From NCBI GenBank assembly GCA_964545285.1, contig CAZJEW010000001.1, positions 1 to 63,390 of the forward strand: a stretch of 63,390 nt of DNA, written 5' to 3'. This DNA comes from an uncultured Clostridium sp. Its GTDB lineage: Bacteria > Bacillota_I > Bacilli_A > RF39 > UBA660. The notes under the pieces were generated by a model. It did not search any database. It saw nothing but the letters and a program-made list of their open reading frames with translations, and was not told where the DNA came from. Below, in pieces: positions 1-63,390 of the stretch; positions within the stretch are counted from its first letter, which is position 1; every line of letters starts with the position of its first letter. The position numbers and the translations under genes are program-made.

Positions 1-5
1 CTAAG

Positions 6-476
6 ATGCTTATGTTAGAAACCATATTAAATTATCATCAAAATGATGAATACCTATTCAGTAAAAAGTATTTAGGAAATAATAATTATATTAAATACTT
101 TGATTACACTATTAAAAAACTAATAATTACTGGTTTTGTAGAAAATCTCAATTTGTTAAGAATTCATAATAAGAGAATTGACTACATATTAGAAATAAAT
201 AATATAGATTATGAAAAAATTGATCTAGACAATCATAAATCAGTAAACAAGTTATATGATTTATTAAAAAAACTTTCAATCACGAATCATAAGAGTTGGT
301 CTCTAATGTATCTATTTGAACCAATAAAAAAATATGCAGAATCTATCGCTAAAAAAAGTAGCAAAAAAATTAGTGAAGTAAATCATATTACAATACAATA
401 TTATGTTTCGCAATGGGATATGGTATTCGATAATTACGAAAAGAAAATTGATAGTGCAATAGAAATATTGTTATAA
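6..476 (+). CDS. hypothetical protein (no recognisable domain; true start could lie upstream of the window)
   Basis: ORF track 156 aa; followed by hairpin plus T-run at 482-513. Confidence 0.4.
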   Translation: MLMLETILNYHQNDEYLFSKKYLGNNNYIKYFDYTIKKLIITGFVENLNLLRIHNKRIDYILEINNIDYEKIDLDNHKSVNKLYDLLKKLSITNHKSWSLMYLFEPIKKYAESIAKKSSKKISEVNHITIQYYVSQWDMVFDNYEKKIDSAIEILL

Positions 477-481
477 AATCC

Positions 482-513
482 ATAATCAGTTAGTACAATG
501 ATTATTTTTTTTT
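482..513 (+). terminator. intrinsic terminator after the 156-aa ORF
   Basis: ATAATCA (482-488) pairs with TGATTAT (499-505), followed by T8. Confidence 0.6.
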
Positions 514-591
514 GAAATAAAAAAAGAACTTTAACAAGTCCTATAATTGACAATGATATTTTATTAAGCGTATTTACCTTTATTTTTCTCG

Positions 592-1443
592 TCATCCTTT
601 CGGACTACAAACATCAGGTACAGCCATTACTATGACTGCTACACTTAATGTTAATCCATATATAATATGTGAAAAAAGTTCCTTATAGTTAAAAATATCA
701 ATTATACCTTTTGATATAAAAAAAGCATTAAACATATAAGATAAAAATACTATAAATGCACAAATATAGCCAATAGTGGAAATGTATTTTGCGAGATGTC
801 TTAACCTAGTTTTTAAAGGGCTTTCCAAAGGGTATTCTTGCACTAAGGATGCGATGTTCCCATAATACGTGTTGTCTCCAATATTAACAACTAACGTCTT
901 ACAATTACCATTATTTATAATGCTTCCCATAAACAAATTATCATTAATCACTTTGTTTTTCTCTTTTGATTCTCCGGTTAAAGCACTTTCGTTAACTGTG
1001 GTAGTGCCTTCTATTATTTTGCAATCGCACGGAACCTTATCACCAGTTTCCAAATATAATATGTCGCCAACCACTAATTCTTCTGAATTAATGATGATCT
1101 TTTTAGAATTTCTTAATACTTTGCATGAAATATATTGATTTTCGTTGTTTAATTTTTCAAATGCTTTTTCACTACCATATTCTGATAATGCAGAAATAAA
1201 AGCAGCTAAAAATACCGCTATCGCAATACCTATTGTTTCAAATATATTAGATTCTTGAAATAAAAAAATAATTTTAATAAATAAAGCAATTATTAATATT
1301 TTAATAATAGGATCTCCAAGTGACTCAATAATAAGTTTGATAAAAGTTTTCTTCTTTTTATTTGTTAATACATTTTTCCCGAATTTCTTTCTAGATAATA
1401 CAACAAGTTCATCATTTAATCCGTAATTATAATTTGTATTCAT
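592..1443 (-). pseudogene. truncated N-terminal remnant of a cation-transporting P-type ATPase (Ca2+/PMCA-like)
   Basis: Has TM1-2, the actuator-domain TGES motif (ALTGESKEK) and TM3-4 up to MAVP. The expected PEGLP is replaced by DVCSPKG-stop. There is no DKTGT phosphorylation domain, N-domain or TM5-10 downstream. Confidence 0.6.
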
Positions 1444-1547
1444 TTTATCCTCAATTAATAATATTCTAATAATTAATAATTAGTAATAATAATTGAAATA
1501 TTTAACTAAAAATGATATTCTTATAATATGAATTAAAAGAGGTTATA

Positions 1548-1901
1548 ATGGAAGAAAAGTTTCTTAACAGATTTTTATATGATAAAAATGAATATATTTT
1601 ACAAATAAATTATTTTGTTCATATACTTGAAAATAACTTTCTTCTTGCATTAACTTATTTTTCAGAGGGAATATCTTTTACATATGATTATGTAGGAATA
1701 GAATATAATTTTGATCAAAACAATAATAAAATCGTTACTTTTTATGACTTTGACACTGAAAAAAACATCTCACTTGATGAATTTATAAATATGTTAGGAA
1801 TATGTTGTGAAATTTATATGGAAGAAGAACAAAATTCAAAAGAAGATGTATTAATATTATATAAAAAGACTTGTATGAAATTGTTATCAAATGCTAGTTA
1901 G
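1548..1901 (+). CDS. hypothetical protein
   Basis: 117-aa ORF with RBS AGAGG 7 nt upstream; no recognisable domain. Confidence 0.45.
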   Translation: MEEKFLNRFLYDKNEYILQINYFVHILENNFLLALTYFSEGISFTYDYVGIEYNFDQNNNKIVTFYDFDTEKNISLDEFINMLGICCEIYMEEEQNSKEDVLILYKKTCMKLLSNAS

Positions 1902-1909
1902 GAGGTTTT

Positions 1910-2398
1910 ATGACAAGAATTGATAAAAATAATTATTATTTAGATATATCAGAAGCTACTTTGGAAAGAGCAACTTGTATTAGAAGAATATGGGGTGCAG
2001 TTATAGTAAAAAATGATGAAATAATATCTACTGGATATAACGGAGCTCCTAGAGGTAGAATTAATTGCTCTGATTTAGGTTACTGCATGAGAGAAAAATT
2101 AAAAGTTCCTAGAGGGGAAAGATATGAGCTTTGTAGAAGCGTACACGCTGAACAAAATGCAATTATATCTGCGTCAAGAAAAGATATTATAGGAGGCTCT
2201 TTATATATAGTTGGAAAAGATGTAAAAACTGGTGAATATGTTGAAAAGTCTATGCCTTGTGCTATGTGTAAAAGAGTAATAATAAATAGTGGTATTGAAA
2301 AAATATATTTAAGGGATTCCAAGACAAAATATAGAGAAATATCAGTTAAAGAATTTATCGAAAATGACGATAGTTTAGAAGAAAAGTTAGGATATTAG
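1910..2398 (+). CDS. comEB: deoxycytidylate (dCMP) deaminase, ComEB family
   Basis: Zinc motifs HAEQNAI and PCAMCKRVIINSGI; RBS AGGAGG. Confidence 0.85.
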   Translation: MTRIDKNNYYLDISEATLERATCIRRIWGAVIVKNDEIISTGYNGAPRGRINCSDLGYCMREKLKVPRGERYELCRSVHAEQNAIISASRKDIIGGSLYIVGKDVKTGEYVEKSMPCAMCKRVIINSGIEKIYLRDSKTKYREISVKEFIENDDSLEEKLGY

Positions 2399-2405
2399 GT
2401 GTAAA

Positions 2406-3329
2406 ATGCTAGATGTAATAGTTCCTTGCTATAATGAGGAAAACGGAATTAAATTATTTTATGAAAGTTCAAAGAATGAATTAAAAACCATAAAACATAC
2501 ATTTATATTTATTGATGATGGATCAAATGATAATACATTAGAAGAATTAAAAAAAATATATGATAGTGACAAAGAGCATGTAAGAATAATCACTTTTACT
2601 AGAAATTATGGAAAAGAATCTGCAATATATGCAGGACTCTTACATTCTAAAGGTGATTATGTTTCTATAATAGATTCTGATTTACAACAAAACCCTAAAT
2701 ATTTAGTTAAAATGTATAACTTTCTAAAGGACAATAAAGAATATGATTGTATTGCAATGTGTCAAAAGCAAAATAAAAATAGATTTTTTCAAAAATGTTT
2801 TTATAATATCATGAATTCATTATCTGAGATTCATCTTGAAAACGGTGCTTCTGATTTTAGAATGTTTAGAAAAAAAGTTGTAAAATCTATTTTAGAATTC
2901 AGTGAAAGGAATAGATTTACTAAAGGAATATTTAGTTATTTAGGATATAAAACATATTATGAAGAATATGAAGTAGAAAAAAGAATTGCTGGAAAATCAA
3001 AATGGGGATTTCGTAAACTATTCAATTATGCAACTAATGGTATAGTTGCATTTAGCATAAAACCTCTTAGAATGGTTACATACACAGGTTTAGCAACAAG
3101 TTTCTCAGCGTTCATATATTTAATAATTCTAATAGTTAAAACATTAATAAATGGTAAAGAAGTTGCTGGATATGCATCTATCATGTGTGTATTACTTTTT
3201 ATTGGTGGGTTTTTATTAATAGGTTTAGGTATTATCGGGGAATATATAGGTAAAATATATAATGAAACCAAATACAGACCTCTATTTATCGAAAATGATA
3301 AAATAGGTTTTGAAGATGATATATTATAG
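2406..3329 (+). CDS. family 2 glycosyltransferase, polyprenyl-phosphate sugar transferase (GtrB/CsbB-like)
   Basis: N-terminal GT-A fold (VIVPCYNEE, FIDDGSND, DSDLQ) plus two C-terminal TM helices. Confidence 0.85.
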   Translation: MLDVIVPCYNEENGIKLFYESSKNELKTIKHTFIFIDDGSNDNTLEELKKIYDSDKEHVRIITFTRNYGKESAIYAGLLHSKGDYVSIIDSDLQQNPKYLVKMYNFLKDNKEYDCIAMCQKQNKNRFFQKCFYNIMNSLSEIHLENGASDFRMFRKKVVKSILEFSERNRFTKGIFSYLGYKTYYEEYEVEKRIAGKSKWGFRKLFNYATNGIVAFSIKPLRMVTYTGLATSFSAFIYLIILIVKTLINGKEVAGYASIMCVLLFIGGFLLIGLGIIGEYIGKIYNETKYRPLFIENDKIGFEDDIL

Positions 3330-3335
3330 GTAAAA

Positions 3336-3770
3336 ATGAAAAAATATAATATTATGAAATTATATAAAAAGAATGAAGAAATAATTAATTATCTCATAGT
3401 TGGTGGACTTACAACTTTAGTAAGTTTATTAACGAAGTATATTTTATTATTTACTTTTTTGAAAGCAAGTAATGCGATTGAATTACAAATAGCAATAATT
3501 ATTTCTTGGATATGCGCAGTTACATTTGCTTATTTTGCTAATAGAGTATTTGTATTTAAAAGCAAAAATGAAAAGAAATTTAAAGAAGCTGTCAAATTTT
3601 ACTTTGTAAGAATATCAACACTATTAATGGAAATGGTTATTATGTGGTTTTTTATTACACTGTTGAAATTAAACAGCAATAATTGGGTGATAATATGGAC
3701 CATATTTTGTCAAATATTAATTACTATAGTAAATTATATTTTAAGTAAATTTGTTGTATTTAAAAAATAG
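3336..3770 (+). CDS. GtrA-family membrane protein
   Basis: 144 aa with 4 TM helices, directly downstream of the GtrB-like GT2 gene; typical GtrA size and topology. Confidence 0.7.
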   Translation: MKKYNIMKLYKKNEEIINYLIVGGLTTLVSLLTKYILLFTFLKASNAIELQIAIIISWICAVTFAYFANRVFVFKSKNEKKFKEAVKFYFVRISTLLMEMVIMWFFITLLKLNSNNWVIIWTIFCQILITIVNYILSKFVVFKK

Positions 3771-3792
3771 TTATCTAAAACTATTTCTTTTT
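3765..3792. terminator. hairpin terminator between convergent gtrA-like and tsaD genes
   Basis: AAATAGTT (3765-3772) pairs with AACTATTT (3779-3786), then CTTTTT. Confidence 0.5.
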
Positions 3793-4792
3793 ACAAATTC
3801 AAATTTGGTTTAGCATTTAAACTTAAATCAGAAAATTTTTTTTCTTTGAATAATATATACGCTGCTGCTCCTATCATTGTTGCATTATCAGTACAATACT
3901 TTTTTTCAGGTACATGCATATTAACTCCAATATCATTACACATATCTTTCAAAGCATTTCTAATATAAGTATTGCTTGCAACACCCCCACTCATAATAAA
4001 AGTTTTAATATTAGTGTCAAGCAACGCTTTTTTTGTTTTTGAAACTAGTAAATTAGTTACGCATTCCTGGAAAGAAGATGCAATATCGTATTTATTAATA
4101 TCATGATTTCTTTGATGTTCATTATGTACAAAATTATTAATATGACTTTTAATGCCACTGAAACTAAAGTTATATGATTCGTCATTTAATATATTTGGCA
4201 TTTTATAATTTGGTTTTCCTTGTAATGCATATTTTTCAACATTTGGTCCTCCTGGATATGGAAGATCTAGTATTCTTGCAACCTTATCATAAGCTTCTCC
4301 AATAGCATCATCAAGTGTTTGACCTAAATATTTAAACTCGTTCTCGCTTTTCATAAGAATTAAATCAGTATGACCTCCACTTACTATAAGAGATATTAAA
4401 GGGTATTTTAAATCATTTTCTATCATATTGGCATAAATATGTCCCATCATATGATTAACCCCAATAAATGGCTTATTATATACAAAGCTTAAAGTTTTAG
4501 TAGATTCAACTCCAACAAGTAAACTTCCAAGCAATCCGGGTGCATAAGTACATGCAAAAGCATCAATATCATCAAGTTTCATATTAGCATTACATATACA
4601 TTCATCAATACACATAGTTATATTTTCCAAATGAAGTCTACTAGCAACTTCAGGAACAACTCCACCATATTTAGTATGAACATCAATTTGACTGTTAATA
4701 ATTGTTGATATATCGTTCTTACCATTCTTTACAATACTAACGCTAGTTTCATCACAAGAAGATTCAATAGCTAAAATATAAACGTCTTTCAT
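3791..4792 (-). CDS. tsaD: tRNA N6-adenosine threonylcarbamoyltransferase TsaD
   Basis: GVNHMMGHIY metal motif, MSGGVASN; tsaB-rimI-tsaD gene order. Confidence 0.93.
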   Translation of the reverse strand: MKDVYILAIESSCDETSVSIVKNGKNDISTIINSQIDVHTKYGGVVPEVASRLHLENITMCIDECICNANMKLDDIDAFACTYAPGLLGSLLVGVESTKTLSFVYNKPFIGVNHMMGHIYANMIENDLKYPLISLIVSGGHTDLILMKSENEFKYLGQTLDDAIGEAYDKVARILDLPYPGGPNVEKYALQGKPNYKMPNILNDESYNFSFSGIKSHINNFVHNEHQRNHDINKYDIASSFQECVTNLLVSKTKKALLDTNIKTFIMSGGVASNTYIRNALKDMCNDIGVNMHVPEKKYCTDNATMIGAAAYILFKEKKFSDLSLNAKPNLNL

Positions 4793-5124
4793 ATTTTCAA
4801 CTTCTCCATTATTATAGCTGATCCATCATTGTAGTATCTATCTCTTACACTAATTTCTTTAAATCCAAGTTTACTATATAGTTTAATTGCCTCATTGTTA
4901 TTCTCATTTACTTCTAACATAATTCTATTATATTTTTCATTATTAAACATATATTCAAAAAGAGCAGTAGCAACACCTATTCTTCTATTTTCTTCATTTG
5001 TATAAACATTAATTATATCAATAACGTCATCAATAACTCTTATTTCTAAATACCCAAATATCTTATCATCTTTAACATAATTATAAAGTCTATCTATATC
5101 ATTTATTTCTTCTCTAGTAATCAT
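4789..5124 (-). CDS. rimI: GNAT acetyltransferase, RimI-like (short)
   Basis: Acetyl-CoA motif RRIGVATALFEYM; sits between tsaB and tsaD. Confidence 0.7.
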   Translation of the reverse strand: MITREEINDIDRLYNYVKDDKIFGYLEIRVIDDVIDIINVYTNEENRRIGVATALFEYMFNNEKYNRIMLEVNENNNEAIKLYSKLGFKEISVRDRYYNDGSAIIMEKLKI

Positions 5125-5666
5125 TTTTCCACCTCGATTTTTTTTACATAATTAGCTTTAATATGATGAACATTCTCTGATGGAGTGCTATCTAAAAACA
5201 AAATAATTTTTTCAACATCAAGTTTATGATCAACTTCTTTATATTTATAATCATTTATTTCAACGTATTTTTCTTCAATTATAGCATTATTATTTTTATC
5301 ACATACAGAAACATAATATCCCTTATTATCTTCAATAGTGCACATTTTATCACAATTAAAATTACTGCTAACAATATATGCCATCAAACTTGATATAGTA
5401 CTAATTGAAATATTTAGTGCGTAAGCCATAGTTTTAGCAATAGAGAGTCCGATTCTAATTCCAGTGAAACTACCAGGACCGTTAACAACAATAATTTTAG
5501 TTAATTTCTTAATATTCAAATTATTTTCTCTAAATATTTCTTCTATTAAAGGCATTGTATTAACAGAATGATTAAATTCACTATATTTTTCTTTAATAAT
5601 TATTTTATCATTATTTTTAAGTCCAATGGTTATTAAATTGTCATGGGTATCTATAAATAATATCAT
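5121..5666 (-). CDS. tsaB: tRNA threonylcarbamoyladenosine biosynthesis protein TsaB
   Basis: YeaZ-like GPGSFTGIRIG motif. Start moved to MILFIDT, where an AAAGGAAAA RBS precedes the ATG at 5666. Confidence 0.85.
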   Translation of the reverse strand: MILFIDTHDNLITIGLKNNDKIIIKEKYSEFNHSVNTMPLIEEIFRENNLNIKKLTKIIVVNGPGSFTGIRIGLSIAKTMAYALNISISTISSLMAYIVSSNFNCDKMCTIEDNKGYYVSVCDKNNNAIIEEKYVEINDYKYKEVDHKLDVEKIILFLDSTPSENVHHIKANYVKKIEVEK

Positions 5667-5763
5667 AATATTTTCCTTTCGATTAATAAGTATAACATAA
5701 TAATAATACAATTACACTAAATATATTTTAACACATAAAACATTAAATAAAAACTGAAGATAA

Positions 5764-7722
5764 TTATTTTTCTTCAGTTTTCTTTTCTTCTTCTTTTTTA
5801 GATTTAGACTCTTCTTTTTTAACTTGAACTTCTTTAATACTTTCATCTTTATCACTGAATGATTCATGATTAAACTTATAATCACTATTTGCTTCAACAA
5901 TATCTTCTATTTCTTCTTTAGTTAGTGTCTCTTTTTCAATAAGAGTGTTTGCTAGAATATCTATAAGTTTTTTGTTTTTACGAACGATATCCTTTGATTC
6001 TTTATAACATTCATCAATAATTTTTTTAACCTCTTGATCTATTTGTAAAGCAACTTGATCAGAGAAATTTTTACTTTGATTATAATCTCTACCTAAAAAT
6101 ACACTTTCTGTTCTATGTTCAAATTGCATTGGGCCTAAAGAACTCATACCATACTCTGTAACCATGCTTCTAGCTATTTTGGTAGCTCTTTTCAAATCAT
6201 CACTGGCGCCAGTTGATATTTCATCTAAATATGTTTCTTCGCTAGCTCTTCCTGATAATAATGTTATTATTTGTTCTAGTAATTCTTTTTTTGTATAAAC
6301 AAGAGTTCTTTCTTCTTTAGGAAGCATTTGTGTATAACCACCAGCCATTCCTCTTGGAATAATAGTAATTTTATGAACTTCTTCTCCATTTGGTAGAACT
6401 ATTCCAGATACTGCATGTCCAGATTCGTGATATGCTACTATTTTCTTTTCATAGTCCGTCACTTTCCTACTTGTTTTAGCAGGACCCATAAGAACTCTAT
6501 CACTTGCTTCATCTATCTCATCCATAGTTATAACTTTTTTATCTCTTCTTACAGCTAATAAAGCAGCTTCATTCAATAAATTCTCTAAATCTGCTCCAGA
6601 ATATCCGGGAGTCCTTTCAGCAATTCGTTTTAGTTTAACTGACGAATCTAATGGTTTATTAACAGCATGTACCTTTAATATATCTTCTCTTTCTCTAACA
6701 TCAGGTTTATTAACAGTAACTTGTCTATCAAATCTTCCCGGTCTTAATAATGCAGGATCTAAAACATCAGGTCTATTTGTTGCTGCTAAAATAATAATAC
6801 CCTCATTCTCACCAAAACCATCCATTTCGGATAATAATTGATTAAGTGTCTGCTCTCTTTCATCGTGTCCACCACCTAATCCTGTTCCTCTTTCTCTTCC
6901 AACTGCATCAATTTCATCAATAAAAATTAAGCATGGTGCACATTGTTTTGCTTGTTTAAACATATCTCTTACACGAGAAGCACCTACACCTACGAATAAT
7001 TCAACAAAATCAGAACCACTTATAAAAAAGAACGGAACATTTGCTTCTCCAGCAATAGCCTTGGCAAGCAATGTTTTTCCTGTTCCTGGAGGACCTACTA
7101 ATAGTACTCCTTTAGGAATTCTAGCTCCCATCTTAGTAAATTTTTTTGGATTTTTCAAAAAATCTATTAATTCTTCAACTTCTTCTTTTTCTTCTTTTAA
7201 TCCAGCAACATCAGCAAATGTCTTCTTTCCTGTTTCATCAGATAACTTTGCTTTACTTTTACCAAAATCAAATGTACCTTTACCATTATTGCTTAATTTA
7301 ACAATCATTACATATGCTAATATACCAAAACATACAAACGGAAACACATTTAATAATATTGATAACCATGTACTATTTTCCGGATTAGTATTAGTTTCTA
7401 CAGATAATCCTTTAGATTCAGCTGATTCATATATACCAGAAATAACTGTATCCGTATATGGAATAGTTACACTAAATGTTTCGCCTTTTTCATAATCTTT
7501 TAATTTACCAGTAATAATGTATACTCCAGAACCACTTCTTGGTGTTACAGTTAATTCAGTAACATTTCCTTCATTGATTTCTTTAGTAAGTTCACTATAG
7601 TCTAATTCATTTACTATTGTACCTATACTACTTAAAAAGAAATATGCACAAATAATTACTATAGCAAGCATAATATAAGGCATAAAACTCATTGATTTGT
7701 TTTTAGTTTTTTTAATATTCAT
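5764..7722 (-). CDS. ftsH: ATP-dependent zinc metalloprotease FtsH
   Basis: Walker A GPPGTGKT, Walker B IFIDEIDA, zinc motif HESGH, two N-terminal TM helices. Confidence 0.97.
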
Positions 7723-7735
7723 ATTGTTTTCCTTT

Positions 7736-9070
7736 CTAATAATACTTTAGTATTATATCATACTCTTCGCCTATATCTTTGTCAAGTTTGGATTTTTTTA
7801 AACCAGGAACCCAAACTATTACCTCGTTTGAATCTAAAACAATAGGCCATTCATTTCTATCAGACATTTTAATTTTATTGTCAATAAAAATATGATTTAC
7901 TTTCTTCGTACCATTCATTCCTTTTACCTCAATTTTATCTCCAGCTCTTTTATTCCTAACGAATAATGGTAAAGAGACCTCTTTACTATTAAATCTTGTA
8001 ACATAATTACTTTTATCATTAACATCGCTAATTATATCAATGTTTTTACCATTAGGTAAGTTTACTTGCCCATTTATTTCAATTTCAAATGTATCACTAG
8101 TTTGCTCATCGTAACTAAAAGTAACTTCATTATAAGACTTATTAACAATAACATTATTTGGTAAATGAATTAAACTATTTGGTTTGTTAGATTTTATTAA
8201 ACTTAATATAAGTTCAACATGAGTATCACCAACAATAAGCAAATCATCTCCATAAATTTTTTCTAGTATATTATAAACGATTTTAGTTTGAATAACATGA
8301 TCTAATTCTAAAAATTTATCAATAATTATCTTTCCATTTTGAACTACTTTATTAAAAGATTTTTTTGCTTCATTATCAATGAATTCACTATTTTCAAGCA
8401 AAGTCTCACTAAATTTCAAAAACTTTTTATGAACATTTTTATCTTCTTTTTTTAAAAAAGGTAAAACAACATGTCTATATCTATTTCTTGTATAATGATC
8501 TTCATTATTAGACTCATCACATGCATATTTGATGTTTTTACTATTTACATATTCAAGAAGTTCATCTTTAGTTTTTGTTATTAAAGGTCTAACAATAAAA
8601 TAATTATCTTTTTCAATAAACTTTGCAAAACCGCTATAACCTTTTAAAGTAGATCCCCTTACAATTCGCATCAATATAGTTTCAATTAAATCATCCGCAT
8701 GATGAGCAGTCATCAAATACTTAGCATTATATTTCTTGATAATATCTTCAAAAAAATTATACCTAGCACTTCTTGCTTCATTATGAAAATTATCTTCTCC
8801 CCATTTAGATATTTTAACATACTCGAAAATTATATTGTTTTCATTACAATATTTTTCTAAATCTATTTTTTCTTGATCGCTTTCTTTTCTTTTTCCATGA
8901 TTTACATGGGCACAAATTAAAACTAAATCATATTTTGATTTTATACTATTTAAAACATCTAATAAAGCCATTGAATCAGGTCCGCCCGATACTCCAACAA
9001 CTATTTTATCATTCTTACTTAAACCAATATCATTTTCAATGTAACTGATTTCATCATCCATATTAAGCAT
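7736..9070 (-). CDS. tilS: tRNA(Ile)-lysidine synthetase TilS
   Basis: PP-loop VGVSGGPDS; immediately upstream of ftsH. Confidence 0.9.
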   Translation of the reverse strand: MLNMDDEISYIENDIGLSKNDKIVVGVSGGPDSMALLDVLNSIKSKYDLVLICAHVNHGKRKESDQEKIDLEKYCNENNIIFEYVKISKWGEDNFHNEARSARYNFFEDIIKKYNAKYLMTAHHADDLIETILMRIVRGSTLKGYSGFAKFIEKDNYFIVRPLITKTKDELLEYVNSKNIKYACDESNNEDHYTRNRYRHVVLPFLKKEDKNVHKKFLKFSETLLENSEFIDNEAKKSFNKVVQNGKIIIDKFLELDHVIQTKIVYNILEKIYGDDLLIVGDTHVELILSLIKSNKPNSLIHLPNNVIVNKSYNEVTFSYDEQTSDTFEIEINGQVNLPNGKNIDIISDVNDKSNYVTRFNSKEVSLPLFVRNKRAGDKIEVKGMNGTKKVNHIFIDNKIKMSDRNEWPIVLDSNEVIVWVPGLKKSKLDKDIGEEYDIILKYY

Positions 9071-9072
9071 TA

Positions 9073-9363
9073 TTACTCCTCTATTTTAATAATAATTTCA
9101 TCATCAGCAGAATATAAATATTTTTCTCTTGCGTATCTTGCAAGATATTCTGGATCTTGAAGTTTCTCGATTTCGCTATTTAATTCATCTTCCTTTTTTA
9201 ATGAATCTGCATATTCTTCTTTTAATGATTTGTTTTCTTTAACATTATTAATCATTTGAGTAACATTTGAAAATAATGTATATATAAAAAAACTAAAAGA
9301 TATTATAACACACAAAAACAAAAAAGTTACTCTAAATTTAGTTTTTGGACTCAATTTTTTCAT
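9073..9363 (-). CDS. divIC: septum formation initiator DivIC/FtsB family
   Basis: Single TM helix plus coiled coil; yabP-yabQ-divIC synteny; start at MKKLSPK preceded by GGAG. Confidence 0.7.
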   Translation of the reverse strand: MKKLSPKTKFRVTFLFLCVIISFSFFIYTLFSNVTQMINNVKENKSLKEEYADSLKKEDELNSEIEKLQDPEYLARYAREKYLYSADDEIIIKIEE

Positions 9364-9415
9364 ATTATACTCCATTTTCAACAATAATTATACAGTACCA
9401 AATATTTATAAACAA

Positions 9416-9700
9416 TTAATAAGGCATAGTTTTACATATTTTTCGTAAATATTTATATGAAAAATATGAAGATATAAATATACATATAATAAAATATATA
9501 TGTATATTCGCATTATTTATTATTCTCATAATTAAAAAGTATATTACTGAGAAAATATTAAAAAACAATATAGAATTTAATAATCTATACATTTTATTAA
9601 ACTTATAATAAAATTTTTTGGTCAAATAAAAAAAAGCAGATATAACGACACCATAAAGCAGTGAAAATAATAAACAAATAAGTTGAATAGTAATATCCAT
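9416..9700 (-). CDS. yabQ: spore cortex protein YabQ-like small membrane protein
   Basis: Three TM helices; assigned mainly by position between yabP and divIC. Confidence 0.55.
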   Translation of the reverse strand: MDITIQLICLLFSLLYGVVISAFFYLTKKFYYKFNKMYRLLNSILFFNIFSVIYFLIMRIINNANIHIYFIICIFISSYFSYKYLRKICKTMPY

Positions 9701-9990
9701 TATTTAAACAATCTAGATAAAACTGATTCCGTTTTAATTCTTTTATTACTTGAATCTAAATAATTTATAGAATTAATTTTTCCTTTTATTGATAAATTTC
9801 CTTGAAAAGTATCAAGCTTTAATAATTCTAAGCCCTCACCTTTAATTATTATAGGTCCCATTACTGATTCAACAAAAAATTCACACTCATCAAAACTGCT
9901 TATTTTTTTTATACCAGATAAAACGATGTTTTTTCTATCAGTAATACTTATATTATGATTTAACACCTCCACAGTAGTTAATTTATCCAT
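9700..9990 (-). CDS. yabP: sporulation protein YabP
   Basis: YabP-like sequence (ITDRKNIVLSGIKKISSFDE, IKGEGLEL) and synteny. Confidence 0.8.
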   Translation of the reverse strand: MDKLTTVEVLNHNISITDRKNIVLSGIKKISSFDECEFFVESVMGPIIIKGEGLELLKLDTFQGNLSIKGKINSINYLDSSNKRIKTESVLSRLFK

Positions 9991-10051
9991 ATTATCTCCT
10001 TAATTAATAATATGAAAAAAGAACTACTATATGAGTCCTTATTATCATTTA

Positions 10052-10336
10052 CTACTCTTCGTCTGCCTCTTTTGTATCTTCTTCGGCATTTTCATAAGCA
10101 TCAAGTATTGTCTTCTCAAATGTAGTTCTTACTTCTTGATTAATTGGATGAACAATATCTTTATATTCTCCGGCAGGTGTCTTACGACTTGGCATAGCGA
10201 TAAATAAATTTTCTTTGCCTTCGATTATTCTAATATCATGAATTGCAATAGCATCGTCTATAACAACTGATGCAATTCCCTTCATTCTAGAATTTTCTAA
10301 TTCTACCTTATGAACTCTTACTGATGTAATTTCCAT
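10052..10336 (-). CDS. spoVG: septation/sporulation regulator SpoVG
   Basis: MEITSVRVHKV...FIAMPSRKTPAGEYKDIVHPI; start at 10336 preceded by AAGGAGG. Confidence 0.95.
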   Translation of the reverse strand: MEITSVRVHKVELENSRMKGIASVVIDDAIAIHDIRIIEGKENLFIAMPSRKTPAGEYKDIVHPINQEVRTTFEKTILDAYENAEEDTKEADEE

Positions 10337-10405
10337 AGTATACCTCCTTAACATTAAGATAATTTAATTGTACTACAAAAAAAAGACAATATCAACTATT
10401 TTTGT

Positions 10406-10621
10406 TTAATTAAACTTTGATAGAATAACTGTTTTAGTTAAAATATCAGTATATGAGAATGTTTTTATTCCTTTATTAGTAGTTATTGTGAAAATATTAG
10501 AATGCATTTTGGTAATATATCCTTCTAAATATTCGTACTTGTTTCTTCCAAGAAATACTTTGATTTTAAGTTTTTGGTTTAACATACTTTTAATTTTGTT
10601 TTTAATGATATCTATATTCAA
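10406..10621 (-). CDS. veg: Veg protein (copy 1)
   Basis: Similar to B. subtilis Veg (FSYTDILTKTVIL vs SYSYADILTETVEL); TTG start one nt after the yabG stop, with a GGAG RBS inside the yabG 3' end. Confidence 0.88.
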   Translation of the reverse strand: MNIDIIKNKIKSMLNQKLKIKVFLGRNKYEYLEGYITKMHSNIFTITTNKGIKTFSYTDILTKTVILSKFN

Positions 10622-10622
10622 T

Positions 10623-11310
10623 TTATATTTCTCCTCTTGGATAACCTGTTAACATTGTACCATTTACTTCTAACCCACCAATTCCATCTTCTTTATAATA
10701 TGTTTCAGATAACAATTCTTTTAAATCTACAGTTTTATTTACGCACGATAATGCCAGATATGAAGCAACTATAGCAGGATCTAAAGCATGAATGTTAACC
10801 CTTTTGGGACTTGATGCAAACGAAGAACCCGATTTTATTAATTCTTCATAATTACTTTGACAAGCTCCAGAAAATATTATTATATCTTTTCTATATCTTC
10901 TTATCATTTTTACAGTTTCAACGAAAAATTCACTATTTTTATATTTTTTCCCATTTTTACCTTTTTTATAGTAAGCATCATGACCTGTTATTACAACAAT
11001 ATTTGGATTGTATTTATTAATTAATTCAATTATAATATTCTTATAATTTTCTTCACTACTAATATATCCATAAACTTTAATATTCTGATTCTTATAATAA
11101 TTAATACACTTTTCAAGATAGTTTTTATCGCTATCTAGATGCAAAACAACTCCCGGTATATAAAAATACGTATCTGAATCAACTCTTCTTAAAACGTCTT
11201 TGTTTTCTTTTTTTTTAGGAATAGGCATTAATATTAAATCATTAATACTAGCATCCGCATATAATCTAACATCGCAACCTTTTAGATATACTATATTATC
11301 TTCTATTCTA
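10623..11310 (-). pseudogene. 5'-truncated duplicate of yabG (lacks about the first 21 codons and has no upstream start)
   Basis: The YabG reading frame runs from the duplication junction at 11310 to the stop at 10623. The first in-frame ATG (MPIPKKK, 11228) has no Shine-Dalgarno sequence. Confidence 0.75.
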
Positions 11311-11407
11311 TATGAACTCTTACTGATGTAATTTCCATAGTATACCTCCTTAACATTAAGATAATTTAATTGTACTACAAAAAAAAGACAATATCAACTA
11401 TTTTTGT

Positions 11408-11623
11408 TTAATTAAACTTTGATAGAATAACTGTTTTAGTTAAAATATCAGTATATGAGAATGTTTTTATTCCTTTATTAGTAGTTATTGTGAAAATATT
11501 AGAATGCATTTTGGTAATATATCCTTCTAAATATTCGTACTTGTTTCTTCCAAGAAATACTTTGATTTTAAGTTTTTGGTTTAACATACTTTTAATTTTG
11601 TTTTTAATGATATCTATATTCAA
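11408..11623 (-). CDS. veg: Veg protein (copy 2, identical)
   Basis: Identical 71-aa translation, offset 1002 nt from copy 1. Confidence 0.88.
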   Translation of the reverse strand: MNIDIIKNKIKSMLNQKLKIKVFLGRNKYEYLEGYITKMHSNIFTITTNKGIKTFSYTDILTKTVILSKFN

Positions 11624-11624
11624 T

Positions 11625-12377
11625 TTATATTTCTCCTCTTGGATAACCTGTTAACATTGTACCATTTACTTCTAACCCACCAATTCCATCTTCTTTATAA
11701 TATGTTTCAGATAACAATTCTTTTAAATCTACAGTTTTATTTACGCACGATAATGCCAGATATGAAGCAACTATAGCAGGATCTAAAGCATGAATGTTAA
11801 CCCTTTTGGGACTTGATGCAAACGAAGAACCCGATTTTATTAATTCTTCATAATTACTTTGACAAGCTCCAGAAAATATTATTATATCTTTTCTATATCT
11901 TCTTATCATTTTTACAGTTTCAACGAAAAATTCACTATTTTTATATTTTTTCCCATTTTTACCTTTTTTATAGTAAGCATCATGACCTGTTATTACAACA
12001 ATATTTGGATTGTATTTATTAATTAATTCAATTATAATATTCTTATAATTTTCTTCACTACTAATATATCCATAAACTTTAATATTCTGATTCTTATAAT
12101 AATTAATACACTTTTCAAGATAGTTTTTATCGCTATCTAGATGCAAAACAACTCCCGGTATATAAAAATACGTATCTGAATCAACTCTTCTTAAAACGTC
12201 TTTGTTTTCTTTTTTTTTAGGAATAGGCATTAATATTAAATCATTAATACTAGCATCCGCATATAATCTAACATCGCAACCTTTTAGATATACTATATTA
12301 TCTTCTATTCTATCAATAATAAAAATAATGTCATTACCATATTTCTTTCTAGACACGTAGTCTCCAATTTTTAACAT
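11625..12377 (-). CDS. yabG: sporulation-specific protease YabG (peptidase U57), full length
   Basis: 250 aa with VVITGHDAY and FSGACQS motifs; rsmA-yabG-veg order as in B. subtilis. Confidence 0.85.
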   Translation of the reverse strand: MLKIGDYVSRKKYGNDIIFIIDRIEDNIVYLKGCDVRLYADASINDLILMPIPKKKENKDVLRRVDSDTYFYIPGVVLHLDSDKNYLEKCINYYKNQNIKVYGYISSEENYKNIIIELINKYNPNIVVITGHDAYYKKGKNGKKYKNSEFFVETVKMIRRYRKDIIIFSGACQSNYEELIKSGSSFASSPKRVNIHALDPAIVASYLALSCVNKTVDLKELLSETYYKEDGIGGLEVNGTMLTGYPRGEI

Positions 12378-12420
12378 ATTTTCTCCTGTTAAATTATATT
12401 ATAAAATAAAAAAAATATAT

Positions 12421-13203
12421 CTAATTTATATTATTAGATATATATACATAATCTGAAACAGATAAATTTTCTGCTCTATAACTTAAGTCTTTTCCGACAT
12501 CGTTTAACAATTTTAGAAGTTTAACTTGATCATAATTACTTAAGTTATTCTTCAAATTTTTTCTTTTATGCATAAATGAATCTTTTACTATTTTTTCAAA
12601 CAATTCATAATTGGTAATTTTTTCTTTATTTCTTTTAATAAGTTTAATTACAACACTATCAACCTTTGGAATTGGATAAAAACATTTTTTATTTACAACA
12701 CAAATCTTATTTACATCATAATTATATTGTAAAAATACTGAAATTGATGAGTACAACTTATTATTAGGTTTTGATATAAATCTTTCACCAACTTCTTTTT
12801 GAATCATAACTATAACCTCATCAGGATTACATTCATAAGTAACTTTTTTAATAATCGGAGTGGTTATATAGTATGGTAAATTTCCAATGACAATAATTTT
12901 ATCATAATGATTTACATATTCTTTTAAATTTACCTTTAAAATATCTTCATAAATTATTTTAAGATTACCGGTTTCATATTTTGAAAGAGTTTCCTTTAAT
13001 CTAGTATCTATTTCAAAACATATTACATTAGTATCGAGCTTAGAAAGATAAGATGTTAATGCACCTGCTCCAGGTCCTATCTCAATAATTAGTGAGTTTT
13101 TTACATATTCTACATTATTAATAATTTTTTCTATTATATTTTTATCATTTAAAAAGTTTTGACCAAGATTTTTTTTGTACTCGAAATTTCTCATTAATTC
13201 CAT
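12421..13203 (-). CDS. rsmA: 16S rRNA (adenine1518/1519-N6)-dimethyltransferase RsmA/KsgA
   Basis: LGQNFL motif, SAM site EIGPGAGALT, NLPYYITTPI. Confidence 0.93.
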   Translation of the reverse strand: MELMRNFEYKKNLGQNFLNDKNIIEKIINNVEYVKNSLIIEIGPGAGALTSYLSKLDTNVICFEIDTRLKETLSKYETGNLKIIYEDILKVNLKEYVNHYDKIIVIGNLPYYITTPIIKKVTYECNPDEVIVMIQKEVGERFISKPNNKLYSSISVFLQYNYDVNKICVVNKKCFYPIPKVDSVVIKLIKRNKEKITNYELFEKIVKDSFMHKRKNLKNNLSNYDQVKLLKLLNDVGKDLSYRAENLSVSDYVYISNNIN

Positions 13204-13745
13204 CCTTCTCTAAGGACTTCAAATTCCAAATTTCTAACTCTACCAACATTTTTAATAGCATAATCTTCATTTTCAGTTAATAAATCTATATCATTTCCAC
13301 CTACACCCCTATCAAGAATAATTGCAACAATTGGTTCTTCAGATAACTTGTTTACAGAAAATCTTATAATCGTTCCGCATGGATAATTTTTACTACTTGC
13401 AGCAATTCTAATTGTTCCATATACATTATCATTGTAATAAATACCTTCTTCTAAAACATTTGTTCTTGGGGGGCAAGCTAAGTACCCACTACATAAAGCA
13501 CAATCACCAGCATATCCAGTTAAATCACCATTAAAAGAATAAATAGATGTATATGCACTTTGCTTATACAATAGTTTTTGACTATTCTCAATTACTTCTT
13601 CATCTAATACTTTACCTAAATTAGTATTAAGTGCAACTGTCAAAGTAGAATCATTAAAAGTAGAATTTTTAATAAAAAACAAAATAGTAATTAAAATAAT
13701 TACTTCTGTTGCCATTTTAATTCTGCTTAGAACGTATTTTCTCAT
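13194..13745 (-). CDS. 3D-domain (MltA/RlpA-like double-psi beta-barrel) secreted protein, YabE-like
   Basis: N-terminal TM anchor; C-terminal 3D-type region (GTIIRF...ILDRGVGGNDIDLL); occupies the yabE position between tatD and rsmA. Confidence 0.6.
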   Translation of the reverse strand: MRKYVLSRIKMATEVIILITILFFIKNSTFNDSTLTVALNTNLGKVLDEEVIENSQKLLYKQSAYTSIYSFNGDLTGYAGDCALCSGYLACPPRTNVLEEGIYYNDNVYGTIRIAASSKNYPCGTIIRFSVNKLSEEPIVAIILDRGVGGNDIDLLTENEDYAIKNVGRVRNLEFEVLREGWN

Positions 13746-13773
13746 AGATACTCCTAAACAAATTATACTATAG

Positions 13774-14529
13774 TTATATTTCTAAGTCAAAAACATTAAT
13801 AGCATTTTCTGTAGTTTTTTTGATCACTTCTTCAAATGAAATGTTTTTAATTTCTGCAATTCTTAATGCAACATATTTAATATTATCAGGAGTGTTTTTT
13901 TTCCCTCTAAAAGGTTCCGGTGATAGAAAAGGACTATCAGTTTCTAATAATAACCTATCCAAATCTATTTTTTCAATTACTTTGTATAAATTTGAATTTT
14001 TAAATGTTAAAACTCCACCAATTCCTAAGTAATATCCCATTTTAACAAATTCTCTTGCCATTTCAACACTACCAGAGAAACAATGAATAACACCCCTAGA
14101 TTTGTATTTTTTTAAAATATTTAATGTATCTTGTATTGAATCTCTCGTATGAACTACTATAGGTAAATTATATTTATTTGCTAAAAGTATTTGTTTTATA
14201 AATACTTCTTTTTGCTCTGGAATGTTATTTTTAGAATAATTGTAATCTAATCCTATTTCTCCTACAGCAACAAACCTATTATTCTTTAATAACGTTTCTA
14301 TTTCTATCAAATCATTATTAATATTTTTATTAATATTTTGTGGATGAATACCACATGTAGGGAATAAATAATTTTTATACTTTTTAGAATAATTTAAAAC
14401 TTCAATTGTAGTGTCCAAATTATCCGCAGAATTTATAACACATTTAACATCATTACTTTTAATTGTATCAACCAAAACATCAATACTATCAAAAAATTCA
14501 TCAATTATATGAGCGTGTGAATCAATCAT
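13774..14529 (-). CDS. tatD: TatD-family metal-dependent hydrolase (YabD)
   Basis: MIDSHAHI, GEIGLDY, VVHTRD, ETDSPFL motifs. Confidence 0.9.
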   Translation of the reverse strand: MIDSHAHIIDEFFDSIDVLVDTIKSNDVKCVINSADNLDTTIEVLNYSKKYKNYLFPTCGIHPQNINKNINNDLIEIETLLKNNRFVAVGEIGLDYNYSKNNIPEQKEVFIKQILLANKYNLPIVVHTRDSIQDTLNILKKYKSRGVIHCFSGSVEMAREFVKMGYYLGIGGVLTFKNSNLYKVIEKIDLDRLLLETDSPFLSPEPFRGKKNTPDNIKYVALRIAEIKNISFEEVIKKTTENAINVFDLEI

Positions 14530-14719
14530 ATTCTTTTTCTATTAAAAATATATAACTTCCCCTTATCATATAAAATGCACAAATAAAAGTAAACGGCAAT
14601 AATGATAATTCAATCTTTTGATTTAATAATACCATTAAAAGAACAAGTAATATTACACAACTAATAAAAGCAAATAATAAATATTTATATAATATCTCTT
14701 TATTAATTAATTTATGCAT
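14522..14719 (-). CDS. small two-TM membrane protein, hypothetical
   Basis: Start trimmed to MHKLINK, which has a strong GGAGGA RBS; overlaps the tatD start by 8 nt (translational coupling). Confidence 0.45.
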   Translation of the reverse strand: MHKLINKEILYKYLLFAFISCVILLVLLMVLLNQKIELSLLPFTFICAFYMIRGSYIFLIEKEYD

Positions 14720-14802
14720 ATAATCCTCCGCACATATTATTTCAATAAAAAAGCATATTTTCAATGCTTTTGACAAAAGATACAATAATTTTACATTATT
14801 AT

Positions 14803-15297
14803 TTATTTTTCTACAATAATATTAACAATTAAATCTTTTAATATATTGCAATCGACTTCTATTTCTCTAATATTTCCACTCCCATATGCTATTATAGTTG
14901 CAATTAGATTGCTTTCGAAAACTATTGGATATAATAAAGAACAATTATTAATAGTTAATTCATTATCAATTTTAATACTGCTTAAATTATAATACTTCTT
15001 TCTATCTTTAATAATATTCAATAATTCATTATTAACAACTTCATAATTAGGTAATGATATATTCTTAATGATTAATAAAATATTATATTGGATATTTGAA
15101 TTAAATACATTTAACAGATTAATAATTTTATCTTCGTAAGCACTCGTTTTGGAATATTTAGATAATATAATATTGTTATTATCAACAAGTATTTGAAAAT
15201 CATCACCAGATTCAATGTTTAAACCATATCTCAATTCTTTTGGTAAAACTATTCGTCCTAAATTATCTATTTTTCTTATTATTCCAGTATTTATCAA
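14803..15297 (-). CDS. spoVT: stage V sporulation protein T (AbrB-family regulator)
   Basis: N-terminal SpoVT/AbrB swapped-hairpin domain (TGIIRKIDNLGRIVLPKELR) plus a GAF-like C-terminal domain; immediately downstream of mfd as in Bacillus. Confidence 0.78.
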   Translation of the reverse strand: MINTGIIRKIDNLGRIVLPKELRYGLNIESGDDFQILVDNNNIILSKYSKTSAYEDKIINLLNVFNSNIQYNILLIIKNISLPNYEVVNNELLNIIKDRKKYYNLSSIKIDNELTINNCSLLYPIVFESNLIATIIAYGSGNIREIEVDCNILKDLIVNIIVEK

Positions 15298-15343
15298 AAT
15301 ATCACCTACTAATACTATTTTGATATTATATTAAATTATTATA

Positions 15344-18300
15344 CTATTTTTTCAAATTATTTATTAATTCAAGTAATCTTACTGAATAGAAAATATAATT
15401 CTCATCAAGTGTTGCTTTTAGTAATGTGATTAGAATGGATTTATTTAAATATTCAAAATTAAACTTGATAGAAATTTTCATTGAATCAACAAATAGTTTT
15501 TCAACATTTATATTGGAATAAGATTTTTCATTAAGTTTAAACACAATTTTAATATCATTATTTTTAAGGACCAAAACATTTGAAACTAACAGCAATTTCT
15601 CTAAATATTTTTCATAAGCATATATTTCAAGTTGCTCATTAGTTCTTCCAAATCTATCTTTTATTTCATCCATAACATCAATTAATTCTTTTTTAGTTGT
15701 TATTCCATTGATTTTCTTATGTAAACTAATTATTATTGAATTTTCATCAGTAACATTTTCATCAATATGAGTTTCGACATCAATTGGTATAATAGTCTTA
15801 TTATCATCCTCATCATCAATATTTATACCCTTTACTTCTTCGTTAATTAAATCAAGATACATATCAACACCTATAGAATCTATAAAACCAGCTTGTTCGC
15901 TACCTAAAATATCTCCGGCTCCTCTTATTGCCAAATCCCTCATCGATATTTTATACCCGCTTCCAAGTTCGGTAAATTCTTTAATAGCTTCAAGTCTTTT
16001 TACAGCGGTAGAAGTTAGAACCCTTTCTTTTCTATACATAAGGTAAGCATATGCAATTCTATTACTTCTTCCGACTCTTCCTCTTATTTGATAAAGTTGA
16101 GATAAACCAAACCTATCAGCATCTAAAACGATAATTGTATTCGCATTAGGAATATCTATTCCGTTTTCAATAATAGTAGTGCTAAGCAAAACGTCGTATT
16201 TGTAATTTGTAAACTCATATACTCTTTCTTGCATCTCGTTTTTTGACATTTTACCATGTGCATAACCAATTCTTGCTTCAGGAATTAACTTATTTAACTT
16301 GATTAATTCTTTTTCCATATTAAAAATATTATTATAAAGAATAAAGCATTGTCCACCTCTAGACATTTCGTTGATAACACTTTCTCTTAATAGCATCTCA
16401 TTATATTCTATAACATATGTTTGAACAGGGTATCTATTTTTAGGAGCACTCTCAATTAATGACATATCTCTAATACCAACAAGAGACATTTGAAGAGATC
16501 TTGGTATTGGTGTAGCAGAAACCGACAAAACATGTACATTAGATTTCATTGATTTGATTTTTTCTTTTTGTTCAACACCAAACCTGTGCTCTTCGTCAAT
16601 AACTAACAAACCTAAATCTTTGAAGATTACATCTTTACTTAAAAGTCTGTGTGTACCAAAAATCACATCAATTTTGCCTTCTTTAAGTTTGTTAAGTTTA
16701 TTTTGAACATCTTTATTTGTAAAATCTCTATTGATTAATGCTATATTTACACCATAATTTTTAAATCTATCCAAAGCGCTATTGTATTGTTGATATGAAA
16801 GAATCGTTGTTGGACACAAATAAGCTACTTGTTTACCGTTCATTACAGTTTTAAATATAGCTCTAAAAATCACTTCGGTTTTACCATAGCCTACATCCCC
16901 ACATAATAGTCTTTCCATTGGACTTCTTTTTTCTAAATCTCTTTTTATTTCCTCTGAACTTTTATACTGATCAACAGTCACATCATATTGAAATTCAGAT
17001 TCAAATATTAATTGATTTTCATCATCTTTAGAAAAAGGTTCAATTGTTGCTTTGTTTCTTTCTTTATATATTTTCAAAAGTTCGCCTGTAATGTCCTTTA
17101 ACCTATTCTTAATTTTTAACTTTGTTTTAGTCCATTCAACACTATTTAATTTATGGATTATTGGTTTTGCACCTTCTTTAGAGGTATATTTATATAATTT
17201 TTCAATATCTTCAACTGGCAAATATAATTTATCACTACCTTTATATTGGATTAAAATATAGTCTTTTTTTAATCCGTTTTTCTCTATTGTTTTTAAACCC
17301 ATATATATTCCAATACCGGATTTTCTATGAACCACATAATCACCTATTTTCAATTTATCTAAACTATCAATTTTATTTCCATATTTATAGTCTGATATAA
17401 GTTTAGGAGCCTTAGTGAATTTAAACAAATCATTATCAGAATAATAATAATTATTATTATAAATAAATCCATTTTCTAAATATTCATTTTCTATTTTAAT
17501 GTTTTTTGCCTTTAATGATGTAATAGTTTTATCATTAATTGAATATAATGTTCCGTTATTTTTAATAATATCATTGATAAACTCATTTTTATTATTATTA
17601 TAGTACTCAATAGATTTTGCTTCAATTACCAAGTCATACTTTTTATTGTTATCAATAGTATTTATATAAATATCTGTTTCTTTAATCAAATCTTTAACTT
17701 TAAATATTTCATTTTGTATATCTAAATATTTAATTTGCGGAATATTCATTTTTTCAATTTTAATTAATTCATTATAATTAATATATATTGTTAAAATATT
17801 ATCAAAAAAATCAATAATACTTGTTTTGTTATTACCAAAATCATCTTTAATAGCATTAATAGTAATTGAATCTATGCATTTAGAATCAATAGTTTTTTGT
17901 GTTGTTTCATCAAAATATTTAATAGATTCAATGGCATCATCAAAAAACTCTATTCTTACCGGGTTTTCTTCATGAATTGGAAATATATCCATAACAAAAC
18001 CTCTTATAGCAAATTCTGAAGTATTCATAACTAAAGATTCTTTTTTATAACCTATATTGTATAATTTTTTAATTAAATTATCTCTATTTATATTAGAGTT
18101 TTTTTTCAAGACAATTTCGTTTTTAACAAAATCTTCTCTATTAGGTAATTTTTTAACAAAACTATTATAATGAGTAATAACAATTTTTTTATCTTTATTC
18201 AATAAACTATTAAGTATTTTAAGTCTCAAAAAAAGTAAGTCTGGTGAAATAGCTATTGCACTTTTTGTAATGAAATCATCTTCAGGAAAAATATAAACAG

Positions 18301-18493
18301 AATCGTCATAATTTTTTAACGAATTAAAAGCTACAGTTGCTTCATTTAATGTTGGATAAACTAATAGTAAATCTTTTTTGGTATGACTAAAAATATATAG
18401 AATAACTTCCATATATATACTATTATTTGACACATACAAATTATGATTATTTAAATCAAAATCAAATAATCTTTCACACAGTCTCCTCTTCAT
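15344..18493 (-). CDS. mfd: transcription-repair coupling factor Mfd
   Basis: Walker A GDVGYGKTE, DEEH box VIDEEHRFGV, RID/CarD-like region, TRG motif region. Confidence 0.95.
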   Translation of the reverse strand: MKRRLCERLFDFDLNNHNLYVSNNSIYMEVILYIFSHTKKDLLLVYPTLNEATVAFNSLKNYDDSVYIFPEDDFITKSAIAISPDLLFLRLKILNSLLNKDKKIVITHYNSFVKKLPNREDFVKNEIVLKKNSNINRDNLIKKLYNIGYKKESLVMNTSEFAIRGFVMDIFPIHEENPVRIEFFDDAIESIKYFDETTQKTIDSKCIDSITINAIKDDFGNNKTSIIDFFDNILTIYINYNELIKIEKMNIPQIKYLDIQNEIFKVKDLIKETDIYINTIDNNKKYDLVIEAKSIEYYNNNKNEFINDIIKNNGTLYSINDKTITSLKAKNIKIENEYLENGFIYNNNYYYSDNDLFKFTKAPKLISDYKYGNKIDSLDKLKIGDYVVHRKSGIGIYMGLKTIEKNGLKKDYILIQYKGSDKLYLPVEDIEKLYKYTSKEGAKPIIHKLNSVEWTKTKLKIKNRLKDITGELLKIYKERNKATIEPFSKDDENQLIFESEFQYDVTVDQYKSSEEIKRDLEKRSPMERLLCGDVGYGKTEVIFRAIFKTVMNGKQVAYLCPTTILSYQQYNSALDRFKNYGVNIALINRDFTNKDVQNKLNKLKEGKIDVIFGTHRLLSKDVIFKDLGLLVIDEEHRFGVEQKEKIKSMKSNVHVLSVSATPIPRSLQMSLVGIRDMSLIESAPKNRYPVQTYVIEYNEMLLRESVINEMSRGGQCFILYNNIFNMEKELIKLNKLIPEARIGYAHGKMSKNEMQERVYEFTNYKYDVLLSTTIIENGIDIPNANTIIVLDADRFGLSQLYQIRGRVGRSNRIAYAYLMYRKERVLTSTAVKRLEAIKEFTELGSGYKISMRDLAIRGAGDILGSEQAGFIDSIGVDMYLDLINEEVKGINIDDEDDNKTIIPIDVETHIDENVTDENSIIISLHKKINGITTKKELIDVMDEIKDRFGRTNEQLEIYAYEKYLEKLLLVSNVLVLKNNDIKIVFKLNEKSYSNINVEKLFVDSMKISIKFNFEYLNKSILITLLKATLDENYIFYSVRLLELINNLKK

Positions 18494-19052
18494 TTTTATC
18501 CTTTTTATTATATTTTGCCATTAATCCATCTATGCCTAAAGCAGGAAAATCATTAATAATATTATTAATTGTTGGCAAAATGTTTAAAATTCTCTCATAA
18601 TCAGTTTTGGAAAATTCTCCCAAAACATAATCAAATAATTTGGTTTTAGTTTTAGAAGTGCCAATTCTAACTCTAGCTATTTTTTCTGTACCAATTTTAT
18701 TAATTATATCATTTATACCATTATGTCCAGCAGAACTTCCCCCTCGTTTAATTTTGAATGTTCCAGTCTTAAAAACCACATCATCATATATTACTAAAAT
18801 ATCATTTTCAGAAAGATTATAATAATCAAAATATTTTCTTACAACATCACCAGATAAATTCATATAACTTAATGGTTTTAATAAAATTGTTTTTTCGCCA
18901 TTAATAATTGTTTCTGCATATAAACCATTATGTTTATTTTTAAATTTTAAATTGTATTGTTCTGCATAACAATCCAAAGCTATAAAGCCAATATTATGTC
19001 TTGTTTTTATATAGTCTTTTCCAGGATTACCCAAACCAACTATTAATTTCAT
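18474..19052 (-). CDS. pth: peptidyl-tRNA hydrolase
   Basis: MKLIVGLGNPG...TRHNIGF...GHNGINDI. Confidence 0.95.
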   Translation of the reverse strand: MKLIVGLGNPGKDYIKTRHNIGFIALDCYAEQYNLKFKNKHNGLYAETIINGEKTILLKPLSYMNLSGDVVRKYFDYYNLSENDILVIYDDVVFKTGTFKIKRGGSSAGHNGINDIINKIGTEKIARVRIGTSKTKTKLFDYVLGEFSKTDYERILNILPTINNIINDFPALGIDGLMAKYNKKDKNEEETV

Positions 19053-19894
19053 AATAATTTCTCCTTACATTCATTATACAGCTCATTTTTAGAAATTCCA
19101 TACAATGTCGCAATTTCTTTAATTGCATTTGACATTTTATAACCTCTATCAATTAGTTCTGATACTTTGGAGACATAATCAACTTCATCATCTGTATTTT
19201 TATTACCATCAATAATAATTACAAACTCACCTTTAGGATCTTTATAATAGTCGATTGCATCAGATACTTTTCCTCTAAATACTTCTTCATATATTTTCGA
19301 TATTTCTCTGCTTATAGACATTTTTCTATTACCTAAGATCTTTTCAATACATTTTAACGTATCAATTATTCTGTGTGGAGATTCATAAAAAATAATTGTA
19401 TATGGAATGCTACATATTTTTTTTAATTCATTACATTTTATTGAATTCTTACTATTTAAAAAACCATAAAAAAGAAATTTTGAATTATCTAATCCAGACA
19501 TATTTATTGCTGGCAAAAGAGCGCTTGGACCTGGAAGTGCAATGACATTGACATTATTATCTATTAAATAGTTTGTTATAACTTCTCCAGGATCAGATAT
19601 AAGCGGAGTCCCTCTATCACTCATATATACCACGTCATTACCCGTCTTTATAATTTCAAAAATCTTATCTTTGTTTTTTTCTTCTGAGTATTTATGACAC
19701 GAAAATATTTTTTTGTTTTTTATATCTAATTTGCTTAACAAAAGTTTTGAAACTCTTGTGTCTTCAGCAAATATATAACAACTATCTTTTAAAACGTTAA
19801 TTGCCCTTAAAGTAATATCTTCTAAATTACCTATAGGTGTAGGTATTAAATATAATTTACCATTATTATTTTTTTTATAACTATTTTGAATCAT
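19049..19894 (-). CDS. rsmI: 16S rRNA (cytidine1402-2'-O)-methyltransferase RsmI
   Basis: LYLIPTPIGNLEDITLRA tetrapyrrole-methylase-type N terminus; yabC position. Confidence 0.9.
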   Translation of the reverse strand: MIQNSYKKNNNGKLYLIPTPIGNLEDITLRAINVLKDSCYIFAEDTRVSKLLLSKLDIKNKKIFSCHKYSEEKNKDKIFEIIKTGNDVVYMSDRGTPLISDPGEVITNYLIDNNVNVIALPGPSALLPAINMSGLDNSKFLFYGFLNSKNSIKCNELKKICSIPYTIIFYESPHRIIDTLKCIEKILGNRKMSISREISKIYEEVFRGKVSDAIDYYKDPKGEFVIIIDGNKNTDDEVDYVSKVSELIDRGYKMSNAIKEIATLYGISKNELYNECKEKLL

Positions 19895-19903
19895 ATATAC
19901 CTC

Positions 19904-20650
19904 CTAGGAAAACATATTCAATATTTCTTTTGTATAGCTCCCATCATCATTGTGAACAATTAGCGGTTTCATTACTTCGAAACCCATTTTACCATTTTTA
20001 GTTCCGGATATCAAAATCAAATTAGAATGCATATTATTTTTAGAGTATACAAACCTAATTTTTTTTGGTTCAATATTATATTTTCTCATTAAACATATAA
20101 TATCAATTAACCTTTCGGTTCTATGGACTAAATATAATTTACCATTATTTTTAAGTAATTTTCTGGATATTTTAAATATATCATCAAGAGAAACGTTAAT
20201 CTCATGTCTAGATATTGCTTTACTTATTGTAATGTTTTTTACACTATTTATGTAGTTTTTAAAGTATGGCGGATTACAGGAGATAATGTCAAATTTATCA
20301 GATTCAAATCTATTATACGTATCATTAATATTTTCGTTTATTATTTTGATTTGTTTATCTAATTTGTTCTTTTTAACTGATTTTACAGCTAAATCGTAAA
20401 TTCGTTTTTGTATTTCTATTCCATAAATTTTTGCATTTGTTCTTTTTGTTAAAATTATCGGAATAGGAGCATTTCCTGTACATAGATCTAAAATATTGTG
20501 TGTGTTTTTATAAATATCAATAAAATATGGGAGAATGATAGAATCTAAACTAAATTTAAAACAATTGTTGTCTTGATATATTTTTAAATCATTAAAATAT
20601 GCAAGATCATTTTCTACTACATTTTTTTTCGCATTTTTCGCATTTGTCAT
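19904..20650 (-). CDS. SAM-dependent N6-adenine methyltransferase, TrmN6/YabB-like
   Basis: SAM site LDLCTGNA and catalytic NPPY (SCNPPYFK). Confidence 0.75.
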   Translation of the reverse strand: MTNAKNAKKNVVENDLAYFNDLKIYQDNNCFKFSLDSIILPYFIDIYKNTHNILDLCTGNAPIPIILTKRTNAKIYGIEIQKRIYDLAVKSVKKNKLDKQIKIINENINDTYNRFESDKFDIISCNPPYFKNYINSVKNITISKAISRHEINVSLDDIFKISRKLLKNNGKLYLVHRTERLIDIICLMRKYNIEPKKIRFVYSKNNMHSNLILISGTKNGKMGFEVMKPLIVHNDDGSYTKEILNMFS

Positions 20651-21413
20651 CTAATATAAATTCCTTTTTTTCACCATCTTCACTTGTCAAAATATATTTT
20701 TTATTTGGAATATCCAAAAAAGTTACTATCCCTTTGAATCCTTCCTTTTCTAACCTTTGACCATATTCAGGAAGTATACTCCTGTTATTAGTATATAATT
20801 CATCCTCATACTTTAAACAGCATAACAATCTTCCACAAAGACCATTAATTTTAGTTGGATTAAGGGCTAAATTTTGATTTTTAACCATATTAATAGTAAC
20901 AGAATCTAAATCATTTAAAAAACAAGAACAACATAATTTTCTTCCGCATGGTCCTACACCAGATATTTCTTTTGCTTTATCTCTTACGCCTACCTGTCTT
21001 AGTTCGATTCTTGTCTTATATATACCAGCTAATGATTTAGCTAATTCTCTAAAATCCACTCTTCCGTCGGATAAAAATTGAAATATCAACTGTCTTTGAT
21101 CAAATGTATAAAAAGCATCAATAAATTTCATACTTAATTTAAAATCGTTTGATAACTCTTGAGCTTTAATTACTGCTTTTTCTGCTTCCTTGATATTGTT
21201 CTCATTTTGTTTAATATCTTTAGCTGTGGCAACTTTGACTACTTTGGCATGTTCTTTTTCTGATGTATTCTTGCATATATTAACAATTTTTCCAAATTGC
21301 AAACCTCTTTCAGTTTCTACTACAACGTAATCATTTATTTCCAGTTCTAAATTGTTATCAAAAAAAGCATATTGTTTTCCTTTACTCTTAAATTCAACAT
21401 ATACTATTTTCAT
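20607..21413 (-). CDS. ricT: PSP1-domain stage 0 sporulation protein RicT/YaaT
   Basis: PSP1 C-terminal domain with the conserved Cys cluster (GPCGRKLCCSCFL, GLCGRLLCCLKYE). Confidence 0.85.
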   Translation of the reverse strand: MKIVYVEFKSKGKQYAFFDNNLELEINDYVVVETERGLQFGKIVNICKNTSEKEHAKVVKVATAKDIKQNENNIKEAEKAVIKAQELSNDFKLSMKFIDAFYTFDQRQLIFQFLSDGRVDFRELAKSLAGIYKTRIELRQVGVRDKAKEISGVGPCGRKLCCSCFLNDLDSVTINMVKNQNLALNPTKINGLCGRLLCCLKYEDELYTNNRSILPEYGQRLEKEGFKGIVTFLDIPNKKYILTSEDGEKKEFILDDKCEKCEKKCSRK

Positions 21414-22200
21414 AATTACACCTCCATAAATCTACTATTAATTTATCAATAAACAAATCTTTATTAATGTTAATATTGCTTTTTTGAATTAGACTATTAA
21501 TAATTAATATTTTTTTACACAATAATTCTACAGAACTACAGGAAATTTTATCATACTTTTCATTCATTATATAACCAACCTTATTATATAATATTGACAA
21601 ATAAATATTATACATTTGTTTAATAACCAGTTTGAACAAATCTCTATCAACTATTATACTATAAATATCACTATTTTTTCCAATAGTTTTTAATTCATTT
21701 TTCTCTATTGCATTAATAGTATCTAATGCTATTTTTGATACTTTCTCATCGCTTTCATAATCTATTGTAGATGATATAAATATTTCTTGGCATCTACTCC
21801 TAATTGTTTTAACTACATTGTCTATATTTGATGTAATTAAAAAAGCATATGTGTTAGGAAATGGTTCTTCTATTGTTTTTAATAACTTATTAAATAAATT
21901 ATCAGAAAGAAGATCAAAATTAGTAATTATATATGCCTTTTTACCATGAATCTGAGAAGTTGTAGACAAATTTGCTAACAATTCATTTATCTGATCTTTA
22001 TTAATAGTCTTTCCGTCAGGTTCTAAAACTATAATATCAGGGTTGTTATCTATAGAAGTTTTTTCTTTAAAGATATAGTCAGATAATACTTTTTCAATTT
22101 CATCTTTACACAATAAATAATTTGTGTTTCCAATTAAAAAAGCGTGACTTATTTTATTTTCACGATTCATATTTGAAAAATAATCATATATTTTTTTCAT
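21394..22200 (-). CDS. holB: DNA polymerase III delta' subunit HolB
   Basis: HAFLI, NKLLKTIEEP, TIRSRCQ motifs. Confidence 0.8.
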   Translation of the reverse strand: MKKIYDYFSNMNRENKISHAFLIGNTNYLLCKDEIEKVLSDYIFKEKTSIDNNPDIIVLEPDGKTINKDQINELLANLSTTSQIHGKKAYIITNFDLLSDNLFNKLLKTIEEPFPNTYAFLITSNIDNVVKTIRSRCQEIFISSTIDYESDEKVSKIALDTINAIEKNELKTIGKNSDIYSIIVDRDLFKLVIKQMYNIYLSILYNKVGYIMNEKYDKISCSSVELLCKKILIINSLIQKSNININKDLFIDKLIVDLWRCNYENSIC

Positions 22201-22208
22201 AAGTACTC

Positions 22209-22382
22209 CTATAATATTAAAATAAGAAAAACAATCCCAATTATTCCAGAAAAATCAAATAACGAAACTAAAATTATTGTGTATATATTTATTGGGATTA
22301 TTATTGAATAATTATAAATAATTACATTAATAGTGTACAATATACATAGAGAATATACAATTCTTTTTAATATATAAATCAT
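22209..22382 (-). CDS. possible 57-aa hydrophobic peptide (below the ORF-track cutoff)
   Basis: My own translation is MIYILKRIVYSLCILYTINVIIYNYSIIIPINIYTIILVSLFDFSGIIGIVFLILIL. Its stop abuts the holB RBS. I found no SD, and an AT-rich spacer could produce this ORF by chance. Confidence 0.2.
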   Translation of the reverse strand: MIYILKRIVYSLCILYTINVIIYNYSIIIPINIYTIILVSLFDFSGIIGIVFLILIL

Positions 22383-22419
22383 CTGAACTCCTATTAATTA
22401 ATATGAATATTGTATTCTA

Positions 22420-23016
22420 TTATGACATTGTTTTTCTGTCATCTAATGCTTTTGAAATCATTATAGGATCTAAATAATCAATATCTCCTCCCATAGGGAT
22501 TCCGTAAGACAATCTAGATATTTTTAAGTTTCTATTTTCTAATTTTTTTTGAATATATAGAGAGGTAACCTCTCCTTCTATTGAAGGATTTAATGCTATA
22601 ATAATTTCTTTAGTAGAAGAAGATATTTTATTGATTAATTTTGATAAATTTAAATCTTCAGGGTTAACTCCATCAATAGGTGATATTAAGCCGTTTAAAA
22701 CAAAAAACTCTCCAGTATATTTGTTAGTTCTTTCGATTGAAAACACAGTTTTAGAATCTTCGACAATACAAATTACACTGTGATTCCTATCTTTATCAGA
22801 ACATATTGAACATAATTCATCGTCAGATAAACAATTGCACGAAATACATCTTTTAATGTTTTTTTTAAAATTAATCAAAGCATCAGATAAATTTATTATA
22901 TCCTCTATGTTTCTTTTTTCAAGAGAATAAACGTATCTCTCAGCAGTTTTTTCTCCAACACCAGGTAACATTTCCAAACTATTCTTTAATAATTCAAAAC
23001 TTTTTGGAACTGCCAT
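22420..23016 (-). CDS. recR: recombination protein RecR
   Basis: HhH (LPGVGEKTAER), C4 zinc finger (CISCNC...CSICSD), Toprim domain. Confidence 0.95.
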   Translation of the reverse strand: MAVPKSFELLKNSLEMLPGVGEKTAERYVYSLEKRNIEDIINLSDALINFKKNIKRCISCNCLSDDELCSICSDKDRNHSVICIVEDSKTVFSIERTNKYTGEFFVLNGLISPIDGVNPEDLNLSKLINKISSSTKEIIIALNPSIEGEVTSLYIQKKLENRNLKISRLSYGIPMGGDIDYLDPIMISKALDDRKTMS

Positions 23017-23327
23017 TAAAATAATCCTCCTAAACCACCAGTATATTTACCAAGTTTTTCATCTTTTTCAGATTTCACCTGATTTAAAACATCATTTATG
23101 GCTACAACAATAACGTCTTCAAGCATTTCTCTATCTTGGATTATATCCTCATTTTTAATCGTTACACGTTTGATATTGTTTTTGCCTGTAGCAATTACAC
23201 ATATATTGTTATCTTCGTGTGTAAATTCTTTCAATTCAATTTCTTTTGTCTTTTTTTCTAAATCACCTTGTATTTTTTTTGCTTGTTGCATAAGAGCTTG
23301 CATATTCATATTTATCATCCCTTTCAT
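23016..23327 (-). CDS. ybaB: nucleoid-associated protein YbaB/EbfC
   Basis: Conserved dnaX-ybaB-recR order; typical size and sequence (QQAKKIQGDLEK...GLGGLF). Confidence 0.9.
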   Translation of the reverse strand: MKGMINMNMQALMQQAKKIQGDLEKKTKEIELKEFTHEDNNICVIATGKNNIKRVTIKNEDIIQDREMLEDVIVVAINDVLNQVKSEKDEKLGKYTGGLGGLF

Positions 23328-24949
23328 TGAATGGTGACTATTTCATCACCAAAAATATTTATAGCTTCTTTTTCTAATTCGCTTTTACTCTTTTTATTAT
23401 TGCTTTTCAACTCATCAATAACACTATATTTTATACCATTTGATAAATCATTTATATATTTATCTTTAATTTTTATCCAACTTTTTTCATCTATTGCCAC
23501 AACACTATATTTGCTTTTATATACCAAATTTAATAATTTTTCAATAGCTTCTGTATTTTTATCAAATAAAACGACTTCGAATTTGTTTTTAAATGAAAAT
23601 AAAATATATTTTTTCGAAACGACTTCAGGTGTAGCTTTTAACATTAGACTTGACACTGAGTTATATTCAATATTAGAAATATAGTTATCTATATCGCTAT
23701 ATTTTTTTATAAAAGAAATTTTCATATTTTTATCAGCAAGTGCTAGACAGTTGTTAATCATTATGTCCTTATTATCTGAACATTTAAATGTACTATCAGT
23801 CGATTCGCTTTTTTCTAATGAAGATATCTTTATCGGAGTTTCAGATGATTTATTGCTTTCCTTAATGGTTTCATTATCTTTTTTAAATAAAAGTGAAGAT
23901 TTTATATAATATGTCTCAAATAAAGTTTTTTGATTGTCAGATTTTTTCATAATGATTGATAAATCAAACAATTCAGAAGATAGTTTAATCATTTTATCAA
24001 TATTTAATCCGATAAATCTATCCAGCAACTTACTATATTCACTATCAAAATAATTAATAGTATTATCGTATATTATAACATCTCTGACCACATTTAATAA
24101 TCTTTCACAAATATTATAAAAATTATTTCCATTTTGATATAAAACATCAATAATAGACAGTCCCTCTTTAATATCGAAATCAACAATATTATCCAGTATC
24201 TTGAAAACAATATCCTGCGGAACATCACCAACAAGATCATAAACATCATCTACGCAAACGTTTGTTTTGTTTAATGAAGACAACTGATCTAAATAGTTTA
24301 AAGCATCCCTGAAGGAACCGTCACTAATTTCAGCAACCAATTTGATTACTGAATCATCAATTTTGCTTTTTTCTTTTGATACTATATACTTAAGTCTTTT
24401 TTCAAGTATTTGTGGCGAAATTTTCTTAAAGTCCAGTTTCTGGCATCTAGATAAAACAGTCAAAGGAACCTTATTAATTTCAGTAGTTGCAAGTATAAAA
24501 ACAACATGCTCTGGCGGTTCCTCTAAAGTTTTCAGTAGCGCATTAAATGCACTTGTAGATAGCATATGTACTTCATCTATAATATACACTTTATATTTTA
24601 AGAAACTAGGCATTAATGTTACGTTGTTTCTTATTTCTCTTATTTCATCAACGCCGTTATTACTAGCTGCATCAATTTCAACGATATCCATTATGTTATC
24701 ATCAATATTTTTACATATGTCACACTTTTGACAAGCTTCTCCATCAATCGGGTTTAAACAATTAATAGTACGAGAAAATATTTTAGCTACGCTGGTTTTT
24801 CCAGTTCCTCTAGGCCCACTAAAAACATATGCATGGCCAATTTTATTATTAATAATACTGTTTTTAAGTATTTTAACAACCGTATCTTGTCCATTGACAT
24901 CATTAAAATTTTTAGGTCTGTATTTTCTATATAATGCTAAATATGCCAT
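23324..24949 (-). CDS. dnaX: DNA polymerase III subunit tau/gamma DnaX
   Basis: Walker A GPRGTGKTS, zinc module CQKCDICKN, DEVHML, SRC motif (LSRCQ). Confidence 0.95.
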   Translation of the reverse strand: MAYLALYRKYRPKNFNDVNGQDTVVKILKNSIINNKIGHAYVFSGPRGTGKTSVAKIFSRTINCLNPIDGEACQKCDICKNIDDNIMDIVEIDAASNNGVDEIREIRNNVTLMPSFLKYKVYIIDEVHMLSTSAFNALLKTLEEPPEHVVFILATTEINKVPLTVLSRCQKLDFKKISPQILEKRLKYIVSKEKSKIDDSVIKLVAEISDGSFRDALNYLDQLSSLNKTNVCVDDVYDLVGDVPQDIVFKILDNIVDFDIKEGLSIIDVLYQNGNNFYNICERLLNVVRDVIIYDNTINYFDSEYSKLLDRFIGLNIDKMIKLSSELFDLSIIMKKSDNQKTLFETYYIKSSLLFKKDNETIKESNKSSETPIKISSLEKSESTDSTFKCSDNKDIMINNCLALADKNMKISFIKKYSDIDNYISNIEYNSVSSLMLKATPEVVSKKYILFSFKNKFEVVLFDKNTEAIEKLLNLVYKSKYSVVAIDEKSWIKIKDKYINDLSNGIKYSVIDELKSNNKKSKSELEKEAINIFGDEIVTIQ

Positions 24950-24992
24950 AATTCCTCCGTAAATATATTATATCAAATTAAGAGTTATATTT

Positions 24993-25412
24993 CTATCTTT
25001 TATCTTTAAAAAACGATATAAGTTTATCTTGAAAGAAAGGAAATTCGTCATGTGATTTTAAATATTTTGTGTAGGAAACGATGTTTAATGTACTTGATAT
25101 ATTTTTATTATTGTCAGTAATATATATAACCGTTTTAATTCTTGATTCCTCAATTACATCTACACACATTTTGCATGGTTTTAATGAAACATACATTGTG
25201 CAGTCATTTAGATTCCATGTTTTCAATTTGTTTGATGCTTGTTTTATACATAAAATTTCTGCATGTGCTAAGGGATTATTTAATTGTATTTTTTTATTAT
25301 GATTATGTGCTATAATTTTTTCATCTTTTGTTATAACACAAGCAACAGGGACTTCTCCTTCCGCGATTGCTTTTATTACTTCTCTTTCAAGCAAACTAAT
25401 TACTTTTTTCAT
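24993..25412 (-). CDS. tadA: tRNA-specific adenosine deaminase TadA
   Basis: HAEILC and PCKMC zinc motifs. Start trimmed to MKKVISLL (AAGGAAG RBS). The longer ORF-track start at 25439 would run into the SRP RNA. Confidence 0.88.
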   Translation of the reverse strand: MKKVISLLEREVIKAIAEGEVPVACVITKDEKIIAHNHNKKIQLNNPLAHAEILCIKQASNKLKTWNLNDCTMYVSLKPCKMCVDVIEESRIKTVIYITDNNKNISSTLNIVSYTKYLKSHDEFPFFQDKLISFFKDKR

Positions 25413-25427
25413 TTCTTCCTTTATAAA

Positions 25428-25505
25428 AATAGTGCACATGCAAGTTGTGTTTATGGCTGCTTTCTTCCGATTCTGACCCGTTCACACTTCTTGCATTGCA
25501 CTGAT
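25428..25505 (-). ncRNA. ffs: small (4.5S-type) signal recognition particle RNA
   Basis: The minus strand reads AGUGCAAUGCAAGAAGUGUGAACGGGUCAGAAUCGGAAGAAAGCAGCCAUAAACACAACUUGCAUGUGCACU. It has the domain IV signature GUCAG..CGGAAG.AAGCAGC with a GGAA tetraloop. The 5' and 3' arms pair into a long hairpin, followed by UAUUUUU. A TTGATA-17-TATAAT promoter lies 7 nt upstream. Confidence 0.72.
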
Positions 25506-25508
25506 AAT

Positions 25509-25537
25509 ATTATATCAAATCAAAAGCATAATATCAA
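25509..25537 (-). promoter_or_regulatory. sigma-A type promoter of ffs
   Basis: Minus strand: TTGATA (25532-25537), 17-nt spacer, TATAAT (25509-25514). Confidence 0.6.
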
Positions 25538-25547
25538 CATTTTTACA

Positions 25548-25763
25548 ATGTTCCACGTGGAACATTATATTTTAACATATAGTATAGAACTTATTTAGAA
25601 AGTATTAATTATAATATATAAAAATATTTCCCGGGAAATATTTTGTTCGTGTTGTGTTTTTGTTTTTATGTTCCACGTGAAACATAAAAGACATTATTTA
25701 TTTCCCGGGAAATAATTTACTATATTTTTGTGTTAAAAATCAACAATGTTCCACGTGGAACAT
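25548..25763. repeat. array of five alternating palindromes (three ATGTTCCACGTGGAACAT-type, two TATTTCCCGGGAAATA)
   Basis: P1 at 25548-25565 (perfect), 25668-25685 (one arm mismatch) and 25746-25763 (perfect). P2 at 25625-25640 and 25699-25714 (both perfect). Confidence 0.85.
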
Positions 25764-25776
25764 AAAAAAAGAAGCG

Positions 25777-28251
25777 TTATTCTGCTTCTTCTGCGTTTTC
25801 AGTTACATTATCTTCATGATCGATAATTGATATAGATGCAACTTTACTATCATATTTAAGATTAAGTAATCTGACTCCTTGTGTTACACGTCCCATACTT
25901 GAAACTGTTGAAACAGGAATTCTGATAACTATGCCTTCATTAGTAACTATCATAAGATCTTTTTCTTCTGTACAATTTTTGAAACCTATTATATTACCAT
26001 TCTTTTCTGTAATATTTAGTGTACTAACACCTTTACTTCCTCTTTTAGTTTTCCTATATTCTTCTGTCAAGGTTTTCTTACCATACCCATTTTCAGTAAC
26101 CACTAAAACATTTGTATTCATATTCGTAACTTCAGTTCCTACACAAGTATCACTTGTTAAATTAATTCCTTTAACACCTGATGCAGTTCTGCCCATTACT
26201 CTGATTTCATTTTCATCGTATCTTGCCATTCTTCCCTTTGAAGAACACATTAATACTTCGTATGTTCCATCAGTATTAGAAACTGATATTAATTCATCGT
26301 CTTCTTTTAAAGAAATGGCAATTTTACCGCTCAGCCTAATATTATCAAACTCAGATATTAAAGTTCTTTTAACTAATCCGTTTTTGGTACTAAATAGAAG
26401 AAATTTATCACTATTATCATTTTCAATTTTAACAACAGCATTAACTTTTTCATCTTTGTCGATTTGAATTAAATTAATTAGAGGCAATCCTTTTGCTGTT
26501 CTTGAAAATTCTGGTATTTCATAGCCTTTCAATCTGTATGCTTTTCCTTTATTAGTTAAAAACAATACATAATCATGAGTGTTTAAAGATATTATATTTT
26601 CAACGAAATCTTCTTCGTTTGTAGTCATACCCTTAATACCAACACCACCTCTATTTTGTGCTTTGTAAGTATCTGTTGTAATCCTTTTAATATATCCTTT
26701 TTTAGTAATAGTCAATACAATATTTTCGTTAGGAATTAATGACTCGTCTTCGATAAATTCTATTGCAGTATTATCTATTCTTGTCTTTCTTTCATCTCCA
26801 TACTTATCTTTAATTTCAGTCATTTCGTTCTTTAACAGTTCTAATAGTTTATTTTCATTAGATAAAATTTCTTTATATTCTTGAATTAATTTAAGCAATT
26901 CATTTAATTCCTCATCTATTTTATCACGCTCTAAACCTGTTAATCTTCTTAATTTCATTTCTAAAATAGCTTCGCATTGTGCATCAGATAATGCAAACTT
27001 ACTCATTAATTGCTCTTTAGCTAAAATGTCGCTCTTTGAAGATTTAATAATTCTTATTACTTCATCAATATTATCTAAAGCAATTTTATATCCTTCTAAT
27101 ATATGGGATCTAGCTTCTGCTTTTGATAAATTAAATTCAGTTCTCCTATAAATAACACTTTTTTGATATTCAATGTAGTATTTTATAATATCAATTAAAC
27201 CTAATATTTTTGGTCTTCCGTCATGTATCATTAACATGTTTATTCCAAAAGTTGATTGTAGTTGAGTAAACTTAAATAAGTTATTTAAAACAACATTAGC
27301 ATTTGAATCTCTTCTAAGATCTATAATTATCTTCATTCCGTGATCTAAATTTGTATCATCATGCAAGTCGGCAATACCATCAATAGTTTTATCTGCAACT
27401 AATTCAGCTATTCTATGTATTAATGCATTTTTATTTAATTGGTAAGGTATTTCTGTAATAATTATTTGACTATGATTGTTGTTTTCCACTATTTCAACTT
27501 TTGATCTAATTGTTATTGTACCTTTTCCACATTCGTAAGCTTTTTTAATACCACTTGAACCTAAGATAATAGCACCTGTTGGAAAATCTGGTCCTTTAAT
27601 ATATTCCATCATTTCAGATAATGTAATATCTGGATTATTAATATACGCTATACACCCTTCTAAAACTTCTGATAGGTTATGTGGTGGAATATTAGTAGCC
27701 ATTCCTACTGCAATACCCATTGTTCCATTAACTATGATGTTTGGAAATCTACTTGGTAAAACAACAGGTTCTTTTAAACTTCCATCATAATTTCCTATAA
27801 AATCAACTGTATCCTTGTTAATATCTCTTAACAATTCCATAGATATTTTTCCAAGCCTAGATTCAGTATAACGCATTGCGGCTGCTCCATATCCATCTAT
27901 TGAACCAAAATTACCATGTCCATCAACCAAACAATACCTATAACTAAAATCTTGAGCCATCCTAACAAGAGAATCATATACAGCAGTATCACCATGAGGA
28001 TGATAATTACCAATAACATTTCCTACTGTTTTAGCACTTTTTTGATATGCCTTGTCGGGTGTGAACCCTGATTCAAACATGCTATACAATATTCTTCTGT
28101 GTACGGGTTTTAATCCATCTCTTAAATCAGGTAATGCACGTTGAATAATAACACTCATAGAATATTCCATAAAAGAATCCTCCATAACATTGTTAATATT
28201 TACGTGTTCTAATTTATCGATGTCTTTATTTAATTCATTATTATCTTCCAT
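25777..28251 (-). CDS. gyrA: DNA gyrase subunit A
   Basis: [14 protein letters not shown], catalytic AAMRYTE, C-terminal beta-pinwheel repeats. Confidence 0.97.
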
Positions 28252-28260
28252 ATTAACCTC

Positions 28261-31252
<2,992 letters not shown>

Positions 31253-31354
31253 TTTAAACCTCTTATACCCACTGAATTTTAATTTAAATGGTTTTTTGGT
31301 ATACCTATACGACATAATAATTATATCATAATTTTAGATTTAAAAAAAGATATT

Positions 31355-31810
31355 TTATATCTTTTTTAATTTTATTCTTTCATCTAACACAATTTTTAAT
31401 CTAGATGCTCTTAATACTTGATTTGTTAATGAACCGATAGAAATATCTAATTCCAAAATATCACCATTTTTAAATTCTATAGCAGATGTATGCTTATTAA
31501 CACTGTAATACTTTCCTACTTGACCTAAATTAATCCAAACACATTCTGATGAATCCGGCGATTTTGTAGGAAAGAATATTATTCCTCTACTTTCTTCGAC
31601 AATAATAGGTGCTTTGTGAGTTATTCCCAATAATGTTTTAGTACCAGATTTTCTACCAATATAAGAACTTCCAAAATACTCACAACTTCTTTCAATGATT
31701 GAATATGGATTTTCTTCAATTATATATTGATTACCATTTTCGATAATTTTTGAACTATTATAGTTTACAGGTAATATTGTTTGAGTATCATTATTTATCT
31801 CATATTTCAT
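31355..31810 (-). CDS. ComK-family protein (competence transcription factor-like, short form)
   Basis: The core RSCEYFGSSYIGRKSGTKTLLGITHKAPIIVEESRGIIFFPTKSPDSSECVWINL aligns with my recollection of B. subtilis ComK (RSCRFFGSSYAGRKAGTYEVTKISHKPPIMVDPSNQIFLFPTLSSTRPQCGWIS). RBS AAAGGGGGAAAA. Confidence 0.75.
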   Translation of the reverse strand: MKYEINNDTQTILPVNYNSSKIIENGNQYIIEENPYSIIERSCEYFGSSYIGRKSGTKTLLGITHKAPIIVEESRGIIFFPTKSPDSSECVWINLGQVGKYYSVNKHTSAIEFKNGDILELDISIGSLTNQVLRASRLKIVLDERIKLKKI

Positions 31811-31881
31811 AGTTTTCCCCCTTTCATTAAATTTGTGTCATATAATAACACATCAATAATGTCGAATTTTGTCGAAAACAT

Positions 31882-31907
31882 AAAAAAATTGCAAAAATGC
31901 AATTTTA
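31882..31907 (-). terminator. intrinsic terminator after dnaN
   Basis: Minus strand: AAAUUGCA-UUU-UGCAAUUU followed by a U-run. Confidence 0.6.
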
Positions 31908-31917
31908 GTTATATAAA

Positions 31918-33042
31918 TTAAAATGTTTTCATTGGCAAAATTAGTTCTGTAACTTCAGCTTTTCCTTCTTCTTTTATAATAATAGGACTAATTTCTCCGT
32001 TCATTAACAATATAATATTTTCACAATCAAATACTTTTAATGCATCAATCATGTACCTAGCACTATAAGATATTTTTATAGCATTATTAGATAGATTATC
32101 AATATTAATACTTTGTTCAAATTTACCAGACTCTTGACTAGAAGCTTTTATTATTAATAAATCTTTATTAATTTCCATTTCTATAATATTTTTATCTTTA
32201 GAATCTGAAATTTTTGAAGCGCTATTTACAACGGATAAAACTTCTTTAATATTAACTTTTAATGAGTTTTTAAACTCTTTTGGAATAGAATTATCTGTAT
32301 TCGGATATGTGCCATTCAATAAAGATGATTGAAATTTAATATTTTCATACTCAAATAATACTTTTGTATTAGAAATATATATTTTTAATTCACTATCATA
32401 ATTTAATATTTTGTATAATTCACTTATATTTCTTGATGGTATTACGATATTAAATGGATTATTATTTGATTTTTCCATATTTAACTGTATTTTAGATAAT
32501 CTATAGGAATCTGTTGCAACACATTCAAATATATCTCCTACAAGTTTAATGTTAACACCTGTTAATAATCTTCTACTTTCTTGATTTGAACATGCAAATA
32601 CTGTTTTGCTAATAATATCTTTAAATTTTATAGCATCTAGTTTAATTAAATTTTCATTTTCTTCAAATTTGATATTTGGAAAATCATTTGAAGGAAAGCA
32701 ATTAGATTTATAAATGAAATTATTTGATTTAAATGTGATTTCATTTTCATCGAAATTTTCAATTGAAATTTCAGATTCAATTGGTAAATCTTTTAATAAA
32801 TCTAATAATAATCTACCTTTTGATATTACTATGATTCCTTCTTCATCAATACTGATAATATCTTTTTTATTAATAAATATTTCTATAGATATATCATTAT
32901 CACTTGAAGTTAAATACAATCCACTCTTTTTTAATTCAAATTTTATACCATTTAATACTGGAATAATATTTCTAGTAGAAAGAGCTTTTGTAACATTTTC
33001 TAAACTACTTACAATTATTTCTTTTTTTATAATTAATTTCAT
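31918..33042 (-). CDS. dnaN: DNA polymerase III beta sliding clamp
   Basis: 374 aa, directly downstream of dnaA; typical N terminus (LSTRNIIPVLNGIKFEL). Confidence 0.95.
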   Translation of the reverse strand: MKLIIKKEIIVSSLENVTKALSTRNIIPVLNGIKFELKKSGLYLTSSDNDISIEIFINKKDIISIDEEGIIVISKGRLLLDLLKDLPIESEISIENFDENEITFKSNNFIYKSNCFPSNDFPNIKFEENENLIKLDAIKFKDIISKTVFACSNQESRRLLTGVNIKLVGDIFECVATDSYRLSKIQLNMEKSNNNPFNIVIPSRNISELYKILNYDSELKIYISNTKVLFEYENIKFQSSLLNGTYPNTDNSIPKEFKNSLKVNIKEVLSVVNSASKISDSKDKNIIEMEINKDLLIIKASSQESGKFEQSINIDNLSNNAIKISYSARYMIDALKVFDCENIILLMNGEISPIIIKEEGKAEVTELILPMKTF

Positions 33043-33155
33043 ATATTCTCCTTTTATTATTATTATTATTATTAATGTTAATATTGTTAATAACTTAAAT
33101 AAATGTAATATTAATCTTATTTTTAATTGTTAATTTATGTTAACAATTATGTTTA
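33043..33155. other. dnaA-dnaN spacer, probable second part of a bipartite oriC (AT-rich unwinding region plus DnaA-box-like 9-mers)
   Basis: TGTTAATAA at 33085-33093 with several 1-2 mismatch relatives; TTATTCACA at 33156-33164; (TTA)n run at 33055-33075. Confidence 0.5.
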
Positions 33156-34571
33156 TTATTCACAAATCTTTTCAGATAATAATTTAATATCATTTTTTAA
33201 TATTTCATTTGTCTTCATTTCTTCAGTTATTTTATTAGTCCAATATACCACTGTTGAATGATCTTTACCACCGAATTCCAAACCAATTCTTTCAACAGTT
33301 TCAACAGTTTTCATTCTGCATAAGTACATTGCTATTGATCTAGCATTAACAATATATTTTTTTTTCATTTTACCTTTTAACATAGAAGCGTCTAAATTAT
33401 AATATTTAGCAACTACTTCAATTATTTTAGGCACAGATGTTTTTCTATACATAGTCGTATCGTTTGTAAATTCTTGTAATGCCTCTTTTGCAACATTTAG
33501 TGTTATTTTTGGTAAATTAAACGTTGCTTGATAAGCAACAAGTCTTATTATTGATCCTTCTAAGTTTCTAATATCATTTCCACAATTATTTGCAATATAA
33601 TCAATTATTTCATTATTTAAATCTATATCATAATCATTAATTTTAATTTTACTAATAATTATTTCTTTTTTTAAATCAATATCTGGTGAAGTAATTGATT
33701 CAGTAAGTCCACCTAAAAATCTTGTCTTTAATCTATCTGCTAAATTATTAAAATCTTTAACAGATGTATCTGATGCAATAATTATTTGTTTTTCATTATC
33801 ATATAATGTATTAAAAGTATTTGTAAATTCAATTTGCGATTTTGGTGCTTTATTTAGAAATTGAATATCATCTATCATTAAGACATCAACATTACGATAT
33901 TTATTTCTAAATGCTTCTAAATATGTAATATTATTTCCAGCTTTACTTTTAATATTTATTATAGCAGTATAATCATTAATAAATTGTTCAGCAGATATAT
34001 ACAATACTTTTAAATCACTATGTTCTACAATAAAATTTCCAATCGCATGCATTAAATGAGTTTTTCCAAGACCACTTTTTCCGTGTAAGAAGAAAGGATT
34101 ATAAAGTTTTCCTGGCTTTTTAGCAACTGCTAAAGCAGTACCATAAGCAAGTCTATTTGAATCTCCTACAACAAATGTATCAAATGTATATTCTTTTTTA
34201 AAATTACTATAATACTTGTACTGTGTAACATTTGTATCAAATAATTCAATATCATCATTGTTAGTAATTTTATCATTACTAATATTTTCGTTTGGTTTTT
34301 CTGTTATAAACTCAATTTCATAATTATCATCAGTAATCTTATCTATAATACTTTTAATAGTATCATAATAATTTTTTATTAAACTGTTAATAAATTGATC
34401 AATATTTTGATCAGATTGTTCAACATAAATTCTTGCTTTGCCATCTTTGAGTTGTAATAATTTAATATCTTTAAACCATAAATTATATGATATAGGTGAA
34501 ACTTTTTGTTTGATTTGTTCTAGAAACTTATCCCATATAGTTTCCACATTCACTTTATCACTTCCTCTCAA
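33156..34571 (-). CDS. dnaA: chromosomal replication initiator DnaA
   Basis: Walker A GKSGLGKTH, Walker B LMIDDIQF, C-terminal DNA-binding domain (GGKDHSTVVY). Confidence 0.97.
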   Translation of the reverse strand: MRGSDKVNVETIWDKFLEQIKQKVSPISYNLWFKDIKLLQLKDGKARIYVEQSDQNIDQFINSLIKNYYDTIKSIIDKITDDNYEIEFITEKPNENISNDKITNNDDIELFDTNVTQYKYYSNFKKEYTFDTFVVGDSNRLAYGTALAVAKKPGKLYNPFFLHGKSGLGKTHLMHAIGNFIVEHSDLKVLYISAEQFINDYTAIINIKSKAGNNITYLEAFRNKYRNVDVLMIDDIQFLNKAPKSQIEFTNTFNTLYDNEKQIIIASDTSVKDFNNLADRLKTRFLGGLTESITSPDIDLKKEIIISKIKINDYDIDLNNEIIDYIANNCGNDIRNLEGSIIRLVAYQATFNLPKITLNVAKEALQEFTNDTTMYRKTSVPKIIEVVAKYYNLDASMLKGKMKKKYIVNARSIAMYLCRMKTVETVERIGLEFGGKDHSTVVYWTNKITEEMKTNEILKNDIKLLSEKICE

Positions 34572-34851
34572 ATTGCCCTTTTTATACTTTGATTATAAAA
34601 CAAAATAATATAAAATTAAAGCAATAAAAAATTATTAACACTTATAATAACAAGTTATTAACAAAAAGTAAACAAAATTATTCACTAAATCACGTGTTCT
34701 AAAACAGTTACTAACATTATTAACAATTTTATTATAAACAAAATATTATTATGTTAACAACTTGTTGATAAATGTTAATTATATGTTAATAAGTTAACAT
34801 AATATATTTAAAATTAATTTAGAATATGATAATATATAATAGGAGATTTGA
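34572..34851. other. oriC DnaA-box cluster upstream of dnaA
   Basis: TTATTAACA at 34632, 34655 and 34717; reverse complement TGTTAATAA at 34784; TTATTCACT at 34678; near-copies at 34752 and 34773. Gene orientation switches here. Confidence 0.7.
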
Positions 34852-36309
34852 ATGAAAAATGAATTACTAAATTATTTAATTAAGTGTTTTGAGGTATATA
34901 AAGATAATAATTATGAATTTTTATTAGATTATGTCAATTCCTATAATTGCAGATTAAATGAATATGAAAAAAATATTTCTAATGTTACTAATAATATATT
35001 TAAATCAATTACTAATGTTTTAAGTTATAAAAAAATAAAATATTCTTACAAAGAATCTAATAAATCAATTAAAATTAATTTAATTTTTTCAAATAATAAT
35101 TATCCAACAACTCCAACAAATATTATTGTTCCTGTTTTTGTAGAAAATTTTTTAAGAATATCAATTAAACTAATTAATTATTTAATTGATAATAAAATTG
35201 ATTGTAATATTAAATTATCTAAAATTAATAAGATTGATTTATTTGTAATTAGTATATATGACTTTAAAAAAGCAAAAGAATTTATGATTTATTATAGTAA
35301 TGATAAAGAAATGTCTAATGATATAAAAAATAAAAATAATCCTTTGTTTTTAACATATTTTGGTTTAAGTGTATACACATGTATAAAACCATTTAATTTT
35401 TTGGATTTATACCTATATTGTTTGTGTTTTTATTTTAAAAACATTAAAAAAAGTGAAGATATAACTATAAATTCATTGTTAGAATTTTTATTAAAATTTA
35501 ATAAAAAAGAAAACAACATACTAAAAAAAGAAATGATCAATATAATAATAAAAACAATAAATATTAATAATAGCTCTAAAACAATTGATTACTTATTTAA
35601 TTATAACGCAAATATGAATTTAGGTAGTTTTGATTTGTCCAGTTATAATTTAAAATTAGATTCAAATAAATTAATCTTTTTTGAAAATAAAGAAAAAACG
35701 GTATTAATTGTATTTGGTGGAGAAGATTATTTAAATATATGTTATTCAAAATTTTATAATAATGTAATAGAAAAATATCCAAATGATTTATTATATTGCT
35801 ATTTTCAAAATATTTTTTACAAAATATTAGAAGATAAATTTGAAAATTTTGAAAATATATTGGATTTTTCAAATAGTAATGAGGATATAATATATCAAGA
35901 ATTAATGCTTATTTCATCTGGATATTTTGGTTACAAAAAAATAGGAATAAAATTAGAAATTATAAATAATATGATAAAAATTATTTTAGAAAAAAAACTA
36001 AATTGTGTAATAAAGCAAGAACAAGAAAATAATAATATTCCTAATGATGTTGTAATTTTTCCATTTAATTTGGAATATGCAAATAAAATTATTAAATTAA
36101 AAAGTGGAAAACTATCAACTGTCTTTAATTATTTTAGAGATTATTATGTATTAGATTATATTCCATTGAAATCTAAAATTAATTTAAAAAATGGTTCAAT
36201 TGTTACTGGGGAGGAATTTTTAAAAAATCTATATAATATAATTGAAGATTATGATGATTTTAAAGATTTAATTGATGATCAAATTGAAATGATAGAAATA
36301 TTAGATTGA
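34852..36309 (+). CDS. hypothetical protein, 485 aa, no recognisable domain
   Basis: Long uninterrupted ORF in roughly 20% GC sequence with a strong RBS (AGGAG, 7-nt spacing); lies between oriC and rpmH. Confidence 0.6.
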   Translation: MKNELLNYLIKCFEVYKDNNYEFLLDYVNSYNCRLNEYEKNISNVTNNIFKSITNVLSYKKIKYSYKESNKSIKINLIFSNNNYPTTPTNIIVPVFVENFLRISIKLINYLIDNKIDCNIKLSKINKIDLFVISIYDFKKAKEFMIYYSNDKEMSNDIKNKNNPLFLTYFGLSVYTCIKPFNFLDLYLYCLCFYFKNIKKSEDITINSLLEFLLKFNKKENNILKKEMINIIIKTININNSSKTIDYLFNYNANMNLGSFDLSSYNLKLDSNKLIFFENKEKTVLIVFGGEDYLNICYSKFYNNVIEKYPNDLLYCYFQNIFYKILEDKFENFENILDFSNSNEDIIYQELMLISSGYFGYKKIGIKLEIINNMIKIILEKKLNCVIKQEQENNNIPNDVVIFPFNLEYANKIIKLKSGKLSTVFNYFRDYYVLDYIPLKSKINLKNGSIVTGEEFLKNLYNIIEDYDDFKDLIDDQIEMIEILD

Positions 36310-36350
36310 CAATTAAACTTATATTATTTATAATTTTAGAGGAGGCAAAG

Positions 36351-36473
36351 ATGAAAAGAACATTTCAACCAAATGTGAGTAAAAAAAGTAAAAAATCTGG
36401 TTTTATGTCTAGAAACAACAAAAATGTATTAAAAAACAGAAGACAAAAAGGAAGAAAAGAATTATCAAAGTAA
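36351..36473 (+). CDS. rpmH: 50S ribosomal protein L34
   Basis: My own translation is MKRTFQPNVSKKSKKSGFMSRNNKNVLKNRRQKGRKELSK; RBS GGAGG; below the ORF-track cutoff. Confidence 0.93.
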   Translation: MKRTFQPNVSKKSKKSGFMSRNNKNVLKNRRQKGRKELSK

Positions 36474-36502
36474 AAATTACTTTTAATTAAGTAATTTTTT
36501 TT
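36474..36502 (+). terminator. intrinsic terminator/attenuator after rpmH
   Basis: AAATTACTT pairs with AAGTAATTT, followed by T-run. Confidence 0.6.
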
Positions 36503-36525
36503 ATATAATTATGTAGAGGGAACAT

Positions 36526-36849
36526 ATGAACAAAAAATATATTATTAAGAAGAATTATGATATTCAAGAAGTTATTACTAAAAATGAACAAAAAGTAGTT
36601 AATAATTATTTTGTTATATATAAAAAAGCCAATAATATTAAAAATAATAGATATTGTATTAGCGTTAGCAAAAAAATAGGTAAAGCTTTTAATAGAAATT
36701 ATTATAAAAGAATAATAAAAGATATTCTTAATAAAAATAAATTTAATAATTCATATGATTATGTTATAATATTAAGGACTGGGATAATTAACAAGAAGTA
36801 TTTGGATATTCAAAATTCTTTGTTAAATATATTTAAAGGAGAAAAATAA
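36526..36849 (+). CDS. rnpA: ribonuclease P protein component
   Basis: rpmH-rnpA-yidC order; basic RNR-like region KAFNRNYYKRIIKD. Confidence 0.88.
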   Translation: MNKKYIIKKNYDIQEVITKNEQKVVNNYFVIYKKANNIKNNRYCISVSKKIGKAFNRNYYKRIIKDILNKNKFNNSYDYVIILRTGIINKKYLDIQNSLLNIFKGEK

Positions 36850-37757
36850 TGAAAAAGAAAATATTAATTTTGTTGCTATTATTAATTAGTTTATGTGGTT
36901 GTACTAAAAGGTTTACGATCGAAAACGAAGATACCGGAAAGAAAAAAAGTTATGTTTCTAATATAATTTGTAAACCGGAGAGTGGAGAACTATTAAAGAT
37001 TTATGAAGAAAACGCAGATAAATTGGATATAAAATTAGATGATTTACCTGATTGTAAAACTTTTAAAATAGAGAATAGTAAAACAGATGGTTTGTGGACA
37101 TTTCTATTTATAAAACCATTATCATGGTTGATAATCAAGTTTGGAAATTTAGTTAATAGTTATGCTATTTCAATAATGGTAATAGGGTTGTTATTCAGAG
37201 TAGCTATGTATCCGATTACAAAAAAATCGACTAATATGAGTAAGAATCTAAAGAAAGCCCAAAAAGATTTGGATGCGTTAGAAAGAAAATACAAAGACAA
37301 AGATGATAAAGATTCTATGATGATGAAGAGTCAAGAAATGTTAGTTATATATAAAAAGTATGATGTTAATCCTTTCTCTGGTTGTTTATTTGCTTTAATT
37401 CAAACACCTCTATTTCTTATGTTTTTAGAAGCAGTATATAGAGTTCCATCTTTCTTTGAAGAAAATTTCTTAGTATTTAATTTAGGAACCACTCCAACAG
37501 AAGGATTTGCAGTTGGAAATTATTGGTACATAATACTAATTGTATTGATAGGACTTGCAACATATTTCTCATTTAAGAATATGAGCAATACTGGAAATTC
37601 TGAACAACAAAAGCAAACAAAAATGATGAGTATATTTATGTTAGCATTCATTGTAATAGTTTCATTCCAATTACCAACAGCAATAGCTCTATATTGGATT
37701 GTATCGAATGGATTTGCGGTAGTTCAATCATTTTTAACAAAAAGTAAGGAGAATTAA
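36849..37757 (+). CDS. yidC: membrane protein insertase YidC/SpoIIIJ (lipoprotein type)
   Basis: Lipobox LISLCGC; Oxa1/YidC core with 5 TM helices. Confidence 0.9.
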   Translation: MKKKILILLLLLISLCGCTKRFTIENEDTGKKKSYVSNIICKPESGELLKIYEENADKLDIKLDDLPDCKTFKIENSKTDGLWTFLFIKPLSWLIIKFGNLVNSYAISIMVIGLLFRVAMYPITKKSTNMSKNLKKAQKDLDALERKYKDKDDKDSMMMKSQEMLVIYKKYDVNPFSGCLFALIQTPLFLMFLEAVYRVPSFFEENFLVFNLGTTPTEGFAVGNYWYIILIVLIGLATYFSFKNMSNTGNSEQQKQTKMMSIFMLAFIVIVSFQLPTAIALYWIVSNGFAVVQSFLTKSKEN

Positions 37758-37758
37758 A

Positions 37759-38376
37759 ATGGAAAAGTATGTATTTCAATCAAAGTCACAAAAAAACTTA
37801 TTAGAAAAGGCGTTAAATGAACTAAATGTTAAAAAGGAAGATGTTTTGGTTAAAGAAACTGAGGAGAAAAGTGGACTTTTTGGAAAAAAATATACCATTG
37901 AATTAGTAAAACTAGAGGATGCTTCAGAAATTGGAAAAGATATATTAAAAGAATTACTATCTAATTTGGGAATTAGTGTCAATGTCGAAACAAAAATAAG
38001 AGATGGAAATATTAAATATGAAATATATTCTCAAAACAATTCATTATTGATAGGAAAAAGAGGACATATTCTTGATTCAATTCAAATATTTGTAAGACAA
38101 GCATTATATAATACTTTAGATTTCTATATTAATGTTCAAGTTGATGTAGAAAAATATAAAGAAAAGCAAAATTATTTTTTGGAGAAGAAAGTAAAAAAAA
38201 TAGCAAGAGATGTCACTTTATCGAAGGGTGAAGTAAAACTAGATCCAATGAATAGTTATGAAAGAAAAGTTGTTCATTCAGCATTACAAGGGTTTAAATA
38301 CATTAAATCTGAAAGCGAAGGAGAAGAACCAAATAGATACATCGTCATCAAATATTGCGAAACTAAAGAAGAATAA
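37759..38376 (+). CDS. jag: Jag/KhpB RNA-binding protein (KH plus R3H)
   Basis: KH-type LLIGKRGHILDSIQ and R3H DPMNSYERKVVHSAL; follows yidC. Confidence 0.9.
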   Translation: MEKYVFQSKSQKNLLEKALNELNVKKEDVLVKETEEKSGLFGKKYTIELVKLEDASEIGKDILKELLSNLGISVNVETKIRDGNIKYEIYSQNNSLLIGKRGHILDSIQIFVRQALYNTLDFYINVQVDVEKYKEKQNYFLEKKVKKIARDVTLSKGEVKLDPMNSYERKVVHSALQGFKYIKSESEGEEPNRYIVIKYCETKEE

Positions 38377-38446
38377 TCTTCTTTTTTTATATATAATTTT
38401 TAATTAAAATGTGTTATAATCTTGTGGAAAGAAAAGGAGGTTTAAT

Positions 38447-39796
38447 ATGAATGATACAATTTTTGCAGTTGCAACTACTGTAGGAGAAAGTTCAATTAAT
38501 GTTATTAGAGTTAGTGGAAATGAATCAATAACTATTGTTAATAAATTGTTTGATAAAGATTTATTAAGTAAAGAAACACATACAATTACATATGGACATA
38601 TAATAGACAAAGATATAATTATAGATGAAGTACTTGTATCAATTTTTATTTCTCCTAAAACTTTTACAAAAGAAAATATTGTTGAAATTAATAGTCATGG
38701 TGGAGTTACTTGTGTTAATAAAATAATGGAATTGTTATTAATAAATGGATGCAGATTAGCAGAACCAGGAGAATTTTTAAAAAGAGCATTTTTAAATGGA
38801 AGAATTGATTTAACAGAAGCTGAATCAGTAGGTGATTTAATATCATCAAAAACAGAAAGTGCTAGAAAAATGGCAATTAAAGGAGTTAATAAAGAATTAA
38901 ATAGCATTATTAATATACTCAGAAATAAAATAGTGTCCTTAATTGGTAATATAGAGGTAAATATTGATTATCCCGAATATGAAGATGCTGAAATTATAAC
39001 AAAAGAAAAAATCCATGAAGTATTAGATGATGTGTATAAAGAAATTAATTTATTAATTAATGAAAGTGATAAAGGGTTAATAATTAAAAACGGAATAAAT
39101 GTTGCCATTGTTGGAAAGACAAACGTAGGAAAAAGTAGCATTTTAAATTCACTTCTTAATAAAAACAAAGCTATAGTTACAAATATAGAAGGAACAACTA
39201 GAGATACTGTAGAAGATAGTATATTAATAGACGGAATTATGATTAATTTTATTGATACTGCAGGAATAAGAAAAACAAAAGATAAAGTTGAAAAACTAGG
39301 TATTAAAAAAAGTATAAATGCGATAGATGAGGCTGATTTGATATTATTTGTCGTTGATTCTAGCAGCAAATTCGATAATGAAGATCGTAAAATATTAAAT
39401 AAAATTAAAAATAAGAAAATATTAATTGTTTATAATAAAATTGATAAAAAAGATATTGAATTTGAAGAATTAAATAAATATGATTATATAAAAGTATCAG
39501 CAATTAATAAAAAAAATATTGATAAATTAAAAGAAAGAATATCTAATATATTTAAATTCGATAGAATAAATGAGAGTGATTTTACTTATATATCAAACGC
39601 AAGACAAATTGCCTTATTGAAGAAATGCAAAGAAATTGGGAATAATATAGAAAATGCAATTAGTAATAATATGCCAATTGATATGATTGAGATAGATATT
39701 AAAGAATTATGGGATACTCTTGGAGAAATAACTGGAGAATCCTATAGCGATGAATTACTTGATGAAATATTTAGTAAATTTTGTTTAGGGAAGTAG
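38447..39796 (+). CDS. mnmE: tRNA modification GTPase MnmE
   Basis: G1 GKTNVGKSS, DTAGIR, C-terminal FCLGK. Confidence 0.95.
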   Translation: MNDTIFAVATTVGESSINVIRVSGNESITIVNKLFDKDLLSKETHTITYGHIIDKDIIIDEVLVSIFISPKTFTKENIVEINSHGGVTCVNKIMELLLINGCRLAEPGEFLKRAFLNGRIDLTEAESVGDLISSKTESARKMAIKGVNKELNSIINILRNKIVSLIGNIEVNIDYPEYEDAEIITKEKIHEVLDDVYKEINLLINESDKGLIIKNGINVAIVGKTNVGKSSILNSLLNKNKAIVTNIEGTTRDTVEDSILIDGIMINFIDTAGIRKTKDKVEKLGIKKSINAIDEADLILFVVDSSSKFDNEDRKILNKIKNKKILIVYNKIDKKDIEFEELNKYDYIKVSAINKKNIDKLKERISNIFKFDRINESDFTYISNARQIALLKKCKEIGNNIENAISNNMPIDMIEIDIKELWDTLGEITGESYSDELLDEIFSKFCLGK

Positions 39797-39800
39797 TAAT

Positions 39801-41663
39801 ATGAAATATGATGTAATTGTAGTTGGTGGTGGACATGCAGGCTGCGAAGCTTCTTTGGTATGTGCCAGAATGGGTAAAAGAACTTTATTAGTAACGGGTA
39901 ACCTGAATAATGTTGCTGATATGCCATGTAATCCATCTATCGGTGGATCTGCAAAAGGTATAGTTGTAAGGGAAATAGATGCTCTTGGTGGTGAAATGGG
40001 ATATAATGCTGATAAAACTCACCTACAAATAAAAATGCTTAATGTAAAAAAAGGTCCTGGAGTGAGATCATTAAGGGCTCAAGCATGTAAAATAAACTAT
40101 CAAAAAGAAATGCTTAATACTTTAAAAAGCACAAAAAAATTAGAATTAAAAGAGTCTCTAGTAAAAGAAATAATGGTTAAAGATAATACTATAATAGGAA
40201 TTGTAACTGAATCTAACGAAAAAATATATTCTAAATCGGTTATAATTACAACTGGAACTTATTTAAACTCTGATATTATGTGCGGGCAAGAAAAGCATAA
40301 AGGGGGTCCACATGGAGAAAAATGCTCAATGTATTTAAGTAAATCATTAGAAGAAAATGGTCTTAAGATTATCAGATTAAAGACAGGAACTCCACCTAGA
40401 ATATTAAAAGAATCAATAGATTTAAGTAAAGTTAAAATTGAAAATGGAGATAATAATCTTTTAACATTTAGTAATTTTTATGGACCAACATATAAAATAA
40501 AAAATCAAAGGCCTTGCTATTTAACTTATACAAATTTAAATACTCATAAAATAATTCTTGATAATTTGGATAAATGTGCCTTATATAGCGGAATGATAAA
40601 AGGTGTCGGTCCTAGATACTGTCCATCTATAGAAGATAAAGTAGTTAAGTTTAAGGATAAAGATCATCATCAAATATTTTTAGAACCAGAAAGAAGCGAT
40701 GATATTGAATATTATTTAGGTGGCTTTTCAACAACAATGCCTCATGAAATTCAAGAAAGATTATTAAAAACAATAGCAGGTTTAGAAAATGTTGTTATTA
40801 CAAAATATGGTTATGCAATTGAATATGATGCTTTTGATCCCACAGATTTAAAAATGAGTTTAGAAAGTAAAATTATTAACAATCTTTTCACTGCTGGACA
40901 AATTAATGGAACAAGTGGATATGAAGAGGCGGCAGCACAAGGATTAATGGCAGGTATAAATGCTTGCTTAAAAATAGAAGGTAAAGATCCTTTTATTTTA
41001 AAGAGAAATGAGGCATATATTGGAGTACTCATTGATGATTTAATAAATAAAGGTATAACTGAACCATATAGATTATTAACTTCTAGAGCAGAATTTAGAT
41101 TGTTGTTACGTCATGATAACGCTTCTTTTAGATTAACCGAATATGCTAGAAAGTTTGGAATAATAAACGATGAAAAATATAATATATATATAAATAAAGT
41201 TAATCAAATAAGCAGATTAACAGATTATTTGAATAATAATTACTTTGAATTTACTAAAGATAACAAAGATTTTATGAAAAGACATAACTCATCAATGAAT
41301 GGAAAGATTAGATTAATAGAATTGATAAAAAGACCAGAGATTAATTTAGAAGAAATATTAAATTATCTAAAACTAAGCTACAATTATGACGTAATACTAA
41401 CAACAGAAGTAAACATTAAGTTTGAGGGATATATTAATAAAACAAATAAAGAGGTTGAAAAAACACTTAAACTTGAAGAAAAACAAATACCATTTGATAT
41501 AAATTATAATAAAGTACCTAATATAGCAACAGAAGCAAAGCAAAAATTTGAAAAAATAAAACCTAATACTATAGGTCAAGCAAGTAGAATAAGCGGAGTA
41601 AATCCATCTGACATTAATATGTTACTAGTGTATCTAAAAAAGGAATATAACAATGACAAGTAA
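39801..41663 (+). CDS. mnmG: tRNA uridine 5-carboxymethylaminomethyl modification enzyme MnmG
   Basis: FAD site VVGGGHAGCEA; full-length GidA architecture. Confidence 0.96.
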   Translation: MKYDVIVVGGGHAGCEASLVCARMGKRTLLVTGNLNNVADMPCNPSIGGSAKGIVVREIDALGGEMGYNADKTHLQIKMLNVKKGPGVRSLRAQACKINYQKEMLNTLKSTKKLELKESLVKEIMVKDNTIIGIVTESNEKIYSKSVIITTGTYLNSDIMCGQEKHKGGPHGEKCSMYLSKSLEENGLKIIRLKTGTPPRILKESIDLSKVKIENGDNNLLTFSNFYGPTYKIKNQRPCYLTYTNLNTHKIILDNLDKCALYSGMIKGVGPRYCPSIEDKVVKFKDKDHHQIFLEPERSDDIEYYLGGFSTTMPHEIQERLLKTIAGLENVVITKYGYAIEYDAFDPTDLKMSLESKIINNLFTAGQINGTSGYEEAAAQGLMAGINACLKIEGKDPFILKRNEAYIGVLIDDLINKGITEPYRLLTSRAEFRLLLRHDNASFRLTEYARKFGIINDEKYNIYINKVNQISRLTDYLNNNYFEFTKDNKDFMKRHNSSMNGKIRLIELIKRPEINLEEILNYLKLSYNYDVILTTEVNIKFEGYINKTNKEVEKTLKLEEKQIPFDINYNKVPNIATEAKQKFEKIKPNTIGQASRISGVNPSDINMLLVYLKKEYNNDK

Positions 41664-42357
41664 TGAATTTATAGAAGAGTGTAGTAAAATAAATATAATA
41701 ATAGATAACGACAAACTAGCAAAATTAAACAAATATATGGATTTATTAATTGAATGGAATAATAAGTTTAATTTAACTTCTATTATTGATAAAAACGATA
41801 TATATTTAAAACATTTTTATGATTCTTTATGCTTAAATATGGTTTTAAATTTAAAAGAAAATCTATCGGTTTGTGATTTTGGTACTGGTGCGGGCTTTCC
41901 TGGAATGGTTTTAGCTATCATTTTTCCTAAAATAGATGTTACATTAATAGAATCAAGTAATAAAAAAGTCATGTTCTTAAACGAAGTTAAAAAAAGCCTT
42001 ATAATTAACAATGTTAAAATTGTTAATAGTAGAGTAGAAGAATATGCTAAAAACAATAGAAACTCATTTGATACAGTGACATGTAGAGCAGTTTCAAATT
42101 TAGGAATAATCTGTGAATTATCAATAGCTTTACTAAAACTTGGTGGTTTATTTACACCCTTGAAATCAAATATAGATGAAGATTTAAAAAAATATACACA
42201 TGAAATAGTCAAATTAGGTTATAATCATATTCAAACAATAAACTATGAACTTCCTATTGAACATTCAAAAAGAAGTATACCAGTATTTAAAAAAATAAGT
42301 AAAACTGATATTAAATATCCAAGAAATTATAATGTTATATTAAAAACATATAAGTAA
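41653..42357 (+). CDS. rsmG: 16S rRNA (guanine527-N7)-methyltransferase RsmG
   Basis: DFGTGAGFPG SAM motif; follows mnmG. Confidence 0.92.
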   Translation: MTSNEFIEECSKINIIIDNDKLAKLNKYMDLLIEWNNKFNLTSIIDKNDIYLKHFYDSLCLNMVLNLKENLSVCDFGTGAGFPGMVLAIIFPKIDVTLIESSNKKVMFLNEVKKSLIINNVKIVNSRVEEYAKNNRNSFDTVTCRAVSNLGIICELSIALLKLGGLFTPLKSNIDEDLKKYTHEIVKLGYNHIQTINYELPIEHSKRSIPVFKKISKTDIKYPRNYNVILKTYK

Positions 42358-42428
42358 ATGATTAAATATAACTTGATAATTGATTAAAAATGCTTTAAAA
42401 TATTATCATAAGAATAAAAGGATTTAAT

Positions 42429-43745
42429 ATGGAAGAAAATAAGAAGGAAATTTTATATATACCTGTGGAAGATATTTTACCTAATAGGTTTCAACCAAGA
42501 CTGGCTTTTGATGAAAAAGAGCTTAATGAACTTGCTAATTCCATTATTAAGTATGGTGTTGTTCAACCAATAGTTGTAAGATCAATTGGTGAAAAATATG
42601 AAATTATAGCTGGCGAAAGAAGATATAAAGCTTCTGTGATCGCTGGTATAAAAAAAATACCTGCAGTTTTAATGCAAACAGACGATAATACTAGTGCTGA
42701 AATAGCACTATTAGAAAATTTACAAAGAAAAAATTTAACTCCTATAGAGGAAGCAAAATCCTATAAGAAATTAATAGATAAAGGTTTTACTCAAGATGAT
42801 ATAGCTAATAAACTTGGTGTAAGCCAATCAGCTATAGCAAATAAATTAAGATTATTAAAATTACCAGAAGAGGTACATAATGCTTTATTGTACAACCAAA
42901 TATCGGAAAGGCATGCCAGAAGTTTGTTAGTTCTTGATAATTCTGATTTGCAAAAAAGTTTGTTAAAAAGAATTATCGCCGAAAAACTAACTGTCAAGCA
43001 AACGGAGGACGAAATAAATGTTATGATGAATGCAAATAAAGTTGAATCATCTGAAATACCAGATGATATACAAAAATTTTTAAGACCTGACGCATCATTA
43101 AATGAAGTAAGAAATACAAATACTATTCAGCCATCTGAAAAGAAAGAAGAAGAAATAGAGGTCGTTGATTTCAATGTACCTGAAGTTATAGACATTAATG
43201 ATGATGACAACGATAATTTAAAAGGAGATCCACTTCCAAAAAATAACGTTGTAGAATATTCTGATGAAACTCCATTAATTAATCCATTTCAAAAAGATTT
43301 TGTATCATCTGAGAATAACAACACATTAATAGATTCACAACCTCAAACTACAGAAATAAATATTCCATCTTCACCATTTAGTGAAGCGGGTCAAGCAGTA
43401 GGTGAAAATATTGAAAATGATATTCCTCAAAAGACAATAAAAGAACAATTAGGTGATGTTAATTATGAAACATCTGAACCATCATTAGAAGATTTAAATG
43501 TATCTCAAGAATATAATAAAATTGAAAGAATAGATAATGACGAAGATACTATAGAAGAGAATGAAGAATTAGCAAGTATTGATAGCGAATTTCTCGATGA
43601 ATATGGAGAAATAGATTTACCAAAATTAATAAATAAAATTAGAGATTTTGCAAATAATCTTGGTTCTGCTAGTAGATTAGTAGATGTATCAGAAATAGAT
43701 TTACCTGACAAATATCAAATAACAATAGAAATAGAGAAAAAATAA
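42429..43745 (+). CDS. parB: ParB/Spo0J/Noc-family partition protein with a long acidic C-terminal extension
   Basis: ParB box IIAGERRYKAS, HTH FTQDDIANKLGVSQSAIANKLRLL. Total length is 438 aa, versus the roughly 280 aa I recall as typical. Confidence 0.88.
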   Translation: MEENKKEILYIPVEDILPNRFQPRLAFDEKELNELANSIIKYGVVQPIVVRSIGEKYEIIAGERRYKASVIAGIKKIPAVLMQTDDNTSAEIALLENLQRKNLTPIEEAKSYKKLIDKGFTQDDIANKLGVSQSAIANKLRLLKLPEEVHNALLYNQISERHARSLLVLDNSDLQKSLLKRIIAEKLTVKQTEDEINVMMNANKVESSEIPDDIQKFLRPDASLNEVRNTNTIQPSEKKEEEIEVVDFNVPEVIDINDDDNDNLKGDPLPKNNVVEYSDETPLINPFQKDFVSSENNNTLIDSQPQTTEINIPSSPFSEAGQAVGENIENDIPQKTIKEQLGDVNYETSEPSLEDLNVSQEYNKIERIDNDEDTIEENEELASIDSEFLDEYGEIDLPKLINKIRDFANNLGSASRLVDVSEIDLPDKYQITIEIEKK

Positions 43746-43760
43746 TATTTTCTCTTTTTT
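43733..43760. terminator. hairpin terminator between convergent parB and PBP genes
   Basis: AGAGAAAA (43733-43740) pairs with TTTTCTCT (43748-43755), then T5. Confidence 0.55.
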
Positions 43761-45663
43761 AATAGTCGGGTTCGCTTCCTTTTTCATAATAGCAAACATA
43801 TCCATTGTTAGATGATAATTCTCCATTTATTGGATCAATTATGTAAGCAGTAATTCCTTTTGGAATATCATACCAAGAATCATCATAATTATCTAATTTA
43901 GTAATTGTGTTTGCCCAAATCTTTTTTGATATTTTTGATTCACTGCTTTTAACATTTGAATTATTATCATTTCCATTCCATACCATTACCAAATAATTTT
44001 TATTATATCCAATAGTTAAAAAATCTGTGGATGTACTACCACTTTTAACAGCATATTTGTTATTATTTATTACGTTACTAACACTTAATAAGGTGGGTGA
44101 AGTATAATTTACCATTGAATAATTGTATGTTGATGTTAGTAAATTATTTAAAATATAGACATATTTAGAGTTTAACACGTATTCTTCTTCATTCTTATAT
44201 TCGTAGAGAATATTATCATTTATATCTGTTATCTTTCTTATAAGATGAGGATTTTTATGTATTCCTAAGTTAGCAAGAGTTATAAATCCATTTGAGTAAT
44301 CCAACATATTTATTTCGGTGGTTCCTAATGCAGAAGATGCATTATTCAGTACTTCTGTATTAATTCCACTTCTTTTTGTTGTTTCTCCTAATATATTTAA
44401 ACCTAAAAAGAAATGTGTTTTCATTGCATAAACATTATCTGAATATGCAATAGCTGCTAATAAAGAAATATTTTTATTAGCATATATGTTTCCGGCGTTT
44501 TTAGGAGAATAATTACTATCTCCCAAACTAAATGTAGTCCTTTCACTTAAAAACGTTGTGGAAGGCGTAAAACCATTCTCTAACGCTGCATAATACAAAA
44601 ATGGTTTAATAGTTGAGCCCACTTGTCTTTTAGATGAAATAACTCTATTATATTGAGAAATAGAATAATCCTTTCCGCCGATTAAAGCTATAATCTCCCC
44701 ATTATTTGGAGTTACAATAACTGATGCGACTTGCATAGTAGTATCGTTCATATATTCATTAATATTATTTTCTAATATCAATTGAGCATTAGTATCTAAA
44801 GAAGTATATATTTTTAATCCATCAACATTTAGCAATGATGAAGGAATTTTTTTAATTGAATATAATTCGTTAATAACAGCATCTTTATAATAATAAATAC
44901 TAGATAATTCTTTTTTATCGCTCTTAGCATAAAATGTTAATTTAGTATTATAGGCATCATTCATTTCTTCTTTAGTAATGTATCCATTATTAACCATTGT
45001 TTTTAAAACAATTAATTGTCTTTTTTTTGATGAATTATAATTAGAAACAGGATTATAATAACTAGGATTTTTTGGTATTCCAACTATAATACTTGCCTCA
45101 CTCAATGTTAATTCAGAAGGTAATTTATTAAAGTAATATTTACTTGCTTCTTTAATCCCATAATTACCACAGCCAAAATCAATAGTGTTTAAATATCCTT
45201 CTAATATCTCATCTTTGGAATAATGAACTTCTAATTCGTATGTTAAATACGCTTCTTCAATTTTTCTTTTCCAAGTTTGTTCAAAATCTAAAAATAAGTT
45301 TTTTATGTATTGCTGTGATATAGTTGAAGCACCTTCAACAATCGATTTTCTTTTAATATTATTAATTATTGCTTTAATAATTCTCAAATAATCAAAACCT
45401 TGATGTTTATAAAAATTTTTATCTTCAACAGAAACAATAGAATTTTTCACATATATTGAAATGTTATCTAATGATACATAATTATCTAGATCACTGTTTT
45501 TAAATATTTCTGAATTATTATTATCATATATCACAATATTATTTTTAGTATTAATTTCAAATTTAGGTGTTATAGATGCATATACATAAAAACTAAAATT
45601 AATTATAATAATAATGATATAAATAAATAAAATTATTTTAATAAATAGTAATTTTTTATACAT
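43759..45663 (-). CDS. class A penicillin-binding protein (glycosyltransferase GT51 plus transpeptidase)
   Basis: GT51 motifs EDKNFYKHQGFD, GASTISQQ, RKIEE; transpeptidase motifs STIKP, SDN, KSGST. Confidence 0.92.
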   Translation of the reverse strand: MYKKLLFIKIILFIYIIIIIINFSFYVYASITPKFEINTKNNIVIYDNNNSEIFKNSDLDNYVSLDNISIYVKNSIVSVEDKNFYKHQGFDYLRIIKAIINNIKRKSIVEGASTISQQYIKNLFLDFEQTWKRKIEEAYLTYELEVHYSKDEILEGYLNTIDFGCGNYGIKEASKYYFNKLPSELTLSEASIIVGIPKNPSYYNPVSNYNSSKKRQLIVLKTMVNNGYITKEEMNDAYNTKLTFYAKSDKKELSSIYYYKDAVINELYSIKKIPSSLLNVDGLKIYTSLDTNAQLILENNINEYMNDTTMQVASVIVTPNNGEIIALIGGKDYSISQYNRVISSKRQVGSTIKPFLYYAALENGFTPSTTFLSERTTFSLGDSNYSPKNAGNIYANKNISLLAAIAYSDNVYAMKTHFFLGLNILGETTKRSGINTEVLNNASSALGTTEINMLDYSNGFITLANLGIHKNPHLIRKITDINDNILYEYKNEEEYVLNSKYVYILNNLLTSTYNYSMVNYTSPTLLSVSNVINNNKYAVKSGSTSTDFLTIGYNKNYLVMVWNGNDNNSNVKSSESKISKKIWANTITKLDNYDDSWYDIPKGITAYIIDPINGELSSNNGYVCYYEKGSEPDY

Positions 45664-45711
45664 AATTGTTTCCTTATTTATTATTATGTAATAAAAATGT
45701 AAAAAAAATAC

Positions 45712-45739
45712 TTGATTTTATATAAAAAATAAGTATAAT
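45712..45739 (+). promoter_or_regulatory. candidate sigma-A promoter of rpoE
   Basis: TTGATT, 16-nt spacer, TATAAT. Confidence 0.45.
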
Positions 45740-45779
45740 TTTAATGGTAAGAAAGGACACAAGTTTAGGAGGCAAAAAA

Positions 45780-46223
45780 ATGAGATTTAAAACAATAAAA
45801 AAAGAAGATATTGAAACTATGTCATTTGATGATTTAGCTTATGCAATTCTTAAAGAAAAAGGTAAGAAAATGAAAATAGCTGATTTATTCAAAATTGTAT
45901 GTGATGAACTTAATTTAGGAGAAAAGGCATATGAAGAACAAATCGGTGATTTCTTTGCATTATTATCAACAGAAAAGAGATTTATTCAACTTTCAAAAGG
46001 CTTTTGGGATTTAAGAGAAAATCATACTTCTGAAATAAGAATAAAAGAAATAGAAGAAGAATTAGAAGATGATGTTTTAACAGATGATAATTCTGATTCT
46101 ACAGACGATGATGAAGAAGATTATTATGATGAATTAGATGATGTAGAAGATGATAAAGGAGACGATGATCTTAAAGATTTAGTCGTTGTTGACGAGAATT
46201 TTGAGGATGATACTGAATTATAA
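45780..46223 (+). CDS. rpoE: DNA-directed RNA polymerase delta subunit
   Basis: HARE-HTH N-terminal domain (MSFDDLAYAILKEKG...FWDLRENH) plus poly-acidic C-terminal tail; start at MRFKT (RBS GGAGG). Confidence 0.88.
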   Translation: MRFKTIKKEDIETMSFDDLAYAILKEKGKKMKIADLFKIVCDELNLGEKAYEEQIGDFFALLSTEKRFIQLSKGFWDLRENHTSEIRIKEIEEELEDDVLTDDNSDSTDDDEEDYYDELDDVEDDKGDDDLKDLVVVDENFEDDTEL

Positions 46224-46259
46224 ATAACTTTCTTTATGATTGATTAGATAGGAGATATA

Positions 46260-47324
46260 ATGAAAGAAAGATTAGATATAATATTAGAAAGATATAATTA
46301 TTTATGTAATGAGATACTAAAGCCTGAAATATATGAAGATTATAACAAAATGAAAGTGATTTCAAAGGAAAAAAATTCACTTGAAGAGGTGGTAAATTCA
46401 TATAAAAAACTATTAGCCACTGATGATGATATTGAAGCAGCTAAAGAAATGTCAAAAGAACCTGAAATGAAATTATTTGCAGAAGAAGAACTAGACAAAT
46501 TACATAATGAAAAAAATAAATTAGAAGATAAAATTAAAGTGATGCTTTTACCAAAAGATCCAAATGATAGTAAAAATGTTATTATGGAAATAAGAGGAGC
46601 AGCAGGAGGGGACGAGGCCAACATCTTTGCTGGTGATTTGTTTAGAATGTATAACAAATATGCAGAAAAGCAAGGATGGAAAATGGAAGTCACTTATGAA
46701 GTACCTGGAGAAAGTGGTGGTTACTCAACAATTGAATTTATGTTGAGTGGAGAAAGTGTTTATTCAAAATTGAAATATGAGAGTGGTGTCCATAGAGTAC
46801 AAAGAGTTCCTGAAACAGAAACACAAGGAAGAATTCATACATCAACGTCTACTGTTTTAGTTATGCCGGAAGCAGAAGAATTAGATATAGAGATTAAAGA
46901 TAGCGATATAAGAGTGGATATTACAAGAAGTAGTGGAGCTGGTGGACAGTGTGTAAACACAACAGATTCAGCAGTTAGAATCACTCATATTCCTACGAAT
47001 ATAGTGGTTTATTGTCAAGTTGAAAGAAGTCAAATTAAGAATAAAGAGAAGGCTATGCAAATTCTTAAAACAAGACTATATGATTTAAGACAAAGAGAAC
47101 AGGATGAAAAGCTTGGAAATGAAAGAAGAAGTAAAATAGGGACAGGAGATAGATCCGAAAAAATAAGAACGTATAATTATCCTCAAAACAGACTAACTGA
47201 TCATAGAATAAATTATACTGTAATGCATTTAGATAAAATAATGGAAGGAAACATAGAAGAGTTAATTGAAGCGTTAATTGCTGAAGATGAAAGAATGAAA
47301 ATGGAAGAAGCAAATGCTAAATAA
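46260..47324 (+). CDS. prfA: peptide chain release factor 1
   Basis: GGQ motif (SGAGGQCVNT), PxT-type tripeptide (VPETE), followed by prmC. Confidence 0.95.
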   Translation: MKERLDIILERYNYLCNEILKPEIYEDYNKMKVISKEKNSLEEVVNSYKKLLATDDDIEAAKEMSKEPEMKLFAEEELDKLHNEKNKLEDKIKVMLLPKDPNDSKNVIMEIRGAAGGDEANIFAGDLFRMYNKYAEKQGWKMEVTYEVPGESGGYSTIEFMLSGESVYSKLKYESGVHRVQRVPETETQGRIHTSTSTVLVMPEAEELDIEIKDSDIRVDITRSSGAGGQCVNTTDSAVRITHIPTNIVVYCQVERSQIKNKEKAMQILKTRLYDLRQREQDEKLGNERRSKIGTGDRSEKIRTYNYPQNRLTDHRINYTVMHLDKIMEGNIEELIEALIAEDERMKMEEANAK

Positions 47325-48048
47325 GATATTAGAATTAGGCATATCATTAAGTGAAGCCAAGGAGTTATTAAAAGTATCAAAAGATATTGATAAAGACTAT
47401 AACATGCTTTTAGAAGGATATCCTATTCAATATTTAATTGGCTATGTTAATTTCTACGGATATAAAATTATTATTGATAAAAATGTACTTATACCTAGAT
47501 ATGAAACAGAATTACTAGTGGAAAAAACTTTAAAATATATGAATAACTTCGATTCTCCTAGAATACTAGATATTGGTACAGGATCAGGGTGCATTTCAAT
47601 AGCATTGTTAAAAAATAAAAAATGTCTAATTGATGCAATGGATATATCTGATGAGGCTCTTGAGATTGCAAAGTATAATTCTAAAATAAATAACGTTGAA
47701 ATTAACTTTATTAAAAGTGATCTATTTAGCAATATTAATAAAGTTTATGATGTTATTATTAGTAATCCTCCGTATATATCATACGATGAAGACATTATGG
47801 AAAGTGTCAAAAGATATGAACCAAACATAGCATTATATTCTAAAGATAATGGATTGTATTTTTATAAAACTATATTAGATAATTCTAAAGAACATTTGAA
47901 AAGCAAATTTTTAATAGCGTTTGAGATAGGATATTGGCAGGCAAATGCAATTAAAGAATACTCAGAAAACGTCTATCCAAATGCAACAATAACTATTGAA
48001 AAAGACTATTCATTAAAAGACAGATATGTTTTTATAAAAAATGAATAA
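47314..48048 (+). CDS. prmC: release factor glutamine methyltransferase PrmC/HemK
   Basis: DIGTGSGCI SAM motif and NPPY. Confidence 0.9.
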   Translation: MLNKILELGISLSEAKELLKVSKDIDKDYNMLLEGYPIQYLIGYVNFYGYKIIIDKNVLIPRYETELLVEKTLKYMNNFDSPRILDIGTGSGCISIALLKNKKCLIDAMDISDEALEIAKYNSKINNVEINFIKSDLFSNINKVYDVIISNPPYISYDEDIMESVKRYEPNIALYSKDNGLYFYKTILDNSKEHLKSKFLIAFEIGYWQANAIKEYSENVYPNATITIEKDYSLKDRYVFIKNE

Positions 48049-48094
48049 GAATTTATAAATATAACCAACACTTATTTGAAAGGTTGGTTTTTAA

Positions 48095-48598
48095 ATGAAA
48101 AAAATCCTAGTTGTAGTTTTAATAAGTCTTGTCTTATTAATAATGAATAGTAATTATTATATAATTCCAAACGAGGCAATTAGATTTAGAATAATTTCGA
48201 ATAGCAATTCTAGTGAAGACATTATTATGAAGGAAAAAACTATGCAAGAAACAGTAAATCTATTTGAAGATTTTAAATATGATTCTATTAATAATACAAG
48301 AAATGATATAGTTAATAATATTAAAAATATTGAAAATAACATATCAAAATTATTTTCAGATAATAATTATAATAAAACATTTAATATTAGATACGGATTA
48401 AATGAATTTCCGGAGAAAACATATAAAGGAGTTAAATATGAAAAAGGTTTATATGAATCATTATTAATTGAGATTGGAAATGCAAAAGGGAATAATTATT
48501 GGTGTGTATTATATCCACCGCTATGTTTGATTGATGAATCTAATGAGAAAATAGAATATAAATCAAAAATTATTGAGATATTTAATAAATTATTTTAA
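48095..48598 (+). CDS. spoIIR: stage II sporulation protein R
   Basis: IPNEAIRFRIISNSNSSEDIIMK and NYWCVLYPPLCL signature regions; signal anchor. Confidence 0.85.
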   Translation: MKKILVVVLISLVLLIMNSNYYIIPNEAIRFRIISNSNSSEDIIMKEKTMQETVNLFEDFKYDSINNTRNDIVNNIKNIENNISKLFSDNNYNKTFNIRYGLNEFPEKTYKGVKYEKGLYESLLIEIGNAKGNNYWCVLYPPLCLIDESNEKIEYKSKIIEIFNKLF

Positions 48599-48673
48599 TG
48601 TAAACAAAAATATAATTCATTGATTATCTTTCTAAAACATAGTATATTAATATTAGAGATCATGAGGTGAATT

Positions 48674-49927
48674 ATGTCTAAGATTATAATTGATGGAAAT
48701 CATGAATTAACGGGGGAAATTAAAATTAGTGGAGCAAAAAATAGTGCAGTTGCTTTGATACCTGCGGCTATTCTTTCTAGAAATAAAAGTGTTATTTATA
48801 ATGTTCCAGAAATAACTGACATCGAATATTTAATAAATATAATGGAATTATTAAATTGTGATATTAAACATGATAAAGATGCATTATATATTGATTCGTC
48901 TAATTTAATTAATAAACCAATACCCGAAGAACTAAGTGTTCAAATGAGAGCGTCTTACTATTTTATGGGATCGCTTTTAGCGAGAAATAAAAGAGTTGAG
49001 ATATCATTCCCCGGGGGGTGTAATATAGGTGCTAGACCTATAGATATTCATATAAAAGGATTTGAATCTTTAGGTGCAACTGTTGAAAAAATTAAAAATA
49101 GATACATAATAACAGCAAAACAACTAAAAGGAGCAAAGATTTATTTTGACTTTCCTAGCGTTGGAGCAACAATAAATGTAATAATGGCTGCCTTGGGTGC
49201 TGAAGGAACGACAGTAATAGAAAACGCAGCAAGAGAACCTGAAATTACAAATGTAGCATCATTTTTAATAAGTATGGGAGCAAAAATAAGAGGAGCTGGA
49301 ACATCTACGATAGAAATCGAAGGAAATAACAATTTAAAAAATGGTGTTACCGAAGTGTTTCCTGATAGAATTGAAGCGGGTACTTATTTAATTATTGGTG
49401 CGTTGTTAGGAAAAGATTTAAAAATCAACGGAATAATTAAAGCTCATATAGATTCATTACTTACTAAATTAAAAGAGATTGGCGTAAATTATAAACATAT
49501 TGAAGATACGATAATAATAAATAAATGTGATGAAATTAAACCAACAAATGTTAAGACACTAGTATATCCAGGTTTTCCCACTGATTTACAGCAACCTTTT
49601 ACGACGCTTTTAACGCAAGCAACAGGAAGATCAACAATTGAAGAAACTATATACGAAAATAGATTTAAAAATACTCTTTCATTAAATGAAATGGGTGCTA
49701 CAACAAGGATATTAGGAACTCAAAAACTCGAAATAATTGGACCTACAGCATTAATTGGAAAAGAGGTAGAAGCAACAGATTTGAGAGGTGGAGCATCTCT
49801 ACTTGTAGCTGGATTAATAGCAAATGGAACAACAACGATAAACAATTGTGAATGTATATTAAGAGGATATGGAAACATAATAAAAAAATTATCAGATATA
49901 GGTGCTAAAATAAAAATAACTGAGTAA
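48674..49927 (+). CDS. murA: UDP-N-acetylglucosamine 1-carboxyvinyltransferase
   Basis: Full-length MurA; active-site loop PGGCNIGARPIDIH. Confidence 0.95.
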   Translation: MSKIIIDGNHELTGEIKISGAKNSAVALIPAAILSRNKSVIYNVPEITDIEYLINIMELLNCDIKHDKDALYIDSSNLINKPIPEELSVQMRASYYFMGSLLARNKRVEISFPGGCNIGARPIDIHIKGFESLGATVEKIKNRYIITAKQLKGAKIYFDFPSVGATINVIMAALGAEGTTVIENAAREPEITNVASFLISMGAKIRGAGTSTIEIEGNNNLKNGVTEVFPDRIEAGTYLIIGALLGKDLKINGIIKAHIDSLLTKLKEIGVNYKHIEDTIIINKCDEIKPTNVKTLVYPGFPTDLQQPFTTLLTQATGRSTIEETIYENRFKNTLSLNEMGATTRILGTQKLEIIGPTALIGKEVEATDLRGGASLLVAGLIANGTTTINNCECILRGYGNIIKKLSDIGAKIKITE

Positions 49928-49935
49928 TATTTAAT

Positions 49936-50607
49936 ATGACTAAAATATTAAAAATATCAATTGTATTTTTTATTGCAATATTATTTACTATAATTATTTA
50001 TTTTTCATTTGATCAAAGAAAAACTTATATTTTATCTTTGGGAGATGATCTATCTTTAGGGAAAACACCTTTTAATACATATAATTATAGTTATATTGAC
50101 TATTTAATCAATAATAATAATTATATAATAAATACATCTTTTATGTCTGAAAATATAACATATGATGATATATATAACAGAATATATTATGATGAACTTA
50201 TATATGACAAAGGATCATATAAGAACATAAAAAATATAATAAGAAAATCAGATATAGTTATTTTAACTGCAAACAATAATATTACATTTAACAAATGTGA
50301 AAAAAACGAAAGAATTATAAATGAATATTTAGATAATCTTTTTAATAAAATAACTAATATCGCAGATATTATTTATAATATAAAAGATTTAAAAATTATA
50401 GTTTTAACACCATACTGCTATAACTATAGGGCTAAAACAAATGATTTTATAAATAAATATTATAAATATAAAAATATTACTTTTATAAATTTAAATGAAA
50501 TATTTGATAAAACTGAGGATTTACCAAGCCCTAAATTAACTTATCCTTCAATAAATGGTTATTATAAGATTTACAATAGAATAAATGAAATTTTAATTAC
50601 ATCTTGA
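49936..50607 (+). CDS. membrane-anchored hypothetical protein, possibly SGNH/GDSL-like
   Basis: N-terminal TM helix; LSLGDDLSLG resembles GDS(L) block I. The resemblance is weak and the RBS is poor. Confidence 0.4.
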   Translation: MTKILKISIVFFIAILFTIIIYFSFDQRKTYILSLGDDLSLGKTPFNTYNYSYIDYLINNNNYIINTSFMSENITYDDIYNRIYYDELIYDKGSYKNIKNIIRKSDIVILTANNNITFNKCEKNERIINEYLDNLFNKITNIADIIYNIKDLKIIVLTPYCYNYRAKTNDFINKYYKYKNITFINLNEIFDKTEDLPSPKLTYPSINGYYKIYNRINEILITS

Positions 50608-50632
50608 TTTTAGTTGTTATTTTGTGTATAAT
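50604..50632 (+). promoter_or_regulatory. candidate sigma-A promoter of rpmE
   Basis: TTGATT (50604-50609), 17-nt spacer, TATAAT (50627-50632). Confidence 0.5.
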
Positions 50633-50686
50633 ACCTCTTGAAGTTATTTCTATAACTTGAAATAAAGTTATGGCGAGGAGGATAAA

Positions 50687-50887
50687 ATGAAAAAAGGAAT
50701 ACATCCAGTACAAAAGATATGCAAAGTTAAATGTGCTTGTGGAAATGAATTCGAAATCAAATCAAATAAAGATGAACTTCAAGTTGAAGCTTGTCCTAAA
50801 TGTCATTCATTCTATACAGGTAAGTTTAAAACAACTAAGACAGGTAATGTACAAAAATTCAAAGATAAATATGGAATCACTGATTAA
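50687..50887 (+). CDS. rpmE: 50S ribosomal protein L31 (zinc-ribbon type A)
   Basis: MKKGIHP..., CxC...CxxC cysteines, RBS GAGGAGG. Confidence 0.93.
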   Translation: MKKGIHPVQKICKVKCACGNEFEIKSNKDELQVEACPKCHSFYTGKFKTTKTGNVQKFKDKYGITD

Positions 50888-50899
50888 GAGTGATTTTTT
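50875..50899 (+). terminator. intrinsic terminator after rpmE
   Basis: AATCACT pairs with AGTGATT, followed by T-run. Confidence 0.55.
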
Positions 50900-50913
50900 A
50901 TTAAGGTATTAAT

Positions 50914-51177
50914 ATGAAAATTAAAGATGAAGAAATAAATATAAATGATTTAATTGATGATAGATATATGCATAATAAAATTAATAACATTTATTTAAAT
51001 AAGTACCAAGAACAAGTGTTAAGTCAATATGGTATTAATTATAAGAATTGTAGCGGTGTAAAAGAACTATTATTTCTGATAGAGGAAATAATTGATGATA
51101 TTCCTGATGCCGAAGATTTGGAAAATATATCAAAGGAAATATCAGAATTTGATTATTATAACAATACTAACAAGTAA
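50914..51177 (+). CDS. hypothetical acidic protein, 87 aa
   Basis: ORF track only; weak RBS (AAGG). Confidence 0.35.
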   Translation: MKIKDEEININDLIDDRYMHNKINNIYLNKYQEQVLSQYGINYKNCSGVKELLFLIEEIIDDIPDAEDLENISKEISEFDYYNNTNK

Positions 51178-51213
51178 TTGAAATATTACTTGTTTTTTGT
51201 TAAAATATATTAT

Positions 51214-51993
51214 ATGAAAAATAATAGAATAGTAATAGTTGTGGTTTTAATGATATGTATATCAACAATATGCTGCCTTTATATTTATTATAATTTACCT
51301 ATAAACGAAAATATTAAGGGAATATCTTGGTATAACTATAATATTAAAGAGGGTATATACAATGAACTTAAAATTGACAACGATTCCATTACATTTTATT
51401 ATATTAATTCAAATCAAAACTGCACTAAATATAATTACAATACAAAATTAAAAAATATTGTTTTAGATTGTGGTATAACAATTCATATTAAAGAAGTAAA
51501 AGATAATTATATAGTATTAGTAATAAATAATGAAGAAAATGTTTTTTTTAAGTCACCTGAGGAAACACTTAATTACGAGTTTGAAAAGTTTTATGAGGAA
51601 TCTATAATAGAATATACAAATTCAAAAAAACAGGTTGAAGAAATTCTTAAAATTAGTGTTAATAAATTAAAAGATATTATTAATCAAAAAGATACAAGTA
51701 TATTGGTTTTCAAAGGAAACGGTTGCAATAATATCGATTGTACTTTATTATTAGGAGTCTTAGAAAAATGGAATGTTGATAGTCAAAATGTATATTATAT
51801 TGATTCGTCTTATTTTAACGAAGATACTTATAATTATTTGAAATCGTTGAATAATAAGTTTGATAATTATAATTCATATTATAATAGTAACTATCCTTTT
51901 ATTATTAAGTTATCTAATAATGTAATAGTTGAAGGAAAAGAATTTACATGTAATGGTTTTGATTGCACATTTTGGAAAAACTATTCAAATTAG
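51214..51993 (+). CDS. hypothetical membrane-anchored protein
   Basis: ORF with an N-terminal TM helix after the ATG at 51214; no recognisable domain and no clear RBS. Confidence 0.4.
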   Translation: MKNNRIVIVVVLMICISTICCLYIYYNLPINENIKGISWYNYNIKEGIYNELKIDNDSITFYYINSNQNCTKYNYNTKLKNIVLDCGITIHIKEVKDNYIVLVINNEENVFFKSPEETLNYEFEKFYEESIIEYTNSKKQVEEILKISVNKLKDIINQKDTSILVFKGNGCNNIDCTLLLGVLEKWNVDSQNVYYIDSSYFNEDTYNYLKSLNNKFDNYNSYYNSNYPFIIKLSNNVIVEGKEFTCNGFDCTFWKNYSN

Positions 51994-52071
51994 AATAATT
52001 TATAAAAACAACAAAAATATTTCACAAATATTACATAATTTGATACTATAGTTTAATCAAGAGGTGAAAAA

Positions 52072-52728
52072 ATGAAAGTATTAGTAGTGGATGATGAAAA
52101 ACTAATAAGAGATGTTATTAAGGAATATTGTTTTGATAATAAATATGATGTTATTGAAGCTGAAAATGGTGTTGAAGCAGTTGAAAAAGCCGGAGATGCT
52201 GATATAATAATTATGGATATAATGATGCCCAAAATGGATGGTTTTTCTGCGTATAAAGTTATCAAACAAAAGTATAATGTTCCAACTATAATGTTATCTG
52301 CTAGAGGAGAAGAATATGATATTTTAGCTGGTTTTGATTTAGGAATCGATGATTATATGACGAAACCATTTAGCCCCAAAGAATTATTAGCTAGAATGAA
52401 TGCTGTTCTTAAAAGATACAAAGGAGAAGATGATTTCTTTGTTTATAAAGATTTAAAAGTTGATTTTCTTGGACATGCAGTATATATAAATGGTGAGCAA
52501 TTACCATTAACACCAAAAGAATATGATTTGCTTGTTTATTTTATTAATAATAAAGGAATAGCTTTATCTAGGGAGCAGTTATTAAATAATATTTGGAATT
52601 ATGATTATTTTGGTAACGATAGAACAATTGATACTCACATCAAGATGCTTAGAAATAATTTGAAAGAATATAGAGATTTAATAACTACTGTTAGAGGAAT
52701 GGGGTATAAATTTGAAATTAAAGAGTAG
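52072..52728 (+). CDS. OmpR-family response regulator
   Basis: Receiver domain (VLVVDDE, DIMMPKMDG, KPF) and winged-helix output domain (VRGMGYKF). Confidence 0.92.
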   Translation: MKVLVVDDEKLIRDVIKEYCFDNKYDVIEAENGVEAVEKAGDADIIIMDIMMPKMDGFSAYKVIKQKYNVPTIMLSARGEEYDILAGFDLGIDDYMTKPFSPKELLARMNAVLKRYKGEDDFFVYKDLKVDFLGHAVYINGEQLPLTPKEYDLLVYFINNKGIALSREQLLNNIWNYDYFGNDRTIDTHIKMLRNNLKEYRDLITTVRGMGYKFEIKE

Positions 52729-54115
52729 TAAAATTAAATATATAGTATGGGCGTGTGAAATAGCATTTTCATGCTTAATTTTATTATTTCTTTTTTTTAT
52801 ACAGATAGTTCTTTTAAATAATTATTATGAAGTTTATAAAACAAGAATATTAAATAAAGTTGCTAATTCAATTAAACTTAGCGATGATGTTACAATCGGA
52901 TATCTTGAAGATTTAGCATATGATAATGGTATATGTATAACTGTATATTATGGAAATGAAACACAAATAGTCTCTAATATGTTTAACAGAGGATGTATTT
53001 TTGAACAAAATAATAGTCAGCAACAATATATAACATCTTTTATTGAAAGCGGAAAAGATGAAGATACATTGTTAATAAAAAACACAAGATTTAGTAATAA
53101 AACACTCATTAAAGCAATAAAAATAGATGATGATATGTTTGTCTTCCTTAATTCTTCAATTGAACCTTTGGATTCTTCTATTTTGCTTCTTAAAAGCCAA
53201 TACTTGTATATTATAATTATAATATTAATACTATCTATAATTGTGGGATATTTTATATCTAGTCAAATTTCAAAACCAATTACAAAAATAAGTGATTCTG
53301 CTAAAAAAATGGCAAATGGGGATTTTAATGTAACATTTAAAAGTGATAGTAGAATATATGAAATATCAGAATTATCCGAAACATTGGAAAAAGCAAAGAA
53401 TGAATTATCTAAAACAGATGAATTAAGAAGAGATTTGATGGCAAATGTTGGACATGATTTAAAAACACCCTTAACAATGATAAAAGCTTATGCTGAAATG
53501 ACCAGAGATTTAAAAAATCAATCTAATTCTAAAAAGGAAGATAATTTAAATATTATTATAGAAGAAACTGACAGATTAACCATTCTTGTAAATGATATAT
53601 TGGATTTATCTAGAATTCAAGCAAAAACCACTGAACTACAGTACGAGAAATTTGATTTAACCGAACTAATTAAGAAGATAATCAAAAGATATGATATACT
53701 GGTTGAGAATGAAAAATATGTTTTTGTATTCGATGATAGTAAAGAATATATAATTAATGCGGATAAAAAAAGAATAGAACAAGTTATTTATAATTTAGTT
53801 AATAATGCAGTTAATTATACAGGAGATGACAAAAAAGTAACTATAAGAATAACTAGTGAGAACAAATCCATTAAAGTAGAAATAATAGATACGGGAAAAG
53901 GTATTAAAGAAGATGAAATAAAATATATATGGGATAGATATTATCACAATCAAAAGAAACATAAAAGAAATGCATATGGAACCGGTTTAGGATTAACTAT
54001 TGTTAAAAATATATTAGATCAACACAATTATAAATATGGCGTTAATAGCAAAATAGGAAAAGGTACAACATTTTATTTTATAATTAATATTAATTTCAAT
54101 GAAAAGATGCTATAA
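52712..54115 (+). CDS. sensor histidine kinase (two TM, HAMP, HisKA, HATPase_c)
   Basis: H-box GHDLKTPL, N-box YNLVNNAVNYT, G-boxes DTGKGI and GTGLGL; TTG start overlapping the regulator stop. Confidence 0.9.
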   Translation: MKLKSSKIKYIVWACEIAFSCLILLFLFFIQIVLLNNYYEVYKTRILNKVANSIKLSDDVTIGYLEDLAYDNGICITVYYGNETQIVSNMFNRGCIFEQNNSQQQYITSFIESGKDEDTLLIKNTRFSNKTLIKAIKIDDDMFVFLNSSIEPLDSSILLLKSQYLYIIIIILILSIIVGYFISSQISKPITKISDSAKKMANGDFNVTFKSDSRIYEISELSETLEKAKNELSKTDELRRDLMANVGHDLKTPLTMIKAYAEMTRDLKNQSNSKKEDNLNIIIEETDRLTILVNDILDLSRIQAKTTELQYEKFDLTELIKKIIKRYDILVENEKYVFVFDDSKEYIINADKKRIEQVIYNLVNNAVNYTGDDKKVTIRITSENKSIKVEIIDTGKGIKEDEIKYIWDRYYHNQKKHKRNAYGTGLGLTIVKNILDQHNYKYGVNSKIGKGTTFYFIININFNEKML

Positions 54116-54136
54116 TAATTCATGAAGAGGAATTAT

Positions 54137-55651
54137 ATGAATAAATATAAATGTAAAAAATGTGGATATATAGTTGAATCAAATGAATTACAAAATGATT
54201 ATATATGCCCAATATGCGGAGGAACATCAGATGATTTCATACAAATAAATAATGATTTAATAAGCAATGATATAGAAGCAATCGTCAATTCTGTAGTAGA
54301 ATCTTCTGAAGAATTAAAAGATGAAAAGATAATAAACGATAATACTGAAAATAAAAAAGTTACTATTAGCGATTATAATCCAGCTATAATGAGAATAAAT
54401 GAAAAGTGTATAAATTGTGGTCAATGCAAGAAGACTTGTGAAAATATTCAAAATATATCTTATGATTTAAACGTTTGTAAAGAACCAATATGTGTTGGAT
54501 GTGGTCAATGTATATTGAATTGTCCTTCTGGAGCGCTTGTTCCGAAATATATTTATAGAGATGTAAAAGAAATTATTGATGCTAATGATAAGGTGGTTAT
54601 TGCATTAACATCACCAGCAGTAAGAGTATCAATGGGAGATTTCTTTAACCAAGAATATGGAACGAATGTTGAAGGAAAGTTAGTTTCGGCATTAAAAAAG
54701 GTTGGGTTTGATTATGTGTTTGATACTGCTTTTGGAGCAGATTTGACAATTTTAGAAGAAGTAACTGAATTAATGGATAGAATTGCAAATAAAAGAACGA
54801 TGCCTCAATTTACTAGTTGCTGTCCTGCTTGGGTGAAATATGCAGAAATATATCATCCTGAATTAATAGATAACATATCTACTTGTAAGAGTCCAATAGG
54901 AATGGAATGCTCTATCATAAAAACATATTTTGCTGAAAAAAAAGGATTAGATCCTTCAAAAATAATAACAGTTGCTATTACACCATGTACTGCAAAGAAA
55001 ATGGAAGCAAAAGAATATGTTGCTAATATTGATTATGTAATAACAGCTAACGAACTAACATTACTGTTAAAAGAAGAAGATATAGATATTTCATCTTTGA
55101 CTGATAGTGAATATGATAGCATTTTGAAAGAGAGCTCAGGAGCAGGAGTAATGTTTGGAAATACTGGTGGTGTTATGGAAGCATCAATGAGAACATTATA
55201 TAAAATGTTTACTGGTCAAAAACCCAAAGATGATTTTTTAGAGTTAAAAACTTTAAGGGGATTGGAGGGTATTAAATATGATAGTATCAAAATAAATGGT
55301 AAGACTATTAGAGTTGCAGTAGTAAATGGGATAGCAAATTTAAATGAATTATTAAAAGAAGATAAATATAAAAAATTCCATTATATAGAGGTGATGAATT
55401 GTAATGGAGGATGTATTGGAGGAGGAGGTCAACCACTTTGTCCAATTCAACGATTAGATGAAGTAAGAGAAAAAAGACTATCAAGTTTGTACAACATAGA
55501 AAAAACTAGAAATAGAAGATCTTCGTATGAAAATGAGGATATAAGAAAATTATATAAAGAGTATTTGAAAAATCCATATAGTGATAAATGTAAAGAATTA
55601 TTACACACATCATTTAGTAATAAAAGTGGATTGTTAAGTAAAAACATTTAA
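54137..55651 (+). CDS. [FeFe] hydrogenase catalytic subunit with N-terminal rubredoxin-like zinc ribbon and two ferredoxin-type 4Fe-4S motifs
   Basis: H-cluster motifs TSCCPAW, TPCTAKKMEA, MNCNGGCIGGGGQP; CINCGQCKKTC and CVGCGQCILNCP; N-terminal CKKCGY...CPICGG; start at the ATG preceded by AGAGGA. Confidence 0.9.
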   Translation: MNKYKCKKCGYIVESNELQNDYICPICGGTSDDFIQINNDLISNDIEAIVNSVVESSEELKDEKIINDNTENKKVTISDYNPAIMRINEKCINCGQCKKTCENIQNISYDLNVCKEPICVGCGQCILNCPSGALVPKYIYRDVKEIIDANDKVVIALTSPAVRVSMGDFFNQEYGTNVEGKLVSALKKVGFDYVFDTAFGADLTILEEVTELMDRIANKRTMPQFTSCCPAWVKYAEIYHPELIDNISTCKSPIGMECSIIKTYFAEKKGLDPSKIITVAITPCTAKKMEAKEYVANIDYVITANELTLLLKEEDIDISSLTDSEYDSILKESSGAGVMFGNTGGVMEASMRTLYKMFTGQKPKDDFLELKTLRGLEGIKYDSIKINGKTIRVAVVNGIANLNELLKEDKYKKFHYIEVMNCNGGCIGGGGQPLCPIQRLDEVREKRLSSLYNIEKTRNRRSSYENEDIRKLYKEYLKNPYSDKCKELLHTSFSNKSGLLSKNI

Positions 55652-55666
55652 TTAAAGGAGGAAAAA

Positions 55667-56209
55667 ATGAAATTAGATGGAACTAAAACTTTAGAAAATT
55701 TAAAAACTGCATTTGCAGGGGAAAGTCAAGCAAGAAACAAATATACATACTTTGCTTCTAAGGCTAAAAAGGATGGATATGAACAACTTGCTGCTATATT
55801 TGAGGAAACAGCAAACAATGAAAAAGAACATGCTAAAATATGGTTTAAATATCTTTGCAGTGGGGATGTACCATCAACTGAAGAAAATTTAAAAGCAGCT
55901 GCTGAAGGCGAAAACTATGAATGGACAGAAATGTATGCAGGTTTTGCAAAAACTGCAAAAGAAGAAGGACTTAACGAACTAGCATTTTTGTTTGAAAAAG
56001 TCGCTAGTATTGAAAAAGAGCATGAAGAAAGATACTTAGCATTATTAAAAAATGTCAAGGATGAAAGGGTGTTTAAGAAAGACGGAGATAAAATTTGGGT
56101 TTGTAGAAACTGCGGTTATGTTTATACAGGAAAAAATGCGTTAGAAATATGCCCAGTTTGCAAACACCCTAAAAGTTTTATGGAAGTTAAATGTGAAACA
56201 TATAAGTAA
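55667..56209 (+). CDS. rubrerythrin
   Basis: Diiron ExxH motifs ([16 protein letters not shown]) and a C-terminal rubredoxin domain (CRNCGY...CPVCKHP). Confidence 0.93.
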
Positions 56210-56216
56210 TATTTTA

Positions 56217-56248
56217 AAGTAAATAATATAATTTATTTACTTTTTTTT
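56217..56248 (+). terminator. intrinsic terminator after rubrerythrin
   Basis: AAGTAAATAA (56217-56226) pairs with TTATTTACTT (56233-56242), then a T-run. Confidence 0.65.
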
Positions 56249-56288
56249 ACAAAAAATAAAAAAAATGTAAAAAAAATAAAAAAAAGTG

Positions 56289-56317
56289 TTGACAATATAA
56301 AAAAAATAGAGTAAAGT
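56289..56317 (+). promoter_or_regulatory. orphan consensus-like promoter preceded by phased A-tracts
   Basis: TTGACA (56289-56294), 17-nt spacer, TAAAGT (56312-56317) overlapping TATAAT (56317-56322). Upstream at 56250-56285 is A6-T-A8-TGT-A8-T-A8, which looks like an UP element. Confidence 0.5.
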
Positions 56318-56827
56318 ATAATTAGACCTAAGTAATAATAATATTTATGTCAAATATAATCTATATTAATTTAATTATTCTTATATTTTATATTATTGAA
56401 TATTTAATTTATTATTTATGTGAAAAAATTTCTATATTATTTATAATTATTTATTATAATTCGTATCTAATATTCTTAATTATATGTTTATAACTAATAT
56501 TAATTTATTATTTATTTATATATTTATCTTATTTATATTAAATATAAAATGTTATTTTAAAATAATTATATCACTTATTAATTTAAGTTATAGAATTCTT
56601 ATCTACTATGGTCGTATGATATGTCATTGAGAAAGAAAACTCAAAAGATAAGTAATTGTGCTAAATACTGATAATATTTAGATACTATTTTAATGAAACT
56701 AATACTTTTATTAAAATGATTCATAATTAGTTTTTCAAAACTCAAAATAATCGTATTTTATCAGAATCGATTATTTTTGTTTATATAAAAATAATATTAT
56801 GATATAATTTTTATTGTTGGAGATAAT

Positions 56828-57199
56828 ATGAAAAGATTTATGATTATTGGATCAGTAACAATAGTATTACTAATCATTATTCTGTTTTACGATCCATATA
56901 AAAATTATTTAGCTGTTTATATAGATAATATGACTATTGATCAAACAGTGGAAAGTGATAATTATTATTGGGATGTTAAATTAAGTAACGAACTTATTTC
57001 AATGAAAAATGATAGAGTTAATTCGTGGGAGTTTTATCCTAATAATAATGGGACAACATCTATTGTATTTAGTTATATTAATAAAGAAACTAATAAAATA
57101 GATAAAACTATCACTTACAAATTTAAAATAAAAAGTAATAAATTATTATGGTTAAGTGCAGAATGCTCTGTCTTGGAGGACTTTCCTAATCCATATTAA
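56828..57199 (+). CDS. hypothetical membrane-anchored or secreted protein, 123 aa
   Basis: RBS GGAG; N-terminal TM helix; TG-extended -10 (TGATATAAT, 56800-56808) upstream. Confidence 0.5.
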   Translation: MKRFMIIGSVTIVLLIIILFYDPYKNYLAVYIDNMTIDQTVESDNYYWDVKLSNELISMKNDRVNSWEFYPNNNGTTSIVFSYINKETNKIDKTITYKFKIKSNKLLWLSAECSVLEDFPNPY

Positions 57200-58067
57200 T
57201 ATTACTTTTTTTAAATTTATTTTCAATTATTATTAATATTAAGCCGATTATCATAGCTGCAGTTCCAGTTATTATAAAACACATTGATACAATTCCCCTT
57301 GAATATTTTATTAATATATCTACATATGACGGAAGACTTGGTATAAAAGACGTATAATCAAACATTGGAAGTAATCCGACAGCTATGCAAATAATGCTTG
57401 ATAACATAATAGTTAATCCAAACCATCTTAGCCATTTTGTTAATGACCATCTAAGAAGCGTTAGTAAAACAATTAAGAACAATAATATTCCTATTATATA
57501 ATAAATAATAATATTGCTAAAAATATATCTAATATATTCTAATGCTTCATTATCATCCATATTAATTAATGATTCGGCATCAGGCAAAGAATTTAATATT
57601 TCACTTGAACTATCTGTTATCAGTTTGGTAATGCTATCTTTTTCGTCCTCTGAATATTCAAGTTTTCCTTCGGCTATTATTTTATCAATATTATTATTGA
57701 TATAATTATTGAAATCTTCGCTGGATAAAACATTTTTCAAAGAACCGTTTATTATGTAATAAACTTCACCATAAATGTATTTTGAAGCTAAGTATTTAAT
57801 AGTATAAGAGTTTAATAATGAATCAACGGAACTTCTGCTTATATTATATGTTTCAGCTGCATTATATATTGAACTCATTATATCATCATCATTTATACTA
57901 GATATAATATTTTTAATTTCAATATTTTGTACAAGCTTATTAATAGTTTTAAAACTAAATATATTTCTTAAACTTATAATTAATAATAATATAATTAAGA
58001 TTACATATATAATAAAAGAGACAATTAAACATATAAATTTTCCCATATTATTTAGTACAACCTTCAT
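57186..58067 (-). CDS. hypothetical polytopic membrane protein
   Basis: One N-terminal TM helix, a roughly 170-aa soluble helical region, and about 4 C-terminal TM helices; start set at MKVVLNN (RBS GAGG). Confidence 0.5.
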   Translation of the reverse strand: MKVVLNNMGKFICLIVSFIIYVILIILLLIISLRNIFSFKTINKLVQNIEIKNIISSINDDDIMSSIYNAAETYNISRSSVDSLLNSYTIKYLASKYIYGEVYYIINGSLKNVLSSEDFNNYINNNIDKIIAEGKLEYSEDEKDSITKLITDSSSEILNSLPDAESLINMDDNEALEYIRYIFSNIIIYYIIGILLFLIVLLTLLRWSLTKWLRWFGLTIMLSSIICIAVGLLPMFDYTSFIPSLPSYVDILIKYSRGIVSMCFIITGTAAMIIGLILIIIENKFKKSNINMD

Positions 58068-58178
58068 AAGATACCTCAAATATAGTATATCACACAAAAA
58101 AAGCAAAGTATACATAGAATTTTAAATATATGTATATTTTTTTAATGAAATATGTTATTATTAATTTAGGAGTGTAAA

Positions 58179-59249
58179 ATGGAACCATTTGTAGCAAAAA
58201 AATTACCACATGATTATACATTATCAAAAGATATATTAAAACTATTATGTGAAGCCGAAGAAAATTATGGTGAGTATAAAGGATATTTGAAAACGTTGGA
58301 ATTTGATTATAAATATTTTTTAGAATGCATGTTGATTAATGATATTTATTATTCATTCAAAATTGATAATAATAGAATTAATAAAGAAGATATGTTTTTA
58401 ATGCCGTATAAGGTTAAGAATAACGATGTTATTCAATATAATAACATAAAAAAGTCAATGCTTTATGGTGTGTCTAATATATGTCAAAATGGATTAAACG
58501 TTGATTATTTACATAAAATTCATAAATCCTTATTTAAGGATTGTAAAAAGGATGCTAATATTAAAGGAAGTGGACATTTTAGAAAAAAGCAAACATATAT
58601 TTTAAAACCTGGTATAGCGGGATCAAGTGTTTCGTTTGTTCCCCCAGTCTATACTGAAATAAATGCATATGTAAAGAATCTATGTGAATATTTTGACAGC
58701 AATATGGATGAAAGTTTTATTTCATTAACACTAACACATTTTCAATTTGAGCGTATTCATCCATATAACACAGGAAACGGAAGATTAGGTAGATTATTAA
58801 TACCATTACAATATTCATTTTATAAAAAAGAACCTCCGGTACTTTTTGTTTCAGAAAGTTTAGAAAATTTAAAGAACACTTATTTTACTTTGTTAAGTTC
58901 AGTGGAAGATCCCGAAGCGTTTATTAAATTTTTCCTTCAATGCATTATTAATCAATGTGTATTAAACATAAAAAAAATTAAAAAATTAAATAAAATATAT
59001 CTTTATGATTATGAGTCATTTAAAAAAGATATTGGAGGTACCACTATATATAAGGTATATCCAATAATAATAAAAAGAATTACTTTTACTACAAATGATA
59101 TAGTAGAAGACACTAGTTTGCATATTAATTCGGTTAATAAAGTTTTAAATAAATTAGTTGATAAAGGATATTTAGTAAAAGAAAAGAAAGCTAATACCAA
59201 TAGAGTAACATTTACTTATAAAAAGATGAGTGACGTTTATACTAATTAG
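58179..59249 (+). CDS. Fic-family protein (AMPylase-type fold) with C-terminal winged-helix domain
   Basis: Fic motif HPYNTGNGRLGR at 58758-58793; SFKIDN at 58353-58370 occupies the position of the (S/T)xxxE(G/N) inhibitory motif; RBS AGGAG. Confidence 0.85.
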   Translation: MEPFVAKKLPHDYTLSKDILKLLCEAEENYGEYKGYLKTLEFDYKYFLECMLINDIYYSFKIDNNRINKEDMFLMPYKVKNNDVIQYNNIKKSMLYGVSNICQNGLNVDYLHKIHKSLFKDCKKDANIKGSGHFRKKQTYILKPGIAGSSVSFVPPVYTEINAYVKNLCEYFDSNMDESFISLTLTHFQFERIHPYNTGNGRLGRLLIPLQYSFYKKEPPVLFVSESLENLKNTYFTLLSSVEDPEAFIKFFLQCIINQCVLNIKKIKKLNKIYLYDYESFKKDIGGTTIYKVYPIIIKRITFTTNDIVEDTSLHINSVNKVLNKLVDKGYLVKEKKANTNRVTFTYKKMSDVYTN

Positions 59250-59640
59250 AATGAACAATATTCCATAGCGTATAATAATAATTAATATTATTATCATATT
59301 CATCAAATAAAATATAAGAATACTTATTCTTAAGCAATATAATAATATCATTTTCATTGTTAATACTAATAATATTAGGGTAATATTTATTTATTATCTT
59401 TTTATTATGATTGTATTTTTTATATAAAATATGTAAAAGAGTATCTTTTAAATTATTATCATGAAATAATTTAATATTCTTTTTATTTAACACACAATTT
59501 ATAATATATAATACTTTTTCATTATTTAAATTTGATTCATTGATTAAAAAGTTATAAACGTCAAATAAAGTGTTTTCATTTACTTTGCTATATATTTCTA
59601 ATTGATCAACACTAACATTATCTGAATAATTATTCATCAT
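59242..59640 (-). CDS. hypothetical protein, 132 aa, co-transcribed with an XRE regulator
   Basis: RBS GGAGGA; start overlaps the stop of the upstream XRE gene by 11 nt. Confidence 0.5.
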   Translation of the reverse strand: MMNNYSDNVSVDQLEIYSKVNENTLFDVYNFLINESNLNNEKVLYIINCVLNKKNIKLFHDNNLKDTLLHILYKKYNHNKKIINKYYPNIISINNENDIIILLKNKYSYILFDEYDNNINYYYTLWNIVHSN

Positions 59641-59866
59641 TATCCTCCACTAGTTTATTAATAGGTACATTTAATTCTCTACTTATTAGAAATAACGTTG
59701 TTATGCTTATGGATTCTACGTAATTGTTACTTTCTAATTTTGATATTAATGATACCGATTTACCAATTCTTTCAGCTAACTGTTCTTGTGTTATTTTATT
59801 TGTAGAAAGATTTCTGTATTTTTTAATATTTTTACCAATATTTAAATAGAATATTTTCTTATTCAT
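59630..59866 (-). CDS. XRE-family helix-turn-helix regulator (paralog 1)
   Basis: HTH_3 pattern ITQEQLAERIGKSVSLISKLESN; start at the ATG (MNKKIFY) preceded by GGAG. Confidence 0.8.
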   Translation of the reverse strand: MNKKIFYLNIGKNIKKYRNLSTNKITQEQLAERIGKSVSLISKLESNNYVESISITTLFLISRELNVPINKLVEDNDE

Positions 59867-59970
59867 ACCAACTATCTCCAAATAAATTATAATATATTAT
59901 CAAGATAAAGTATAGTGTAGCAATACATTAATTGTATTAAAAAGAATGTAAAATGTATATAGGTGATATA

Positions 59971-60234
59971 ATGACGAAATTCAAAAGAAATTTTAATTTT
60001 GATGAAAATATAATTGAAATAATATCTTATAATGTAAGAAAGTATAGAAAAATAGTTGGTATAACTCAAGAACAATTAGCTGTAGATATAGGTGTCACAC
60101 CTGAATTTATGCGTAAGTTTGAAACAACAAGAGGAAGTGAAGGATTATCTTTATATTCATTATATAAAATTTCGATTGTTTTAAATGTTTCAATAGAAAA
60201 ATTTTTTGAACCAATTAAAAAAAGTATTATCTAA
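59971..60234 (+). CDS. XRE-family helix-turn-helix regulator (paralog 2)
   Basis: ITQEQLAVDIGVTPEFMRKFET; start at MTKFKRN preceded by AGGTGA. Confidence 0.8.
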   Translation: MTKFKRNFNFDENIIEIISYNVRKYRKIVGITQEQLAVDIGVTPEFMRKFETTRGSEGLSLYSLYKISIVLNVSIEKFFEPIKKSII

Positions 60235-60478
60235 CAAAAAACTTATCTATAGGTATATCTAGTATTTTACTTATTTTGTATAAATTATATATACTGATTC
60301 CTTGATGAGTTTTTTTACTTTCTAGGTTTCCAATTAATGATGTAGATACTTCTATTTTTTCAGCAAGAGATTCTTGAGTCATGTCATTATTATTAAGAGA
60401 ATATAACTTTCTATAATATTTTACATTTTTACCAATAATATTAAATAATTCGATTTCGTCTACAATATTATTATTCAT
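60227..60478 (-). CDS. XRE-family helix-turn-helix regulator (paralog 3)
   Basis: MTQESLAEKIEVSTSLIGNLES; RBS AGGAG; its C terminus resembles paralog 2 (YNLYKISKILDIPIDKFF vs YSLYKISIVLNVSIEKFF). Confidence 0.8.
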   Translation of the reverse strand: MNNNIVDEIELFNIIGKNVKYYRKLYSLNNNDMTQESLAEKIEVSTSLIGNLESKKTHQGISIYNLYKISKILDIPIDKFFVR

Positions 60479-60585
60479 ATGAGTCTCCTAATAATATTTT
60501 GCCATTATTTATTTATTTTAACCATACACCACAAATGATAAAATATCATTATATGTGATTAAAACAAAATATATTTAAAAAAAAG

Positions 60586-60614
60586 TTGCATATTTTCTAA
60601 AAATATTGTATTAT
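60586..60614 (+). promoter_or_regulatory. candidate sigma-A promoter of typA
   Basis: TTGCAT, 17-nt spacer, TATTAT. Confidence 0.4.
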
Positions 60615-60646
60615 TATAAAGCATATTTAAAAAGGGGATGAATACT

Positions 60647-62449
60647 ATGGAGAAAATAATTAATTTTGCTGTGGTTGCGCATGTTGATGCTGGTAAGAGC
60701 ACTTTAGTTGATGCACTACTTAAACAAAACGGTGTGTTTAGAGAGAATGAACAAGTAGTAGATTGTGTAATGGATTCTAATGATATTGAAAGAGAAAGAG
60801 GAATAACTATAACTGCTAAAAACTGTGCTATCAGATATAAAGATATAAAAATGAATATTGTTGATACTCCGGGACATGCAGATTTTTCTAGTGAAATTGA
60901 AAGAGTTATTAAAACTGTTGATACAGTTGTGTTACTAGTAGATTCTGCTGAGGGACCTATGCCACAAACAAGATTTGTACTAAAAGAAGCATTAAAATTC
61001 GGATTAAAACCAATATTATTTATAAACAAAATAGATAAAAAAGATGCAAGGGCCGATGAAGTTGTTAATATGACATTTGATTTATTTTGTGAATTAGGCG
61101 CAACTGATGAACAGTTGGATTTTAAAATAATATATGGAATTGCAAAAGAAGGAATTACTAGATATGAACTAGATGATACAAATAACGATATTACCCCTTT
61201 ATTGGATACTATTATTGAAACTACTAAGCCATTTGAAGGAAATGAAAATGACCCATTACAATTGCAAATTTCTTCATTAGATTACGACGATTATATTGGC
61301 AGATTGGGTATAGGAAGAATTAACAAAGGAAAAATTAAAGTAAGCGAAATGGTTGCTATTTCTAAAAATGATGGGACTTTAACAAAAGAAAGAGTAACTA
61401 AACTATTTGTTAATGAAGGTATTAAGAAAAGGGAAGTAAACGAAGCGTATTATGGTGATATAGTTACTATAGCTGGATGTCCTGAAATATCAATCGGAGA
61501 CACAATATGTGATATAAATAATATAAATCCTTTGCCAAAAATAGAAATAGAGAAGCCAACATTGTCAATGAACTTTTTAGTAAATTCATCACCTTTTGCT
61601 GGAAAATCAGGAAAATTTGTAACATCAAGACACATAAGGGATAGATTATTTGCTGAATTAGAAAGAAATGTCGGACTAGAAGTTGAAGAATTACCTAATC
61701 AAGAAGGATTTAAAGTATCTGGAAGAGGAGAACTACATTTATCCATTTTAATTGAAAATATGAGAAGAGAAGGTTATGAACTTAGTGTTTCAAAACCAGA
61801 AGTTATTTTTAAAGAAATAGATGGAATTAAATGTGAACCATTTGAAAAAGTAATTGTTTCCGTTCCAAATGAATATTCAGGAACTGTAATATCAGATATA
61901 AGCGAAAGAAAAGGTACTATGACTTTAATGACACCTGATGAAGAAAATCATGTTAGATTAGAATTTTCAGTTCCAACAAGAGGCTTAATAGGATACAGAA
62001 GTCAATTTATTACTAATACAAAAGGCGAAGGTATTATGGTAAGAAGCTTAGATGAATATAAACCATATGTTGGTGAAATAAGCGGAAGAAAAAATGGCGT
62101 TTTAGTTTCAATGGATGAGGGACAAGCATTTGGCTATGCTCTTTATAATTTGCAAGATAGAGGACAAATGATAATAGACCCAGCTACTAATATATATAGA
62201 GGAATGATTATTGGTGTTAATAATAAAGAAAATGATTTAGATGTTAATCCTTGTAAAAACAAAGAATTTAGTAATACTCGTTCTAAGAGTAGTGATGAAG
62301 CAATTACATTAATTAAACCAAGAAAGTTTAGTTTAGAAGAAGCACTAGAATTCATAGAAAAAGATGAACTTGTAGAAGTAACACCAACTGATATAAGATT
62401 AAGAAAAAAAATATTAGATCAAAAAGAAAGATTTAGAAATAATAGATAA
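60647..62449 (+). CDS. typA: translational GTPase TypA/BipA
   Basis: G1 AHVDAGKST, G3 DTPGHADF, G4 NKIDK; EF-G-like domains. Start at MEKIINF, because the GGGG RBS abuts the earlier ATG. Confidence 0.95.
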   Translation: MEKIINFAVVAHVDAGKSTLVDALLKQNGVFRENEQVVDCVMDSNDIERERGITITAKNCAIRYKDIKMNIVDTPGHADFSSEIERVIKTVDTVVLLVDSAEGPMPQTRFVLKEALKFGLKPILFINKIDKKDARADEVVNMTFDLFCELGATDEQLDFKIIYGIAKEGITRYELDDTNNDITPLLDTIIETTKPFEGNENDPLQLQISSLDYDDYIGRLGIGRINKGKIKVSEMVAISKNDGTLTKERVTKLFVNEGIKKREVNEAYYGDIVTIAGCPEISIGDTICDINNINPLPKIEIEKPTLSMNFLVNSSPFAGKSGKFVTSRHIRDRLFAELERNVGLEVEELPNQEGFKVSGRGELHLSILIENMRREGYELSVSKPEVIFKEIDGIKCEPFEKVIVSVPNEYSGTVISDISERKGTMTLMTPDEENHVRLEFSVPTRGLIGYRSQFITNTKGEGIMVRSLDEYKPYVGEISGRKNGVLVSMDEGQAFGYALYNLQDRGQMIIDPATNIYRGMIIGVNNKENDLDVNPCKNKEFSNTRSKSSDEAITLIKPRKFSLEEALEFIEKDELVEVTPTDIRLRKKILDQKERFRNNR

Positions 62450-62476
62450 AAAAAACAGATTAATTATCTGTTTTTA
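62449..62476. terminator. bidirectional terminator between typA and a convergent membrane protein gene
   Basis: AAAAACAGAT-TAATT-ATCTGTTTTT hairpin flanked by A-run and T-run. Confidence 0.65.
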
Positions 62477-62988
62477 ATTTGTATTAAACTTAAAAATTTA
62501 CCAACGACATATACGATTTCATCACTGTTTTTAATAGCATATTTTTTTCCTATGGCTTTTCCTCCAACAGTTAGTGAACTAATTAATGAACTTAATAATA
62601 AAGTGCTAATGATAATAGATATATTACTAATGCTGCTTATGTAAATTCCTAACATAGCGCCAATAGAACCACTAACTATTCCACATATATCACCAATAAC
62701 ATCATTACATATACTTGATATTCTATTAGAATTCTTTATTAAATGTATACATTCTTTAGAACCCTTTATTTTTTTAGCACTTTTAGCATGAAAAGATGCC
62801 TCATTAGCAGTTAATACAGCAGTACCTATTATATCAAATAATATTCCTAATAAAATAAATACTAATGCTAGTATTATTAGTGCAATATAATTACAATTAT
62901 TTATAATCATATTAGATACAAAATTAAATATTAATGCTATAAAAAAAGTCATTAAAAATGCCTTTATTATCCAATTATCTTTTTTCAT
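62464..62988 (-). CDS. hypothetical membrane protein (weak resemblance to DUF21/CNNM transmembrane domain)
   Basis: About 4 TM helices. LTANEASFHAKSAKKIKGSKECIHLIKNSNRISS is loosely reminiscent of the DUF21 loop. RBS GGAG. Confidence 0.45.
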   Translation of the reverse strand: MKKDNWIIKAFLMTFFIALIFNFVSNMIINNCNYIALIILALVFILLGILFDIIGTAVLTANEASFHAKSAKKIKGSKECIHLIKNSNRISSICNDVIGDICGIVSGSIGAMLGIYISSISNISIIISTLLLSSLISSLTVGGKAIGKKYAIKNSDEIVYVVGKFLSLIQIKNR

Positions 62989-63029
62989 TTAAACTCCATA
63001 AGGTTTATTGTATGGAATATTATAAATTA

Positions 63030-63390
63030 ATTTTACGGCTTTGGTCGAGTTGAATTTCTCTAATATCTTACCCTTTGTTACCTTTAGGCGATTTCTCTTT
63101 AAAAATATTAACCATGAGTTACCTATATGATCACTCGATCACCACTTAGTCCGCACTTCAATCTTTATAATAATTACATTCTAGAGGTTTTCCCAGACAT
63201 TTAATTCTACTGTTATTCGCTTTTGCAATTTGTTTTTCAAGTTATATCCCAACAAATCACTCACGACATATGCTTTGTATTCATCGATGCGATAGAAGGA
63301 AGTAAATATATGCCATTATATTATATCCTTAAACCTAAAATTATATACTCACCCCAATCTGGGCGAAAGAAGCAAAATATATAAAGTATC
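63030..63390. other. ORF-free, GC-enriched non-coding segment (candidate structured RNA or decayed element), truncated by the window end
   Basis: No ORF of 60 aa or more on either strand. I counted about 36% GC over 63031-63160, well above other spacers here. There is a local hairpin TGATC-ACTC-GATCA at 63128-63141. Confidence 0.4.

Follow-up and report, generated by a model that had tools for sequence, protein, structure and literature searches.

Spontaneous tandem duplications that form independently of RecA are familiar from the chromosomes of Salmonella and Escherichia coli, largely through the literature of the Roth and Andersson laboratories. Microhomology-mediated tandem duplications (MTDs), by comparison, form between pre-existing microhomology arms of several nucleotides and are usually short. 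A preprint on MTDs presents them as reversible subclonal variants (bioRxiv 10.1101/2020.03.03.972455). In experiments with E. coli, a tandem duplication captured a promoter and thereby activated a silent transferred gene (PMC6614815; follow-up, PMC11111574). Both a classification scheme for tandem duplications and a means of quantifying them are available in the 'Tandem' tool (bioRxiv 10.64898/2026.05.22.727201).

Here we describe a small tandem duplication at rsmA-yabG-veg-spoVG, one of the most conserved gene neighborhoods of the Firmicutes, in a 63,390-nt stretch of DNA (the window) from an uncultured Bacilli-class bacterium of manure-fed biogas digesters. The segment lies ∼21 to 22 kb from dnaA/oriC in a host genome of low GC content (∼25%). 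We conclude that it is very probably a genuine, heritable tandem duplication of 1,002 bp, present in at least two copies, of one illegitimate origin and polymorphic in this bacterium.

Anatomy of the repeat

Positions 10309 to 11310 and 11311 to 12312, compared directly at an offset of 1002, agree at 1002 of 1002 bases with 0 mismatches, which bears out the two identical 1,002-bp copies proposed in a first-pass annotation of this DNA. An exact repeat of 1002 nt is not due to chance. At the same offset, equality extends 0 nt past the left edge and 1 nt past the right edge (a T at both 11311 and 12313); the longest repeated segment is 1003 nt, and the homology at the junction is 1 nt. A repeat search of the 63-kb window recovered the pair spaced 1002 apart (family D1) and no other long repeats, and TRF gave no report for the window because the longest period that it considers is 500. 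The two copies adjoin head to tail, as expected of an illegitimate tandem duplication. All genes at the locus are on the minus strand, as judged from ORFs and Pfam, and the features are as follows.

10052 to 10336, minus strand: intact spoVG, encoding 94 aa when read from MEITSV (an ATG further upstream would move the start to 10354); Pfam SpoVG, 4.5e-34.
10309 to 11310: repeat copy 1, promoter-distal in the direction of transcription, with the spoVG promoter/leader and 9 codons, veg, and yabG codons 23 to 250; identical to 11311 to 12312.
10367 to 10395, minus strand: original spoVG promoter-like site, TTGATA-17-TACAAT, with a ribosome-binding site at 10343 to 10349; promoter scan and sequence.
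10406 to 10621, minus strand: extra copy of veg, lying downstream of the duplicated spoVG promoter-like site; 71 aa, TTG start, ribosome-binding site GAGGAG; Pfam VEG, 2.1e-13.
10623 to 11310, minus strand: 'yabG fragment, codons 23 to 250, lacking codons 1 to 22; ORFs and translation.
11303 to 11338, minus strand: 11-codon stub ORF containing the novel junction, MEITSVRVH-IE-stop, 9 SpoVG codons followed by out-of-frame yabG sequence; translation across the junction.
11311 to 12312: repeat copy 2, promoter-proximal, running on into the 5′ end of yabG at 12313 to 12377; sequence comparison.
11369 to 11397, minus strand: duplicated spoVG promoter-like site, TTGATA-17-TACAAT, with an AAGGAGG ribosome-binding site at 11345 to 11351, facing 'yabG-veg-spoVG; promoter scan 10/12, a consensus match only.
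11408 to 11623, minus strand: veg in its ancestral context, directly after intact yabG and identical to 10406 to 10621; ORFs and Pfam.
11625 to 12377, minus strand: yabG, intact, 250 aa, SH3-like N terminus and catalytic domain; Pfam Peptidase_U57, 2.3e-78, to the end of the profile.
11666 to 11751, minus strand: 86-nt yabG segment, also at 10664 to 10749 and thus in both copies; alignment and protein variants.
12421 to 13194, minus strand: rsmA (ksgA), upstream flank gene and anchor for right-flank contigs; Pfam RrnaAD.

The left boundary is position 1 of spoVG codon 10, numbered from the MEITSV start at 10336, and that on the right falls at 12312, on the third base of yabG codon 22; the first-pass annotation had placed them in spoVG codon 9 to 10 and near yabG codon 22. 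Its gene inventory (two veg genes, one intact yabG, one 5′-truncated yabG, and a second spoVG leader) agrees with the ORFs and Pfam matches, its figure of about 1 nt shared by the ends with the 1 nt measured, and its junction letters with the sequence that we found between 11311 and 11310, ...TTCTATTCTA joined to TATGAACTC.... One example of a 31-mer that spans this junction is TCTTCTATTCTATATGAACTCTTACTGATGT.

The only intact gene to be duplicated is veg, and both copies have their own ribosome-binding site. The 94-aa SpoVG product is encoded identically on 18 public contigs. Intact YabG follows a published domain model with an SH3-like N terminus and a catalytic domain (PMC10681294) and has no match among PDB sequences. 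Assignment of its catalytic residues by His–Cys spacing was abandoned (46 expected, 40 present) in favor of invariance across 16 relatives, in which H132, D133, and C172 do not vary. In the truncated copy, the first in-frame start is Met50 (ATG at 11228), where there is no ribosome-binding site; the fragment is therefore probably untranslated and, with part of its SH3-like domain gone, its sequence is that of probable dead cargo. No mobility or replication genes were found in the unit among ORFs and Pfam matches, and a mobile element was thus ruled out as its nature. An in-frame SpoVG′–YabG fusion protein was also ruled out, as the stub is out of frame and is predicted to terminate after 11 codons.

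Independent assemblies and polymorphism within the species

In Logan, the 31-mers within an accession are all distinct, and contigs of ≤150 bp are not reported (PMC12424806). A tandem repeat therefore collapses to one unit-length contig, with flank contigs that overlap it by 30 nt. The Logan assemblies compared here (k = 31) are separate biogas-plant metagenomes, independent at the level of the sample; SRR8925725 and SRR8925823 are separate digestate samples of PRJNA533495, a series of 59 samples from 56 plants (PMC7842101). A contig of 1003 nt from SRR8925725 (L091) aligns without gaps to exactly 10309 to 11311 and 11311 to 12313. Its counterpart in SRR8925823 (L124), also of 1003 nt, spans 11311→10309 and has veg at the same offset. 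L124 is listed in two samples, with one further similar place. A 1003-nt unit contig is present in at least three samples in all. On the two sides of the unit in SRR8925823, the left-flank contig (L101) begins at 10338, k−1 = 30 nt inside the unit, and the right-flank contig (L144) ends at 12284, again 30 nt inside, with a 31-aa cut YabG product. The end position of L144 had been predicted ahead of the look-up; the contig was found by an rsmA look-up with a flank of 130, and a 183-aa protein look-up with a flank of 905 did not list it. Where the unit carries intact yabG, assemblies are interrupted precisely at 10309 and 12313; only the other haplotype is continuous. These breaks at the exact boundaries in independent assemblies are strong, if indirect, support for a genuine strain-level structural variant.

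At least eight other samples of the same species (∼99.9% identical) cross both boundaries uninterrupted and are thus single copy, and veg, yabG, and spoVG are duplicated in 0 of 90 related loci; ∼80 related species likewise have a single copy. An exact Mfd look-up gave two contigs, of which the one shown is single copy. A GTDB genome scan with YabG returned relatives of at most 62% identity among the matches listed. Exact look-ups of the 250-aa YabG and the 201-aa fragment gave none in the contig index, and the cluster table puts both on one NCBI contig. The comparison with related genomes that the first-pass annotation had proposed thus gives a single copy in close relatives and same-species samples, and its suggestion of heterogeneity is right at the level of the species, most samples being single copy. 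Its suggestion of a very recent event is doubtful, because the same unit is found in at least three samples with haplotypes that differ by 1 to 3 SNPs (relative to the window, L091 by 2 and L124 by 1). Separately, the unaligned tails of three other contigs (L007, L100, and L102) reflect a different breakpoint, with a core of ∼26 to 28 nt between veg and spoVG, that is unrelated to the duplication boundaries.

The 86-nt yabG segment is deleted in most other strains of the species, which shifts the yabG frame and is likely a loss of function in this sporulation protease; the allele that carries the duplication is the rarer one, with yabG intact. This deletion allele was not mentioned in the earlier annotation. 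Assembly is interrupted at the 86-nt indel in SRR8925789, SRR29243442, and SRR29243455, so alleles are mixed within these single samples. In SRR8925789 and SRR29243442, the contig continues beyond the right boundary and stops only at the indel; the intact allele may therefore occur in single copy as well, in which case its association with the duplication would be weaker.

The first-pass annotation had offered an assembly artefact as one alternative. Such an artefact would arise if contigs that overlap had been concatenated unmerged, or through an error at a loop or in gap closing, and no DNA molecule would then hold the junction. Perfect identity, near-zero junction homology, and arbitrary intragenic breakpoints do have the look of an unmerged 1-kb overlap. 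Moreover, the longer public contigs of the species without exception hold a single copy, and a junction 35-mer has 0 matches in the JGI metagenome contigs; the 86-nt segment also has 0 matches in that collection, which apparently lacks the intact-yabG haplotype. However, the artefact of one assembly cannot make branch points at the same two nucleotides elsewhere, and a different program, applied to other samples, breaks at both boundaries and yields the unit contig with its k−1 overlaps; the artefact is therefore largely refuted, and we consider it extremely unlikely. The de Bruijn signature establishes that either side of the unit has two contexts but does not identify them; the junction sequence itself is found only in the window, since a Logan junction contig would be <150 bp and thus unreported. 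The second context might accordingly belong to something other than a tandem array, either a 1,002-bp excised circle, which gives the same junction of unit end to unit start, or a copy at another locus, plasmid, or phage that the assembler threaded in. Yet the window contig joins unit end to unit start directly, which excludes insertion elsewhere, and no gene for replication or mobility is among the contents of the unit (veg, the yabG fragment, and the spoVG leader only). A circle could therefore only have been left over, unable to replicate, when a tandem duplication was resolved, so that this reading already assumes the duplication; we regard a non-tandem context as highly improbable.

More weight attaches to the alternative of a real junction with a wrong copy count, the short-read assembler having walked a graph loop once through a population that mixes single-copy and duplicated cells or holds at least three copies, as selection for veg/spoVG dosage might produce. 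Short-read graphs cannot count the copies of a 1-kb perfect repeat, and tandem duplications amplify and segregate. Two copies are what the shortest walk through the junction edge yields, the collapse of the unit in Logan fits, and the three samples with mixed alleles point the same way. No observation contradicts this alternative directly; the unit contigs of SRR8925823 and SRR8925725 carry only the intact allele, with no indel break, so the duplication-bearing strain dominates those samples. We consider a misjudged copy state possible, though not probable, and favor a heritable duplication of at least two copies.

Breakpoints, promoter geometry, and possible selection

Local alignment of 80-nt windows around the breakpoints scored 15 against a null of 10.8 ± 3.6, and a 1-nt match at breakpoints has a chance expectation of 31 to 53%. 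No IS or rRNA sequence is present in or beside the unit. This lack of breakpoint homology argues for an illegitimate, RecA-independent join, and the 1-nt overlap and near-null alignment agree with the first-pass view that the duplication was illegitimate and not repeat mediated. Recombination between pre-existing repeats was ruled out, as there is no extended flanking repeat and the arrangement is not R-D-R-D-R. We propose that the duplication arose once, by a homology-independent join in which spoVG codon 10 of one sister chromosome would have been connected, with a 1-nt overlap, to yabG codon 22 of the other; unequal sister-strand joining and template switching are possible routes. It would now circulate as a structural polymorphism, some strains being duplicated, always on the intact-yabG allele, and most being single copy with the 86-nt deletion.

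The unit holds the whole spoVG promoter-like site together with its ribosome-binding site, and its duplication may thus have set a second promoter before 'yabG-veg-spoVG (promoter capture). The junction puts TTGATA-17-TACAAT and AAGGAGG (11345 to 11397) ahead of 'yabG-veg, an element that is promoter-like by consensus only; the scan overall gave 31 sites versus 27.9 ± 6.7 expected, that is, no enrichment for a consensus scan of 25% GC DNA. A consensus scan of the same 25% GC DNA found no terminator-like site between the duplicated promoter-like site and 'yabG-veg-spoVG, and veg and spoVG therefore probably gain transcription; veg dosage is predicted to be doubled. Neither the promoter-capture geometry of the unit nor the out-of-frame SpoVG′ stub figured in the first-pass annotation.

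This geometry raises the question of selection. A selected promoter-capture or dosage variant, in which the extra gene copy and second spoVG promoter raise Veg and possibly SpoVG, or in which an SH3-less YabG catalytic domain is made from Met50, has several points in its favor. The same breakpoints in at least three samples with SNP-distinct haplotypes suggest persistence despite expected recombinational loss; the unit contains a complete promoter-like site and ribosome-binding site without a terminator-like site, and veg is the one gene duplicated intact; promoter capture by tandem duplication has a precedent (PMC6614815). In addition, the region just upstream of veg holds the 86-nt deletion and a cluster of SNPs (10651, 10656, and 10679), both of which coincide with or adjoin TGGTACAAT, an extended −10-like motif. 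However, TGGTACAAT lies within conserved YabG codons (G-T-M), so its conservation is not attributable to a promoter, and the promoter calls are not above background. The absence of a ribosome-binding site at Met50 argues against the catalytic-domain version, the duplication-bearing strain is in the minority among samples, and recombinational loss of a 1-kb repeat may be slow. On balance, we consider such a selected variant unlikely. Selection on veg dosage, which the first-pass annotation had raised, is possible from the gene content of the unit, and we lean toward a neutral or mildly beneficial variant. We judge improbable a broader scheme of regulatory rewiring kept by selection across digesters, in which the extra spoVG promoter and veg would raise Veg, SpoVG, and perhaps SH3-less YabG, the lineage would keep sporulation-protease function in balance with the majority yabG-deleted lineage, and gene conversion would keep the copies identical even as populations come to differ in the unit.

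Relation to known tandem duplications

The oddity in this public contig is thus best read as biology, not assembly error, and gene models here need care: the recorded 201-aa 'YabG' needs to be labeled as a fragment produced by the duplication, and the second Veg as the product of a duplicate gene. The mutation is of a known, ordinary kind that would not surprise a specialist. It offers a natural, multi-sample case of a small, homology-independent tandem duplication that persists in the wild with promoter-capture geometry. If depth or expression showed selection, it would be a field case of a duplication-driven regulatory change of the sort usually studied in laboratory evolution.

The locus resembles the assembly errors known as collapsed or expanded repeats in its two identical adjoining copies, its arbitrary boundaries, and a copy number that short reads cannot be trusted to give; it differs from them in that its boundaries recur as graph branch points in the assemblies of other samples. 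With MTDs it shares a perfect tandem duplication, precise revertibility, and polymorphism in the population, whereas its junction homology of 1 nt is no more than chance and its unit is 1,002 bp long. As in the E. coli promoter capture, a promoter from the downstream end is put before genes of the upstream end, here the spoVG promoter-like site before 'yabG-veg, through a microhomology-level or illegitimate join. In E. coli, a silent gene was activated under selection, and its expression was quantified; at the present locus, veg already has expression signals of its own, and the gene directly behind the putatively captured promoter is a probably dead fragment. In structure, it resembles the RecA-independent duplications of Salmonella and E. 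coli, which are likewise head to tail, joined with zero to a few nucleotides of homology and no flanking repeat, with intragenic breakpoints; in them, too, the ancestral arrangement is single copy, and homologous recombination between the copies is expected to remove the duplication. Those cases are mostly from the laboratory, transient, and usually much larger (kilobases to hundreds of kilobases), whereas the present duplication is small (1 kb) and occurs in natural metagenomes, in several samples and on SNP-distinct haplotypes.

Structure of the duplicated segment

Direct comparison of positions 10309-11310 with 11311-12312 gave a match at 1002 of 1002 positions. At an offset of 1002, the match continues 0 nt leftward and 1 nt rightward (T at 11311 and 12313), giving a maximal repeat of 1003 nt with junction homology of 1 nt. 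A repeat finder recovered the same pair and no second long repeat within the 63-kb window; TRF reported no repeat because its period limit of 500 is below the 1002-bp unit. The left boundary falls at spoVG codon 10, numbered from the MEITSV start, and the right boundary is the final base of yabG codon 22. ORF and Pfam analyses place all genes of the region on the minus strand.

Genes across the duplication, in transcription order
13774-14529, minus strand, tatD (first in transcription order)
minus strand, gene for a 183-aa protein, listed with tatD ahead of rsmA
12421-13194, minus strand, rsmA
11625-12377, minus strand, yabG, 250 aa (Peptidase_U57, 2.3e-78)
11408-11623, minus strand, veg, first copy
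10623-11310, minus strand, 'yabG, the 5'-truncated copy (codons 23-250), after the junction
10406-10621, minus strand, veg, second copy
10052-10336, minus strand, spoVG
minus strand, yabP, yabQ, divIC, and tilS, after spoVG

The first-pass annotation had described two identical 1,002-bp head-to-tail copies, bounded within spoVG codon 9-10 and near yabG codon 22 and sharing about 1 nt of homology between their ends, that create two veg genes, one intact and one 5'-truncated yabG, and a second spoVG leader; all its factual statements were verified. The 250-aa YabG and a 201-aa 'YabG' (the Met50 ORF of the fragment) are both deposited as proteins from this contig, and the public record thus annotates the duplication fragment as a gene.

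Independent assemblies and origin of the duplication

By construction, the de Bruijn graphs behind the Logan assemblies hold each 31-mer of an accession once, and contigs of ≤150 bp are unreported (PMC12424806). A perfect tandem duplication must therefore collapse into a unit contig equal to the maximal repeat and two flank contigs, each entering the unit by k-1 = 30 nt, the junction contig being too short for reporting. The metagenome contig L091 (SRR8925725_44141) is 1003 nt long and aligns gap-free, at 99.8% identity, exactly over 10309-11311 and equally over 11311-12313. A second 1003-nt contig, L124 (SRR8925823_89151), carries veg at the same offset (691-906) and so spans 11311→10309; it is tabulated as the same contig in two samples, plus one further similar place. 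The left-flank contig of SRR8925823 (L101, 100% identical to the window across 2787 nt) starts exactly at 10338 (= 10309+29). From this contig, the right-flank end was predicted beforehand to lie at 12284, leaving 31 codons of YabG. L144 (SRR8925823_3066, 4231 nt) encodes rsmA and then a YabG product that the contig end truncates to exactly 31 aa, which places that end at 12284, as predicted.

An assembly artifact was among the options raised by the first-pass annotation. Logan assemblies of other samples break at both boundaries with k-1 overlaps, and because a different assembler, applied to other samples, places these branch points at the same two nucleotides, no error in the window assembly can produce them. 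The duplication is very probably real. The Logan signature establishes two contexts on each side of the unit; the junction sequence itself is read in the window only, and a junction 35-mer had no match in JGI contigs. Short-read graphs give no copy number for the unit, and we regard it as possible, if somewhat doubtful, that copy number or within-sample heterogeneity makes the literal two-copy state less than the whole story.

At least eight samples (SRR8925827, SRR8925821, SRR8925722, SRR8925814, SRR29243445, SRR29243440, SRR29243436, and SRR16642428) contain same-species contigs that cross both boundaries unbroken, with the gene order rsmA-yabG-veg-spoVG-yabP. Across 90 related loci (∼80 species), no extra copy of veg, yabG, or spoVG occurs. 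From this comparison with related genomes, a check proposed at first pass, we infer that the single copy is the ancestral state; the duplication is polymorphic and lies on a particular haplotype.

Locally aligned, the 80-nt windows that surround the breakpoints scored 15, versus 10.8±3.6 for random window pairs, 9% of which scored at least as high, and chance alone would give a 1-nt match in 31-53% of cases. The surroundings of the unit contain no IS, rRNA, or other repeat. With breakpoint homology of only 1 nt and no nearby repeats, the duplication bears the mark of an illegitimate, RecA-independent join, through unequal sister-strand joining or template switching. The chance-level alignment bears out the earlier proposal of illegitimate duplication rather than recombination between pre-existing repeats. 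Recombination between repeats was ruled out by the 1-nt homology and lack of a flanking repeat, and classical microhomology-mediated duplication by the 1-nt junction homology.

Identical breakpoints that lack homology imply that all carriers descend from one event. Relative to the window, L091 differs at 10651 and 10679, and L124 and another contig, L130, differ at 10656; the two unit copies in the window are identical while unit haplotypes vary between samples. This pattern suggests some age of the duplication and homogenization between copies, with the proviso that popped bubbles in Logan contigs could mask copy differences.

The yabG deletion and predicted effects on expression

All those single-copy contigs, together with JGI and ENA protein records, lack 86 nt of yabG, aligned to 11666-11751 and 10664-10749 in the two copies (records with the deletion: contigs L001-L010 and L092 and proteins P0007-P0016, from Logan, JGI, and ENA). 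The same segment is missing from all remaining public yabG entries for this species. The deletion edges share a 2-nt AT microhomology. The resulting frameshift swaps residues 210-250 for 14-16 unrelated residues (ending ...WYNVNRLSKRRNIN); because 11 positions in this segment, invariant across 16 relatives, are lost, the deletion is probably inactivating, and the sporulation protease of the majority lineage looks inactivated. Two contigs, L003 and L004 (SRR8925722 and SRR29243445), carry an additional 1-nt frameshift that leaves the deleted yabG as two ORFs of 61 aa and 146 aa, which would fit continuing decay of the gene in that lineage.

The intact allele is present in the window and in the unit contigs L091 and L124; among recorded contigs, only that of the window encodes a complete intact YabG. 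Such a record would be expected if most intact alleles belong to duplicated units, since Logan is unable to assemble yabG across the boundary. Contigs of SRR8925789 and SRR29243442 cross the right boundary and stop exactly at the indel start, and L099 begins at the opposite edge. Breaks exactly at the indel in contigs of SRR8925789, SRR29243442, and SRR29243455 indicate that some samples hold both yabG alleles. An intact single-copy haplotype may therefore exist, which complicates the expected link between intact alleles and the duplication.

The three haplotype SNPs (copy 1 coordinates) lie within 30 nt, at the indel edge, in or beside an extended -10-like motif, TGGTACAAT (10654-10662 and 11656-11664), ∼35 nt upstream of the veg start. 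This motif could be the veg promoter; it overlaps conserved YabG codons and is inseparable from protein constraint.

The unit includes a full spoVG promoter-like site (TTGATA-17-TACAAT, 10/12 match), an AAGGAGG ribosome-binding site (RBS), and spoVG codons 1-9. In the direction of transcription, the new order is yabG, veg, [P_spoVG, RBS, MEITSVRVH-IE-stop], 'yabG(23-250), veg, [P_spoVG], spoVG. The SpoVG' stub is out of the yabG frame and stops after 11 codons. 'yabG retains the invariant H132, D133, and C172, and is without part of the SH3-like domain (described in PMC10681294). Since no ATG, GTG, or TTG precedes Met50 in the yabG frame and Met50 has no RBS, 'yabG is most likely untranslated. 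The second veg copy is intact and has a GAGGAG RBS of its own. No terminator-like sites occur in 9900-13300, and only ∼10 nt separate the veg stop codon from the spoVG -35 element. The captured spoVG promoter would probably add transcription of veg, and of spoVG via read-through. Promoter capture by tandem duplication has been shown experimentally in E. coli, with the same geometry of a captured promoter ahead of the unit genes (PMC6614815). A promoter scan found 31 sites versus 27.9±6.7 expected, consensus matches in AT-rich DNA that are not above background, so all expression consequences are hypothetical. A selective role of veg dosage or of promoter capture is possible, though unlikely.

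The interval from the veg stop to the spoVG -35 contains a ∼26-28-nt core (ATCAAAGTTTAATTAAACAAAAATAG; 10396-10421 and 11398-11423) at which contigs L007/L110, L100, L102, L135, and L140 begin or diverge abruptly from the window (samples with such breaks: SRR11845636, SRR11845623, SRR16642429, and ENA ERZ4239965). One side reads veg-core-foreign sequence, and the other foreign-core-spoVG. These breaks, unrelated to the duplication boundaries, could reflect an insertion, present in some strains, with a duplicated att-like core, or else another copy of the core in the genome.

Genomic setting and relation to known duplications

Among the matches listed, YabG identity to the closest GTDB species representatives is only 57-62%; these are MAGs of uncultured gut Bacilli labeled Tenericutes, Erysipelotrichaceae, Clostridium sp. 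CAG:302 / CAG:914, and Candidatus Onthousia. Public contigs ∼99.9% identical to the window come from several run series, of which SRR8925xxx is PRJNA533495, a set of Illumina 2x150 metagenomes for which 56 full-scale, manure-fed biogas plants in China supplied 59 digestate samples (PMC7842101; also PMC13644194). The window spans one full NCBI contig (63,390 nt). Its GC content is ∼25%, and GC skew changes sign near 34-36 kb. This switch, with minus-strand genes on the dnaA side and plus-strand genes on the yidC side, places oriC within the window. dnaA lies ∼21-22 kb from the duplication, whose genes are co-oriented with replication.

Other features of the window
28.3-34.6 kb, minus strand, dnaA, dnaN, recF, and gyrB
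from 36.8 kb, plus strand, yidC, jag, mnmE, and mnmG
34572-36848, probable oriC region, GC-skew minimum, GC ∼18%, between dnaA (minus) and yidC (plus)
34852-36309, plus strand, 485-aa ORF inside the probable oriC region, without a Pfam match
62996-63390, minus strand, OLE (ornate large extremophilic) RNA, 157.8 bits, 5' end cut by the contig end
56591-56681, plus strand, PGK RNA motif
25422-25512, minus strand, SRP RNA
25524-25787, adjoining the SRP RNA gene, a nested pair of near-palindromic inverted repeats (arms of AATGTTCCACGTGGAACATT type separated by 178 nt, and of TTCCCGGGAAATA type separated by 20 nt), possible terminators or operator-like sites

Among spontaneous mutations, tandem duplications whose junctions lack homology form a well-known class and are usually unstable because their copies recombine. 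The duplication in the window is a new instance of a kind already known, ordinary in kind and modestly interesting. It is mildly notable in that several samples of natural communities contain it, that the majority lineage alongside it carries the yabG deletion, and that it is sited in a deeply conserved gene neighborhood; the yabG-veg adjacency is common to B. subtilis and C. difficile (PMC10681294).
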